Below are positions 1-64,000 of a stretch of DNA of 64,000 nt, piece by piece. Position 1 is the first letter of the stretch. Each line of letters begins with the position of its first letter. The stretch is from a virus. The notes below the pieces were generated by a model that was not told the DNA's origin, made no database searches, and worked only from the letters and a program-made list of their open reading frames with translations. The position numbers and the translations under genes were made by a program. Location of the stretch: the IMG/VR virus record IMGVR_UViG_3300046170_000173. The stretch is one strand, 5' to 3'.

Positions 1-14
1 TAAATACAACAATT

Positions 15-581
15 ATGAACATATTTATACTGAACGAATGTCCCGTCATCTCTGCACAAGAGCAATGTGACAAACATGTAGTTAAGATGATCGTCGAGTC
101 TGCACAGATGTTATCAACAGCCCATCGTATGCTCGACGGTCAATCCTATCGCAAACCTTCCAAGTCTGGTAAGACCATGATCAAGTATTATGATCATCCT
201 ACCCTAGACGATCAACTCTACAAAGCAGTCCACCACGGACACCCATGTACCATCTGGACAATGGAATCTATCTGCAACTACATTTGGCACTACAAACACT
301 TCATTGCTCTCTGTGACGAATATATGTATCGTTATGGTAAACGTCACTTGACAGATACCCTTCTGCGTAGTATACTTATGACTCCGCCGGCGCGTATACC
401 ACACGTCGAGCGGACACCGTTCAAACTTGCCATGGGCTCTAACCCTGAGTGTATGATGTCCGACCCTGTAGAGTCGTATCGTGCATTCTATCAGACCAAG
501 CAAGATCGGTTTAGTATGACATGGACTAGTCGTCCCGTCCCAACATGGTTTGAGGTAAAGAATGAAAGAGCAAGTGCTTAA
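15..581 (+). CDS. Pyrimidine-dimer DNA glycosylase / endonuclease V-like (Pyr_excise) protein
   Basis: N-terminus MNIF..L..CP..SA...CDKHVVKM..ESAQMLST and later HxxHPCTIW motif typical of this family in T4-like phages. Confidence 0.8.
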   Translation: MNIFILNECPVISAQEQCDKHVVKMIVESAQMLSTAHRMLDGQSYRKPSKSGKTMIKYYDHPTLDDQLYKAVHHGHPCTIWTMESICNYIWHYKHFIALCDEYMYRYGKRHLTDTLLRSILMTPPARIPHVERTPFKLAMGSNPECMMSDPVESYRAFYQTKQDRFSMTWTSRPVPTWFEVKNERASA

Positions 582-870
582 TATAATCAAAGAAGAAATC
601 ACTGAGAAGGTAATTCAGATATCAAGACTTCCCGTTGATAACACCATACCTAACACCAAGTTGCATTTCCTAACAGCAGAGTTGGGTGCAATGCAACAGA
701 TACTGCATCGAATGGAAAACGATCCTCTGGTGGGAGATGTTAGTCGACTTGAGGTCATTGATAATGACGGTAGAAGTTATACCAACTATTTAAATGAAGG
801 ACAGTCCATCTTCTTGTCTTTACAGGATGATAATCGCACCCTTAAAATTTTTGTGGAGAGTAACAAGTGA
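562..870 (+). CDS. Hypothetical protein
   Basis: ORF with GAGG RBS, overlapping both neighbours. Confidence 0.6.
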   Translation: MKEQVLNIIKEEITEKVIQISRLPVDNTIPNTKLHFLTAELGAMQQILHRMENDPLVGDVSRLEVIDNDGRSYTNYLNEGQSIFLSLQDDNRTLKIFVESNK

Positions 871-1163
871 TTCACGGTTCAATGAGACACACTACCACTG
901 GTAGAAAGAAGACGTATAATGCTTGGTCTACGAAGAAGAAACCCGCCCCTAAGTTCGTTCCTATGCAAGTGAAGAATGAACCCTACCGAAGGGAAACCCC
1001 CGTGTATAAGTCTGTAGATGTCAATGTAGACTGTACCCAAAAGAAAGAACCTCAGAAGTACACTGGCACTCTGGTTAAGGGTATCGGTACAATGCATAAG
1101 TCGAATGCCATTCCGGTCATTGATGAACAGCAAATGAAAGACCTTGCGTCTATGAGGAGATAA
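867..1163 (+). CDS. Conserved basic hypothetical protein of T4-like phages
   Basis: C-terminal YTGTLVKGIGTMHKSNAIPV motif recalled from T4-like phages; GGAG RBS. Confidence 0.7.
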   Translation: MIHGSMRHTTTGRKKTYNAWSTKKKPAPKFVPMQVKNEPYRRETPVYKSVDVNVDCTQKKEPQKYTGTLVKGIGTMHKSNAIPVIDEQQMKDLASMRR

Positions 1164-1169
1164 TCAAAA

Positions 1170-1571
1170 TTGATTACTTTAGAATTTTACGGTCGAATTA
1201 AGAATCGGAAAAGATACGAAGAGTTTGCAATTAATGTCATCAATGACTTATTGCCTCGATCTTTCAAAAGAGACATTAGTGTGTTTGTTCACTTCACCAA
1301 GAACATAGATGAGATGGGTCTCTGTCACGTCGAGGAGAAGGATGTGATTGGAGTACAGATCAATACCAACCAAAGTGCGGCCGAGATCGCTCAGACTCTC
1401 GCCCACGAACTGGTCCACGTCAAACAGTTCATTCGCAAGGAATTGAACGCCGATATGGATCGATGGAAAAGAGACCGCATCCCTGAAGATGTGATGATTC
1501 CCTACCGTAATCAACCTTGGGAGATTGAGGCCTTCGAAAAGGAAGTTTGGTTAACAAAGGCGTATTGGTAA
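1170..1571 (+). CDS. HEXXH zinc metallopeptidase-like protein
   Basis: TLAHELVHVKQ ... QPWEIEAF motifs. Confidence 0.7.
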   Translation: MITLEFYGRIKNRKRYEEFAINVINDLLPRSFKRDISVFVHFTKNIDEMGLCHVEEKDVIGVQINTNQSAAEIAQTLAHELVHVKQFIRKELNADMDRWKRDRIPEDVMIPYRNQPWEIEAFEKEVWLTKAYW

Positions 1572-1600
1572 AATTACCATAAAAAAGTTTTCAAAAAGTG

Positions 1601-1630
1601 TTGACACATGTTTCCAAATCGTGTTATACT
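1601..1630 (+). promoter_or_regulatory. sigma70-type early promoter
   Basis: TTGACA-N18-TATACT with TG extension and A-rich upstream sequence. Confidence 0.7.
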
Positions 1631-1664
1631 TACCCTGTAAGTTGAGATGAGAGAGAGAAACCAA

Positions 1665-1796
1665 ATGATCAAACTGAAACCCGCAACTACCCAGAGATAT
1701 GTTGAAGTGATCTTCGGCCAAGCAATCCTTTGGATGTTTGTCTATACTGCGATGCAACTCGCCTCCGGTCACCCAGTTGAACCCTACGTCTACTAA
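1665..1796 (+). CDS. 43-aa putative membrane peptide (not in ORF track)
   Basis: MIKLKPATTQRYVEVIFGQAILWMFVYTAMQLASGHPVEPYVY; follows the promoter and a GAGAGAG leader; hydrophobic core. Confidence 0.6.
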   Translation: MIKLKPATTQRYVEVIFGQAILWMFVYTAMQLASGHPVEPYVY

Positions 1797-1805
1797 GGAT
1801 TTATT

Positions 1806-2105
1806 ATGTTGAAATTTGAAAACACTGCGAACGTCGGAGACATGATCCGTGCATATGACTTCCAACCTATGCCCGATCGTCCTGATTCTTACCTCATAGG
1901 TGAGGTTCTTGAGAAAGGTGAGATTTGGGCGAAACCCCACCACACCTTTCCCCGTAAAGTCCATATGTGTAACGGATACACTGTTTTTGTTAAGGATTCT
2001 GAGACAGGTTCTGTGAATCACGATATGGAACGTGTGGGTCGTATCATGTACGTCCCTTTTGAAATGTCATTGACTGATTTTGATAACCGTGTGGAGGTGA
2101 TCTAA
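1806..2105 (+). CDS. Hypothetical early protein
   Basis: AAGGA RBS; TAATG coupling to next gene. Confidence 0.7.
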   Translation: MLKFENTANVGDMIRAYDFQPMPDRPDSYLIGEVLEKGEIWAKPHHTFPRKVHMCNGYTVFVKDSETGSVNHDMERVGRIMYVPFEMSLTDFDNRVEVI

Positions 2106-2566
2106 TGACTGCTACTTTTGATCGAATCTGGGAAGAGTTGGTTCCTCGTGAAGGTAACGCCGCTACTGTCGCTGGTGAAATGATCCGTGCTGCAGGTCGC
2201 CTTCGTTACGACTTCTACAACAACGGTATGGGTAACAATACGTCCGGTGCCCTAAAGTTCCTACGCGAGAAGAGTGCGATCGACAGAGAATTGTTCGAGT
2301 ACGTCTTGCCCTACACTACGGGTCGTCTGTATCAAGGCAAATATGAGAATGATCTGTTCCATATCGCGATCGACCGTATCGTTGAGATGACCACCAAGAT
2401 GGTCACTTTCAATCCTCAGTTGATGACGATGGAGAACACCGAAGACATGTTCGACTATTCGGATGAAGATCTCGATGAGACATGTCCAGAGTGTTCGGGA
2501 TACGGATACGATGACTACGGGGATGAGGACTGTTACATGTGTGACGGCACCGGATTCGCCAGTTAA
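2105..2566 (+). CDS. Hypothetical protein with C-terminal DnaJ-type CxxCxGxG zinc finger
   Basis: CPECSGYG ... CYMCDGTG. Confidence 0.7.
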   Translation: MTATFDRIWEELVPREGNAATVAGEMIRAAGRLRYDFYNNGMGNNTSGALKFLREKSAIDRELFEYVLPYTTGRLYQGKYENDLFHIAIDRIVEMTTKMVTFNPQLMTMENTEDMFDYSDEDLDETCPECSGYGYDDYGDEDCYMCDGTGFAS

Positions 2567-2574
2567 TAGTTTAG

Positions 2575-2635
2575 AGGGGAGTCGGTCTTTCGAAGAATGC
2601 GACTGACAGCAGTGTGGACCACTCCCTATTTTTTT
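2575..2635 (+). terminator. Branched intrinsic terminator
   Basis: GGGAGT-c-GGTC ... GACC-ACTCCC stem followed by a T7 run, with two small internal hairpins. Confidence 0.6.
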
Positions 2636-2710
2636 CGTTCTATATACGAAAAAGTTATAAGGTTATTCCAAAATATTCTAAAAATAATCCATTTATTTTC
2701 GCTCTTGTTG

Positions 2711-2739
2711 TTGACTCCTGTTTCAAAAACATGTATAAT
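2711..2739 (+). promoter_or_regulatory. sigma70-type early promoter
   Basis: TTGACT-N17-TATAAT followed by GTCTACATTAAATTGA. Confidence 0.85.
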
Positions 2740-2772
2740 GTCTACATTAAATTGATAAAGAGAGAGTAGATT

Positions 2773-3027
2773 ATGACTAATGAGAACTGGACAGACAACA
2801 CAGAAACCAACGAAGACGCTACCTTCCTAACACAGGAAGAGTACGATGTCGCCATGAAAGTTATCCCAGTAGACATCAAAGACGTTAAGAATTTCCGTGC
2901 CGGTTTCGAACTGGTCGAGTATGAGGCAGATACCGATCCTTTAGACGGTTTTTGTTTGATGGGTTTCGATGAGATCGGAATGTTTTGTAAGAATCCTCGT
3001 TATGCATTTATTGGAGGTGCCGCATGA
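2773..3027 (+). CDS. Acidic hypothetical early protein
   Basis: First ORF after promoter, GAGAGAG leader. Confidence 0.65.
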   Translation: MTNENWTDNTETNEDATFLTQEEYDVAMKVIPVDIKDVKNFRAGFELVEYEADTDPLDGFCLMGFDEIGMFCKNPRYAFIGGAA

Positions 3028-3245
3028 TAGATTATATTTCTTGTACCGAAGACGGTTCAACGATCCGTCTCTATGACTCCGACGAATTCCGTCCAGTGTG
3101 TGAGTCCAATGATATCGCTGAACTTGCGAACACATACCTCAAGTATGGTATTGCGCCTACAGTGATGGGTTCGTCTGACTGGTTTGAGGCACCGTTCTCA
3201 ACCGCTCGCGATCACATCATGAAAAAAGTCTATGAAATAATCTAG
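3024..3245 (+). CDS. Hypothetical protein
   Basis: GGAGG RBS; ATGA overlap. Confidence 0.65.
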   Translation: MIDYISCTEDGSTIRLYDSDEFRPVCESNDIAELANTYLKYGIAPTVMGSSDWFEAPFSTARDHIMKKVYEII

Positions 3246-3255
3246 GAGAAATTGC

Positions 3256-3408
3256 ATGATGGATGTTTGGTGTGTCGAGTGGTATGATGAAAACGATGAA
3301 CGTCACATAGAATGGAATGTTCGAGATCCCGAACTTCTTCGACAGAACTTGCTTGACCTTGGTATGGATCCTACCCGAATCGATATCTACATGAAGGATG
3401 TGTCCTAA
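3256..3408 (+). CDS. 50-aa hypothetical protein (not in ORF track)
   Basis: AGGAG RBS; MMDVWCVEWYDENDERHIEW...; TAATG coupling. Confidence 0.65.
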   Translation: MMDVWCVEWYDENDERHIEWNVRDPELLRQNLLDLGMDPTRIDIYMKDVS

Positions 3409-3677
3409 TGCCTAAGATCGTCAAACTGAATTACGACCGGAAGGTCCGTTACATATTCGACAAGGACACCGAAGAGTGTTCTCGCCTCTCTAACGAGGTC
3501 ATGGACCACTATGGTCAATATTTAGAAACCCCACACGGTTGGTGGATGGAAGATATTAAAACTTTTCATAAGACCGTCCGAGAGTGTGGATTATCAGTCA
3601 GGGAGTTCCTCACAAAGACATGGAAACCACCAAAGAAAAAGGCTCCCGTGAAGAAACGGGTGAGGAAAAAGAAATGA
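3408..3677 (+). CDS. Hypothetical protein with basic C-terminal tail
   Basis: Coupled ORF ending KPPKKKAPVKKRVRKKK. Confidence 0.6.
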   Translation: MPKIVKLNYDRKVRYIFDKDTEECSRLSNEVMDHYGQYLETPHGWWMEDIKTFHKTVRECGLSVREFLTKTWKPPKKKAPVKKRVRKKK

Positions 3678-4279
3678 GGGCAGCATATCGAAGGGCGATA
3701 GACGCGGGCCTCACTACCTCTCAGGCCCACAAGTATTCCGACTACTACCGTCGCAAGACGGTCCTACCAAAACGCGACAGCGAGAAGACCAAGACCTACA
3801 ACGCAGAGTGGAAACTCGAAAACGAACACCCCGACTTGATCGGTCCACTCAAGGACTTCAAGGACGTGGAGAAGTTTGTAAAACAAGTGACTTCGTCCAA
3901 GACGTGGGAGAAGGTGTCTCGTTACCACGGCAAGGTGCGCGTCGTCCAATCGCGCAATATGGGAGGTCGTGCCGCCTACATGGGTAAGTCGCATGGGTCG
4001 TGGATTGAGATCTCGCCTGCGTTCGACTTCAACAAGTACATTGTCCTACACGAACTTGCACACAGTGCGGGACACAACCACCACCACGTGACCTTCCGTG
4101 AGTGTCTTTTGAAGTTGGTGTCTAGGTTCCTTGGTCGTGAGACCGCCGCGATCCTGAAGGCGAACTTCAAGGAACAGGGTCTGAGAGTGACCCCGTCGAA
4201 AGCGAAGGATCCGGAGTCGTGGTTGAGGGCTGTAAAAAATGTGCCGTGTGACTTATTACCGAAAAATAGTCACAGCTAA
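3674..4279 (+). CDS. HEXXH metallohydrolase (SprT / Rv0185-like)
   Basis: Likely start at MRAAYRR (ATGA overlap); KTYNAE and IVLHELAHSAGHNHHHVTF motifs. Confidence 0.65.
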   Translation: MRAAYRRAIDAGLTTSQAHKYSDYYRRKTVLPKRDSEKTKTYNAEWKLENEHPDLIGPLKDFKDVEKFVKQVTSSKTWEKVSRYHGKVRVVQSRNMGGRAAYMGKSHGSWIEISPAFDFNKYIVLHELAHSAGHNHHHVTFRECLLKLVSRFLGRETAAILKANFKEQGLRVTPSKAKDPESWLRAVKNVPCDLLPKNSHS

Positions 4280-4282
4280 CTG

Positions 4283-4310
4283 TTGACTTTCTTTCTAAAA
4301 CAGGTATAAT
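4283..4310 (+). promoter_or_regulatory. sigma70-type early promoter
   Basis: TTGACT-N16-TATAAT followed by GGCTACATAAATTGA. Confidence 0.75.
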
Positions 4311-4334
4311 GGCTACATAAATTGAGGAGTGAGT

Positions 4335-4556
4335 ATGTTATCTAATTTTGAAAAGTTTAAAACTGTACTGTTCGGTCTAACCTTTGGTGTTGGTATCGCT
4401 GTGTGGATAAATGCGATCCACAACGTTATCGATATGCCAGACGTGTTAGTCAGTAATAGTACGGGCGAATGTGTTGATGTTTTCAACTACAGAGAGAAAG
4501 ACCAATACACTTGTCAGAACTTACCTGATCGTTATAACCATATTTGGGTAATGTGA
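4335..4556 (+). CDS. Small membrane-anchored protein
   Basis: GAGGAG RBS; hydrophobic segment VLFGLTFGVGIAVWI; two Cys. Confidence 0.65.
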   Translation: MLSNFEKFKTVLFGLTFGVGIAVWINAIHNVIDMPDVLVSNSTGECVDVFNYREKDQYTCQNLPDRYNHIWVM

Positions 4557-4611
4557 TATGTCTTTATTCCAAAATAATCTAATAAAAAGTGAAAAAAAGT
4601 GCCATAGGCCC

Positions 4612-4639
4612 TTGACAATATCTGCTAATTTGGTATAAT
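4612..4639 (+). promoter_or_regulatory. sigma70-type early promoter
   Basis: TTGACA-N16-TATAAT followed by GGCTACATAAATTGA. Confidence 0.8.
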
Positions 4640-4671
4640 GGCTACATAAATTGATGAGAGAGAGATTAGTT

Positions 4672-5220
4672 ATGTTGAATTTGATTGAGAAGTATGAAGC
4701 ACGTGGTCTTGAGTTAGACATTGATGAAGCAAAGATCACTGCGGTTTGTAAGCGTCCTACTAAACGTGCCCGTCTGGGTTACAAGACTGAGTTCGCTTAC
4801 CGTTACGGCACTGTCGCTCGTATGATTGAACACGTTGAGCAGTTCCTTGTTGATCTTGAACGCGCTGACCAATACAAACAAGAACGTAAGATCGCTCGTG
4901 CCGCTGCCAAGGTTGCCGCTCTTGAGACTGTCAAAGAGGGTGACGTCTTCGTCGCGTCTTGGGGTTGGGAGCAAACCAACATCGATGCTTACCAAGTTGT
5001 CGCTCGAAAAGGTGCGACTGTCACTCTGCGTGAAATTGGTCTTGAGAGTATTGAAGGTTCTGAAGGTTTTATGAGTGATCGTGTTCGAGTTGTCAAAGAC
5101 GCCTTCATCGGTAATGAGTTCACGAAGCGAATCACTGGTAAACACATCAATATCGACGATGTGCGAATGGCAAGTCCTGTTGAAGAAGGTCAAGAATTCT
5201 ACCGCAGTTGGTACGCGTAA
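4672..5220 (+). CDS. Conserved phage hypothetical protein (SWGWEQTNID motif)
   Basis: GDVFVASWGWEQTNIDAYQVV; start after GAGAGAG leader. Confidence 0.75.
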   Translation: MLNLIEKYEARGLELDIDEAKITAVCKRPTKRARLGYKTEFAYRYGTVARMIEHVEQFLVDLERADQYKQERKIARAAAKVAALETVKEGDVFVASWGWEQTNIDAYQVVARKGATVTLREIGLESIEGSEGFMSDRVRVVKDAFIGNEFTKRITGKHINIDDVRMASPVEEGQEFYRSWYA

Positions 5221-5381
5221 TGGACTTTCGTCACTGGTGTACTCAAAAATGGTTCGATCACTGCGATGAGGTCGAATCTTTCGAAGGGTCTCGACCCAAT
5301 TATGATTCAAAACGTTATTTTAACATGTACAAGTGGTGGTTAAAGAGAGAATACCGTCACGAAATGAAAGGAGAGAAGTAA
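5220..5381 (+). CDS. 53-aa hypothetical protein (not in ORF track)
   Basis: MDFRHWCTQKWFDHCDE...YFNMYKWWLKREY; TAATG coupling at both ends. Confidence 0.7.
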   Translation: MDFRHWCTQKWFDHCDEVESFEGSRPNYDSKRYFNMYKWWLKREYRHEMKGEK

Positions 5382-5605
5382 TGGAATTTGTAGCTAAACC
5401 CCAACTAACTAATCGTCGACACACTGAGACCTTCAACACTCTGAAGGAAGCAGTCGACTATCTTAATGAGTTCAACAACCTTGGTGATGAGGAAGGTGGT
5501 TTACCCCGTCTCAAGGCAGAGGACTTCGCCCTTGTCGGTAAGTTATCAACCCCTACTGGGTTCTACTACCGTGAGAACCGATTGATGGAGATGGGAACTA
5601 AGTGA
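5381..5605 (+). CDS. Hypothetical protein
   Basis: Start MEFVAKPQ with AGGAG RBS. Confidence 0.65.
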   Translation: MEFVAKPQLTNRRHTETFNTLKEAVDYLNEFNNLGDEEGGLPRLKAEDFALVGKLSTPTGFYYRENRLMEMGTK

Positions 5606-5811
5606 TGGAATGGTATGAAATGGGAGATGCTGGTGAGCATCTCCGAGACGTGATTGATGCTTTTATCGATGGGTTTACCAACGAGAGAGAATTCTCTGCG
5701 GAACTGGATGCGATGGGACTGTCCTATGAAGAGCAGAACGAGATTATTCGAAGTGAAATTCGTGTCTTGGAAACGCAAATCGCAGAGTCTGCACAAGGTA
5801 CGATCCACTAA
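5602..5811 (+). CDS. Acidic hypothetical protein
   Basis: Coupled ORF. Confidence 0.6.
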   Translation: MMEWYEMGDAGEHLRDVIDAFIDGFTNEREFSAELDAMGLSYEEQNEIIRSEIRVLETQIAESAQGTIH

Positions 5812-6302
5812 TGAACGTCGCAGAAAATGTCATCATTGAAAACTCGCCCAGTTTTGCACTGTCGGACTACACGTTCCGCGTTGCAGAGGCGTTAGGAATT
5901 AATCGCCTTGGTGGATACATCAAGGTCGATTTCAAAGAAGAAGACATCACCCATTTCTCAGCTGAGGTGGATGGAACCGAAGACCGAGTCGACCTCACTG
6001 TCCGATTGGATAACGAGATTACCGAAGATCAGGTCAAAGTGCATATTGCACATGAGATGATTCATGCTGTACAGATTCTCACAGGCAGACTTATACATAT
6101 AGGTCTCACATGGTGTGAGGAGTCGCATGGTATCGTCTACAAACATATTTTTGACGACAAGGAATATATCAACGTCAAGTACGCTGATCAACCTTGGGAA
6201 ATTGAGGCATACTCTTATGAAGAAGAAGTCTATAACGCGGTCGAATCCGGTAGCGAAACACTCGCCGAAATTCAATCGGCCATCCACCCACGTCGACCGT
6301 AA
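5811..6302 (+). CDS. HEXXH zinc metallopeptidase-like protein, paralogue of 1170-1571
   Basis: IAHEMIHAVQ ... QPWEIEAY. Confidence 0.7.
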   Translation: MNVAENVIIENSPSFALSDYTFRVAEALGINRLGGYIKVDFKEEDITHFSAEVDGTEDRVDLTVRLDNEITEDQVKVHIAHEMIHAVQILTGRLIHIGLTWCEESHGIVYKHIFDDKEYINVKYADQPWEIEAYSYEEEVYNAVESGSETLAEIQSAIHPRRP

Positions 6303-6366
6303 GAAAGAGGTGAAGAAGCGAGGTTACACCCAAGACCTTCTCTACCCTAACAACGAGCACTCGTAA
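6217..6366 (+). CDS. Small basic protein (NPVAKH..FN....H.DRKK..KRGY type)
   Basis: MKKKSITRSNPVAKHSPKFNRPSTHVDRKKEVKKRGY; GAGG RBS; overlaps the previous gene by 86 nt. Confidence 0.6.
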   Translation: MKKKSITRSNPVAKHSPKFNRPSTHVDRKKEVKKRGYTQDLLYPNNEHS

Positions 6367-6545
6367 TGACCGAAGATCAATACATTCAGGAAGCACTCGA
6401 CCACGCAATTTCCCAGACTTTTATGGGGACTGTTGATTGGGCGAAGGTAATCGACTTTCTGCGTGAGAAGTATCCACACATGGATACAGAGTACCTTTTC
6501 ATGATTGCGAACCGTGCTCGGTTTCAGTACAATAAAATTTCTTGA
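6366..6545 (+). CDS. 59-aa hypothetical protein (not in ORF track)
   Basis: TAATG-coupled ORF MTEDQYIQEALDHAISQ... Confidence 0.55.
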   Translation: MTEDQYIQEALDHAISQTFMGTVDWAKVIDFLREKYPHMDTEYLFMIANRARFQYNKIS

Positions 6546-6570
6546 CACACACCACTTAATGAGGTATAAT
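6542..6570 (+). promoter_or_regulatory. sigma70-type promoter
   Basis: TTGACA-N17-TATAAT, perfect consensus. Confidence 0.7.
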
Positions 6571-6798
6571 ATGCAGGTTTCTAAAGAAGAACGATACGCG
6601 ATGATTCGTCGAGCAGCTCTCAAGATTCAGAAGCGTAGTAAGGTTTCCCGTGCGAACACCCAGTTGGCACGAGAAGTAATTGCTCTTGATGAGCAGGATT
6701 GTAAGTCCAAGATTTCTTGGGCTGACACTGATCGGTATGTAGCTACACACTACTCCGATGTTTATGAAGCAAATGTCCAACCAGAGGAATGGAGCTAA
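6571..6798 (+). CDS. Hypothetical protein
   Basis: Start MQVSKEER with GAGG RBS. Confidence 0.6.
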   Translation: MQVSKEERYAMIRRAALKIQKRSKVSRANTQLAREVIALDEQDCKSKISWADTDRYVATHYSDVYEANVQPEEWS

Positions 6799-7097
6799 TG
6801 GCAGTAACACAACCCGAAAATCTGATCGATCTTGGTCAGTTTCCACAGAACGATGTGGAGTTAATAACGCGTGAGTATATGCGATGTGCATATATCGACC
6901 TCTTAACAGAGTTCGGTAAGACTTTCGCAGAACGTGATGAGTCAGACACTGAACGTGCAAACGTTTTGAAAACTCTTGAAGCGTTCGAACACACAATTGC
7001 AGTTCTCGATCAAAGTGAGGATTTCTTGGAGTTCGTTCACCAAGGAGCAGAAGGTGAAGAAGAATCCACCGAAGATGACGAATTTGACCGATTCTAA
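6798..7097 (+). CDS. Acidic hypothetical protein
   Basis: TAATG coupling; GGAG RBS. Confidence 0.6.
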   Translation: MAVTQPENLIDLGQFPQNDVELITREYMRCAYIDLLTEFGKTFAERDESDTERANVLKTLEAFEHTIAVLDQSEDFLEFVHQGAEGEEESTEDDEFDRF

Positions 7098-7107
7098 GGA
7101 GGCGATT

Positions 7108-7365
7108 ATGTCATATGATAACATCGTAGAGCAACTGCGATCGGATGTTCTTGAGGTGACATTCACGAAGGTAAACGGTGAGACACGAGTAATGCCGTGC
7201 ACTCTATTGTCTTCGTTTATGCCATCTAATACACCAACCGAAGCGACCGATATTGATCAACACTCTGTCAATAAGACAGTGATCCGTGCGTTCGCAATCG
7301 ATAAACAAGCGTGGCGGTCGTTTCGTGTAGACAACGTCACTAATATTGAGGTACTGAATGGTTGA
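7108..7365 (+). CDS. SH3-like beta-barrel protein (DUF2693 / WYL_2 type)
   Basis: V.EVTFTKVNGETRVM.CTL ... AWRSFRVD; AAGGAGG RBS. Confidence 0.75.
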   Translation: MSYDNIVEQLRSDVLEVTFTKVNGETRVMPCTLLSSFMPSNTPTEATDIDQHSVNKTVIRAFAIDKQAWRSFRVDNVTNIEVLNG

Positions 7366-7603
7366 AGGTAACGAGAATCCAGAGGAAAACTTCCTAACAA
7401 AGAAGTCATTTTCTCAGATGATCGAGACCTTCGTCTACCAGAACCGTATGTCCTATATGGACAGCATTGTTCACCTATGCGAGAAAAATGGTTTGGAACT
7501 GGAGGATATCAAAAAATATCTGACACCGACCGTCGTCGAACATCTGGAGAATGAGGCACGTCAACTGAACTTTCTACCTAAACAGAATTCACTAGACGTA
7601 TAA
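7358..7603 (+). CDS. 33: Late transcription coactivator gp33
   Basis: F...IE..V....SYMD.IV..CE.N.LE.E.....L......LE.EA..LNFLPK pattern; position upstream of gp32. Confidence 0.85.
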   Translation: MVEGNENPEENFLTKKSFSQMIETFVYQNRMSYMDSIVHLCEKNGLELEDIKKYLTPTVVEHLENEARQLNFLPKQNSLDV

Positions 7604-7606
7604 ATA
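7599..7606 (+). promoter_or_regulatory. T4-type late promoter
   Basis: TATAAATA upstream of gp32. Confidence 0.8.
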
Positions 7607-7668
7607 CACATGCCCTAGAGGCAATCTCATATTTTAGTTTATATTTAAGTTTATACAAGGTACATATT

Positions 7669-8616
7669 ATGTCTTTTGCAAATCTCAAGTCCAAATCTAT
7701 GGACATCTCTAAGTTGGTCAACGCTGCGACAGAAGCGGCGGGTCAGACCACCAACACTAACAAATATCAAGACGACCGAAAGTGGAAACCGACTGTTGAT
7801 GAACAGGGTAACGGTTACGCTGTAGTTCGTTTCCTTCCCCCTACTGAAGGTCAAGACCTTCCTTGGGTCCGTTACTGGGATCACGCGTTCAAAGGTCCAA
7901 CCGGACAATGGTACATTGAACGATCGCTCACAAGTCTTGGTCAAAATGACCCAGTCGGTGAGTTGAACTCACGTCTATGGAACTCAGGTATCGAAGAGGA
8001 CAAGGAAACTGCACGTCGTCAGAAGCGTCGTCTACACTACGTCACAAACATCCAAGTGATCAACGATCCATCGAACCCAGCGAACAACGGTAAGGTGTTC
8101 ATCTACGAGTTCGGTAAGAAGATCTTTGACAAGATCATGGATATGATGCAACCAGAATTCCCAGGCGAGTCTCCAGTGAATGTATTTGACTTCTGGAGTG
8201 GTGCAGACTTCGAACTGAAGATCCGCAACGTTGCCGGATATCGTAATTACGATAAGTCCGACTTCAAATCTCCTGCCCCACTTGCTGGTGCAGATGAGAC
8301 ACAACTCGAAGCGATCTACAATACGTTGTACGACCTCAACGAGTTCATCGTCCCTAACTACCCTAACGCACACGATGCAAACTGGTTCAAGTCATACGAT
8401 GACCTAAAGAATAAGTTAGAGACGGTATTGGGTATTGCTACAGGAGCGGGTGCGACAGTTCGCAACGAGGCTGTTGCGACTGCGGAAGAGGCACCGCCTT
8501 GGAATACGAAGGATGAACCAACTATCGTTGCAGCTGCCCCTGCGGTCGCACCTGCGGTTGCTGAAGAGACAGACGATACGTTATCCTACTTTGCACAAAT
8601 GGCTGCGGAGGAATAA
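7669..8616 (+). CDS. 32: Single-stranded DNA-binding protein gp32
   Basis: DDRKWKP, GNGYAVVRFLP, WYIE.SL, FGKKIFDKI, FDFW.GADF.LKI motifs and acidic tail. Confidence 0.95.
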   Translation: MSFANLKSKSMDISKLVNAATEAAGQTTNTNKYQDDRKWKPTVDEQGNGYAVVRFLPPTEGQDLPWVRYWDHAFKGPTGQWYIERSLTSLGQNDPVGELNSRLWNSGIEEDKETARRQKRRLHYVTNIQVINDPSNPANNGKVFIYEFGKKIFDKIMDMMQPEFPGESPVNVFDFWSGADFELKIRNVAGYRNYDKSDFKSPAPLAGADETQLEAIYNTLYDLNEFIVPNYPNAHDANWFKSYDDLKNKLETVLGIATGAGATVRNEAVATAEEAPPWNTKDEPTIVAAAPAVAPAVAEETDDTLSYFAQMAAEE

Positions 8617-8619
8617 TCA

Positions 8620-8883
8620 ATGGACCCTATGTATTCAGTAATAACAATCGTTGCGTGTTTAGTCGCATTCGGTTTAATATGGAGGTCAATATCAACCTCT
8701 CCAGATAAGACCACAACTGGTGCTCCAGAACCAAGCCCATATGACCAAGAGTCGTTGCAGGGGTTAACAAAAAATCAGTTGATTGAGGTTGGGAAAAGTT
8801 TAGGTCTTGAACCTAGAGTGTCTTGGACTAAGGCAAAGATCATTCAAGTGATCATAATTGCAGTAAACGAAGGGACTAACTAA
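8620..8883 (+). CDS. Membrane-anchored protein with Rho-N/HeH-like C-terminal domain
   Basis: N-terminal hydrophobic helix; LQGLTKNQLIEVGKSLGL....WTKAKII. Confidence 0.6.
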   Translation: MDPMYSVITIVACLVAFGLIWRSISTSPDKTTTGAPEPSPYDQESLQGLTKNQLIEVGKSLGLEPRVSWTKAKIIQVIIIAVNEGTN

Positions 8884-8903
8884 TCGACACTGCCAGTGGA
8901 TAT

Positions 8904-8926
8904 GGGGACTTCGGTCCCCTTTTTTT
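8904..8926 (+). terminator. Intrinsic terminator with cUUCGg tetraloop
   Basis: GGGGAC-TTCG-GTCCCC-T7 between convergent genes. Confidence 0.9.
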
Positions 8927-10643
8927 ATGAGGTACCTGCCGTGAACGGATCTACCGGAGTTAAGCCACCAGTGACCATTGCATTTGCACCACCTATATTG
9001 TTAGTGGTTGATTGGGGAGCGATAACATTAGTACTACCACCACCCGCACTAGACTGCGCTGACTGATATGCGGTTTGACCAGCAGATATTGCATTTCCTG
9101 TCGTCTTTCCTACTCCACGTGCACCTTTACTCGGGGAACCCCCAGACGCCGGCAGGCTCGGAGAACTTCCGGATGCCTTTATCGTGCCACCAGTATCAGC
9201 CACGAGTTTTGTCATTTCAGACGATGGCGTTGGTGCATCTCCCATGATAGCTCCTGCGAGCGCTTCTGCGATTTCCTCACCAAACATTGATCCAAATATA
9301 CCACCACCAATACCACCGATTGCAGTACCTAGGCCTGGTATTGGTATTAATGCGGTACCCATGGCACTTCCCGCAATCGCTCCTAAAGTGGCCCCACCAA
9401 GACCACCAAAGACTTTAGCCATCTCTTTAGTCTTCTGTGCACGAGTTAAGTCTTCGTTTACTGCGATCATTCCAAGAGTTCCGACTCCCAGTAATTGACC
9501 TAGAATGGGAATTCTTTTACCAAGTTTTGCCATACCCCCAAGGATCTTTGCGCCTTTTGGTCCGATGAATTGTGCGAGTTTTCCTGCCTTCGCAACAGCT
9601 TTATTATCACTGCCGGCCATTTGAGATACTCTTTTCTGCGCGGCATCTACTATTTTACTCTTAGAAGTTGATGTAGAAGCGCCGACTCCCTTTAATGCTT
9701 TGTCTGCCGCGTCTGCTTTTATTCGTTTACCACCTTCCATCAAGTTGCCGGCTTTGTCAATCTTAAACCCCTTTGCCTTTAGTGCTTCTTTTTGGGCTCC
9801 GGTCAACGACTTCGTCGTGCGAGCGTTTCTCTGCATTCTTTCATTACCATCAAGAACTGGCGGTGTTCTTCCCGTAACAAAATTCTTTGCATTGGACAAT
9901 CCAGTCCCAACGCTCTTAACGGCATTGCCGAGGACGGAACCCGCACCCCTTACGCCCTTATCGAGACTACCCATCATTTTTCTATAGGTGCCGGTCAAGA
10001 TTGCAGTTGATGTGGCCAGGGCGGGTACCGATTCTTTGAATGATTCGAAATCACCTTCTTGAATTGCAATAATTCCGTCCAGAGTTTTGCCAAGGATTTC
10101 GTTACCCTTCGTATACATGTCTGTGAGTTTCGGAACCTCAATACCGGCTTTATCTACGAGACCCTTTACCCCTGTAATAAAATTATTGACGGCCTCTCCC
10201 GCCTTTTGTGCATTCTCACCACTAAGAAAAGCACCGACGCCTGCGATACCCAAACCAGCACCAATAGCATAACGTCCTAGACCTAAACCAATAGAACCAC
10301 CACCCGCACCAGCGATTCTATTTTTGGTGTTGTCCATTAGACCACCAAGTCGGCTCTTGCTCTTAGGGTCCTTGTCCTTTCCGGTTAACTTGGATTCGTT
10401 TTCTGCATTCAATGCGTCAGCGGCTGCCTCAACACGCGCCTTTCTCGCTTCTTCTTCGCTTTTACGTTTTTGTTTTTCGGACTCTTCAAATCTCTCTTGA
10501 TTGGCTTTTTCAGACGCCGCAAGTTGTTCCGCTAACGACGCGCTCTGGTCAGCCATCCTGTTAAGGATATCTTCAGTCTTTTTTTCATCATTCTGTTCTT
10601 TTAGAGCAGTAATGACATCATCTAACGTCGTTTGTTCGGCCAT
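8925..10643 (-). CDS. Probable tape-measure / gp29-like protein
   Basis: 572 aa; coiled-coil N-terminus, Gly/Ala-rich hydrophobic segments, TNVIAPQS C-terminus; lies downstream of gp26/gp51. Confidence 0.6.
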   Translation of the reverse strand: MAEQTTLDDVITALKEQNDEKKTEDILNRMADQSASLAEQLAASEKANQERFEESEKQKRKSEEEARKARVEAAADALNAENESKLTGKDKDPKSKSRLGGLMDNTKNRIAGAGGGSIGLGLGRYAIGAGLGIAGVGAFLSGENAQKAGEAVNNFITGVKGLVDKAGIEVPKLTDMYTKGNEILGKTLDGIIAIQEGDFESFKESVPALATSTAILTGTYRKMMGSLDKGVRGAGSVLGNAVKSVGTGLSNAKNFVTGRTPPVLDGNERMQRNARTTKSLTGAQKEALKAKGFKIDKAGNLMEGGKRIKADAADKALKGVGASTSTSKSKIVDAAQKRVSQMAGSDNKAVAKAGKLAQFIGPKGAKILGGMAKLGKRIPILGQLLGVGTLGMIAVNEDLTRAQKTKEMAKVFGGLGGATLGAIAGSAMGTALIPIPGLGTAIGGIGGGIFGSMFGEEIAEALAGAIMGDAPTPSSEMTKLVADTGGTIKASGSSPSLPASGGSPSKGARGVGKTTGNAISAGQTAYQSAQSSAGGGSTNVIAPQSTTNNIGGANAMVTGGLTPVDPFTAGTS

Positions 10644-10646
10644 TTT

Positions 10647-10802
10647 TTATCCTTGTTGTTTCGCACGTTCCGTTTTTTCCTCAATGTCGTCTATCAACAT
10701 TTGGAGGTAAATCTCCCTCTCCCAAGGTATCATATGTTCAACTTCGTCCAGTGAGTAATTGAAGTTGTTGAGCAGTTGAAAGTTGACTTGATAGTAGTTC
10801 AT
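10647..10802 (-). CDS. 51: Baseplate hub assembly protein gp51-like (not in ORF track)
   Basis: (LSHDNL)MNYYQVNFQLLNNFNYSLDEVEHMIPWEREIYLQML; no SD; lies in the -1 frame of gp26. Confidence 0.8.
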   Translation of the reverse strand: MNYYQVNFQLLNNFNYSLDEVEHMIPWEREIYLQMLIDDIEEKTERAKQQG

Positions 10803-10825
10803 CAAGTTATCGTGAGAGAGGTTTA

Positions 10826-11533
10826 CTAAAAAAAATCATCAATACCTTTCAATTCACGAACATTATCGTGACCACAAGACTTGCACTTAAACTCCAAGTC
10901 CTGTTTGATTGCGGGGGCTGAATTTACAAAGTCCGCAAGCTTTTCAAACTGTTCGGTTGTCATTGAGTCTATAAACTCTAACACCGATTCTCTCGATTCG
11001 TCTGAGAGGTCTACCTTTTCTTCTTCGGTCAGAACCGATCCCATACATGCCATTATCAATTCCAACAACCCTTCTGTTTGTGTTTCGCTGTCTAGAAGCT
11101 TTGTGTTGTTCATAAACTCTTCATACGTCGGGTATTTCATCAACAACGAAACATCGTCGGTTATCTGTAGCACTCCGTCTTTGATTTCACCGTCTATTTG
11201 TATCGAGTCCAAGTCTACCTGTACCTCATTTTCAGAGTCACATTCTTCGCACTGTATGATGAGGTCCGCTTGCTCTCCGACTGACTTGGATCTAATCTTG
11301 GTGAAAAGGTAATCCACATCAAAGGTAGTGAGTCTCCCCGATATTGGTTCTTCAACACATGAGTGTATGGTTCTAATGATCGCTCGAACTATGTCGGATC
11401 TTTCTTGTGTTTCATATGCAATCATTAATGCTTTCTGCTCCTTTACTAAGAAAGGACGAAAGGTTGTCTTTTGTCCAGACGAAGGAACTGTCACCACATA
11501 ACTAGGTGACACATTCAGTTTTGGTAATGCCAT
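10826..11533 (-). CDS. 26: Baseplate hub protein gp26-like
   Basis: MALPKL..P.Y...VPS, FRPFLVKE.K, IRSKSVGE, two CxxC pairs, ends ..DFF. Confidence 0.9.
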   Translation of the reverse strand: MALPKLNVSPSYVVTVPSSGQKTTFRPFLVKEQKALMIAYETQERSDIVRAIIRTIHSCVEEPISGRLTTFDVDYLFTKIRSKSVGEQADLIIQCEECDSENEVQVDLDSIQIDGEIKDGVLQITDDVSLLMKYPTYEEFMNNTKLLDSETQTEGLLELIMACMGSVLTEEEKVDLSDESRESVLEFIDSMTTEQFEKLADFVNSAPAIKQDLEFKCKSCGHDNVRELKGIDDFF

Positions 11534-11549
11534 AATGTATCCTAATAAT

Positions 11550-12194
11550 TTAAATAATTCCGCCTAGATTGATACCTATCTTGGAATCAATCAGGTCTGC
11601 AAGTTTACTTCTCGCGTCTTTCTTCACCACCCATTTGGTGTATGCAAAGTTCACTTGAAGTTCTACGATCCCCCCTTGACTGGTCAGACTGATCGCGTTT
11701 TGCGTTATGGGAAACGCATCTTCTAAGGTCACGCTGTATATAGAGCTGCCCAATAGATCAAAGTTGATGTCTAGTATACCCAGATCAAACCCGAAACGAG
11801 CCTGTGGTTTTGACAGTTGATGAATTGTGATGTCTTTCGCAAAACCACCGCTACCGTCCTTTCCTTTTTTCCATTGTATGTTCCCGTTTTCTTCGTTGAC
11901 CATCTGGGACATCCACTCATCAAAGTACTTCCTTGGACCATAGTCATTGGTCATGTAGAACGTCATGTTAAGGTCAGACATCGCGAAACCGTTTACAACC
12001 TTCTCAGTGTGTACCCCAATGGACCTATCTAAGGTCAATATCTGTTTACCAGGCATGTCCACATCCTTACATAGGATGTTCATAGTGTCTCCTCTCATAC
12101 CCGCAAATGGGGGCAACTCTACCGCGAAGTGATGAGAGAATGCCAAACCATTCTTGAGACTCACCTTTGATTTTAGTTCTTCTATACCTGCCAT
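11550..12194 (-). CDS. 54: Baseplate tail-tube initiator gp54-like (tube fold)
   Basis: GLA..HF.VELP, LC...MPG, MTFY....Y..R.YFD.W, V.L.DAFP, LQV.FAY. Confidence 0.7.
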   Translation of the reverse strand: MAGIEELKSKVSLKNGLAFSHHFAVELPPFAGMRGDTMNILCKDVDMPGKQILTLDRSIGVHTEKVVNGFAMSDLNMTFYMTNDYGPRKYFDEWMSQMVNEENGNIQWKKGKDGSGGFAKDITIHQLSKPQARFGFDLGILDINFDLLGSSIYSVTLEDAFPITQNAISLTSQGGIVELQVNFAYTKWVVKKDARSKLADLIDSKIGINLGGII

Positions 12195-12197
12195 ACG

Positions 12198-12797
12198 TTA
12201 GTCGCCTATCATACTTTTCGAGTCGGAGTACACCTTTTGGTTACTCGCGTATCGGAAATCTGCTGTCGGTAGAAATGTCGCGATCTCCCACTCAGGGGCG
12301 GGAACCATCGCGAATCTACCGTCAACGTGTTTGTTCAAATAGTGTTTAAAACACGGTCTGAAGTGCTTAAGTTTTGCGGTTCTGGTCAAGAGTTGATACG
12401 ACATCTTGAAGCGGGTCGACTTGTCAAACTTGGTATTATTAGTGATGTCCATCAACGCGTCCAACATCTTTGCACGTAGTATTGGAGGTAGGTAGTGTAG
12501 GTTTAATCCATAGAACCCATCTTTTGCAGGGCCTACCACAACTACTAATGGAAACGCATCGTAATACGGCAGTTTCTTTCGGTCGTTCTTAAACTTAGGA
12601 TCGTAGAAGAACATATACATGTTGCCCACGACCTCTTGCCCAGTCTTCTTGAGTGGATCCTCATCCATCAACTCTTCACGTTTAACACTGCGAATGTTTT
12701 TGATTTTGTTTTGAAACCATCTGCGGGATTCCTTGGTACGGGGTGTAATACCCGCACGGAACGCCTGCAACTCTAAGTTCTGGAATATTTTAGACAT
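12198..12797 (-). CDS. 2: DNA end protector gp2
   Basis: G.MYMFFYDPK...LPYYD.FPL...GF.GLNLHYLPP..R; FKHYL; EWEIA.FLPT. Confidence 0.93.
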   Translation of the reverse strand: MSKIFQNLELQAFRAGITPRTKESRRWFQNKIKNIRSVKREELMDEDPLKKTGQEVVGNMYMFFYDPKFKNDRKKLPYYDAFPLVVVVGPAKDGFYGLNLHYLPPILRAKMLDALMDITNNTKFDKSTRFKMSYQLLTRTAKLKHFRPCFKHYLNKHVDGRFAMVPAPEWEIATFLPTADFRYASNQKVYSDSKSMIGD

Positions 12798-12825
12798 AAG
12801 ACCCTTGTCCTAAAACCTTTCTCTC

Positions 12826-12833
12826 TATTTATA
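12826..12833 (-). promoter_or_regulatory. T4-type late promoter
   Basis: TATAAATA on the minus strand upstream of gp2. Confidence 0.8.
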
Positions 12834-13347
12834 CACGTTTTTTGCGTTTCTTGAACGCAGGCATCTTTTTGAGTGGTTTCTTGGACTTGACGCGTTGCGC
12901 AGCCTTGGGCATGATACCCTTTGTGGTGAGTTCTTTCTCTGTCCATATCTCAAACTGATATCCACGGTCCTTTGCATACTCGACCGCAGCCTTCCACTTG
13001 GATTGGTTCTTGATGTAGGTGAGACCCTCAGTCATGAGTGTCTGTCGAGACTTGCCCTGTTTTTTCTCTGGTCTCTTGGTCTCTTTGGCGGGTTTGACCT
13101 CAACCAACACCACACGACCCGACTTGTACTTGATCACAAAGTCCACGTAGTATCGGTGGGGTTTCTTGTCGGTCTCGCAGATATAGGGTATGACCAACTC
13201 CTCAGAAACCCACTGGACCACGTCTGAGTTCTTGTCGCACCACATCATCACATACTTCTCCCACCCTGAACGGTAGACGATTTCGTTCACGTCGCCTGCA
13301 TACTTTTGTGGTTTGGTGGGTTTATACTTCCCTTTATACGTTTTCAT
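12829..13347 (-). CDS. 4: Head completion nuclease gp4
   Basis: YKGKYKP..P.KY.GD...IVYRS.WE, HRYYVDF, LVEVKP, N..KW.AA. Confidence 0.93.
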   Translation of the reverse strand: MKTYKGKYKPTKPQKYAGDVNEIVYRSGWEKYVMMWCDKNSDVVQWVSEELVIPYICETDKKPHRYYVDFVIKYKSGRVVLVEVKPAKETKRPEKKQGKSRQTLMTEGLTYIKNQSKWKAAVEYAKDRGYQFEIWTEKELTTKGIMPKAAQRVKSKKPLKKMPAFKKRKKRV

Positions 13348-13919
13348 AACGTCTCAGTAGGACCATACAGTTGAGGCGGTCAGTGGAAGGGTAGTAGAAC
13401 TCTCGCACCTTGCGGTATGGGAAGTCGTCTCGATCCAGTTGGTTGTCGATGACCGCCTTGGGGTATAGGATCTCCCATACATCGGACATAGTCGTCCACC
13501 AACATCCACTCGACACCCGACTCAGCGCATAGGTCCATGTCCTGAACCATTCCCTTGGGTGTATGGTCCCCATCAATGAAAATCATATCATAACCAGATA
13601 CGTCGTCAGGTATCAACTGGTGTGAGTCACATAGGGTGAACTGGAATCGATCCTTAAACTGATCCTTTATCTTCCCAGCATTGACCTCTGTGTGTGGGTA
13701 GTGTCCAATGTCTGTGGAGTGCACTCTTACACGACGATTGACGGATAGGAACGTGTACGCACTATGACCAAAGTTGAACCCAATCTCGAAGACGGTATTT
13801 GCCTGCGTCATAGATAATATACTCGCAAACGCCAGACACGTCTTATTATCAGGCAGAACGTGACCCTCAATGGTGTCCCATCCCTCAGTCAGGAATTTAG
13901 TGTCGTCTACTAGGTTCAT
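13334..13919 (-). CDS. Class I SAM-dependent methyltransferase (Methyltransf_24-like) with one frameshift at ~13468
   Basis: VFEIGFNFGHSA, YDMIFIDGDH, LVDD; removing one base joins it to the frame LYPKAVID...RRYENV, which overlaps the gp4 start (~194 aa). Confidence 0.8.
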
Positions 13920-13929
13920 CGATTTCGTG

Positions 13930-13937
13930 TATAAATA
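13930..13937 (+). promoter_or_regulatory. T4-type late promoter for the baseplate operon
   Basis: TATAAATA. Confidence 0.85.
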
Positions 13938-13946
13938 GTGTAACGA

Positions 13947-13954
13947 TATTTATA
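13947..13954 (-). promoter_or_regulatory. T4-type late promoter for the minus-strand operon
   Basis: TATTTATA on + strand = TATAAATA on -. Confidence 0.85.
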
Positions 13955-13968
13955 GACGCGAGATTATC

Positions 13969-15117
13969 ATGTCAGACGATCCAAATGTAGTAGTAAGCAG
14001 TCGCCTCGTAAAGAAGGGTGAAAGTGAAGGTACTGGTACTCAAAATCCTTTAGGTGATGTGACAGTATCAACGGATGATGCTGTTGTAAAAGAAATGTCT
14101 GAAGCCGAGATCGCAAAGGCTAAGGAAGACGCTCTTAAAGTACCATCACCACCGGGCCCTCTAAAGTATCCCTATCATAGGGAGGGTCGATATCCGGCAT
14201 GTATAAAATTTAGTATAAAAGAGGTTCATGGTGCCGCAATCGAAGGTGTTCCCGATATATTGACGGGTCTGAAAGAAAAGTTCGATCTATTCGTTTCCGC
14301 CGCGGGAGGTGATGCAGAAAAGATTGCCGCTGCAGAAAAGGCAGCAGAGGCTGGTCAAGCAAAAAGAGATGCAAATGGTGATGGTGACGCACCAGTGTCC
14401 TCATATGAAAGAACTGACGTTACTTCAGGGATCAAGATATACCTACCCCAAGGGTTTTCTACAGGGGACGCATTACAGTATTCCAATGCTGACCTTGGTA
14501 TGACAGGTGCGGCAGCACTTAATGCATTTAATAACGGCGGTGGATTCGGTGAAGCGATCGGTGAGATGTTCAAAACCGGATTCGGTTCTTTAACTGACGC
14601 ATCGGGTAATGGTAAAGACCTCGCACAGCTTACGATTGCACGTAACGCTAAAGGTATTTTAGGAAAACTAATGCCTGACGAATTGCAATTACCTCTCCAA
14701 TTATCCTCGGCAGTAACTGTCAACCCTAATACTCGCGCTATGTTTAAGGGTGTAGGTTTACGCACATTCCAGTTTCAGTTCAAATTTCTACCCGTCTCCG
14801 AACGTGAGGCACAAGAGGTGGAGGAGATCATCAAACGTTTTCGACTACACGCATACCCAGAATCTATTCAGGCAGGGGCTATATCAGCAGGTTACAAATA
14901 CCCACACATGTTTGACATAACTCTGACTGCAAACGGTCAACCGATCGGAACCAAAATCAAAACATGTGTGTTGGAGTCTATTACTACCAGCTACAATGCG
15001 AGTTCTATGGCTTGGCATAAGGGTCCAGAAAAGTCTTATGCATCTGAGTATGACTTAACACTCTCTTTCCGTGAAGAAGTCGCATTGAACGCACAAGACA
15101 TAAGGGACGGATTCTAA
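13969..15117 (+). CDS. 48: Baseplate tail-tube cap gp48
   Basis: LKYP, IYLP, NPN..AMFKGV.LR.F.F.FKF.P.S..EA..V..II..FR..AYP. Confidence 0.85.
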   Translation: MSDDPNVVVSSRLVKKGESEGTGTQNPLGDVTVSTDDAVVKEMSEAEIAKAKEDALKVPSPPGPLKYPYHREGRYPACIKFSIKEVHGAAIEGVPDILTGLKEKFDLFVSAAGGDAEKIAAAEKAAEAGQAKRDANGDGDAPVSSYERTDVTSGIKIYLPQGFSTGDALQYSNADLGMTGAAALNAFNNGGGFGEAIGEMFKTGFGSLTDASGNGKDLAQLTIARNAKGILGKLMPDELQLPLQLSSAVTVNPNTRAMFKGVGLRTFQFQFKFLPVSEREAQEVEEIIKRFRLHAYPESIQAGAISAGYKYPHMFDITLTANGQPIGTKIKTCVLESITTSYNASSMAWHKGPEKSYASEYDLTLSFREEVALNAQDIRDGF

Positions 15118-15836
15118 TGTATTTTAAAAACTTTCCGGTAGAGTTGTATGAGTTCGATGCTGGATCTGCGGTAACACAGGACCTAACACGATATGTAGAA
15201 GTAGTTGATCAGGTACGTCAGAACGCATCGTTCTATCAGGACTACTATATCCAACATGGTGAACGCGCAGACCACGTGGCATACAAACTATACAATAACC
15301 CTCAATTGCACTGGACTCTGTATCTACTCAATCCGCAGATACGTGAGTCTGGATGGCCATTAACGGACCTAGAGGTCCTCTCTAAAGTCAAGAAAGACTA
15401 CCCACACATCGTACTCAACACGACCTCAGATATCACCGACAAATTTAAAGTCGGTCAGATCGTCACTGGTCAACGCTCAGGTGCGGGTGGTGTAGTTGTC
15501 GATAAGAACGTGGATCTGGGTCAACTCGTTATAGAAACAAACGATACCTTTAAGAACGATGGTGTTCCAGAGTCTATTATATCCGTGGTGGGTGAACAGA
15601 TCGAGACGATCGAGGCACAGTCTGCTGTCCCTCAACATCTATCTACGCGTCATTATCTACAAGACGGTGAGGTTATTACCAATTGGATCGATCTTAAACC
15701 AACCCCATCTGAGACTATAGTGACACAGTATGATTTCTATGTCAAGTCCAATAACCAATTGAAACAGATCTCTGTCATTCGCGCTGATAGTATTCGTCAG
15801 GTAGTGGGTGCAGTGATTGACGCGTTGAAAGCATGA
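15117..15836 (+). CDS. 53: Baseplate wedge gp53
   Basis: MYFKNFP...Y, Y.I..GER.D.VAYKLY.NPQLHW...L.N, WPL. Confidence 0.9.
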   Translation: MYFKNFPVELYEFDAGSAVTQDLTRYVEVVDQVRQNASFYQDYYIQHGERADHVAYKLYNNPQLHWTLYLLNPQIRESGWPLTDLEVLSKVKKDYPHIVLNTTSDITDKFKVGQIVTGQRSGAGGVVVDKNVDLGQLVIETNDTFKNDGVPESIISVVGEQIETIEAQSAVPQHLSTRHYLQDGEVITNWIDLKPTPSETIVTQYDFYVKSNNQLKQISVIRADSIRQVVGAVIDALKA

Positions 15837-17191
15837 GCACTAAAAACCAAGAATTAGAAACGATCTTCAAGTTTGACGTATTGGAGATCACTGCGAGTTG
15901 GGATCCAGAGGTCAAGATAGACATGAAGACTATCGTCTCTGATCTGGACATCTTTGAACATCTGGACAAACCGTGGATGACGGGTTTGATTGCCTTCGAG
16001 GATACGTCTGACATCTTGTCTGGTATCGGGTTAGGAACAAACGACCGTGTTGAAGTGAAGATCAGTCGTACCGAAGACCCTATCGGAGTTTTCTGCCATA
16101 AGTTTTTTCGTATTGATAAGATTGTGGAGAAAATCAATCAGGGTCTCAATGAGAACACTCAGGTTGTTTTGCTTCACTTAATCGAAGAAGTCTGGTATGA
16201 GTCCAATGCGATTAATGTAAACAAGTCTTACGAGGGTAAACCAGGCCAGATCATTAAATCAATATCCGAGTCATTCCTCACTGATCGTACTGTGATTGAT
16301 TATAACACAACCGTACAAGATATGAAAGTCATCGTTCCGAATATGACTCCGTTAGAGGCTATCTCTTGGATCAAGAATCGTGCAACCACAGAAAAGGGTT
16401 ATCCACTCTTTGTCTATTCTGCGATGCCAGTTTCATCGGCTACCGATTTTTTCTGGTGTATGGATCTTGAATTCATGTTAAATCTGGAACCGTGGACCGA
16501 AGACGCCCCATTCAATAATTTCGCATCTTCTCAAACATCCAGAGGACGATCACAACGTCGTACTATCAAGGCATACGAACATAAGTCATCCGAAGATCTC
16601 AATCCTCTTATTAAACAAGGTCTCATCGGTGCACGTCACCAGTTCATTGATGTCACTGACATGCACGTGGAGAAGGTAGACTATAATCATGAGACAGATA
16701 TCAATGAGTTGTTAACTGAACGTGGTATGAAAGGCCGCGGAGTGCTTCCCTCTCATTTCTCTGTCCATGATAAGAAACTCACTGAAATGGCAACCAAAGA
16801 TAAAACCCTTGGTAATCGTGTTATCACTACAATCGGAGGTACCGAAGCATATAAAGGTACCCACACTATCGATGAACGTGATAAGAAATCATCCTATAAA
16901 CACAAACCATTGTCTGCCGCATTCAAGACTCTCCTGTCTTACGATACTCTAGTTGCAGTCGTAGACGGATATGATTTCACCATACCTAATCATCTCAATA
17001 CTATTGGACGCGTCATGTCTTTTCTCTTCATGTCTACTCAATCAAATCCAGAGACTCTAAGAGAACAGTTTGATAAACAGAAGACAGGTAACTACCTTAT
17101 CTACGCTGCAAAACATTCATTCAAATCTGAAGGATATGATGTAACGCTTACTGCTGTTAAACTCACACATGGTGAATACAATGATTCCTAA
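15833..17191 (+). CDS. Putative baseplate hub protein (gp27-like)
   Basis: Between gp53 and gp5; IFE.L.KPW.TG, VPN.TP..AI.W, G.YLI...KH. Confidence 0.6.
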   Translation: MSTKNQELETIFKFDVLEITASWDPEVKIDMKTIVSDLDIFEHLDKPWMTGLIAFEDTSDILSGIGLGTNDRVEVKISRTEDPIGVFCHKFFRIDKIVEKINQGLNENTQVVLLHLIEEVWYESNAINVNKSYEGKPGQIIKSISESFLTDRTVIDYNTTVQDMKVIVPNMTPLEAISWIKNRATTEKGYPLFVYSAMPVSSATDFFWCMDLEFMLNLEPWTEDAPFNNFASSQTSRGRSQRRTIKAYEHKSSEDLNPLIKQGLIGARHQFIDVTDMHVEKVDYNHETDINELLTERGMKGRGVLPSHFSVHDKKLTEMATKDKTLGNRVITTIGGTEAYKGTHTIDERDKKSSYKHKPLSAAFKTLLSYDTLVAVVDGYDFTIPNHLNTIGRVMSFLFMSTQSNPETLREQFDKQKTGNYLIYAAKHSFKSEGYDVTLTAVKLTHGEYNDS

Positions 17192-17861
17192 ACAATTCCT
17201 TGAATACTATGGAGATCAGACACGATGGTTCCTAGGTGAGGTTGTCAATGTAAAGGATGATCCTCTCCAGCTAGGACGTGTTCGCGTAAAGATTTTTGGA
17301 GTCTATGACGAAATAGAAGAACCAGACCTACCGTGGGCACAGATCGTAGTTCCTATCACACAAGGTGTACATGAAGGTAAAGGACAGTATCTTGGTATGT
17401 TAGTGGGAACTCACGTATTCGGTATCTTTCTGGATGGTAAGGATTCACAACTCCCTCTCGTTCTAGGGACGATTCCAAAGAAAGACGATAATAATCAACG
17501 TGCTACAGAGAACTATCCCCATAATAAGATCTATCAAACCGAACAGGGACACTTCAAAGAGTATGATGACACACCTGAGAACACACGCATTAGAGAACAA
17601 CATGCTTCTGGCACATACACCGAAATGGAACACAACGGAGGTATGCGAACAGAGGTCCAGAAAGACCAGTATATACGCGTTAAGGGTGATGCAGAGATCG
17701 AAGTAGGTTCCAAAGATGGAGGGAACCGCGCAAACGTTACTATAAGAGGTGACTGCAATATTACAGTGACAGGAGACGCGAAGATCTCAGCGAAGAACGT
17801 TTCAGTAACAGGCACAGACACCGTGACGGTACGCGGCGGTAATGGAGTTCGTCTGGGATGA
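17169..17861 (+). CDS. 5: Central spike gp5 (OB fold plus short beta-helix, no lysozyme domain)
   Basis: WF.GEV....DP.QLGRVRV..FG, LPWA, YP.N....TE.GH..EYDDTP...RI. Confidence 0.9.
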   Translation: MVNTMIPKQFLEYYGDQTRWFLGEVVNVKDDPLQLGRVRVKIFGVYDEIEEPDLPWAQIVVPITQGVHEGKGQYLGMLVGTHVFGIFLDGKDSQLPLVLGTIPKKDDNNQRATENYPHNKIYQTEQGHFKEYDDTPENTRIREQHASGTYTEMEHNGGMRTEVQKDQYIRVKGDAEIEVGSKDGGNRANVTIRGDCNITVTGDAKISAKNVSVTGTDTVTVRGGNGVRLG

Positions 17862-19484
17862 CATCCATTACGATACCTCTGCCGTGTCCTGAAGGGGGAC
17901 TACCGACTAAGGCAGATCTCACTAACATGTTCAATCAGATCACAGCGATTCCCAGCGACATCGAAGCGAAACTGGTTGAATTCAAACAGCAGGTCGCTAA
18001 GGACGCTGAGGACACACTAGACCGTATCCGTAACTTGGAAGAAGAGATTGCGGTGAAGTCCGGTGAGGAACGTGCTAGACTGGAAGCAGACCTAGAAGCA
18101 CTGAAGAATGGAGAGGACCCATTAGGTATTGTATCAGAGTTTGAAGATAAGATCAAGGAAATTGAAGATACTATTGATAATGTCGCGACACTCTTTGAAC
18201 CGTATTGGGAGAAGGGTAGGACAGTCCGTCAGTTAGAGAAGGAAGCAGAGGACGCATTCACAGAACTTGTGCAGGAGTTTCATATCTTTATTCCTGTCAA
18301 GATGATGGAGATGATCAGTAAGATTATTCCTGTAGAGTTTGCGGTTCCTATTATGGGATTGTCTATTGATGTATTGCGACTGATCAGTGAGCCATCTTAT
18401 CAGGAAGAACTCAAGGCACAGATCTCTGGGTGGACAGAAGAGTATACCACAAAACTAGAGACATTGCAAGAAGATTTTGAATCAGGGAAACTCGAACAGG
18501 ATGCGTATGACTCTGCATTAGGTATGTTAGAGGATGAGAAAGCGAAAGTGCTTGATGCCTTCTATATGCTTGTTCCCGAACAGTATAGACTACACGATGG
18601 AGAGTTCGGTGTCAAGTGTGAAGAGTGGAAGGCAAAACTCACATGGTCTTATATTAAAAACGAGATCATGGAATGGTGCACGATGTCACTGTTCAAACTG
18701 TTCGATAAACTGATCGGTAAGTTCAAAGAGATATGGGACGCATTAGGTCTGCCCAACTTACCTATTCCATTGTCTTTTGATATGGCAGAATGGGTTCGCG
18801 CAGTCATAGACATGGTCGTAGAAAAGTATACAGAAGAACAGAACCGCATACTCGGCGACCTAGAGAAACTACAGAACCTTGACGTAGAACAGGAACTCGC
18901 AGACTTAGAACAGGATGTTGAGGATAATATAACACAGTTAGAGTCAGATGTCAAGAACTTTGATGCACAAACTGAGTTAGAGAACGAATTAAACCAGATA
19001 GGTCTTGACATGATCGATGAGATCCTAGAGACCAGTATACCATTACCCGCACCTTTTGACATCACTCTCGTAGAAGTATTCGGTGGTGAGATAGAAGGAA
19101 AGGTCACGTGTCTGGAAGAACGTATTAATCAGATCGTCACTGCGGCACGTGACTGGAAAATAATCTCCATGAAGGAACTGTTCAATATCTGGTTACGTAA
19201 GATCAAGAAGTTTCTGTCTGCGATCGGTCTGGGAAAGCTGTTATCGTTCTTAGACTTTACGCTGTGTGATGTCATGGAGCTGATCGGACTACCGCTGGAG
19301 ATAGAGATACCCTTACCAGACCTGTCCGTTATAGGAGTGGAGCCCCCCCCTACTTATAGCAGTTGAACGGGTCCCCCACAGAGCAGGGGGTTTAGCTCTC
19401 CCCAGCCTCGATGACATTCAAGCCCCCGATACAGAAAACATGACCGAAGAAGAATTCCAAGAATTTATCGACGGTCTGGTATAA
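17858..19484 (+). CDS. Acidic alpha-helical virion protein; frameshift in the C8 run at 19343-19350
   Basis: ORF 17858-19366; with C7 it would read on to ...EEFQEFIDGLV* at 19484, abutting the next late promoter. Confidence 0.65.
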
Positions 19485-19487
19485 ATA
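19480..19487 (+). promoter_or_regulatory. T4-type late promoter
   Basis: TATAAATA upstream of gp25. Confidence 0.8.
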
Positions 19488-19515
19488 GAACAAAACACAT
19501 TTCAGAGATTCTACT

Positions 19516-19959
19516 ATGGCGACCACAGTATTCTCATTAGAAGACAAGGACATCACCAAACGTCCCATTACAAGTTCAAGTCCAGCGGAGAACTCCGACT
19601 TAGACCTGTCCTTTAGTATCTCTCCAAAAGGAAACCTCTATAAGAAAACTTCGGTTGCGTCTGTTAAACAGTCTATACGTAAACTGTTGTTAACTAATCG
19701 CGGTGACATTCCGTTTCAACCATTGTTAGGCGCGGACCTGAATCGTCTTCTCTTTGAACTATCTACAGATCTGGATGAAGACGACATAGAGACAATTGTT
19801 GCTGAGACGATACGCAGATACGAACCACGCGTGGGTATGACGAAAGTCAAAGCGAATTTGGATAGTGATAATAATGCGTTAAGGATATACATTGTGTTTC
19901 AGATAATTGAGAATTTAAAAGTAGAGACGATGGAAGTGTCCATCTCAAGGATACGATAA
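19516..19959 (+). CDS. 25: Baseplate wedge / sheath initiator gp25
   Basis: SDLDLSF, VKQSI..LLLTN.G..PF.P..G, I..YEPRV. Confidence 0.9.
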   Translation: MATTVFSLEDKDITKRPITSSSPAENSDLDLSFSISPKGNLYKKTSVASVKQSIRKLLLTNRGDIPFQPLLGADLNRLLFELSTDLDEDDIETIVAETIRRYEPRVGMTKVKANLDSDNNALRIYIVFQIIENLKVETMEVSISRIR

Positions 19960-21779
19960 TGGCAGTGAAAACTACAGACCTAGACTTCTTAGAAATCAGA
20001 CAGAGTCTAAAACAACACTTTAAGAAGTATGACGAATACAAGGACTACAACTTTGAAGGTTCTGGTCTGTCGAGTATTATGGATGTGCTTGCGTATAATA
20101 CTCATGTGAATGGTCTTATCGCGAACATGGCGATCAATGAGTCGTTCCTTAGTTCGTCACAATTACGTTCCAGTGCGGTCAGTCATGCAGAGACTTTGGG
20201 TTACACACCGAAGAGTAATACAGCATCGACCGCATACCTAGATCTCAGACTCACCACGGATACGAGTTCTGTTTCTCCAAAAAGCGTAGCGGGTGCCCCC
20301 AAAAAAATCAGCAAAGGACATGCAGTCTTCGCAGAAGTGGGAGATACCGCATACCGATTCGTAACAACAGATGATACATCGGTAGTCGGTAATGTATCCT
20401 CAGACGGGACAATCACCTACGACTGGACGGGCGTCGAAGTCAAGGAAGGAACTTATCGCGAAAAAACCTTTTTAGTGTCATCCGAAAAAGATGCGGTATA
20501 CGTCATACCAGACACCAACGTAGATGTGTCTACAATGATCGTCACGGTCTCTGAGAACCCTACCACTATGGAGACAGTATCATATTCTAACATTCTGTCA
20601 GTCCCTTCTATTACTCCAGATTCGCGTGTCTATATGATTAAAGAAATCTCGAACGGATACTACGAGATGTTCTTCTCTGACGGTAATGTATTAGGAGAAG
20701 GGCCTGGGGTCGGTTCGGTTATTCGAGTTTCTTATTTACAGACATTGGGCGAAAAACCAAATGGTGCGATTAACTTCAATGCGGATCGTCTGGACGGATT
20801 GCGTATCGAAGTAACTAATACTACAGAAGCGGGTGGAGGCTCTGATAAGGAATCCCTTAGTTCTATTAAACTCAACGCACCAAGAGCGTTTGCATCACAA
20901 CAACGTTTAGTGACTGCCGAAGATTACGCAGCGATGATACAGTCAAACTATGGAAATGATATCCAAAATGTTATCGCATGGGGTGGAGCAGATAATCAAC
21001 CACCAGAATATGGTAAGGTATTTGTCAGCCTTGATTTTTATGAGGGGGTCCCATATCAGCGACAAAACATTGTAAAGGAATCCATTATATCAGATTTGAC
21101 TTCGCACCTTTCTATTATGTCAATAGATACAGAGTTTGTCAATCCAAAGAAAACTTACTTAGAAATCAATACCGTCTTTCAGTTAGACGCAGTTTCTAAG
21201 ATTGATACACCAGAAGGACAATCTAGCACAGTCATGCAGTTTATTGTAGACTATGTAAAAGAGAACCTTGGAACCTTTGGAACAGTATTCCGCCGTTCAA
21301 ATCTATTGAGTGATATTGATTCTATCCATCCTAGTATACTCAACTCACGAATGGAAGTCAAGGGTCAACAACGAATTACTGTAATCGAACCAAGGGCATT
21401 AAGTCATGTGATAGATTACCCATTCGCGTTAGCATCTCCGGACAAGGACGTTAATACTGTAACAACATCTCCTTTCTTATGGCAAGGAAAAAATGTCATT
21501 ATTAAAAATGAATTAGGGTCCCATAAATTACAGATCTTTAACCTTGATGGTGAACTAGAGTTCAGTAACATCGGTTACTATGACGAAGCAAAGGGACAGG
21601 TTTTAATAAATGCATTGGAAGTGCAAACAAATCTACTTCCAGTAGAGATCAAGATCTCAGTGGTTCCTGCCAATTCGTCGACGATCAGACCATTACGCAA
21701 CTATATTATAGAACTTGATGAGGGCTTATCTACATCTCGTGCAATCATTGATGAAGGGACGATTAAGGTCACATTATAA
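19959..21779 (+). CDS. 6: Baseplate wedge gp6
   Basis: [17 protein letters not shown]...[26 protein letters not shown]. Confidence 0.95.
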
Positions 21780-23611
21780 TGGCAATACAAACGGACGACC
21801 GTCGAACTCATATCGGACTGCATTCCAACACAGTAAGGAATGCGGTACCTGAGTTTTTCGTTGAGCAATACCCAGAGTTTATACAGTTCCTTGAAAGGTA
21901 CTACGAGTACATGGAAGGGAACGAGAGTGGTTCGTTTTCAAAACAGATACAGTCTTTATATAATGTACGCACTATTAGTAGCATAGATGGGTCCCATCTA
22001 GATTCATTACTCGCCGAACTTGCAGAGGGTGTTCAGTCAGATACATTCTACAACAATCCTCAGTTGATGGCAAGACTTCTTGCTAACTTCTATCGTGCGA
22101 AAGGTACAGAACAATCAGTTGAACAATTCTTTCGTGGGTTCTTTGGTGATACCGTAGAGATAGAATATCCGAAACGTAACATCTTTATTCTGAATGATCA
22201 GGATGGTGGGTCCTTTATTGGTCCAGAGAGTATTAAGTTTATTGTCGACGATAAGAAGTATCAGATCTTCTCTATCTTATTGAAGACCGGAATGAGTCTC
22301 ATAGACTATGAAACAATCTATAAGAAGTTTGCTCATCCCGCTGGTTTCTATCTTGCAGCAGAAGTTGCATTATTGTCTCATGCTATTATAGGACTCCGTG
22401 CGGGTCTTACTACAGATCCATTAGAGACACCAAACTATCCAGTACCAGTCGGATCAGAAGTGGGTGGTATCAACCTACGTTCTACGTTTGCGTTGATGAC
22501 ACTGCGCGAGACGGACCCAGAAGACATCACATTTATTTTGAGCGCACTAGAGACGTTAGACCGTTACGACGATATATCCATCGAACGTCTAGCAGAAATT
22601 TACACAACCGTTGCGGACTGGGCATCGACTCGATCGTTTAGAATGAGTAACGATGAGATCCTCATGTCTGAAGACTTTGAACTACTTGATGGTGGTGCGG
22701 CGGAGACAGAGGTTACGGTCAGGTATAGAGATGCAGATGGTACCTTAGTAGATGTTGGTCCAGAGGTTTGGACTCCAGATATGATTGAACCACCACAACC
22801 GATGCCAACTCCAGATCCGGAACCAGAACCTGAGCCAGAACCAGAACCTGAGCCGGAACCAGAGCCGGGCCCTGAACCACAACCAGAACCAGAACCAGAA
22901 CCAGAAGAGGATCTACCAGACAATATAGTCCACTACAGATCAGCATACCCAGAGTATTCGTGGGAGCAGTGGATACCGACACTTAGAGTTACAGTCAAGT
23001 GGAATGACGAAGTCGTCTACGATATAACAGGTCACGAAGATGGTTGGCCTACCAGACTCATTGGTCCAGATGGTCGCATCTATGAACGTGGTGATCAGGA
23101 GTCTTCTGACTATAACGGAAACATATTTGGTGTACTCCGCGTGGGTCCAACTCCGGAACCAGAACCTGAGCCTGAACCAGAACCAGAACCACAACCTGAG
23201 CCTGAACCAGAACCACAACCAGAGCCAGAACCGGAGCCAGGCCCTGAACCAGAACCGGAGCCAGAACCAGAACCGGAACCAGAACCGGAGCCAGAACCAG
23301 AACCGGAACCAGAACCGGAGCCAGAACCAGAACCGGAACCAGAACCAGCGGACATTCGATATTCTAAAGATGCCCCAAGATTCTACTGGTATCATGCAGA
23401 CTACTATGACCCATCAAGTGATGAAGGTATGGTTTATACAGCAGTCTATTGGAATGATCAGTTAGTATTCACTGAAAATACGCCAGGGATCTTCAGAAGG
23501 TCATCTTATACTATTGGTGGTGTGACTTATACTCGTAGAGATTTAAGAGACTCTCAAGTATATGGAATACGAGACGATTTGGTTTATTGGTATGCCATCG
23601 AGAAATCTTAA
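21779..23611 (+). CDS. 7: Baseplate wedge gp7-like protein extended by two (PE)n linkers and two small beta-domains
   Basis: PEF....YP.F..FL..YYE, FY.AKGT..S...FF, HPAGF; follows gp6. Confidence 0.75.
22811..22906 (+). repeat. (Pro-Glu)n coding repeat 1 (CCAGAA-type hexamer)
   Basis: Direct inspection. Confidence 0.95.
23153..23347 (+). repeat. (Pro-Glu)n coding repeat 2
   Basis: About 32 PE/PQ/PG units. Confidence 0.95.
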
Positions 23612-23647
23612 TAAAAATAAATAAACTATTTTAAGGGACAAACAAAA

Positions 23648-27763
<4,116 letters not shown>

Positions 27764-27771
27764 TTGATAAC

Positions 27772-27797
27772 GGGGGGTGTAATTCCCCCCATTTTTT
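27772..27797 (+). terminator. Intrinsic terminator
   Basis: GGGGGG-tgtaatt-CCCCCC-aTTTTTT. Confidence 0.7.
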
Positions 27798-27808
27798 ATG
27801 GATACCAA

Positions 27809-28807
27809 ATGATAGCAAACCTATGCGCGTATAAGTACCCCGTCATATATGGAAACTGGGCGGAGATGTATTGTTATGTAACCCTCGCTCTTTCTAATCT
27901 TGGATACACAGTAAATAGAAGTCCTTATATAGACTCTCCCAGTTTACAACACATGACGGAACAGGGAATTGTAGACAACCCCGATGATCTTTATATTTAC
28001 AACCACACGTTTTTAGAAGAACTAAACACGAGAGGACTTATACGGGGACCCAACGTCCTTATATTAAAACCCACGGGACCTACATCCAAACACTTTACTA
28101 TTGACCCCATAGGATACGCTGCGGCCTCGTCGATAACCTACACTAAACCCAACTTTGAAAACTATGACAGCACGTCGTTCTTTAATACTGACGTAGTAAG
28201 TTACATCAATGATAGAGAATCCAAGTGGTCGGACAGACAAGATGAGTTTGGTTTCTTACAAGAAGAATTAGATGTTCCAAATGATCATGTTTTGGTTATA
28301 GGACAAATGCCCGCAGACCAAACGGTGACCGAAATGTCTTTTGGAAACCATTGGACCAAGATGTGTTCTATTGTCGAAGAGCTTATGGGAACACAGCCTG
28401 TTGTGGTTAAACTTCATCCAACTCTCAAGAAAGAATGTGATGACTGGGAAAAGTATCAAACTAAGATAGATGAGTGGAGAGAAAATGGAGTTACAGTTTT
28501 TGATGACTTCCAAAGTTTATACGATATCTTACCCAAGACCAGAGTTGCAATCTTAGAGAACAGTACGGCGGGAATCGAATGTGCCATGCATGATGTCCCA
28601 ATGATATCATACGGTTATCCAGAATACCATTGGATCACAAAAGACCTTAGACACTTATCACAGTTGAAGTTATATGTTCGAGATCTGTCTTGGTTTGATT
28701 TAGAAAGGTCACGTAGTTTCATTGCATGGTACTGTCAACAGTATCAGTGTTATGACTACGAAAGCACCTTCAAAAGGATTAAAGAACTTTTATTCAAAGG
28801 TTCTTGA
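27809..28807 (+). CDS. Capsule-polysaccharide-synthesis (KpsC/KpsS-like) GT-B glycosyltransferase
   Basis: VLVIGQ.P.D.TV, VVVKLHP, NSTAGIE.A....P.I..G...Y motifs; ATG at 27809 lies after the terminator. Confidence 0.65.
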   Translation: MIANLCAYKYPVIYGNWAEMYCYVTLALSNLGYTVNRSPYIDSPSLQHMTEQGIVDNPDDLYIYNHTFLEELNTRGLIRGPNVLILKPTGPTSKHFTIDPIGYAAASSITYTKPNFENYDSTSFFNTDVVSYINDRESKWSDRQDEFGFLQEELDVPNDHVLVIGQMPADQTVTEMSFGNHWTKMCSIVEELMGTQPVVVKLHPTLKKECDDWEKYQTKIDEWRENGVTVFDDFQSLYDILPKTRVAILENSTAGIECAMHDVPMISYGYPEYHWITKDLRHLSQLKLYVRDLSWFDLERSRSFIAWYCQQYQCYDYESTFKRIKELLFKGS

Positions 28808-28815
28808 TAAATTGT

Positions 28816-28823
28816 TATAAATA
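28816..28823 (+). promoter_or_regulatory. T4-type late promoter
   Basis: TATAAATA upstream of gp8. Confidence 0.8.
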
Positions 28824-28854
28824 TGAAATATTATTTCTATTCAGGAAAGATGAA

Positions 28855-30318
28855 ATGCCAGCCATTGTTAGACAACCATTGCGAACCTCACTTGCGAAGG
28901 ATCTTCTAGCGAGTGTCCTTGGTCCTGAGTCTGACTACTACATCGGTATCGGCAAGTCCGATATCTTTGGTTCAGATGATACAGTTCCGGCACCTATAGA
29001 TTCTTCAGCAGAAGAACGAGAGTTCAGAAACAATTTACAGTCCGTAAAGAAAGTTGAAGGTGCGGTGATGGTCACTCGCCGATATAACTGGACGAACGGA
29101 AACAAGTATCAGGGATGGGACGATAACGTCTCGCAGACAGGTAGCGAGTTCCCATTTTATGTCATGAACAGTGCAAAGGAAGTATACCTTTGTTTGTCAC
29201 ATGGTATTGATGATACTGGTACCCATCAACCGTCGACAGTAGAACCAAACTACTATACCGATGCAGAACAAGATGTCAATCTGGAACCACCAGAGCCCAT
29301 GCAGTGGAAACCATTTATTCTATCTGACGGGTACACTTGGAAGTACATGTTCTCTCTGACTCCTGAAAATATATACACCTTCTTATCATCTAACCACATC
29401 CCAGTACAACCATTAGAAGATGAACTGAGTGATGGTGATTCTATTGAAGATCTGCAATGGCATGTTGCCGACAAGGCAATCGGTGGTCAGATCATTAGTA
29501 TCATAGTTACCGATGGTGGTGAGGGTTATGACCAGAACAACCCCCCAGTTGTAAAGATTGAAGGCGATGGCACCGGCGCGACTGCAACCGCAGTTGTTGA
29601 TACAAACGGACAGGTCGTAAGAATAGATTTAGCATATCGTGAAACTGTTGGGGATATTCCAACTAGAAAAACAATCACATCATACGGATCGGGATATAGT
29701 CGTGCGTTAATAACTATCGAAGGTGGTAATGGTGAGGGCGAGGCCGATGCAAAGGCACGTCCGGTTATTACGACCTCTACCGGACTAGGTGCTGACGCAT
29801 CATCTGATTTCAAAACAAGTTCGGTCCTAATGACTATCAAACCAAACGGAGATGAGAACAACAGGTTTATCTTAGAAAACTCATTCCGACAGATTGGTAT
29901 ACTCAGGGGTCCTAAGAAACAGGATGGTACCCCTTATACCGGCGCAGGTGATAAGTGTCTATCGTCATTCACCTTAAACAACAATGCTCCGTTTGATCAT
30001 GGAGAGTTAGTTGAGGCGTCATCACCGTCCGGAGAAAATAATAGTCTTTTGTCAACGGGCGCAGTCGCATATGTCAATGAAGTTAAAGACAAGACAGTTT
30101 ATTATCATCAAAATATGACTACAGGGTTTACTCCCTTTGGTCCTAACCACGCCGTTACTCAAGTGAGCAACAGCTCTAAGTCTGGAGTTATAGATTTCGT
30201 CACCGTAACATATGGCATCGACCGATACACAGGTGAGGTACTATACATCGAGAACCACCCACGCATTCGTCGTGACGCGGAACAACAAGAAGACATTAAA
30301 GTAGTCATCACGGTCTAG
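28855..30318 (+). CDS. 8: Baseplate wedge gp8
   Basis: MPAIV...R, YYIGIG, R.NWT.G..Y, FYVMN...VY.CL, DGY.WKYMF, GE.LYIEN...I.R...Q.EDIKVVI. Confidence 0.9.
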   Translation: MPAIVRQPLRTSLAKDLLASVLGPESDYYIGIGKSDIFGSDDTVPAPIDSSAEEREFRNNLQSVKKVEGAVMVTRRYNWTNGNKYQGWDDNVSQTGSEFPFYVMNSAKEVYLCLSHGIDDTGTHQPSTVEPNYYTDAEQDVNLEPPEPMQWKPFILSDGYTWKYMFSLTPENIYTFLSSNHIPVQPLEDELSDGDSIEDLQWHVADKAIGGQIISIIVTDGGEGYDQNNPPVVKIEGDGTGATATAVVDTNGQVVRIDLAYRETVGDIPTRKTITSYGSGYSRALITIEGGNGEGEADAKARPVITTSTGLGADASSDFKTSSVLMTIKPNGDENNRFILENSFRQIGILRGPKKQDGTPYTGAGDKCLSSFTLNNNAPFDHGELVEASSPSGENNSLLSTGAVAYVNEVKDKTVYYHQNMTTGFTPFGPNHAVTQVSNSSKSGVIDFVTVTYGIDRYTGEVLYIENHPRIRRDAEQQEDIKVVITV

Positions 30319-30326
30319 GATAAATC

Positions 30327-33300
30327 ATGGCAATCGAAGATAACAAACCACAACCAGTAACTGACACAACATTTAAGATTAATTATCGTGACTACTATGA
30401 TGAGAATGATGGGTATCATCGTGTCTTATTCAATTCTGGTCGTGCGTTACAAGCTCGAGAGTTAATCGAACTACAGACGATCATCCAAGAGGAGATCTCT
30501 CGATTTGGCGGTAACGTATTCAAAGAGGGTGCGTTAGTTAAACCAGGCGGCGTCACTGTAGACAATAAAGTCGAGTTCGTTAGATTCACCGAAACCAGTA
30601 TAGTACCATCGGATATTCAGACACTCACTCATGATGAGAGTGGTATTAAGGCAAAGGTCCTTTCAGTAGATGTAGAATCCAAAACTATCTACGTGCAATA
30701 CACCGACACTCTGGGTGCAGGTGGTGGTGAAACCGCACCAAGGTTTGCTGTAGGCGATCGCCTTGAGGCAGGAGAGGTAGCGGCATCGGGTCTTTCGACT
30801 TGGGCATATTTTGCTTCCGGTGACTACTTTGTTCAAGGACACTTCGTCCATGCGGTTGGTGGTGAAATGATCATCGATCCGGAAGGGACTAGTTACCTAG
30901 ACGCAGATGGTAGATCTACCCCAATCGATATTGGTTTCAAAATTGAAGAAGTTGTTTTCACAGAGAGTGAAGATCCGGAGTTATACGACAACCAAGGGGA
31001 CGTTGTAAATCAAACTTCACCAGGCGCACACCGTTACAAAATTATATTAACACCATCCACTCGCGAACAGTCCAACGAAAATAATTTTGTTTTTGTTGCT
31101 CGTGTCCTTAATGGCGAGATCACTCGTGAGGTCACAAGTCACGATGGATACAACCGTATCAACAAGTTGCTTGCACAGCGCACTAAAGAAGAATCCGGTG
31201 ATTATGTTGTACAAGACTTTACCGCAGTCTTCGAAGATAAGAATGATCAGGAACTAATACTAGATGTCTCTGAAGGTATAGCATACGTAGACGGATACCG
31301 ATTAGATATCGGCCGCACAGAAATAAATGTACCACGTGCACAGTCTTCAAAGAAACTAGATCTAGATAATATTCCAGCATCATACGGTAACTGGGTTTAC
31401 CTAGACCTTTCTGGAACAACTGGTCTGGGTGATATTGCGAACTTCGGTAAACTCGATCTAATTGGATCTGACGGTGATCCGAATAATGTTTTGGGTTCAA
31501 CTTTCTTACGTGGTATTGAAGAAGACCAATCTGGCTTCCGAGCATACATTTTTAATACGGTCACTAATGTTGATGTGTCCTTCAGTGAAGTTCATGAAAT
31601 GGTTACCCCAGACGGGTCGTCCGTATTAAAACTAAGACGTGAATCAGATTCAGGTTCGACGATATACAGCACTACTGACAACAATCTTTTATTTCCATTG
31701 TCTCAATCGAGTCCAGTGGGAAGTACTGTAACCAAGATATCTTACACTCAACAAGTAGTGAAGGCAGGAGAGTCTCCTGAAGATGATAATACAATCTCTA
31801 TCCTTGATGGTCGCGAAACTCAGAACTGGATTCTTTCTAAAGATGGAGTTGGCATTGAAGAGAATGTTGTCCCAACCTTATCAGGAACTTATGAGAACCT
31901 TGATGCGAACGCGACATACACTATTCTTTATTATCAGACAATACAACCTAGCAATAAGAGTAAGACTTTAACATCAACTACTATCAGTGTAACAAGTGGA
32001 TACGATCTTATTTCGTCTCAGGTAGTAGATGGGTATGAGATTGAAAATATACTTCTAACAGTTAATAATCAGTCTTCCGATATCACCTTCATGTATGAGA
32101 TGGATAACGGTCAACGCGACAACTTCTATGACTTTGTTAGATTTAACTTAAAGCCAGGCAACACTATACCGGATGGTGCTGAAGTCTCTATTAGATTTAA
32201 ACACTTCGAACATTCTACTACCGGAGGTTTCTTCTCTGCGGCATCATATGGAACTGAAGCAGAAGGCCAGTTGACTTACGATGAAATACCATCTTACACT
32301 ATGTCTAACGGTAATACGCAATCTCTACGTGACGTTATAGATTTCCGTCCATCGAGAAATTCAAATGGGACATTCAAGGTGATGCCTTTACCACAGAATG
32401 CATCTTCCCTTACTTTGAATGAAGTAGAGTACTATCTACCTCGTATTGATGTTTTGGTTGCTAACGTCGTTGATAGTTACGGTGATGTAGGATTTGGAGA
32501 ACTACAAGTAATACAGGGTCAACCAGCAGTATCTCCTAGACCACCAGAGGTCCCAACAGGATCTTTACCTCTATATGTGTATCGACTTAACGCATATACT
32601 TTTAATTCAACAGATCTTACAATGGAGAAGCAATCCCATAAGCGATATACCATGAAGGATATTGCTAAGATCGAGAACAGACTAGAAGGTCTATACGAAT
32701 TGACGACTCTAAGTTTACTGGAGTCTAGTACCCAATCAATGGATGTATTAGATTCATCTGGTAACCCTAGAACCAAAGCAGGATTCATTGCAGACAACTT
32801 CTCCTCGTTTAACTTCTCCGATGTGAATAGTGTAGACTATCGCGCGTCGGTTGAAACCACGAGTGGAGAACTACAACCATCATTCAGAGAGAATCTAGTT
32901 AGACTGAAGCATGACGAATCGCAAGGGAAGTTCATCTCGTACTGGAGACTACGCAACTCTACCATACACTCACGCCTCGTTCATAACACAAGACGTGGCC
33001 ACGAGTACAATGAACATTAACCCGTTCTCGGTCATCACACAGGAAGGTCACATCACACTATCACCATCAAGTGATGAGTGGGTAGAGACACAGACTCTGC
33101 CACCAATTATGCAGACCGTTGTACGTCGCACACCAATTGAAACAGGTTTCAATGACCTGTGGAGATGGGAAAACGCGCCTGGGGGCATTGGTAACTTCAG
33201 ACAAGCGCAACGCAATCGATTCGAAAGAATGATAGACACCGTGTCGACACAGACACCTCTTGCTCGCTCAATTCAAGAGTTCGTTGGAGAACGTGTCGCA

Positions 33301-35241
33301 GGTGTTGAAGTCATTCCATTCATGCGATCACGTCTAGTATCATTCAAGGCAGAAGGTCTTCGTCCGAACGCGAAAGTGTGGGCATACTTCGGTAACCGAA
33401 ACGTCTCTGCGTGGTGTCGACCAACAAACACATTCGTTGAGTTCTCGACAACTGATTCCGAAGTGGGATCGTCCCAATCATCTGCGACAGGTATCGTAGG
33501 ATCAGGTCAGTTGACAACCAACGACAGAGGTGAAGTCGTCGGCGAATTCTTAATTCCAAACACAGACGCATTAAGATTCCGTACAGGAACTCAAGACTTC
33601 CAGATCTTAGACATCAACGTAAATACCTCAGATGCGAGACTGACAAGAACACAGGCTGCGGAGTCGTTGACAAACTCTACCGCTCCTTACACATCAACAG
33701 GAACTATCGAGTCTATCCAACGCACAATTAGAACCACGCGTATACCACAAAGAGTTCGTCGTCGTAAGGATCCACTCGCACAGTCGTTCTTCGTTGATCC
33801 GGCAGAGAACCCAAATGGAATTTTCCTAACCAAGGTACGCGTCTACGTACAGAGCAAAGACTCTACGATTCCGATGCAGGTTCAAATTCGACCAGTAGAA
33901 AATGGCATACCTACAACTACTATTGTACCAGGCTCGGTAAAGTTTGTCAAACCAGACGACATCACGCTCGCACCTAACACAGACATTGCAAGTATCCGAT
34001 CTAACGGAACGACCGTTGAGTTTGACGAACCAGTATATCTGACCGCAGGGGAAGAGTATGCGATTGTCCTACTTGCAGAGTCGGTTGAGTATAACGTATA
34101 TGTAGCACAGACCTACGAGACTATCATCGGTGGTAACGAAGGTAAGGTATCAAAACAACCTTCACTTGGTTCTCTGTTCATGTCACAGAGTGGTTCGACA
34201 TGGACGCCAGACCAGACCAAGGACTTGATGTTTGAACTGGAACGTGCAGAGTTTGATGCGTCCGGTGCTGTACATTTAATCAACAGTGATCTACCTTCTG
34301 TATCTTTGGAAGATTCTCCATTTAGTACAACAGAAAGCTCTAATCGAGTATTAGTCAGACACGAAGGTCACGGTTTCACTAGATTTGATCAGGTAACATT
34401 CTCTGGATCTACTTCAGTAGGTGGTCTCGACTTAAATGGAACATTTACTATTGACAACGTGACTTCTACAGGGTATACTATCGTAACTGGTCAGACAACT
34501 ACAGCTACATCAACTTCTGTTGGTGGCAGTAATTCAGTCATTGCGACTCAGAACGTTATGTTTGACGAATTCACTCCTCAAGTTTCCTCTATCATGCCTA
34601 ACGGAACATCTGTGTCTTCTACATCACAGAGATGTAAGGGTGCATCATATGCTGGGGATGGAGAGAATGGTCGTAATCCAAATTCAAGTGGACTCTCATA
34701 TAACAGAAATATCACTCAAGATGTTGTACTAAACGAAGTCAACACAGGATCACATCCTTCTGTTATCGCAACTACAGATAACAAACAGAGTCACAGTATT
34801 GAATTTATCTTGTCTCTTCAGACTTCAGACAGCAGGGTCTCTCCTTTGATAGATCTACAAAGAGTTTCTATGCTTGCTCTAGAGAATATTATCGGGGACC
34901 AATCGGAAGCGCAACACACCACAAGACCTACAACTATTGATGAAAGTTCAGTCGGTCTGAAAGTGGTCTTCGGTGCGAATAGACCGACAGGATCAACGTT
35001 TGAAGTCTATATCAAAACTTCTGTTGATGATGATTCTTTAGTCAATGCCTCTTGGATAGAAATGCCTATCGATAGTCAAGTACCTTCAGATGATAATATA
35101 TCAGTGTTCCGTGAGTATGAGTACACACAGGAAACCTCTAGTCCATTTAATGCGTTCCAAGTCAAGGTTGTTATGAAATCAAACAACTCATCCAAGTCAC
35201 CACGCATTCGTGACTTACGCGTAATCGCACTGGCAACGTGA
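30327..35241 (+). CDS. Large virion structural protein (VrlC / DUF4815-like), frameshift at ~32926
   Basis: Y.D.YDE..GYHRVLF..GR.LQAREL..LQ.I, RT.EESGDY, DPLAQSF, GSLF.SQ...TWT..Q..DL.F, P.IRDLR.IALA; ~1637 aa when joined. Confidence 0.85.
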
Positions 35242-35471
35242 TGAATAAATACCAGAAGGTCGAAGGACACAGTAATCTAGTAAGAGACAAACAGACAGGG
35301 GCGATCCTAAACACCAACCGTGCAGAGATCGCAAAGGCGAGAAAAATAAAAGAGGCTAAGAGACTAGAGACGGAAAGAATGAACTCACTCACGGAAGAGG
35401 TAACCACTCTGAAGAACGAGATGTCTGAGATCAAACAATTACTTACCCTTCTAGTGGAGAACAACGAATGA
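35238..35471 (+). CDS. Small coiled-coil protein that typically follows VrlC-like genes
   Basis: KVEGH.NLVRD..TGAI.N ... L..E..EIK.LL. Confidence 0.8.
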   Translation: MMNKYQKVEGHSNLVRDKQTGAILNTNRAEIAKARKIKEAKRLETERMNSLTEEVTTLKNEMSEIKQLLTLLVENNE

Positions 35472-38400
35472 GTCACGGCGACGACACAATACAGATCATT
35501 AACCTCGCGGACAATATCAACGCGGCGTTTGATAAGATCAACGAGAACTTCGAATTACTAGATGCGGGTCTAACTCGTGACGAAGTTATAGCCCTTATAA
35601 CGGAACACTTGAATGGTAACCCTCACTTTGATGAGTCAGCCATCCGCGCATTCTTAAAGGACGCAGACCTTGATATTGGTAATGGTAAAATTACCTACAG
35701 TAACAACTATGCCACTTTTGGGGAATTGCCAGATGCATCTTCGTATCATGGTATGTTCGCTCATGTTCACAACCCGCCTGCCGCATACTATGCGCACGGT
35801 GGACAATGGATTGAACTTGCGAACAAGAGTGATGTTGGATCAAGTGATTTTGATGGAGACTATAACAGTCTAACTAATAGACCATCTATACCGACTGACT
35901 TAGACGACTTGAGTGACGTTCAGTTTAGTTCTCAAGTGTTGATCGGACATGTCCTAAAATGGGATGGAACCAAGTGGACTAACCTAGAAGACGCCAGCGG
36001 TGGCGGTGGTGGTCCAACTGACCCAGGCGAAAACGGAACCTCTTTCTATCAAGCGACAATCTACCAGAGGTCTCCAACTCAACCGACGACACCTAGTGGC
36101 GGTACGTTCGACTTCCCTACAGCCACACTAACTCCACCATCGGATTGGGAAGGAACTATCCCAACTGGCGACGATGACCTATGGGCATGTAACTTCCTAT
36201 TCAGAGATTACCTATCGCAACAGGGAACTATCACTGCAACTGATTGGTCAGAACCATATAGACTGGCTGGTCTAATCGATGTCAACTCTAACGGTGAGTC
36301 ATACGCACAGTTGTCTATCTATCGTAGATGGTCACCCCCAGAAGACGGCAGTGAGCCAGTTCTTCTTGCACCGGACGGAGGATCTTTTGATTTTGATCCT
36401 TCAGTAGAAAATCCTTTAACTCCACCAAATGACTGGTACTTGACTCCACCTTCAGTGGACGTTCAAGCGGGAGATTTGTATGTGAGCGCAGGCATCGCCA
36501 CTACAAACGGATTAGATGAAGGAGTGACATTAGATACTAGCATCTCTTGGTCCAATCCACAGAAAACAAGCACTGGACTAGATGGACAAGATGGTCGATC
36601 TATTTTCGAGAAGGCAGTTTATCGTAGAGTTCAAAAACCAGCTGGATGGTCGATTGGTGATGATCTTCCCGCACCACCAAAACCAGTGGGGGGTTTCTTT
36701 AACTTCGGTGAAGAGGTCTTTGGTAAAACTGCACCGGACATACCCGCCCCACTAGATGACGCAGACGGCAACACCGGCGTTTGGTATGCTGGAGTCCCAA
36801 CATGGGACCCAACTTCGGGCGAACCCGCTGGAGATGTATGGTCATCTGTCTATGCGTTCAGTGTCGTAGGTGATACGGGAACGGACATAGCAGTTGATGA
36901 AAACTGGAGCGAACCTACAATAGGTATTTTAGATAGCGTATCGACATATCGAAAGTCACTATACGCTCGTTCCGCAACTAGACCGACTACTGACTTTTCG
37001 AACAATAATGTAATTTATAGTTTTACTCACGACAAGTTCTTAACTATAGGTCCCGACACCGATGCGGTCAATGGTATCGATGGCCTTCCATTTTGGTATG
37101 AAGAGCCACCAGAACTAGACCTAGACGATCCGATGGATCTGTGGGAAGTAACAACCACTGCGAGTTTGATCGGGTATCTTGGAGAAGATAGAGATCTAAC
37201 ATTCGGAGATATCAAGCGAGTTCTTAACTATGCGATTGATGCAGAGGACGGATTCAGTTTTGTTCAGTTAAATGTCTATCAGTGGGCATCGACTAATCCA
37301 GGCGAACCACCTTCGGATGGCACTTTTGATTTTAGTTCTAAGACGTTTACTGTGCCTACTGGTTGGTATAGAAATGTTCCAGACCCAGATCCTAATGATG
37401 GCCCTTTAACACTATACGTCTCCTCTGGTGTCGCAAGTACTCTGGGATTGACAGAAGCGGACAATAATGTCGATAGTAATATTGAGTGGTCTACCGCAGA
37501 TGCAACTACCGCAGGTGGTTCGGGCCGAGACGGTCGATCGACATTTAGGGCGGTCATCGTAACGAGAACAAACGATGTTCCGGTCAGTGATGGAGGCACT
37601 TTAGTTCCACCAACAGGAGGTGTTGTTAACTTCGCAGGAACCACCAAGACTGGCACAAGTCAAGAACTGTCAGGTGCTAATGTTGGAGGCAACACTTCAT
37701 TCCCACCTAACTCAGTAACTCCTCCGGTTGGGTGGTATGATCATGTTTCTGATATTCCGGCGACCTTAGTTCCAGACGGAAAAGTCTGGGCGGTAGAACA
37801 AACTTTCGCTATCGACGGCGACGACTCTATAGATGTTGGTGGCACATGGTCCGAACCATACGAAGATCACAACAACGGTGAGGATGGTTACTCGACCTTC
37901 TCCGCATCTGTTTATAAAAGAAGTGCGGTCAAACCAGCAGCAGACGGAAGTGGTGAGTGGGGACCAGTCGGTGCGACATATAGTTTTACCGATGATGTCG
38001 TTGTATTTACAAACCAAAACATAACGGACGGTTGGTCAGAAGACCCACAAGAATCTAACGATGCGAAAGATCCTCTATGGTTGTGTCGCGCAACGGCAAC
38101 AACCAAAGGTCTCACCGGAACAGACGCGACACTGACTTGGTCGGAACCAGTTAAGGTATCTTCTGACGGTGAAAATGGACAGCCTGGTTCTGGTATTGTT
38201 GTAGGACTTGAGCAATGAAAACCATTCTATTACAGCACAATTTGATGGTACTCTATACAGCAATTCTCTCGTTGGTGCGTTTACCACTTTGCAAGCCTTT
38301 AACGGTGATGATGCAATAGACCTTTCGAACGAAACCATTGACATATCACTTTCTGAAGGTGTCAGTCAAGGAAGCGGACCTAATGATGTAAATTGGACAA

Positions 38401-39438
38401 CCGCAGATTTATCAACATCAATAACTCACGTCGGCGCAAACGTTGATGAATTTACATTAACCTTTACTGTCCTGAATAGATCTGCCGTATTTACTCTAAC
38501 TAAAATTAAAGCAGCTGCACCCGGCCAACCCGCCTACAGTATATCGTTTAATAAACAGTGCTAGTGTTATTAAGTCTAATCCAAATAATACTGAACATGA
38601 ACCATCACAACTTTTTGTTACCGCATTTAAGTATACTGGTGGACTGGCGCCCGCAATCGCGCTTACAGGAACGACATTACTATTAAAAACTAATGATGTT
38701 GATACAGTAGTTGAAAGCGCAACTGACGGTACATTGATATGGGATGTTGCTGATAATACTACTTCCATAAATGTAGAACTTTGGGTACCAGACACCAGCG
38801 GAGTGAAGGTTGATGAAGAAAACATTCCTGTCGTATTCGATGGAACTGATTCTGGAGATGTTACAGTTCCTCCTAGATTTGAGTCTGGTTATGTTTATTA
38901 TCAAGTTGCTGATGGATCGACAAATGGTCCAGCAAAACCTTCTGCAACATCATTCACGTTTGCGGGCGCTGGCGGGAACTCAGGAACCGATGGAGTCTTT
39001 GTAAATCTCACCGACGACTGGTCTGCTAACCCACCAGGCGATACGAATCTTGAAGGAACATTCTGGGCGGCCAGATTCACGGCATTTGAAGATACCGCCG
39101 GAGGCGGCACAGCGACAGGTGACGCAACAACCGAGAACGGAAACTTACACTTCAGCACTCCTTTCAAGAATTTCTCATTCAATGGTTTAGTGACTTTCGA
39201 GAATCTGAGTGATGAGTTGGTTAACATGGATGACCAAAGTTCCCGCATCACCACTATTGATGGTGGTAAGATTACGACGGGCGAACTAGATGCAGATAAA
39301 GTTGAAATCAGAAAACTTTCAGCTAAATCAGGTGTTGGTGGTGCTCGATCAGAAATTAGTCAAGATGGAGTAAAAGTATATTCTGCCGGCAATAATGGCC
39401 AGGGAGTTCTAAGAGTTAAGTTAGGAGATCTATCATGA
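35468..39438 (+). CDS. Multi-module tail fibre (~1322 aa), frameshifts at ~38204 and ~38530
   Basis: About 8 modules of type Y.R....P..P.GG.F.F....P..W ... LW ... WS.P; C-terminus TTIDGGKITTG...LRVKLGDLS; frames join after removing single bases. Confidence 0.75.
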
Positions 39439-39731
39439 GCCAAGGTGTAGAAGTATATGATCCTACTACCGGCGCTGTAGTTTGGTCAAGCAACCAAAGA
39501 CAGACTAATGTTCAAGTTTATGCCTACTTCGATTTAGCATCAAACTCAAATCCGACATTTACTTGTGCTGATGCGGACGATAGTTCTCAGGTATTGATAA
39601 CATTCAAATCTACTAATTTTAATTTGGTTCCGTCTTATGAGGGCGTGAAAGTTACCAATAGAACCTCTACAAGTTTTAATTTATCGGGAAACACCCAGAC
39701 CGGATGGGTAATCGCAGTGAGGATTAGATAA
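39435..39731 (+). CDS. Fibre-tip accessory protein
   Basis: MSQGVEVYD..G N-terminus typical of proteins following such fibres. Confidence 0.6.
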   Translation: MSQGVEVYDPTTGAVVWSSNQRQTNVQVYAYFDLASNSNPTFTCADADDSSQVLITFKSTNFNLVPSYEGVKVTNRTSTSFNLSGNTQTGWVIAVRIR

Positions 39732-41677
39732 TGGCATATGGATTAAAGGTAGAGGGTACTGACGCTGGTGGAACTTTTCTTGTAACAGATACTGATAAGA
39801 ATTTAAGAAACTTGCGCGTAGTGGACTACGGAACTAATGATACTCAAATTACTTTAGATTCCGCATTACAGTCCAACGACCTTTTGTTTGTTAAGAACCC
39901 ACAAGAACCGCTTTGGGGTTGGGAAACCTATCAAAGATTTTATACTGATCCGGAGGGCGGCACGACGTTACAGCTCTATTGGACTGCACCAAGATATTAT
40001 TATATTACTTTATCTGAAGATGAGAAAACCATAAATTTCAAGGGCGGAAGAATAGGAAGTATAGGTGGTCAAAATAGAGGGTATGTAAGATGGTATGCCT
40101 ATCAACAATGGGATGTAGCCTTTGATTGGTTCCTAGTTCGTGATGTTGGTCAGATTGTCAGTGATGGTTTATCTAGTAACGAAACTCACGGTATTCAGAT
40201 TTTAACCGAAGAAGTAAATGGTGTTCAGGACATTGCATTCGATTCTCGCGCAATTATTAATGACCAGACCTTTAGTATAAATGGAGTTGCTCCCGCATCT
40301 GGTAGCTGGTCATATGATAGTTTAAGAACTCAATTTACCTATGGTGAATCTAATAGTTATGTGAATATAGAACATACTGCCGTTGGCGCGGCAGCTTATG
40401 CTAATGGTGGTTATGAAGGTAATTCGGGTGGTCTTCGTATTAGAGGAATACAAGTTGGTACAACTAGTGCTTTCGTTTATGAGGGGTTTCTTGAATTCGA
40501 AGTTGGGGGTGCTGGTATTTTTTGGTTCCCTAATAACGTAGCATTATTTTCTGCCAAAATGTATACAGGGGTCCCGTCCGGAACGGGTGCATCTGACGGT
40601 AGCGGTACAGACGACAGCGGAGACGATGGAACGGATGAATCTGGATCTGGCGTTACACAGCTTGTAGGAACTATAGAACTTGCGACAGGTCAAGATAATA
40701 AGATAACTGAAGGTACAGATCCTAGCATTACATACAATGTTGGAGTTAATATAAGTGGTGATTACAACTTAAAGGTTGTTCGAAACTCAGGTTCAGTTGG
40801 TGGTGGAGAACTATCCGGAACTGGAAAAACATTCAGTGGAACATCTACCTCTATGACAATCACTGCAAATAATGATAGTACTTCTGAGATTGGATGGCAA
40901 GGTGAAACCTTTACACTAGAACTGAGACTGGGATCTACACTTGGAGACGGGGATTTAGTCCAATCAAGTACTTTTAGTTTATATGATGATGACTTGTCTG
41001 TAACGGTGGTGGGTACTTCAGGCACCCGTGTTGATATTGCTAATAACGCAACTACTGCTAATGTTATTGCGTCTTTTAGTTCGGTAGGTGATGCTACTGT
41101 TGCGGGAAGAATAAGAAATTCTTCTGGAACTATTGTTAGAAGTGGATTTAATTTTAACAATTCAGGTAATACCACAATCACGGTTGCTGCGGGACTGCCC
41201 AGCGGAACTGGAACTACGAGCGCAACAACAGCAAATTATACTCTTGAAGCATACACTGGAAATTCTTGGTTGTCAACCCCTTTCACTATTCGACGATTGG
41301 CGGGAGATTCATCAAGCAGTAATGATCCATTGAGCAATCCAACCCTATCAGGAAGTTCGTCCGTAACAATAGAATCAACAGAGGTAAGTTATGGTGTGAA
41401 TTATTCTGGAATGCAGAGTGGTGAACAGATACGAATGGTGGACTCATCCGGTGCGGTTTCATCATCAACTACTACAGCATTTTACAGTTTAGTAACAGTA
41501 ACAATTAATAACAATCTACCTTCCGCAGGTTCTAATAAAACATTTACTCCACAAGTAAAAGCAACTGGTGGAAATTGGACACCGAAGGTTGGTGGTAATA
41601 TCACTATTACTAGACAAAGTGGTGGTAGTTACAATCCACCTACCCCAGGCGGCGGCGGTGATTTCGGTAACAATTGA
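39731..41677 (+). CDS. Putative receptor-binding / adhesin protein with Ig- or Calx-beta-like C-terminal domains
   Basis: MAYGLKV.. N-terminus, internal HGIQI repeat, G/S/D linker, ITEG...E.FTLEL...DDD; visibly AT-richer than flanks. Confidence 0.6.
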   Translation: MAYGLKVEGTDAGGTFLVTDTDKNLRNLRVVDYGTNDTQITLDSALQSNDLLFVKNPQEPLWGWETYQRFYTDPEGGTTLQLYWTAPRYYYITLSEDEKTINFKGGRIGSIGGQNRGYVRWYAYQQWDVAFDWFLVRDVGQIVSDGLSSNETHGIQILTEEVNGVQDIAFDSRAIINDQTFSINGVAPASGSWSYDSLRTQFTYGESNSYVNIEHTAVGAAAYANGGYEGNSGGLRIRGIQVGTTSAFVYEGFLEFEVGGAGIFWFPNNVALFSAKMYTGVPSGTGASDGSGTDDSGDDGTDESGSGVTQLVGTIELATGQDNKITEGTDPSITYNVGVNISGDYNLKVVRNSGSVGGGELSGTGKTFSGTSTSMTITANNDSTSEIGWQGETFTLELRLGSTLGDGDLVQSSTFSLYDDDLSVTVVGTSGTRVDIANNATTANVIASFSSVGDATVAGRIRNSSGTIVRSGFNFNNSGNTTITVAAGLPSGTGTTSATTANYTLEAYTGNSWLSTPFTIRRLAGDSSSSNDPLSNPTLSGSSSVTIESTEVSYGVNYSGMQSGEQIRMVDSSGAVSSSTTTAFYSLVTVTINNNLPSAGSNKTFTPQVKATGGNWTPKVGGNITITRQSGGSYNPPTPGGGGDFGNN

Positions 41678-41681
41678 TCTA

Positions 41682-41689
41682 TATAAATA
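41682..41689 (+). promoter_or_regulatory. T4-type late promoter
   Basis: TATAAATA. Confidence 0.8.
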
Positions 41690-41717
41690 AACTTAATTAG
41701 TAACAGGACTTTTAAAA

Positions 41718-42200
41718 ATGTTAGACTACGTCGCATACGTGACAATTAGAACAGGGCAGATCAATAGATGCAGTGCCCCTCAATACAATACTCCATCAAA
41801 TGGTACAGTAGTTGATGATGGTATTAGTCTTGTTGTCTACGTAACAAAAGATAATATTCCGGATGGATGTGAAGGTCCGTCTCAGCTTAGAAATGAATAC
41901 ACCTATGACATGGTAGAATATAAGTTCGTCCATATCGGTCTTCCGCCAAACCAACATGCGGAATGGAATCCGGAGACTGGTGATTGGTCATGGGACTCAG
42001 AACTTCTGGAACAGGACATCCGAATAGAAAGAAACAGATTGTTGACTCTTTGTGATTGGACTCAGATTCCAGACGCCCCATTGTCACTTGATATGAAGAA
42101 TGCATGGGCAGGTTATCGACAAGAACTACGTGATATCACTTCAGACTTGGAAGGGGTGTCTAGTATATTAGACTTAAACTGGCCTACTACACCACAGTAA
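41718..42200 (+). CDS. Tail fibre assembly chaperone
   Basis: IR.ERN.LL..CDWTQ.PDAPL.....W..YRQ.LRDIT ... WP..P. Confidence 0.85.
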   Translation: MLDYVAYVTIRTGQINRCSAPQYNTPSNGTVVDDGISLVVYVTKDNIPDGCEGPSQLRNEYTYDMVEYKFVHIGLPPNQHAEWNPETGDWSWDSELLEQDIRIERNRLLTLCDWTQIPDAPLSLDMKNAWAGYRQELRDITSDLEGVSSILDLNWPTTPQ

Positions 42201-42222
42201 TAATTGACAGAAATATTTTTAT

Positions 42223-42259
42223 AAAAGTGCGGATGCCTCGGTTCCCGCACTTTTTTTTT
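42223..42259 (+). terminator. Intrinsic terminator
   Basis: AAAAGTGCGG...CCGCAC-T9. Confidence 0.85.
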
Positions 42260-42260
42260 A

Positions 42261-42268
42261 TATAAATA
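42261..42268 (+). promoter_or_regulatory. T4-type late promoter of the hairpin-fibre gene
   Basis: TATAAATA. Confidence 0.85.
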
Positions 42269-42319
42269 ACTCTTGTCATTAACCAATAAATCCTTTTAAC
42301 TTAAAAGAGAGACGATATC

Positions 42320-45300
42320 GTGTCAGCATCTAGTATACCACTAAAACTTCAAAATGCTAATGGTGACCTACAAGAATTCACTCCATCGGATGAGCTTTAT
42401 CTATCCTTTGCAGTGGGACAAGCATTAGTTGCGGCCGCTTCTAATGACGTTGGTAATATCAGTTTAACTGATGGCCAATCAATCGGTTCGTTTGTAGATT
42501 CTTACTACAATGAAATATCTGGCACCCACCCTGCTTCACAAATAACGGGTGCCTCAGTGACCACCACTCTGAAGCAAGTGAGTGGCCCAGCAGACGAATC
42601 CGGTGCAGACTTTGTCCGCCCAGTAGGTTATTACGACGTTGATCCAAACCCAGGCTTCTACGAAATGGTAGATGGGGATATGGACAACCTAGCAGGTCGT
42701 GTTCTGTCTAACTTAGTACAGAACGACTATATCGGTACTTTCAAACTGTCCGCTACTCAACCAAGTGCAGACTATACAAAGTTTATTGACTCTGTATTCT
42801 CTGACACTCATGGTAACGGTGGGGCAGGTACCGTAGTAACAAACTATCACATTTGGATGCGTACTTCTATGACGGCAGTTGCTCCAGTTCGTCCAGTAGC
42901 GACAAGCTACGACGGTTCTGGTTTCAACGGTCTACGTGAAATGACGGATGCGCAGATTCAGTACACACTGGGTCAACGTATTAAGTCAATGCGTGCTACG
43001 TCAGGAGCGATTGGTTCATACCAGTTGCGTTCCACAGCACAAGGCGCACCGACAGTCCCAGGCTCATGGTTGCCTGTAGGTACTGCACAGAACACACGTC
43101 GAACTCCAGTTGATGTTGCATACGCAAGAACTCGCGTATCTTCATACAACCGTGCACGTGTTTCTGCATACACTCGTACTCGCGTATCTTCATACACGCG
43201 TAATAGTGTAAATACATTTAGTCGTACCTTTGTAGGAGACTACACTGGTGCATATTCACGCGACTTCGTAGGTAACTACTCGCGTGACTTTGTTGGGAAC
43301 TACTCGCGTACTCGCCCATCATCGTACTCAGGTACATATGCAAGAACTCGCGTATCATCGTTTGCACGTACTCGTTTAACAGCGTTTACTGGATACTTTG
43401 CGGGAACTTACTCACGCGCACGTGTTTCAGTTTATACACGTAACCGTGTAACACCATTCACTGGTACATTCTCACGTAACCGTGTTTCAACATACACTCG
43501 TGGTCGTGTATCATCTTACGCCGGTACTTATTCTCGTAACCGCGTTTCTTCATACGTTGCAGACTATACACGCAACCGTGTTTCAACATATTCTGGAACA
43601 TATTCGGGCACTTACTCCCGTCTACGTGTTTCTGCTTATTCTGGAACATACTCGCGTAACCGTGTTTCATCTTATGCTGGAACATATACGCGCACACGTG
43701 TATCTACTTACGCAACTGACTTTACCCGCACCCGTGAAGAGAACTTCGCAGGGACTTACACTGGTTACTATACTGGCGTATTCTCTCGTGCTCGTGTATC
43801 AACATATACGCGTAACCGTGTAACAGGTTTCGCAGGTAACTTCATTGGTAACTACTCTCGCAACTTCCAAGGTAACTATTCGCGTAACTTCGTGGGTAAC
43901 TACTCTCGTGGATTTGCTGGAGATTACGTAGGTAACTACTCTCGCGTATCAACACGTACATCAACTCGCACACGTTACAGTGCTTACGCAAGAACACGCA
44001 TCACTAACTATGTTGGTGACTTTACTCGTGATCGCGTCACTAACTTTGCGGGTAACTTTGTGGGCAACTATGCTCGCACCTTCGTAGGAAACTACGGTGG
44101 TAACTTTATTGGAAACTACGCTCGTGACTTCGTTGGAAACTTCGTTGGAAACTACGCTCGCGCATATGTAGGTAACTACTCTCGCGGATTCGTAGGTAAC
44201 TACGGTCGTAACTTCCTTGGAAACTTTGTCGGAAACTACAGTCGTAACTTCCTTGGTGACTTCACCGGAAACTACGCTCGTGGTTTCGTCGGTGACTTCG
44301 TTGGAGATTTCGTAGGTAACTACGCACGTACTTCAACTCGTACATCGACTCGCACACGTTACTCTGCATATGCTCGTACTCGCGCAACGAACTACACTCG
44401 CAACCGTGGTTCTGCTTACGCTCGTACATCTACTCGTACTCGTTACAGTGCATACGCAAGAACTCGTGCAACAAACTATACAAGAACTCGTGGTTCAGCT
44501 TACGCACGTACTCGTATCACTAACTACGTTGGTGACTTCGCGCGTACATCTACTCGTAGCAGACCATCTACGTTCTCTTATGCACGTACTCTATACTACG
44601 CAGGTGACTTCGTAGGTAACTATGGTCGTACTCGTGTAACAAACTATACTCGTGCTTCAGCGGTAGGCGTGACCTATACAGGTAACTACACACGTAACCT
44701 ATACTACGTTGGTAACTATGCTCGTGGATATGCAGGCAACTTCGTGGGTAACTACACACGTAACCGTGCATTTTCATACGTAGGTGACTATGCTCGTAAC
44801 CGTGCATTCTCATACGCAGGTAACTACACACGTACTCGCGCAACAAACTACACTCGTAATAGAGTTGTTGCTGGTAACTCTACTCGTGTAAGCACAAACG
44901 GTGCTGGTTTTGTTGGTAACTTTGCAGGTAACTATGCAGGCAACTTTGCTGGTAACTTTACACGATCTACATCATCAACACGTACATCAACACGTGTTTC
45001 TACTGGTGCTGGTGGTCAGGTAACCAACGCATATTCCGGAAATAACTGGTCGTTAACTACAGGTTGGCGTTCGGATAGTGAAGGTGGAACCAATTTTGTT
45101 ACCGTTTATATTAATGGAACTTTAGTTGGAGGCATGACAGGAAGCGGAACATCTCTGACTGCTGGCGGTGTAACATATTATCGTGCTGCTTGGCGAAACA
45201 CGAATGGATTCGTATCACATTATGGTGTTACTTACCAATCGGGTGGTGCCTCTTATACTGGTAACTTTACTGGTAACTTTACAGGAACTGCTACTTACAC

Positions 45301-47206
45301 TCGTACTTCTACAAGAACGTCAACACGTACTTCGACTCGTACCCGTAGTAGCACTTTCTACTACACAGGTGATTTTGCGAACTCAACAACTTATGTTGGA
45401 GATTTCGTAGGTAACTTCGGTGGCACGTATACTCGTACTCGTACCGGAAACTACACTGGTAACTACGCACGTACTCGCACTGGTAACTACACTGGTAACT
45501 ACTCACGTACTTCGACACGCACACGTTATAGTGCTTACGCAAGAACTCGTGTTGCGACAGGTACTTACACACGTGACCGCGCTGCGACACTATACTACAC
45601 AGGTGACTTTGTAGGTAACTTCGCTGGTGCATACTCACGCACATCTACCCGCACATCAACCAATACTGGTTACTACTCACGCACACTGACTTACGCAGGT
45701 AACTACGTAGGTAACTATGCGACAACGTTCACTGGCGACTTCGTCGGTAACTATGCGCGTAACTTTGCGGGTGATTATGTTGGTAACTTCGTAGGTAACT
45801 ACGCTCGTGGATTTGCTGGTAACTATGTCGGTAACTACGCTCGCACATTCGTGGGTGATTTCGTAGGTAACTTCGTAGGTAACTATGCACGTGCATACGC
45901 TGGTAACTTTGCTGGTGACTTCGTAGGTAACTACGCGCGTACTCGTGTAACTAACTACACCCGTACTCGTAACTCTGCGTACACACGTAATCGCACACAG
46001 AACTTTGCGAACTCTTACGCTCGCACACGTGAAACAAACTATACTGGTTACTACACACGTAACCGTGCATCCGCATACGCTCGTACTCGTTACAGTGCAT
46101 ACGCTCGCACACGTGTAACTAACTACGTCGGTGACTTCACACGCGATTCAACCCGCACATCTACTCGTAACCGTGGTTCTTCATACACACGTGATCGTGT
46201 AACTAACTTCGCTGGTAACTTCGTAGGAAACTACGCAACAACGTTTACCGGAAACTTCGTTGGTAACTACGCACGTGGATATGCAGGCGACTTCGCTGGT
46301 AACTACACTGGTGACTATGCTCGTACTTCAACGCGCACTCGTTACTCCGCATACGCTCGTACTCGTGTATCTGCATACGTCCGCAACCGTGGATCATCAT
46401 ACACCCGTGATCGTGTAACTAACTTTGCTGGTGACTTTGTAGGTAACTACTCTCGCACCTTCTCTGGTCAGTACACACGTCAGTTCGCTGGTGAGTATGT
46501 TGGTGATTACGTAGGAACGTTCGCAGGTAACTACGTTGGTAACTTCAGTCGTAACTTCGGTGGAAACTACGTCGGTAACTATGCACGTGGATTTGCTGGT
46601 AACTACGTAGGAGATTATACTCGTGGATTTGCTGGTGAGTACACTGGTGCTTATTCCGGAACATACTCTCGCGGTTTCGCAGGGAACTACGTAGGTAACT
46701 ACAACCGTGGATTCGTTGGTGAGTACACTGGTACTTACAACACAACGTTTACAGGTAACTACTCACGTGGATTCTCCGGACAGTACACACGCGACTTCGC
46801 TGGTGACTTTACTGGAAACTACGCAAGAACATTTGCTGGTGAGTATACTGGTGCATACGCACGTGACTTCGTAGGTAACTTTGTAGGTAACTACAACCGT
46901 GGATACGTTGGTGAGTACACTGGTACTTACTCACGTGACTTCGTAGGTAACTACTCTCGTGTCCGTGTATCTGCATACGCACGTGTTAGACCATCATCAT
47001 ACAGTGGCGCATACACGCGTGATCGTGTATCAACATACGTAGGTGACTTCACTGGTAACTACACTCGTGACTTCGGTGGTAACTACACTCGTAACTTTGC
47101 TGGTAACTACGCACGTAGCTTCGTCGGTAACTACATTGGTGCAACCATCTCTGACACGCAGACACACGTTACAGATGTTTACACACTATATGTAAGGGTT
47201 GCATAA
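42320..47206 (+). CDS. 1628-aa self-complementary tetrapeptide-repeat protein (putative giant antiparallel beta-hairpin fibre)
   Basis: 267-aa base domain + 630-aa arm + 81-aa tip + 630-aa arm + 20-aa tail; own late promoter and terminator. Confidence 0.85.
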   Translation: MSASSIPLKLQNANGDLQEFTPSDELYLSFAVGQALVAAASNDVGNISLTDGQSIGSFVDSYYNEISGTHPASQITGASVTTTLKQVSGPADESGADFVRPVGYYDVDPNPGFYEMVDGDMDNLAGRVLSNLVQNDYIGTFKLSATQPSADYTKFIDSVFSDTHGNGGAGTVVTNYHIWMRTSMTAVAPVRPVATSYDGSGFNGLREMTDAQIQYTLGQRIKSMRATSGAIGSYQLRSTAQGAPTVPGSWLPVGTAQNTRRTPVDVAYARTRVSSYNRARVSAYTRTRVSSYTRNSVNTFSRTFVGDYTGAYSRDFVGNYSRDFVGNYSRTRPSSYSGTYARTRVSSFARTRLTAFTGYFAGTYSRARVSVYTRNRVTPFTGTFSRNRVSTYTRGRVSSYAGTYSRNRVSSYVADYTRNRVSTYSGTYSGTYSRLRVSAYSGTYSRNRVSSYAGTYTRTRVSTYATDFTRTREENFAGTYTGYYTGVFSRARVSTYTRNRVTGFAGNFIGNYSRNFQGNYSRNFVGNYSRGFAGDYVGNYSRVSTRTSTRTRYSAYARTRITNYVGDFTRDRVTNFAGNFVGNYARTFVGNYGGNFIGNYARDFVGNFVGNYARAYVGNYSRGFVGNYGRNFLGNFVGNYSRNFLGDFTGNYARGFVGDFVGDFVGNYARTSTRTSTRTRYSAYARTRATNYTRNRGSAYARTSTRTRYSAYARTRATNYTRTRGSAYARTRITNYVGDFARTSTRSRPSTFSYARTLYYAGDFVGNYGRTRVTNYTRASAVGVTYTGNYTRNLYYVGNYARGYAGNFVGNYTRNRAFSYVGDYARNRAFSYAGNYTRTRATNYTRNRVVAGNSTRVSTNGAGFVGNFAGNYAGNFAGNFTRSTSSTRTSTRVSTGAGGQVTNAYSGNNWSLTTGWRSDSEGGTNFVTVYINGTLVGGMTGSGTSLTAGGVTYYRAAWRNTNGFVSHYGVTYQSGGASYTGNFTGNFTGTATYTRTSTRTSTRTSTRTRSSTFYYTGDFANSTTYVGDFVGNFGGTYTRTRTGNYTGNYARTRTGNYTGNYSRTSTRTRYSAYARTRVATGTYTRDRAATLYYTGDFVGNFAGAYSRTSTRTSTNTGYYSRTLTYAGNYVGNYATTFTGDFVGNYARNFAGDYVGNFVGNYARGFAGNYVGNYARTFVGDFVGNFVGNYARAYAGNFAGDFVGNYARTRVTNYTRTRNSAYTRNRTQNFANSYARTRETNYTGYYTRNRASAYARTRYSAYARTRVTNYVGDFTRDSTRTSTRNRGSSYTRDRVTNFAGNFVGNYATTFTGNFVGNYARGYAGDFAGNYTGDYARTSTRTRYSAYARTRVSAYVRNRGSSYTRDRVTNFAGDFVGNYSRTFSGQYTRQFAGEYVGDYVGTFAGNYVGNFSRNFGGNYVGNYARGFAGNYVGDYTRGFAGEYTGAYSGTYSRGFAGNYVGNYNRGFVGEYTGTYNTTFTGNYSRGFSGQYTRDFAGDFTGNYARTFAGEYTGAYARDFVGNFVGNYNRGYVGEYTGTYSRDFVGNYSRVRVSAYARVRPSSYSGAYTRDRVSTYVGDFTGNYTRDFGGNYTRNFAGNYARSFVGNYIGATISDTQTHVTDVYTLYVRVA
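43121..45010 (+). repeat. Outgoing arm: 154 tetrapeptides plus 7 dipeptides ([YF]xRx, [YF]xG[ND], RVSx, STRT)
   Basis: Manual parsing of the translation. Confidence 0.9.
45254..47143 (+). repeat. Returning arm: 154 tetrapeptides plus 7 dipeptides, mirror-complementary to 43121-45010
   Basis: Manual parsing of the translation. Confidence 0.9.
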
Positions 47207-47227
47207 ACAACCCTTTTATGTTATAAT
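47199..47227 (+). promoter_or_regulatory. sigma70-type promoter for the 47314-49203 cassette
   Basis: TTGCAT-N17-TATAAT with TGn extension; overlaps the hairpin AAGGGTTG/CAACCCTT (47194-47215). Confidence 0.65.
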
Positions 47228-47243
47228 GATTATCTGAATATAG

Positions 47244-47264
47244 GTGGGTCTTCGGACCCACTTT
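47244..47264 (+). terminator. cUUCGg hairpin (weak terminator or 5' stabiliser)
   Basis: GTGGGTC-TTCG-GACCCAC-TTT. Confidence 0.7.
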
Positions 47265-47313
47265 ATTAGTCATATACATAGATTTGAATTGAACCCTTTT
47301 GGAGAATGAGTAA

Positions 47314-47775
47314 ATGAGTTATAGACGTTGGATGGACAACGCATTCTGGGAAACAGAAGAGAAGAAAGAACTAAACTGTATCCTAGAAATGGAAGATGAT
47401 ATGGGTCGTGTCACCCGTCAACAAATGTTGTTGGCAAGACATGATCGTGATGGAAATACCAACGAATTGTTTTCGGAAGTCGTAGACGCACTTGGTGAAG
47501 AGTTGATTGATAAGGAAACTACCGATCGAGTCGAACGCAAAGCTGCGGAGGCGGAAGAAGAGAAACAACGTGAATTGGAACATCAAAAGGCTAGGAAACT
47601 TGAAAAACTATTCAACTACAAACTAGAAGCGTTTGAGGTTGAGGAGATTAAGAACTCTAAAAACCGGAAGTTAAAGGCAAAATTGCGTCGTGCAAAATCT
47701 AAGATTGAAGTCGATATGTACTCAATTATGATTCTACAAGACCAACTAGAGGCCGAGACAGATGGAAAAGAGTAA
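47314..47775 (+). CDS. Highly charged hypothetical protein (candidate chaperone/adaptor)
   Basis: First gene of the cassette; GGAG upstream; E/K/R-rich helical C-terminal half. Confidence 0.7.
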   Translation: MSYRRWMDNAFWETEEKKELNCILEMEDDMGRVTRQQMLLARHDRDGNTNELFSEVVDALGEELIDKETTDRVERKAAEAEEEKQRELEHQKARKLEKLFNYKLEAFEVEEIKNSKNRKLKAKLRRAKSKIEVDMYSIMILQDQLEAETDGKE

Positions 47776-48499
47776 AGGTTTTATTATTGTTGCGTCTAAG
47801 AAACGCAACTTTTATTTGTACGCAATCAATCTTGCAGAGTCTCTCAGGGACTACTATGAACCGGAAGAGGAATGCAAGATTTGTTTGGTGACTGAGGAAC
47901 GATTCCTTGATGACCGTGGTAGAGATGTCGCAGACGATATTCTCTTATGTGACGATCACTACCGCGCTAAGTTATGGGGTATGGCGAAATCGCCGTATGA
48001 CCTAACGATGTATATTGATGCTGACATGGAAGTAGAGCATGAAGACATCGTCAAAGTATGGGACGAAATGAAAGATCACGATGTGGTCTTCACCGCTTTG
48101 ACAGATGACCGTGACTACATATATGCAGAACGTGACTTTGATACTCCGGAAGGCGTTTCTAAGTTCACACTATGCGGAGCAGTATGTTTATATGATATGT
48201 CTAAACCGATTGTACGTGAGTTCATGGATGATTGGTGGGACTTGACATTCAGACAAATGAATGACACTTGGTGGCCAGACGGGTACGTGGACAGTCTCAA
48301 ATCTTGGGATCAGTTCTCACTCTGGTGGTTGACTGAGAAAGAAGAAAAGTATAAGGATCTCAAGGTTGGTATCTTTGATGACGACTTGAGATGGAACTAC
48401 TACAACGCACTTAATTGGGCAATAACAAAACCAGAAACAGGGCCAGTGATTATACGTCACTTCTCTGCTGGTCTTAATAAGGATACACCAATCGTATGA
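47762..48499 (+). CDS. GT-A fold glycosyltransferase (GT8-like)
   Basis: A..LA.SL, RAKLW.M..SPYD.T.YIDAD (DxD), WDQFSLW, RWNY, I.H. Confidence 0.8.
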   Translation: MEKSKGFIIVASKKRNFYLYAINLAESLRDYYEPEEECKICLVTEERFLDDRGRDVADDILLCDDHYRAKLWGMAKSPYDLTMYIDADMEVEHEDIVKVWDEMKDHDVVFTALTDDRDYIYAERDFDTPEGVSKFTLCGAVCLYDMSKPIVREFMDDWWDLTFRQMNDTWWPDGYVDSLKSWDQFSLWWLTEKEEKYKDLKVGIFDDDLRWNYYNALNWAITKPETGPVIIRHFSAGLNKDTPIV

Positions 48500-49203
48500 C
48501 ACAGTTAAACGACCAATATCTAAAGCACGTCGACGTTAAGAACCCTGAGTTGCTTGCGATTCTGGACAACTACGCTGGACTACCTAAGATTTCTGGATTT
48601 GCAGAGAACTGTCACTGCACGTCTAAGGAACGTATGCGTCAGCGTAACTGGTACGTTGGACCAAAGTACATGCAAGAGATTGTAGATGAGGGAACGCAAC
48701 ACGAAGGTTTCCCAGATGAGATGGTAGGTTATAACTTTAAACTATCAGATCGTGCACACCAAATGTTCGAATCAGATGCAGATCCAATCTTCAAGCGTGA
48801 CATGACGCACATGTTGTCGGATCTAAACGACAAGATGATGAACTTCCTGTCTGTCAAGCACAATGCGCTTGCAGCGGTATACCCACCAGGCGGTTTCATT
48901 GCATGGCACAACAACGCTAACGCCCCAGGCTTCAACCTAATCTTCTCTTATTCGGAGAGTGGTTCAGGTTGGTTCGAGTACATCCATCCGGAAACTAAAG
49001 AAGTTGTCCGTTGCCAAGACAAGCCAGGTCAGTGGACTTGCAAGGCGGCATACTTCGGACACTACGGTGAAGAAGAGAAACTAATGTATCACGCTGCATC
49101 TTCAGAAGATGATTGGCGTGTAACCGTTTCTTATGTCTTCGACTGGTCTGAGACTTCAGAAGAATTCCGTGAGATGGTACTAGAAGACATCGCTTCAGAA
49201 TAA
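48496..49203 (+). CDS. Putative 2OG-Fe(II) / cupin-fold oxygenase
   Basis: YPPGGFIAWHNN (Hx[D/N]), distal YHAA, then R.TVSY, the usual double-stranded beta-helix layout. Confidence 0.6.
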   Translation: MTQLNDQYLKHVDVKNPELLAILDNYAGLPKISGFAENCHCTSKERMRQRNWYVGPKYMQEIVDEGTQHEGFPDEMVGYNFKLSDRAHQMFESDADPIFKRDMTHMLSDLNDKMMNFLSVKHNALAAVYPPGGFIAWHNNANAPGFNLIFSYSESGSGWFEYIHPETKEVVRCQDKPGQWTCKAAYFGHYGEEEKLMYHAASSEDDWRVTVSYVFDWSETSEEFREMVLEDIASE

Positions 49204-49229
49204 AACAAAATATCACGTACCCTAAGCTG

Positions 49230-49237
49230 TATAAATA
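49230..49237 (+). promoter_or_regulatory. T4-type late promoter
   Basis: TATAAATA. Confidence 0.8.
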
Positions 49238-49274
49238 GACACAGAACGTTTATACACTTAGGGTCTTGATGACT

Positions 49275-49625
49275 ATGGCAACTTACGAAGATTTCACAAT
49301 TGATCAAGGTGCGGACCTAGCTCTACAGATAGAGTTAGTGAATCCGGACGGATCTAAGAAAGATCTCACTGGTTACTCCGCTTCTGCAAAGATGAAAAAA
49401 ACTTACAGAAGTGAAGATTCTATAGATTTCACCGCCGTGATTCCTGATCCTTCACCCGAAGGGATCGTCACATTATCCCTTACACATTTACAAACCGATG
49501 CCCTATCCACACGCGGCAGATACGTCTATGATGTTGAAATTAGTTTCGTTGATGAAGACGGACATACTATCATAGAAAGAATACTAGAAGGTAAGATCAA
49601 AGTCAACCCTTCTGTCACAAGGTAA
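49275..49625 (+). CDS. Small virion structural protein (BppU-N-like adaptor)
   Basis: IDQGAD, DLTGYSA.A.MKK, GRYVYDVEI, RILEG...V.P.VT. Confidence 0.75.
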   Translation: MATYEDFTIDQGADLALQIELVNPDGSKKDLTGYSASAKMKKTYRSEDSIDFTAVIPDPSPEGIVTLSLTHLQTDALSTRGRYVYDVEISFVDEDGHTIIERILEGKIKVNPSVTR

Positions 49626-49629
49626 TAAA

Positions 49630-50511
49630 ATGCCAATAAGAAGAGTAGGTGGTATCACAGGGGTAGCGTCAATAAGTGGTTTTGGTTCTGGCACCAAAGT
49701 AAAACGCGTCACTGTAGGAAGACCTATCAGTAATGTCGTACAGAACATCGGTGCAAACATCAAGACGTTTGACGGTCTTGGTGATATTCCCAATATCGAA
49801 GAGTTATTACTGGGCGAGATTGGTATAAATACTCAGGACGGTAAACTCTATATCAAACGTGAGTATGATGGTGGTGTTCAAACCATTGTAGAAATCGGTG
49901 CGGTAGGAGAAGATAGCCTCTCTGCGACAACCACCTTCAATGCATACATTTATACTTCTGACGGAACACTAGAGGTAATAACAGGCGCTGATGATAAGGG
50001 TAATGTGCTACAGTATGACCCAAATCCAAACACGCCGTCAAGAATTCAAGTATATCTCAACGGTGTATTGCTCCATCAAGGAATGGACTACATCGCTGAT
50101 GATGGGGTTTCAATATCCCTAACTCACGTGGTAGATGAAGAACAAGTAGTTCAAATTGCCGCGTATCACTCTACAGGTGTTTCTTTTGGAAACGACCTAA
50201 TCTTAGATGACCACTTTGCCTTTATAGTAGGCACGAATGAAGAAACTAGATTCTATCATAATGGAACAGATACCATCATCAAACACTTAGGGTTTGAGGA
50301 TAGTCGTTTCAAAATTCAGCATCAAAATGATGATAGACTAATTATGGACGCAACGGGTGTCCAGCTAAAGGGAAACTACACCCTAAACGGACAACCTGTC
50401 GCAAACCAAATAGAAGTAGATGCTCTTAATACCCGAATCGATAATCTCGATTCTGACCTACAAGAAGTTACCGAACTACTACAAGAACTACTTCAGTTCC
50501 GACAATCATAA
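49630..50511 (+). CDS. Fibre-associated structural protein
   Basis: L.GEIGINT.DGKLYIK motif, VYLNGVLL...DY module, C-terminal coiled coil. Confidence 0.7.
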   Translation: MPIRRVGGITGVASISGFGSGTKVKRVTVGRPISNVVQNIGANIKTFDGLGDIPNIEELLLGEIGINTQDGKLYIKREYDGGVQTIVEIGAVGEDSLSATTTFNAYIYTSDGTLEVITGADDKGNVLQYDPNPNTPSRIQVYLNGVLLHQGMDYIADDGVSISLTHVVDEEQVVQIAAYHSTGVSFGNDLILDDHFAFIVGTNEETRFYHNGTDTIIKHLGFEDSRFKIQHQNDDRLIMDATGVQLKGNYTLNGQPVANQIEVDALNTRIDNLDSDLQEVTELLQELLQFRQS

Positions 50512-50541
50512 AAATAAAAGTCTGGTTAAACTTGTTTTTGA

Positions 50542-50549
50542 TATAAATA
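50542..50549 (+). promoter_or_regulatory. T4-type late promoter
   Basis: TATAAATA. Confidence 0.8.
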
Positions 50550-50585
50550 AAAACAGTATATTAACCATTCTTAGTACTCCAAGAT

Positions 50586-50945
50586 ATGATCAATAATAAG
50601 TCCTTTAACAGGGTGCTTGCCGAAAGTCTGTTTAATCTGGCCAAGAAGAAGCAGGATGAGGTTTCCTCTACTCCAGGCCAAGAAACAATTTTATTCGAAC
50701 TTATCGAAGGTACCTCATCATCAACCAATGATCGCACTGTCATTCCCGAAGCGCAGGCGTTCATTGCCCCAGGCGACACCGCCTTATTCACATTAAACGG
50801 TACTCCGGCACGTGATGACTTAATTGATGTATGGGTTAACGATGTACTTCAACATCCTGAAGAAGTATATGAAACCGTTGGAGATACTATTCAATTTTAT
50901 GAGATCCCCCCTCAAGGGACGGACATCTACATTAAATTTCGTTAG
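50586..50945 (+). CDS. Small structural protein with V.VN.VLQ.P...Y module
   Basis: Same module as in 49630-50511 and the C-terminus of 51001-56511. Confidence 0.7.
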   Translation: MINNKSFNRVLAESLFNLAKKKQDEVSSTPGQETILFELIEGTSSSTNDRTVIPEAQAFIAPGDTALFTLNGTPARDDLIDVWVNDVLQHPEEVYETVGDTIQFYEIPPQGTDIYIKFR

Positions 50946-51000
50946 TATATTATTAAACGTTTAATAACCAATAACTCTAACCTAACTAGGAGATAACCTA

Positions 51001-54000
51001 ATGGCATTTAGGCAGATTAAATCCCCAGCACTAGCGGACAAGGCGGTAATCGATACCAAACTTGACGAAAGCGCGGTACAGGGACAATCAACCCTTACAG
51101 GTATGACCGATCCATCAACGTGTTTCACACTGTTGTATGATGTAGGTTCAGACTCTCTAAAGAAGATCGGTGCTGATGCATTCTTCGCATCATTCTCGAC
51201 CGACGATCTAACAGAAGGTTCAAATCTATACTACACCTCAGCTCGTGCAAACGCAGATGTCGCACAACAAATCGATGACGACGTTCTAGTCGAAAAGAAT
51301 CGTGCGATTGGTGAAGAAGGTCGTATCGAATCAGAATCTAAGACACGTGACAATAAGCTAGAAGGTCAAGATTCTGCATTAAGCAACCGTATTACAAACG
51401 AAGTAACTCGTGCAGGCAACGAAGAAACTCGCATCGAAGACGAATCTAAGCAACGCGATAGCGCACTTGGTATTCGTATCGACAACGTCCTAAACAACAC
51501 GGACGAAGTTGCTCTTAACTCTCTTGCAGAAATCGTTACTGCGTTCCAGAACGCAGACAGCGCACTTTCTGGTTCTATCATCCAGAACGCTGCTGACATC
51601 GTTACTGAGCGCGGCCGTGCAGTTGCTCGTGAAAATCAGATTGAGACAGAATACCGTCTTGCAGACAGCGCACTAAGCGATCGCATTATCGAACGCAAGA
51701 GCGCAACTGACAGTGACTTTATTCACTTCACTCTTGCTGACGCAGGCCTACAAGGTCAAATCAGCACCAACGATACTGACATCGCGACATTGTTCGCACA
51801 AGACTCTGCTGAAACTCAACGCGCAGGAGACGAAGAAAGTCGTATCGAAGATAAGATCGATGTTGAAGTCGCACGTTCAACAGCAGTTGACTCAGCACAC
51901 AGTGCTCAGATCACCGCTGCTAACCTTGCGCGTGTTACTGACGATAACGTTGTTCGTTCAGAATTTGCTGCTGCTGACCAAGTAATCAAAGGTCAAGTTG
52001 AAGCACGTGACGACGCATTAATTGGCGATCTAACTGTTGATGGTACTTCAGGTAACACTGTAACTGACCGTATCGCAACTGCGAAACAAGAAGCAATCAA
52101 TGCAAGCAACGATGTTGTGGCATTCGAAAATGACGCACGTATTGCTGCTGATAGTGATCTACAAGAACAGATTACGGCAGAAGTTACTCGTGCAACTGCT
52201 ACAGAAGACGCACTAAGCGATCGTATCGACTCAGACTACACTGCTAACTGGGCAGACCATGCTGCAATCCGTTCTGAGTTTGCTGCTGGTGATTCGCACC
52301 TACAAGATCAAATTAACTTCATCACATCCAACACAGACTCTGCGGCACTAGATTCTCTAACAGAGATCGTAGCAGAAGTTGCTCGTGTAGATGGAACGGT
52401 TAATGCATTGATCCAGACTAACGTCGGTGACATCGTAGCAGAACGTGACGCACGTATCGCTGCTGACAGTGCACTAGGTATTCGCATTGACATCGAAACG
52501 TCCACACGTCGTGCAGGTGACTCTGCGGCGAATAAGCGTATCGACGATGCAATCCTAGATTACGTCGCTCGCGATTCAGATGTTCTATCATCTGCAAAAG
52601 CATACACAGATCAAGAAGCAGACACGCACCAAGCTGCGAGTGAAGAGTACACACGTCAGTATGTAACTCCACGCATCGGTGACGCAACTGTTGACGGAAC
52701 TGCTGGTAACTCAATCACAAATCGTATCACTACTGCTAAGTCAGAAGCGATAACATTTGCTCTAGGCCTAGATTCAGACGAACGCGCTCGCGCAACAACT
52801 GCTGAAGGTCTACTAAGTGGTCGCGTTGGTCACGTAGAAGGTCTACTAGACTCAGAGACGTTTGTAACTGTTGCTCAAACAGTTGTCCCAGCGATCAACG
52901 AACTACACGGTGATGCAGTATCATACGATCTACAATCTAAGGATCGCGACAGCGCTCTTGGTTCTCGTATTGACCTACTAGAGAACGGCACTTCAATCGA
53001 CGTTGATGCACTAAACACTCGCATCGGTATCGAAGAAGGCGTTCGTGACCGTGCAGACTCAGATCTACTTGCACGACTAGTCGTAGAAGAGAACCGCTCT
53101 AAGTTAGAAGATCAACAGCACGATTCTGACATCAGCGCACTAGGTCTTACTACTTCAGGTATCCGTGGTGATCTAACGATCGAAACTACAAATCGTATCA
53201 ACGAAGATACCACTCTACGTAACCGTATTGCTGCTGACAGTGATCGCCTAACACTTCTTGATTCAGAAGCTCATGTCCGTATGGATGTAATCTTCGATAC
53301 AAGCGAGTCGAAGGATTCAGATCTACTAGCACGTCTAATCGTAGAAGAAGATCGCTCGAAGGCGAAGGATTCTTCACACGATTCTGACATTTCAGTACTA
53401 TACTCCCAAGTTGGTACAGATGTCCAAGATCTACAAGATCAGATCGACGTAGAAGAAGCTGCTCGTATCGCAGGTGATTCTGCCCTACAGGCACAGATCA
53501 CTTCTAACGACGGTGACATCACTGCACTGCAAGTGAAGGACTCTGACCTACAGGCGCAGATCTCTTCAAACGACGCAGACATCTTCAACCTACAAGCGAA
53601 GGATTCTAACCAGCACGCTACTGCAATGCAGGCGATCGCTGATGAAGAGACTCGTGCAACAGGTATTGAAAATGGTCTACGTTCGGATGTCGACAGTGCT
53701 CACGCACGTATCGATCACATCCTAGACGGTTCTTCAACTGACCTAGATCAGATGCTAGAAATCGTCGAGGCGTTCCGTGACGCAGACTCAGACCTAGATG
53801 GTGTTATCACTAACAACACTGGTCGCATTACTACGCTAGAAGATCGCGCAGACGAAACTGACTCCGAGCAAGGTGTTCAGGATGGTCGACTAACTTCACT
53901 AGAAACACGCATGACTGCGAACGAAGCAGTAGACTCCGGTCAGAGTGTAACTATCGGAGATCACGAGAGTCGCATCACTGCGAACGAAACTCGTATCGGT

Positions 54001-56511
54001 GATAAGGCACTTGTGCTGAAGACTACTTCACAGTCACTATCTGGAGCAATCAACGATCTATATGACGACATTTCAGCAGAAGGTACTTCTCTTGTTGGTC
54101 TAACCGATCGTGTTGAAGACCTAGAAGATCGCGCAGACGAAACTGACACCGAACAAGGTGTTCAGGACGCACGACTAGACTCTGCGGAAGGTCGACTAAC
54201 TGTAAACGAAGGTGATATCGATGGCCTAGAAACATTCATGGGCACAGGTTTACTTGATACATCAGCTCAGGCAGTACGTCCAGCAATCAACGAGTTACAC
54301 ACTCAGGTAGACAACAACACTTCACGCGTTGGTGTCGTAGAGACTCGTGCAAACGAAACTGATATTGAACAGACTGCACAGGATCTGCGTTTAGATTCGC
54401 TAGAATCAGATCGCGCATTCAACATTATCAAAGATACACAACAAGACACACGTCTTGATGGTCTTGAAAACCGTGTCGATATGGACACAGTCTTCCAGAC
54501 AAGTGCAAACAAAGTTGTTCCAGCAATCAACGAACTGAAAGGTCGTTTGGATGTTTCGGACCAGTTCGCACAAGCTGAGAAGGTACGTCAAGATCAAGAT
54601 TCTGATCGTCTAACGACAGAAATTTCTACTCGTGCGCAAGAAGATTCTGCATTAAATGCATCAATCAACGCGCGTATCGATTCGTCAGAAAACAGAATCG
54701 CTGGTGACATCGCAGTATCTCTTGCAGAAGCGAAGGCATACACTCGTGACTACGCGGACGATGCTGAATCAGATGCACGTGCATACGCACTTGCTCTAGT
54801 TTCGCAGGAGAACGAAGCACGTATTCTAAACCAGAACTCTCAGCGTCAGTTAATCGATGGTAATCACGATATTGGCACTCAGAGAGATAACGCACAAGAC
54901 CTACTAATCTCAGGTCTACAGACAGAACTTGACGCAACTCAAGTTGGTGCTGGTCTAGGTGCAGATGGCGAATACCTAACTCCAGACTCTGGTGCAACCA
55001 CATATCTTGGTGCAACTACTTCACTAATGCAAGCGATCGTTACTCTTGATACTAACCTATCAACAGTAGCTGGTGTAAACAACAACGGTCGTAACAGTCT
55101 GCAACAGCAGATCACTAACGAAATCGCTGCTCGTGAGAACGGTGACTCAGATCTACTAGCACGACTAATTGCTGAAGAAGATTACACTAAGGCACAAGAC
55201 TCTGCTATCAACGGTCGTATCGATAACACTAACTCTGCTCTAGCGCAAGAAGTTATTGATCGTGTCGCAGGCGATTCTGCCCTACAAGCACAAATTGACT
55301 TTATCGTTTCTAACACAGACTCTGCTGCATTCGATTCTCTAACAGAGATCGTTGCTGAGTTCCAACGTGTAGACGGTGGTCTAACTGATCTAATCTCAGA
55401 CAACGCTTCTGAGATCGTTCGTGTAGAAGCTGAATCTAAGTCACGCGATTCTGACGAAGAAGCTGCTCGCATCGGCGGTGACGCGAATCTACAAACTCAA
55501 GTAGATGGACGTGTCGAGAAGGCAGGTGATACAATGTCTGGTGATCTAGACATGACAGGTAACATTGTTACAGGTCTTGCTCTACCAGTCGCACCGTCAG
55601 ACGCAACAAGCAAAGCATACACAGACGCACGTCTACTTGAACAGCACATTTCGCAGTTCACAACAGACAGTCTAACTGAAGGTACACGTCTATACTTCAC
55701 AGAGGCACGTGCTCGCGCGGCAGTCTCAGTGTTTGATGTAGATGGTGAAGGCGATGTTTCTTACGACGCTAACACTGGTGTAATTTCAATCGCAACAGGT
55801 AAATCATTCCTAGAACTAGAAGATGTTGTAGAAACATCATTCTCTGGACATGAAGGATTTGTCTCACGCGTTAAGACTGACGGCACAGGTATCGAATTTG
55901 TTCCGCCAACACAATTAGCATTCAACGACGCTAAGCGACAGACAATCAACGGTGATGGAATGGCGAGTACTTACTCTCTAGATTTCTACACTGCACAGAT
56001 TAACGCGCTAGTATTTGTCGGTGGTGTTATTCAGGATCCAGGCGTTCACTACACAATCAACTCAGGAACGCAAGAAATTACGTTCACGTCTGCGGTACCA
56101 CTAGGTACACAGGCAGTAGTAATCGCACAGTCAACTAACTCAGTTGGTGTCCTAGATCCTAAGTCTGTTGGTATTGAAACTCTTGCAGATAACCTAAAAG
56201 CATTCGAACATGGTTTAGACGTAGTTGCTGGTTCTTCACCAACAGTCGTCTCATCATTTGATCCAACAGTATACCGTTCTGCGAAGTACGTAGTTACTGT
56301 AGAGCAAGATGGTGAGTTTGAAACCCGAGAGTGTATGGTTGTCCATGATGGAACAAGTGCTTACATTACCGAGTACGGTATTGTTTACACAGGTTCGTCT
56401 CTACTAGGTGACACAGATATACGCTTCATCAACAGCAATGTTGAATTGATGTATACTGCTGAGTCTGGTAACGCAGTTGTTTCAGTTGCGGTAACTTACG
56501 TTAACGTATAA
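51001..56511 (+). CDS. 1836-aa coiled-coil fibre with recurring Asp-Ser motifs
   Basis: E..R...DS.L...I repeats, LDSL.EI knots, TD.L.EG.NLY.T..RA motifs, C-terminal YRSAKY...E..VVHDG..AYI.EYG domain. Confidence 0.8.
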   Translation: MAFRQIKSPALADKAVIDTKLDESAVQGQSTLTGMTDPSTCFTLLYDVGSDSLKKIGADAFFASFSTDDLTEGSNLYYTSARANADVAQQIDDDVLVEKNRAIGEEGRIESESKTRDNKLEGQDSALSNRITNEVTRAGNEETRIEDESKQRDSALGIRIDNVLNNTDEVALNSLAEIVTAFQNADSALSGSIIQNAADIVTERGRAVARENQIETEYRLADSALSDRIIERKSATDSDFIHFTLADAGLQGQISTNDTDIATLFAQDSAETQRAGDEESRIEDKIDVEVARSTAVDSAHSAQITAANLARVTDDNVVRSEFAAADQVIKGQVEARDDALIGDLTVDGTSGNTVTDRIATAKQEAINASNDVVAFENDARIAADSDLQEQITAEVTRATATEDALSDRIDSDYTANWADHAAIRSEFAAGDSHLQDQINFITSNTDSAALDSLTEIVAEVARVDGTVNALIQTNVGDIVAERDARIAADSALGIRIDIETSTRRAGDSAANKRIDDAILDYVARDSDVLSSAKAYTDQEADTHQAASEEYTRQYVTPRIGDATVDGTAGNSITNRITTAKSEAITFALGLDSDERARATTAEGLLSGRVGHVEGLLDSETFVTVAQTVVPAINELHGDAVSYDLQSKDRDSALGSRIDLLENGTSIDVDALNTRIGIEEGVRDRADSDLLARLVVEENRSKLEDQQHDSDISALGLTTSGIRGDLTIETTNRINEDTTLRNRIAADSDRLTLLDSEAHVRMDVIFDTSESKDSDLLARLIVEEDRSKAKDSSHDSDISVLYSQVGTDVQDLQDQIDVEEAARIAGDSALQAQITSNDGDITALQVKDSDLQAQISSNDADIFNLQAKDSNQHATAMQAIADEETRATGIENGLRSDVDSAHARIDHILDGSSTDLDQMLEIVEAFRDADSDLDGVITNNTGRITTLEDRADETDSEQGVQDGRLTSLETRMTANEAVDSGQSVTIGDHESRITANETRIGDKALVLKTTSQSLSGAINDLYDDISAEGTSLVGLTDRVEDLEDRADETDTEQGVQDARLDSAEGRLTVNEGDIDGLETFMGTGLLDTSAQAVRPAINELHTQVDNNTSRVGVVETRANETDIEQTAQDLRLDSLESDRAFNIIKDTQQDTRLDGLENRVDMDTVFQTSANKVVPAINELKGRLDVSDQFAQAEKVRQDQDSDRLTTEISTRAQEDSALNASINARIDSSENRIAGDIAVSLAEAKAYTRDYADDAESDARAYALALVSQENEARILNQNSQRQLIDGNHDIGTQRDNAQDLLISGLQTELDATQVGAGLGADGEYLTPDSGATTYLGATTSLMQAIVTLDTNLSTVAGVNNNGRNSLQQQITNEIAARENGDSDLLARLIAEEDYTKAQDSAINGRIDNTNSALAQEVIDRVAGDSALQAQIDFIVSNTDSAAFDSLTEIVAEFQRVDGGLTDLISDNASEIVRVEAESKSRDSDEEAARIGGDANLQTQVDGRVEKAGDTMSGDLDMTGNIVTGLALPVAPSDATSKAYTDARLLEQHISQFTTDSLTEGTRLYFTEARARAAVSVFDVDGEGDVSYDANTGVISIATGKSFLELEDVVETSFSGHEGFVSRVKTDGTGIEFVPPTQLAFNDAKRQTINGDGMASTYSLDFYTAQINALVFVGGVIQDPGVHYTINSGTQEITFTSAVPLGTQAVVIAQSTNSVGVLDPKSVGIETLADNLKAFEHGLDVVAGSSPTVVSSFDPTVYRSAKYVVTVEQDGEFETRECMVVHDGTSAYITEYGIVYTGSSLLGDTDIRFINSNVELMYTAESGNAVVSVAVTYVNV

Positions 56512-56531
56512 TCGAGACTTACATAATAGTC

Positions 56532-56554
56532 GGGGGGAGAATCAGTCTCCCCCC
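56532..56554 (+). other. GC-rich intergenic hairpin without U-tract
   Basis: GGGGGGAGA-atcag-TCTCCCCCC. Confidence 0.6.
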
Positions 56555-56587
56555 TAATCAACCAAAATTCTAAAAGGTAAACAAAAA

Positions 56588-59500
56588 ATGTCTACAAATA
56601 AAAAATTTAGAATACAGAACGGCGTTGACGTAGCAGATGGTGGAATTTCGATCAACGACGTAACTGTAATCGGTGCGGACGGTAAGGTTGTTCCTGCCGC
56701 GATCGCCGATGCTGTTGCAGGTCTGACTTCTTCTGACATCGCAGATCTACAGGCGCAGGTAAGTGCTATTCTGGGAACTTCTCCAGAAACACTTGACACG
56801 CTACAAGAAATCGTTGCTGCATTCGAAGGTGCGGATAGCACTCTAACAGGTTCTGTTGCTCAGAACGCATCTGACATCGTAACAATCAACAATACTTTAA
56901 CAAACGGTGTTGCGACACCAGCTGACATTGCTACATTAACTGCGTCAGTTACCGCTGAAGAAACTCGTGCAACTGCGGCTGAATCCGCAAACGCTGCGGC
57001 AATTGCTGCTGCAAACGCACGTACATCTGGTATCAGCACTTCTTCAGGTTCAACTGATATTCAGATGACTGCTGAAGTTGACATGGATAGTAACAAAGTT
57101 ACTAACATGGCAGATCCAACTGCGGCACAAGATGCGGCAACTATGGCATATGTTGACGCTGGCGATTCTGCTTCAGTATCAACCGCAGCTGCTGACGCAA
57201 CTTCTAAAGCAGATGCGGCAGAAGCAAGTGCTAAAGCATATGCTGATCAAGTCGTTGCGGCGACTGTAGATGCTGCACCAGCGGCATTGGATACTCTTAA
57301 CGAGTTGGCAGCTGCACTTGGTGACGACGCAAACTTTGCATCAACTGTTACTGCTTCAATTGCTACAAAGGCAGACGATGCCGCAACTACTGCTGCTCTT
57401 GATCTGAAAGAAGACAAGACTGTTGTTGCTGATCTAGGAACTTTTATTAAAGGCGGTGATGAGGGTTTTGCTGAGATCCTTAACACGGGACTAACTGTCA
57501 CTTCATCTGGCAGCGGGTTCAACTACTTCCCAGATCATACAGGTTTGGAAACTGGTGTTCAGTATCGTTTAGCTGCAGATATAGTTCCAGAGAGTGGTCA
57601 CACCAATACAGGAAATGCCAATTTGACCATAAAGGTCAATGGATCAACAGTGGCCACTGTATCGGAAGGACCAGATGGTGGTTCAGGATGGGATCTTTTC
57701 ACACTATCATCTCCTGCAACTTCTATGGAACTAATTTTCCACAAGTCGAACGCCGATAAGTGGAGAGCGCCATCCATCACAATCGTAACTGAAGGTCTTT
57801 CAGGTGAAGAAACTTTAGACACAACTGCAACTCAGGTTGTTCCAGCGATCAACGAAGTACACTCAGAACTAGACGCATTGGCTGCAACTCAGTCTGGAGA
57901 TACTTCATCTCTAACTACTGCAATCGCTACTGCTAAGTCAGAAGCAATCTCAACTGCTGCTACAGATGCAACTACTAAGGCAGATGCGGCAGAAGCAAGT
58001 GCTAAGGCACACGCTGATGCGGGTGACGCAAGTCTACAGGGTCAGATTGACATCATCGTAGGTTCTTCTCCAGCATCACTAGACACCCTACAAGAGATCG
58101 TCTCTGCATTTGAAAATGCGGATAGCACTCTAACTGGGGCAGTTGCTCAGAACTCTACTGACATCGTTGCTGAAGCTTCTCGTGCAACTACTGCGGAATC
58201 TGGTCTACAGGCACAGATTACTTCTAATGACGTTGACATCGCTTCTCTACAGTCTCTTGTTGCTGATCTAGATAGTGATAAGACTTCTGACATGACAGCA
58301 GAAACTGCGGCACGTATCGCAGGTGACGTTGCTAACTCAGCAGAAGTTGCGACTGAGAAGTCACGTGCGGAAGGTGCTGAGGCAAGTCTTGCTAACGACA
58401 TCAACGTCGAGACTGCACGTGCGGTTGCGGTAGAAGGTTCTCTACAGTCACAGATCGACGCAGAGCAGTCTTCTCGTATCGGTGGTGATCAGTTACTACA
58501 GAACGCAATCGACGCAGAAGAAGTTGCACGTATCGCTGCTGACGCGGTTCTACAGGCAAACATCGATGCAGAAGCAAGTGCTCGTGCTGGTGCAGACAAC
58601 ACTCTACAGTCTAACATCGACACAGTATCTTCGGCAGTATCTGCAATCACCAACGGTTCACCAGAAACACTGAACCAGTTGACAGAACTAGTTGCTGCAT
58701 ACGAAGGTGCTGATGCAAGTCTACAAACTCTGATCGATAACCTAGGTGGTGACGCATCTGCCCTAACAGGTCGTGTATCAACCCTAGAATCAGAGATGGA
58801 TGCGACTGAAACTGCGACTTCATCTAACGCATCTGCGATCACTGCGGAACAGGTTGCTCGTTCAGCTGCAGACGATGATCTACAAGACGCAATAGATGCA
58901 GAGGCAAGTGCTCGTGCAGCTGCGGTAAGTGCTGAAACAACTGCTCGTCAGAACGCGATCACTGCTGAGGCTAACGCTCGCATCCTTGCGGACAACGGTT
59001 TACAGTCACAGATCGATGCACTAGACAACTCAACAACTGGTGACAAGTCTGACCTACAAGCACAGATCACGTCTAACGACAACGACATCGCTGCTCTACA
59101 GAGTCGTGCTGGAACGATCGAAGCTGATTACGCAACACAGGCTTCACTGAACACAGAGATCTCTCGTGCAAGTTCAGCAGAGGCAGTTAACGCTGCGGCA
59201 ATCTCCGACGAACAGACTCGTGCGACTGCGGCAGAGCAATCAAACGCTGCTGCGATCACACAAGAAATTCTTGATCGTCAGTCTGCCGATGCGGTGCTAC
59301 AAAGTCAGATCGACTTCATTGAAGAGAACACTGACCCAGCAGCACTAGACTCTCTAACAGAGATAGTTTCTGCATTCCAATCAGCGGATAGTTCTACATT
59401 AGGTGTTGTCAACTCTAACACTGGTCGCATCTCTGCACTAGAATCTGGTGTAGTTGCAATCGAAGCATGGGACACTGATAACGTATCAGAAGGTTCAGTC

Positions 59501-59722
59501 AACCTATACTTCACCGAATCACGTGCGAAGGCATGTGTCGGTGCGGACAACGGTTCATGCATAGATTACAATGAGACTTCTGGTAAGTTCTCACTAGATC
59601 TATCAGAAACTGCCGGTGCTCTAGTACCAGACAACTCAACTAACTCGGACAAACTAGACGGACAACACGGTTCACACTACCGTATCGATGTCTACGATGT
59701 CAACGGTACTGTTGTCAACTAA
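56588..59722 (+). CDS. 1044-aa coiled-coil fibre (fibritin/whisker-like position before gp13)
   Basis: SP..LDTL.EI..A knots, E..AR..AD..LQ..ID repeats, inserted beta-domain, KLDGQHGS.Y C-terminus. Confidence 0.75.
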   Translation: MSTNKKFRIQNGVDVADGGISINDVTVIGADGKVVPAAIADAVAGLTSSDIADLQAQVSAILGTSPETLDTLQEIVAAFEGADSTLTGSVAQNASDIVTINNTLTNGVATPADIATLTASVTAEETRATAAESANAAAIAAANARTSGISTSSGSTDIQMTAEVDMDSNKVTNMADPTAAQDAATMAYVDAGDSASVSTAAADATSKADAAEASAKAYADQVVAATVDAAPAALDTLNELAAALGDDANFASTVTASIATKADDAATTAALDLKEDKTVVADLGTFIKGGDEGFAEILNTGLTVTSSGSGFNYFPDHTGLETGVQYRLAADIVPESGHTNTGNANLTIKVNGSTVATVSEGPDGGSGWDLFTLSSPATSMELIFHKSNADKWRAPSITIVTEGLSGEETLDTTATQVVPAINEVHSELDALAATQSGDTSSLTTAIATAKSEAISTAATDATTKADAAEASAKAHADAGDASLQGQIDIIVGSSPASLDTLQEIVSAFENADSTLTGAVAQNSTDIVAEASRATTAESGLQAQITSNDVDIASLQSLVADLDSDKTSDMTAETAARIAGDVANSAEVATEKSRAEGAEASLANDINVETARAVAVEGSLQSQIDAEQSSRIGGDQLLQNAIDAEEVARIAADAVLQANIDAEASARAGADNTLQSNIDTVSSAVSAITNGSPETLNQLTELVAAYEGADASLQTLIDNLGGDASALTGRVSTLESEMDATETATSSNASAITAEQVARSAADDDLQDAIDAEASARAAAVSAETTARQNAITAEANARILADNGLQSQIDALDNSTTGDKSDLQAQITSNDNDIAALQSRAGTIEADYATQASLNTEISRASSAEAVNAAAISDEQTRATAAEQSNAAAITQEILDRQSADAVLQSQIDFIEENTDPAALDSLTEIVSAFQSADSSTLGVVNSNTGRISALESGVVAIEAWDTDNVSEGSVNLYFTESRAKACVGADNGSCIDYNETSGKFSLDLSETAGALVPDNSTNSDKLDGQHGSHYRIDVYDVNGTVVN

Positions 59723-59749
59723 TCCAAGTTCTTAGAACTTCGATGAAAG

Positions 59750-59775
59750 AGGGAGTCTTCGGACTCCCTTTTTTT
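59750..59775 (+). terminator. Intrinsic terminator with cUUCGg loop
   Basis: AGGGAGTC-TTCG-GACTCCCT-T6. Confidence 0.9.
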
Positions 59776-59780
59776 ATGTC

Positions 59781-59802
59781 TATAAATAAAATCGTATAAA
59801 TA
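59781..59802 (+). promoter_or_regulatory. Tandem T4-type late promoters
   Basis: TATAAATA at 59781 and 59795. Confidence 0.85.
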
Positions 59803-59833
59803 GAGAGACACACGTAACTTCGAGACACATTAG

Positions 59834-60601
59834 ATGTACGCTACTGACAGAGAAGAACTAATCGAGTATTGCCTACGTGCACTGGGACATCCAGTTGTTG
59901 AGATCAATATCGATGACGAACAATTAGATGATCGTGTTGATGAGGCACTTCAATGGTTCCGTGAGAACCACCCAGACGGGTCGAAGAGATATTATCTCAA
60001 ACACCAACTAACACAACAGGATGTCGACACACAGACCGTAGATCTACCGGACGACCTTGATTTGACTGCGGTGGTACGTATGTTACCAGTCTCCCTGTCG
60101 AACTCTCAGGGGTGGTTTAGTGACGCTTGGCAGTATCTACAGTATACCATATCAGACTTCACTCGTGCAAACGGTGTGTTGGGTGATCTGGCGTATTATG
60201 AAGGTATGCAACAACAGTTATCGCTACTCGACATGAAGTTGATGGGTCAACCACAGATGACCTTTGATCGACAGTACAATCGTGTGAACCTACTTGTTTC
60301 TAAAACGAAACTAACAGCGGGAGACTTCGTCGTGTTTGAAGTCTATGGTATTCGCAGTCCGGACGATACGATATCCGAATACAACAATCTATGGAACCAC
60401 CGCTTCCTGAAAGAATACACAACCGCATTGATTAAACGTCAATGGGGTATCAACCTAATCAAGTTTGACGGTATGTCATTACCTGGCGGGGTTACTATCA
60501 ATGGTCGTCAAATCTATGATGACGCAATCGCAGACATCGACAAGATCATGGAGAAGTTCCGATTGGAAGAGGACGAAGGTCCAATGTTCTTTATGGGGTA
60601 A
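59834..60601 (+). CDS. 13: Neck protein gp13
   Basis: R.EL..YCLR.LG.PV.EIN.D..Q..D..DEAL; LK.Y..ALIK.QWG.NL.KF.G..LPGGVT.NG. Confidence 0.95.
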   Translation: MYATDREELIEYCLRALGHPVVEINIDDEQLDDRVDEALQWFRENHPDGSKRYYLKHQLTQQDVDTQTVDLPDDLDLTAVVRMLPVSLSNSQGWFSDAWQYLQYTISDFTRANGVLGDLAYYEGMQQQLSLLDMKLMGQPQMTFDRQYNRVNLLVSKTKLTAGDFVVFEVYGIRSPDDTISEYNNLWNHRFLKEYTTALIKRQWGINLIKFDGMSLPGGVTINGRQIYDDAIADIDKIMEKFRLEEDEGPMFFMG

Positions 60602-60604
60602 ACC

Positions 60605-61486
60605 ATGGCGACTAATCCATACATAAGTCAAAAAAACCGATCCGAACAGGGTTTGTATGAGGACTTGATCATCGAGTCTATCAAATTCTATGGACAGGAT
60701 ATTTATTACCTACCACGAGAGATCGTAGAGAAGGAAGACATCTTCCTAGACAGCATTCAGTCTCAGTTCGGTGACGCATACAAGGTCGAGGTCTACATCG
60801 AGAACGCAGAAGGGTTCGATGGAGAGGGAGACATCTTTACCAAGTTCGGTATTGAGATTCGTGACCAAGCCACCTTCGTCATCGCGCGTCGTCGATGGAG
60901 AGAACTGGTCGGTGACCGTCTTGCGGATGCGCAGTTCCGACCACGCGAAGGTGATGTGATCTACTTGCCTATGTCCGAGTCACTGTTCCAAGTGATGAAG
61001 GTGGAGACAGAAACTCCGTTCTACCAGTTGTCGCAACTACCTACGTTCCGTATGCAGTGCGAGTTATTCGAGTTCTCAGACGAAGACTTTGACACTGGTA
61101 TCTCAGACATTGATAATGTAGAGGTCGAGGGTGCATTCCAGTACGAACTACAGATGCCACCTTTTGTTGATGGTGATGAAACTTATTATCTTGTAGGAGA
61201 GGATGTACAACAGTTATTCGACGACTACATACTGAATGGTGAAGTCACTTCTTGGAACCCCGACACTCGTATGTTAAAGATAGCACACACAGGCGCAACC
61301 GATGGTATGTATCACGAGTGGGCGACAGATCGTCCAGTCGTTGGACCGAATGCGTCTATGACTCCAGTCTCACAAGACGAAGGTGTCAATGAGATACAGG
61401 TCGATGCGCAGAATAAAGTATTCAATGATTGGGAAGAAGATTTCCTTGACTTCAGTGAGTCGAATCCGTTTGGAGATATAATCTAA
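60605..61486 (+). CDS. 14: Neck protein gp14
   Basis: EQ.L.EDL..ESI...G.D.YYLPR, KFG.EIRD, RP.EGD.IY.P, LDFSESNPFG. Confidence 0.95.
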   Translation: MATNPYISQKNRSEQGLYEDLIIESIKFYGQDIYYLPREIVEKEDIFLDSIQSQFGDAYKVEVYIENAEGFDGEGDIFTKFGIEIRDQATFVIARRRWRELVGDRLADAQFRPREGDVIYLPMSESLFQVMKVETETPFYQLSQLPTFRMQCELFEFSDEDFDTGISDIDNVEVEGAFQYELQMPPFVDGDETYYLVGEDVQQLFDDYILNGEVTSWNPDTRMLKIAHTGATDGMYHEWATDRPVVGPNASMTPVSQDEGVNEIQVDAQNKVFNDWEEDFLDFSESNPFGDII

Positions 61487-62268
61487 TGATGGGCGGACAC
61501 TTCTATCACAAACGTGTGCGCACATGTGTTGCGTTATTCGGATCTATGTTCGATGATATGCATATACTGCGAACCGCGGCGGACGGTAAGGTATTGTCTC
61601 AGGTCAAACTGCCTCTGACGTATGCACCTCGCAGGAACTTCATCTCGCGACTAGAGGAGATGGGTAGAGGGGAACAGTCCGAACGCAAGGTCGCACTGAA
61701 GTTGCCGCGCATGTCTTTTGAAATCGTGTCGATTGCATATGACGCACCAAGACAGTTACCAAAAATCAATCAGGTAAGTGTGGCCTCAAGTCAAAGTGAC
61801 GGAACTCGCAAGGATATATTTTGCGGTGTCCCATATAAGATTGGTTTTGAACTGAACGTCTACGCGAAGTCTCAGGACGACGCACTTCAAGTGGTCGAAC
61901 AGATATTACCATACTTTGCCCCTCAGTATTCTCTATCAGTCAAACCGTTTTCCGATTATCCAGAAATCAAAGAAGACATCCCGATCACTCTGACGGGGGT
62001 CAACTTTTCTGACGACTTCGAAGGACCGATCGAGCAGAGACGAACTATCATATACACTCTATCCTTTGATATGAATGCGAACTTCTATGGTCCTGTGAAG
62101 ACAGGCGTAGAGATCCGTGAAGTAAATACAGAACTTAATGCCATCGTTTCAGATGCGGGAGATACAGATTTCCTAAGTAATGTACGTGTGACACCAGATC
62201 CGATTGACGTAAATTCAAGCGGAGACTTTGGTTTTAATATAGAGATAACCGATGACAGACAGTCATAA
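61486..62268 (+). CDS. 15: Tail sheath stabiliser / terminator gp15
   Basis: FYH...R..V..FG..F, LPRMSFEI, QDDALQ.VEQILPYF.P, RR.IIYTL.F. Confidence 0.95.
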   Translation: MMGGHFYHKRVRTCVALFGSMFDDMHILRTAADGKVLSQVKLPLTYAPRRNFISRLEEMGRGEQSERKVALKLPRMSFEIVSIAYDAPRQLPKINQVSVASSQSDGTRKDIFCGVPYKIGFELNVYAKSQDDALQVVEQILPYFAPQYSLSVKPFSDYPEIKEDIPITLTGVNFSDDFEGPIEQRRTIIYTLSFDMNANFYGPVKTGVEIREVNTELNAIVSDAGDTDFLSNVRVTPDPIDVNSSGDFGFNIEITDDRQS

Positions 62269-62638
62269 CCCCCCAACAATTATCACGGGCGATCAAAAGA
62301 AAAACTTTGTCCACGAACAGGACTATGAGTACTCCCGTGATACCTACTATGATCTAATCGAGAAAGGTCGAGAATCGCTTGACCTAATGATTCAGGTCGC
62401 GCGTGAATCAGAACATCCCCGAGCATTCGAGGTGTTGTCTAATATGATCAAGGACATCGCTAACGTCAATGACAAGCTGATGGAACTTAACAAGAAACAA
62501 AAAGATTTGTTGCAAGACGACAAACCTAAAGAGACAACCACCACAAACAATAATCTATTTGTCGGGTCGACCACTGAACTCCAGCGTTTCCTATTGGGGG
62601 ACAAGGATGAGAAGGTCATAGACCAAGACGATGAGTAG
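62252..62638 (+). CDS. 16: Terminase small subunit gp16
   Basis: DYEYSR..YY.LIEKG, A.ESEHPRA.EV, NNLFVGST.ELQ. Confidence 0.93.
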   Translation: MTDSHNPPTIITGDQKKNFVHEQDYEYSRDTYYDLIEKGRESLDLMIQVARESEHPRAFEVLSNMIKDIANVNDKLMELNKKQKDLLQDDKPKETTTTNNNLFVGSTTELQRFLLGDKDEKVIDQDDE

Positions 62639-64000
62639 TTATAGTAAGAACTCCTATCTAGGTAATCCACAGATCAAACGAGACGGTGTCGCAGAAGAAT
62701 GGGACGCCACGAAACTCCGTGAGTATAAGAAATGCATGGGAGATCCTTCGTATTTCTGCAAACAGTATGTCAAGGTTATCCATCTAGACAAGGGCCTCGT
62801 TCCATTCGAACTCTACCCGTATCAAGAAGACATGTTTGATCACTTTGAGGATAACAGGTTTTCTATCGTCCTAGCGTGTCGACAGTCAGGTAAGTCTATC
62901 AGTTCGGTCGGATACATTCTATGGTATGCCCTGTTCCATCCAGAAAAGACCATTGCTATCCTCGCGAACAAGGGTGCGACCGCACGTGAGATGTTGGCAC
63001 GTGTGACCTTGATGATGGAAAATCTTCCGTTCTTCTTACAGCCAGGGTGTAAGGCACTCAACAAAGGATCTATCGAACTATCCAATAACTCTCGTATAAT
63101 CGCAAGTGCGACATCCGGATCATCGATTCGTGGTATGTCGGTAAACCTTCTGTTCCTAGATGAGTTTGCGTTCGTTGAGAACGCGGCAGAATTCTATACG
63201 TCAACCTATCCCGTAGTATCTTCCGGTGTAGACACTAAGGTGATCATTACATCAACCGCGAATGGTATCGGTAATACTTATCATAAGATCTGGGAAGGTG
63301 CCGTGCAAGGTGTAAACGAATACAAACCCTATCGTGTAGATTGGTGGGATGTGCCTGGGCGAGATGATAGGTGGAAAGAGGAAACCATCGCGAATACATC
63401 CCAACTCCAGTTTGATCAGGAATTTGGGAATACCTTCTTCGGGACGGGTGACACATTGATCGAGGGTAATACCCTGCTAGATCTACGTGCGCGACAACCA
63501 ATAAATCTATTGGAAGGTGGGGATCTCAAGGTATATGAGAAACCCATCAAAGATCATGAGTATATCATGACCGTGGATGTAAGTAAGGGTAGAGGACAGG
63601 ACTATTCGACATTTACGGTAATCGATGTATCACAAAGGCCATTTAAACAAGTGGCTGTATATCGAAACAACAATATTTCTCCCTTGCTCTACCCGAGCAT
63701 TATTTATAAGTATGCGAATCTTTATAACGAAGCGTTATGTATTGTTGAAAATAATGATGCCGGAATATTGGTTGCGGTTGGTCTCTACCAAGATCTAGAG
63801 TATGAAAATATGTTCTTGGAATCCGCTATCAAGTCAGACGCTATCGGTGTAACGATGACTCGTAAAGTAAAACGCATCGGGTGTTCGTCTATTAAGGATA
63901 TCTTAGAGAACAATAAATTACAAGTAGTTGATGAAGAAACTATTCTAGAGATCTCCACATTTGTCTCCAAGGGGGTATCCTATGAGGCGAGTGATGGTAA
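62631..64000 (+). CDS. 17: Terminase large subunit gp17 (runs off the window end)
   Basis: YLGNP.IK, Walker A CRQSGKS, Walker B LFLDEFAFV, ITSTANG, nuclease motif TVDVSKGRGQDYS. Confidence 0.97.
   Translation, partial: MSSYSKNSYLGNPQIKRDGVAEEWDATKLREYKKCMGDPSYFCKQYVKVIHLDKGLVPFELYPYQEDMFDHFEDNRFSIVLACRQSGKSISSVGYILWYALFHPEKTIAILANKGATAREMLARVTLMMENLPFFLQPGCKALNKGSIELSNNSRIIASATSGSSIRGMSVNLLFLDEFAFVENAAEFYTSTYPVVSSGVDTKVIITSTANGIGNTYHKIWEGAVQGVNEYKPYRVDWWDVPGRDDRWKEETIANTSQLQFDQEFGNTFFGTGDTLIEGNTLLDLRARQPINLLEGGDLKVYEKPIKDHEYIMTVDVSKGRGQDYSTFTVIDVSQRPFKQVAVYRNNNISPLLYPSIIYKYANLYNEALCIVENNDAGILVAVGLYQDLEYENMFLESAIKSDAIGVTMTRKVKRIGCSSIKDILENNKLQVVDEETILEISTFVSKGVSYEASDG

Follow-up and report, generated by a model that had tools for sequence, protein, structure and literature searches.

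What structure does a phage protein adopt when two of its stretches, each about 630 residues of short peptide repeats, become complementary once one of them is read backward? In the 64,000-nucleotide stretch of viral DNA analyzed here (the window), positions 42320 to 47206 of the plus strand form one open reading frame with a GTG start and a product of 1,628 aa. The gene sits among tail fiber genes and encodes a tail-fiber-module protein of a T4-like marine phage. A first-pass annotation, made from the sequence alone, had interpreted the product as a protein stem-loop, and our analysis supports that interpretation. The fiber probably (roughly 80%) consists of one very long hairpin formed within a single chain, which leaves a base, turns at a knob, and comes back to the base.

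Results

Organization of the fiber gene and its product

Residues 1 to 267 (positions 42320 to 43120) constitute a base domain of three related beta-beta-alpha-beta-beta units, as supported by an AlphaFold2 model of the homolog P0049 and by self-alignment of the units. The outgoing arm (arm 1, residues 268 to 897; 43121 to 45010) and the returning arm (arm 2, residues 979 to 1608; 45254 to 47143) each parsed into 154 tetrapeptides and 7 dipeptides, which bears out the two 630-aa arms of the first-pass annotation; our re-parse took its seven dipeptides as fixed. Arm 2 in reverse is the unit-for-unit complement of arm 1; the net charge is +79 for arm 1 and +45 for arm 2. Between them, at the turn, lies a nonrepetitive knob (residues 898 to 978; 45011 to 45253) that is hypervariable in close homologs and is predicted to be the receptor-binding domain at the tip. 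The C-terminal tail (residues 1609 to 1628, with the stop codon; 47144 to 47206) bears the motif ETYTLYVRxA and provides the closing strand of base unit 3. Downstream on the same strand are three overlapping genes (47314 to 49203) encoding 153, 245, and 235 aa, which accompany the fiber gene across the family. The exact arm length of 630 varies by a few residues with the choice of knob boundaries; the gapless mirror pairing of residues 272 to 897 with residues 979 to 1604 is independent of that choice.

The arms are built from T, R, Y, G, N, A, S, V, F, D, L, E, I, Q, and P only, with no histidine, and glycine accounts for 158 of the 1,260 arm residues. Aromatic residues are spaced mostly 4 residues apart (167 cases), followed by 8 (44 cases), and the arms are compositionally blocky.

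The arms are complementary in a single mirror register

Units were classed as R (beginning with Arg or Ser), G ([FY]xG), or B ([FY]xRx). In an independent dynamic-programming parse at mirror offset 0, 76 of 79 R units faced a G unit, R:R and R:B pairs were absent, and B:B pairs numbered 35. When the same parse was shifted across offsets of -12 to +12, there were 25 to 42 R:G, 1 to 13 R:R, and 16 to 42 R:B pairs. The signal has single-unit resolution and was gone after a shift of one unit. Parallel alignments of the arms could not be told apart from the shifted mirror offsets, which ruled out parallel (direct-repeat) relatedness. In 20,000 shuffles of the arm 2 unit order, R:G pairs averaged 31.8 (standard deviation, 4.1) and never exceeded 48, placing the observed value at z = 10.8. 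Circular rotations that preserved the repeat grammar gave at most 44 R:G pairs, against the 76 observed, and ruled out block-level composition as the cause. At the residue level, Arg was free of facing Arg solely where the numbers of facing residues summed to r1 + r2 = 1873 or 1875. A code-free test using aromatic positions alone did not discriminate between registers because the arms are nearly periodic. The one sharp register peak that the first-pass annotation had asked for was thus present at offset 0 and nowhere among the shifted, parallel, or shuffled arrangements.

Its finer claims about the pairing also held. Within the outer 121 pairs, all 36 outgoing units that begin with Arg or Ser lay opposite [FY]xG[NDEQ], and all 19 such returning units lay opposite [FY]xG[ND]. 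The dipeptides occupy the same unit indices (122, 124, 131, 134, 149, 152, and 158) in arm 1 and in reversed arm 2, so that the seven pairs reported at mirror positions (FS/LT, LY/GY, VT/LY, LY/GT, GN/TT, AG/FY, and TS/AT) coincide exactly. The arms had been described as not being reverse complements in DNA, and the only inverted pairs that we detected in their DNA were a 26-nt one at 73% and an 18-nt one at 78%, both short and weak. The symmetry is therefore not that of a nucleic acid palindrome, which was ruled out as its cause.

Homologs keep the pairing rule through paired indels

Homologs from independent metagenomes and from phage C48C1 have arms of ~600 to ~1,030 aa that follow the same rule, with mirror pairing extending from base to tip across this range of lengths. 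R units faced G units in 106 of 112 cases in L013 (978-aa arms), 84 of 88 in L015 (760-aa arms), 84 of 86 in L017, and 116 of 120 in C48C1; nine close relatives had 70 to 76 R:G pairs each. None of these proteins contained an R:R pair.

The first-pass annotation had expected paired indels in homologs and had named homologs with unequal arms as grounds for rejecting its reading. Indels of equal size were found at or near mirror positions (28/28, 172/172, and 176/176 aa and several smaller ones), and no unequal arms were encountered, indels in one arm being compensated in the other. In L006 and L012, both arms are shorter by 28 aa each, and the register is kept. Compared with L013, arm 1 of L015 is missing 120 plus 56 (176) aa, and its arm 2 likewise 176 aa. 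When L015 was compared with the window, arm 1 indels of 8 aa at residue 323, 12 at 337, 144 plus 28 at 414 to 430, 12 at 586, and 20 at 616 were answered in arm 2 by indels of 8 aa at 1547, 12 at 1528, 160 plus 12 at 1444 to 1455, 12 at 1290, and 16 at 1231. Most lie within 0 to 11 residues of the mirror rule r1 + r2 = 1876; the last pair is unequal (20 versus 16 aa) and lies ~29 residues off the rule. The stem-loop reading accordingly outlived each of the refutation tests that had been named for it.

Some family members carry additional domains. L017 has a 234-aa domain that bulges from the return arm, and arm 1 of C48C1 (residues 271 to 1297) is covered without gaps by eight arm 2 segments with five globular inserts between them. 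Such domains bulge from the return arm only, and arm 1 stays contiguously paired. The inserts of L017 and C48C1 gave only subthreshold matches in Pfam, PHROGs, and NCBIfam. An exact 222-nt tandem duplication in C48C1 is left unpaired by the rule.

The base domain is present in 319 representative clusters, and the family was found in only 1 of 50,697 GenBank phage genomes. Members range from a 312-aa mini form, with a repeat of just 37 aa, to 3,347 aa. The same code was seen in 26 of 93 diverse representatives, where 441 of 465 R units faced G units and where it began at the base in 20 of the 26; about two-thirds of the representatives use other unit vocabularies (xxNY type). Turns between paired arms in family members are only 0 to 40 residues long.

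In a homolog model, the C-terminal tail completes the base domain

The three base units align with one another in sequence. In the AlphaFold2 model of P0049, a 404-aa homolog, residues 1 to 260 (pLDDT, >90) form three repeated secondary-structure units, and long strands at 242 to 272 and 370 to 402 exit and reenter the base domain. In the same model, the final 24 residues pack against the N-terminal domain (pLDDT, 92 to 98), in support of the earlier suggestion that the two termini come together again as a base. Unit 3 lacks its last strand within the N-terminal domain and receives it from the C-terminal tail. The tail motif ETYTLYVRxA is conserved in 93 of the best 150 family representatives, and the tail (DVYTLYVRVA) is similar to the strand that closes unit 2 (TNYHIWMRT). 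Since the tail docks in the three-repeat domain of the homolog model, the giant hairpin would be the extended beta-hairpin of the third repeat.

The best structural matches of the base model (VIA-align) were 2qp2 (Z 7.0), 8b6v (Z 6.9), 3tow (Z 5.7), and 6sb1 (Z 5.0), a Z range that the tool calls common for unrelated models. The matched domains are beta-prisms: a MACPF C-terminal domain, MABP, and perforin-2 P2. The matches cover model residues 40 to 404, and the aligned range therefore includes the C-terminal tail. As modeled, the base is a single chain with three repeats that may form a beta-prism-like unit of pseudo-threefold symmetry. Foldseek matched the P0049 model to nothing in PDB or BFVD at an E value of ≤0.001, the whole protein matched no family in Pfam or PHROGs, and the N-terminal domain matched none in Pfam or NCBIfam. 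The third base unit together with the tail weakly matched T4 gp11 (Z 2.8; 29% identity over 49 residues). A likeness of the base units to a gp37/gp11 "collar" had rested on this gp11 value and was not borne out by hhalign, in which the family alignment A2 compared with gp37 residues 790 to 1026 gave a probability of 0.2% (E value, 0.37).

The knob is hypervariable and three genes travel with the fiber

In an alignment of nine close homologs, the arms are conserved and the knobs between them fall into three or more unrelated types. The knob gave only subthreshold matches in Pfam (Big_7, E value of 0.02; Laminin_G_3, E value of 0.099). This hypervariable knob is likely the distal tip and likely binds the receptor. 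The same three downstream genes follow the C48C1 homolog and the 312-aa mini homolog in L018 (E values of 5e-19, 4e-21, and 1e-37). They had no significant match in Pfam, PHROG, NCBIfam, or PDB sequences and are candidate assembly or modification factors.

Discussion

In the hairpin that we propose, the N-terminal domain of three related units would make the base, and the beta-hairpin of unit 3 would extend ~630 residues outward and ~630 back. The last 20 residues would return and complete the base domain, and the small variable knob at the turn would be the distal tip, probably the receptor-binding part. The units of both arms are four residues long with an aromatic residue at position 1. A unit that begins with Arg or Ser (RVSS, RVTN, RYSA, or STRT) requires a Gly-containing partner ([FY]xG[ND]), and a YxRx unit is paired with either another YxRx unit or a Gly unit. 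In evolution, this code is preserved by equal-sized indels that occur in pairs at or near mirror positions, and the return arm can take up extra globular modules as bulges with the pairing on either side undisturbed. Because the unit types follow one another aperiodically, Arg-on-Arg contacts are avoided in a single register only, and the pattern would thereby serve as a register-setting code for a repetitive sequence.

The four-residue alternation and the strands at the base suggest that the arms form a stiff, two-stranded antiparallel beta-ribbon. At ~0.33 nm per residue, it would be ~200 nm long here and ~340 nm long in C48C1. The fiber is presumably external and serves in host capture, and its strongly cationic surface (+124 per chain) may aid binding. 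AlphaFold2 gave the arms a pLDDT of <50 both in P0049 and in a tip construct (residues 758 to 1118, nine-sequence alignment), whose mean pLDDT was 29.7. We know of no precedent for a lone two-stranded ribbon carrying a charge of +124 over 200 nm. The most specific form of the proposal is a lone antiparallel two-stranded ribbon of 200 to 340 nm per chain, with a near-binary code in which Arg pairs with Gly only, compensatory paired indels like those of RNA helices, and exchangeable modules at the loop and at return-strand bulges. We put this form forward tentatively, at a little under even odds.

The same out-and-back path could instead be taken by a homotrimer, in which three hairpins pack as six strands into a much enlarged counterpart of the T4 gp37 needle. 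Trimers are the usual form of phage fibers, and the needle of gp37 is itself a trimer of out-and-back chains, with a collar domain made up of the N- and C-terminal segments at residues 811 to 881 and 1010 to 1026 (PMC6957217); here, however, the single-chain base already holds three repeats, perhaps in a pseudo-threefold, beta-prism-like arrangement, and only one of them bears the hairpin. The Gly-Phe contact of gp37 across strands of different subunits (G921-F970; PMC6957217) recalls the Gly/aromatic pairing of the arms, but these contain no His and hence no gp37-type HxH iron sites. The weak gp11 match of the third base unit and tail (Z 2.8) favors a trimer, whereas the alignment of the family profile to the collar-needle region of gp37 (probability, 0.2%) does not, and packing three arm pairs at +124 each would carry an electrostatic cost. 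We regard the homotrimer as unlikely, if still a serious contender. Because the base is a single-chain three-repeat unit, a lone two-stranded hairpin per chain is no less likely than a trimer of the gp37 type.

Pairing between molecules, with arm 1 of one chain against arm 2 of another, would yield a double-length rod with knobs at midrod or a domain swap. A rod with twofold symmetry would have no distinct attachment and binding ends, the hypervariable knob fits a free tip, the turns of 0 to 40 residues in the family are short, and the C-terminal tail is homologous to the intramolecular closing strand of base unit 2. These points make intermolecular pairing improbable, even though an antiparallel homodimer equally predicts mirror covariation and paired indels and the monomer AlphaFold2 model is compatible with strand swapping. 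More improbable still, to the point that we give it little weight, is that the arms do not pair at all and that repeat evolution or composition blocks left a mirror pattern in a parallel beta-helix, solenoid, or spiral. The blocky composition of the arms leaves room for this, as does the low modeling confidence for their fold. It is opposed by the single-unit resolution of the signal and its loss on a one-unit shift, by rotations that preserved blocks and grammar and reached at most 44 R:G pairs instead of 76, by the lack of a DNA palindrome, and by the recurrence of equal-sized, near-mirror indels in several lineages; no known mutational process yields such features without selection on arm-arm contact. 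The single intramolecular hairpin thus remains our preferred reading.

A literature search found no description of such a protein family or architecture. The earlier statement that no equivalent had been described stands, in that no matching family, solved structure, or paper was found. A 2025 atlas of 67 fibers of E. coli (BASEL) phages distinguished 16 tail fiber classes, representing ~24% of annotated tail fibers by its authors' estimate (PMC12143355). If the arms pair, the protein would represent a fibrous architecture outside those 16 classes (PMC12143355) and the first repetitive protein whose folding register can be read from sequence by a simple complementarity rule. If they pair as the covariation indicates, the intramolecular hairpin would be longer than any other known from proteins. 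Should the lone-ribbon form be true, it would constitute a new fibrous fold class and a new register-setting principle, widespread in uncultured marine T4-like phages. For marine virology, the family offers a candidate modular device for capturing hosts at long reach, one often met with in metagenomes (319 representative clusters), and for protein design, it may offer a route to programming long beta-ribbons. The rule also predicts tolerated indels, sites of domain insertion, and suspect assembly repeats, such as the 222-nt duplication in C48C1.

Comparison with known systems

The closest parallel is T4 gp37, in which the chain extends to a receptor-binding head and then returns so that both ends lie in one base domain, strands make Gly/aromatic contacts, and the gene belongs to a T4-like tail fiber module. 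The first-pass annotation had drawn this comparison, and its out-and-back path with both ends in one base agrees with the mirror pairing from base to tip and with the modeled docking of the tail. The differences are considerable. gp37 runs ~50 to 60 residues each way, compared with 630 to 1,030 here; it is an obligate trimer held together by seven iron atoms bound to His residues, and the arms here are His free and contain none of its HxH iron-coordinating motifs; no similarity to it in sequence or profile was found; the base here is a single-chain three-repeat domain; and gp37 has neither an aperiodic unit-complementarity code nor bulged domains.

The arms of SMC and Rad50 and the dynein stalk are antiparallel coiled-coil hairpins of alpha-helical heptads, ~15 to 50 nm long. 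They share with the fiber termini in one head, matched antiparallel arms, a functional domain at the apex, and mirrored interruptions, a resemblance that is one of analogy, not homology. Here, in contrast, the period is four residues, the arms are rich in Gly, Tyr, and Arg, beta structure is predicted at the base, and the expected length is severalfold greater. No alpha-helical heptad pattern was seen in the arms, given their aromatic spacing of 4 and 8, their Gly content (158/1,260), and the strands predicted at their base.

MABP, the P2 domain of perforin-2/MPEG1, and MACPF C-terminal domains are pseudo-threefold, and P2 has a protruding beta-hairpin. Such beta-prisms gave the best structural matches to the base model, in a Z range common for unrelated models, but share no sequence similarity with it, and their known hairpins span tens of residues rather than hundreds. 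The central sheet of OspA and the G5-E repeats of SasG/Aap are coreless beta-sheets with cross-strand ladders that form stiff rods of tens of nanometers; these are serial small domains or three-stranded one-way sheets and not one two-arm hairpin with a code. Stacking as in a parallel beta-solenoid or pentapeptide repeat was not found, as parallel alignments gave background and the mirror peak was unique; four residues are probably too few for a solenoid turn. Nor was the Gly at every third residue of collagen-like or polyglycine II structures seen, the period being four with Gly at position 3 of some units.

Conceptually, the fiber resembles an RNA stem-loop, with a register set by complementarity, compensatory changes, paired indels, tolerance of bulges in one of the strands, and a tip loop that has a function. 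It differs in its alphabet, which consists of four-residue peptide units, and in its mostly binary rule, whose asymmetry is that an Arg unit requires a Gly unit and a Gly unit takes any partner.

A giant fiber protein with two mirrored arms

The gene at 42320-47206 (+ strand, GTG start) encodes a 1628-aa protein and lies within the tail fiber gene block of a T4-like phage. On its 5′ side are genes for a fiber/baseplate-connector-like protein and, directly adjacent, a Phage_tail_APC chaperone (41718-42200; E = 1.1e-14); on its 3′ side are a gene for an LtfC-like protein and two more giant fiber genes. C48C1 (Kyanoviridae, OQ984149), the only related phage in GenBank, has the same gene order, with the chaperone gene likewise directly 5′. 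The 153-aa ORF at the chaperone position of L018, an IMG/VR locus with a homologue, has no similarity to the window Phage_tail_APC protein, and the chaperone may therefore serve the preceding 648-aa fiber gene and not the hairpin protein. Elsewhere in the window, a run of overlapping + strand ORFs at 23648-27209 (23648-25270, 25038-26288, 25738-26811, 26495-27154, and 26757-27209) suggests a single long gene that is frameshift broken or read in several frames.

Three overlapping genes of 153, 245, and 235 aa (47314-49203) follow the fiber gene. The same trio follows the homologue in C48C1 and, with identities of 29 to 33% and E values of 5e-19, 4e-21, and 1e-37, a 312-aa mini homologue in L018. 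The middle gene encodes a YIDADME motif resembling the DxD motif of glycosyltransferases; the trio gave nothing significant in sequence searches of Pfam, PHROGs, NCBIfam, and PDB.

The fiber protein consists of five segments: a 267-aa N-terminal domain, an outgoing 630-aa arm (arm 1, residues 268-897), an 81-aa nonrepetitive knob, a returning 630-aa arm (arm 2, residues 979-1608), and a 20-aa tail. Nearly the whole of each arm is made of four-residue units (aromatic residues are 4 apart in 167 cases and 8 apart in 44). Only 15 amino acids occur in the arms, His, Lys, Cys, Met, and Trp being absent from both, and the net charges are +79 (arm 1) and +45 (arm 2).

The arms are complementary in a single mirror register

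The first-pass annotation had proposed that the arms form a protein stem-loop through a complementary tetrapeptide code, and all of its figures were reproduced. With its dipeptides fixed, each arm parsed into 154 tetrapeptides and 7 dipeptides, the latter falling at the same unit indices (122, 124, 131, 134, 149, 152, and 158) in arm 1 and in reversed arm 2. In the outer 121 pairs, the glycine-containing units that it named were opposite 36/36 outgoing and 19/19 returning units beginning with Arg or Ser.

Our own parse, which was blind to the mirror, used three unit classes: G ([FY]xGx), B ([FY]xRx), and R (starting with Arg or Ser, such as RVSS, RVTN, RYSA, and STRT). At offset 0, 76 of 79 R units faced G units, with 35 B:B pairs and neither R:R nor R:B pairs. 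All other mirror offsets from -12 to +12, and all parallel offsets tested, gave 25 to 42 R:G, 1 to 13 R:R, and 16 to 42 R:B pairs. Shuffling the order of arm 2 units 20,000 times yielded a mean of 31.8 R:G pairs (standard deviation, 4.1; maximum, 48) versus the 76 observed, and circular rotations, which keep block structure and repeat grammar, reached at most 44. The register peak, which had been expected to be unique, is therefore single and sharp, with one-unit resolution. At the residue level, Arg:Arg facing was zero only where the facing arm 1 and arm 2 residue numbers (r1 + r2) sum to 1873 (aromatic:aromatic) or 1875 (aromatic:Arg or Gly), both candidates for the hydrogen-bond register, and neighboring registers of the same phase had 25 to 29 Arg:Arg contacts. 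The arms are indeed not reverse complements: the arm DNA contains no meaningful inverted repeat, so it is the protein that carries the mirror symmetry.

Homologues conserve the mirror register and carry paired indels

Homologues (312 to 3347 aa) are encoded at seventeen IMG/VR loci as well as in C48C1. When their unit classes were compared in a gapped "fold alignment," a single dominant mirror pairing, from base to center, emerged in every homologue that uses R units. Nine close relatives (arms of 604 to 638 aa) had 70 to 76 R:G pairs each and no R:R pairs. Residues 262-1021 pair with 1135-1894 in L015, 268-1245 with 1281-2259 in L013, and 271-872 with 895-1725 in L017, where a 234-aa globular domain loops out of the return arm. 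Arm 1 of C48C1 (271-1297) has zero unpaired residues; its partner consists of eight arm 2 segments (3264-3323, 3057-3136, 2803-2886, 2561-2644, 2308-2407, 2128-2303, 1502-1810, and 1374-1497) parted by five globular inserts, with G opposite 116/120 R units and no R:R pairs.

Paired indels, the decisive check among those put forward in the first-pass annotation, were found in L006, L012, and L015. Both L006 and L012 lack 28 aa of arm 1 (window residues 674-701) and 28 aa of arm 2 (1166-1193), and both are still in register past these losses. Compared with L013 (84% identical), L015 is shorter by 176 aa (120 + 56) in arm 1 and by the same number in arm 2. When the window protein is aligned with L015, arm 1 indels of 8 aa at 323, 12 at 337, 144 + 28 at 414-430, 12 at 586, and 20 at 616 are matched in arm 2 by 8 at 1547, 12 at 1528, 160 + 12 at 1444-1455, 12 at 1290, and 16 at 1231. 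Most fit the mirror rule r1 + r2 = 1876 within 0 to 11 residues, about the freedom of gap placement that the repeats allow; the last pair is unequal (20 versus 16 aa) and lies ~29 residues off the rule. The knob and the tip-proximal 100 to 150 aa of both arms form a cassette that varies as a whole, and the knobs fall into at least three unrelated types.

Each of the six globular inserts seen lies in the return arm, and the outgoing arm has none. A ~230-aa globular module without a Pfam family match is shared by L017 (13352-14047) and C48C1 (L002:5542-6492) at 55% identity (E = 2e-74); both carry it in the return arm, but not equally far from the base. C48C1 also carries an exact 74-aa tandem duplication (residues 2008-2156, L002:6133-6579; period, 75 aa) at a globular insert/arm boundary, the two copies being identical over 222 nt. 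The extra units are unpaired under the mirror rule, so this is an assembly artifact or a very recent duplication.

The base domain defines a large family

The N-terminal domain belongs to a large uncharacterized family of 319 representative clusters (E ≤ 1e-3). Among the best 150 of these, 93 are full length (362 to 2282 aa), with a near-invariant ETYTLYVRxA at the end. The R:G mirror code was well above shuffles in 26 of these 93 diverse representatives (441/465 R units facing G; R:R, 2; R:B, 3), and in 20 of the 26 the pairing begins at the base. The others use different vocabularies. Distant members (P0066, P0023, P0003, and ~60 more representatives) still have the base domain and end in ETYTLYVRxA, but their tetrapeptides are of an xxNY type with few Arg units. 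In the metagenome protein P0002 (1798 aa, ending at the contig end), a ~640-aa insert carrying Laminin_G_3 (PF13385) and PF14312 domains breaks the base domain at the start of the third repeat; thus, the base, too, can host binding modules.

An AlphaFold2 model of the family member P0049 (404 aa, 66-sequence alignment; mean pLDDT, 79.7; pTM, 0.72) had pLDDT values of >90 at residues 1-260, 92 to 98 in the last 24 residues, and <50 in the arms. It contains three beta-beta-alpha-beta-beta units, and long strands (242-272 and 370-402) run from the domain to the arms and back. The same three repeats are present in the N-terminal domain of the window protein, whose C-terminal tail (DVYTLYVRVA) resembles the strand that closes unit 2 (TNYHIWMRT), so the giant hairpin occupies the place that a seven-residue turn holds in unit 2. 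Foldseek with the P0049 model returned no match. The nearest VIA-align structures were beta-prism domains, each over residues 40-404 with Z scores in the ambiguous range (MACPF C-terminal domain, 7.0; Mp2Ba1, 6.9; MABP, 5.7; perforin-2 P2, 5.0).

Proposed architecture and comparison with known fibers

The most likely arrangement is antiparallel, in-register contact between the arms along their whole length. In the simplest form, the base hairpin would continue as a two-stranded beta-ribbon whose two faces would consist of unit positions 1 and 3 (aromatic plus Gly, Arg, or Ser) and of positions 2 and 4 (Val/Ala/Thr plus Asn/Asp/Ser). Steric and charge complementarity is consistent with the pairing rule, under which each Arg-initial unit has to be met by a Gly unit and is never opposed by another unit bearing Arg. 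Gly would leave space for the guanidinium, which could stack on the adjoining Tyr or Phe. RxSx units prefer Phe-type Gly partners (RV units: 68 Phe versus 16 Tyr), and STRT-type units prefer Tyr-type partners (41 versus 29). A one-unit slip creates 29 to 42 forbidden R:B contacts and a two-unit slip 6 to 7 R:R contacts; together with the aperiodic unit order, this fixes the register of a slippery repeat. At 0.33 nm per residue, the fiber would be ~200 nm long in the window protein and ~340 nm in C48C1. Three features point to a fiber for long-reach host capture: the knob at the turn is hypervariable, the globular bulges are modular, and the gene lies among tail fiber genes.

The three-repeat base within a single chain suggests one hairpin per chain. 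The main alternative is a trimer of hairpins like that of T4 gp37, whose needle is trimeric and iron stapled via His, a residue that the window arms lack; no profile similarity between the hairpin protein and gp37 was found. Antiparallel pairing between molecules, which would build the same facing arms from separate chains, is a minor alternative to this single-chain hairpin.

Literature searches found no description of this protein family. Of the terms "antiparallel," "hairpin," and "fold back," none turned up in a search through the text of a 2025 atlas that divides tail fibers into 16 classes (PMC12143355). We rate the putative hairpin fiber as categorically new, a judgment that draws its strength from covariation, not structure. 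The closest phage precedent for an out-and-back fiber is the T4 gp37 tip, in which residues 811-881 and 1010-1026 form the collar and the needle goes out and back (PMC6957217). The window arms are roughly ten times as long as that needle. The hairpins of SMC, Rad50, and the dynein stalk have a similar overall layout but are alpha; the window protein would be its beta form.
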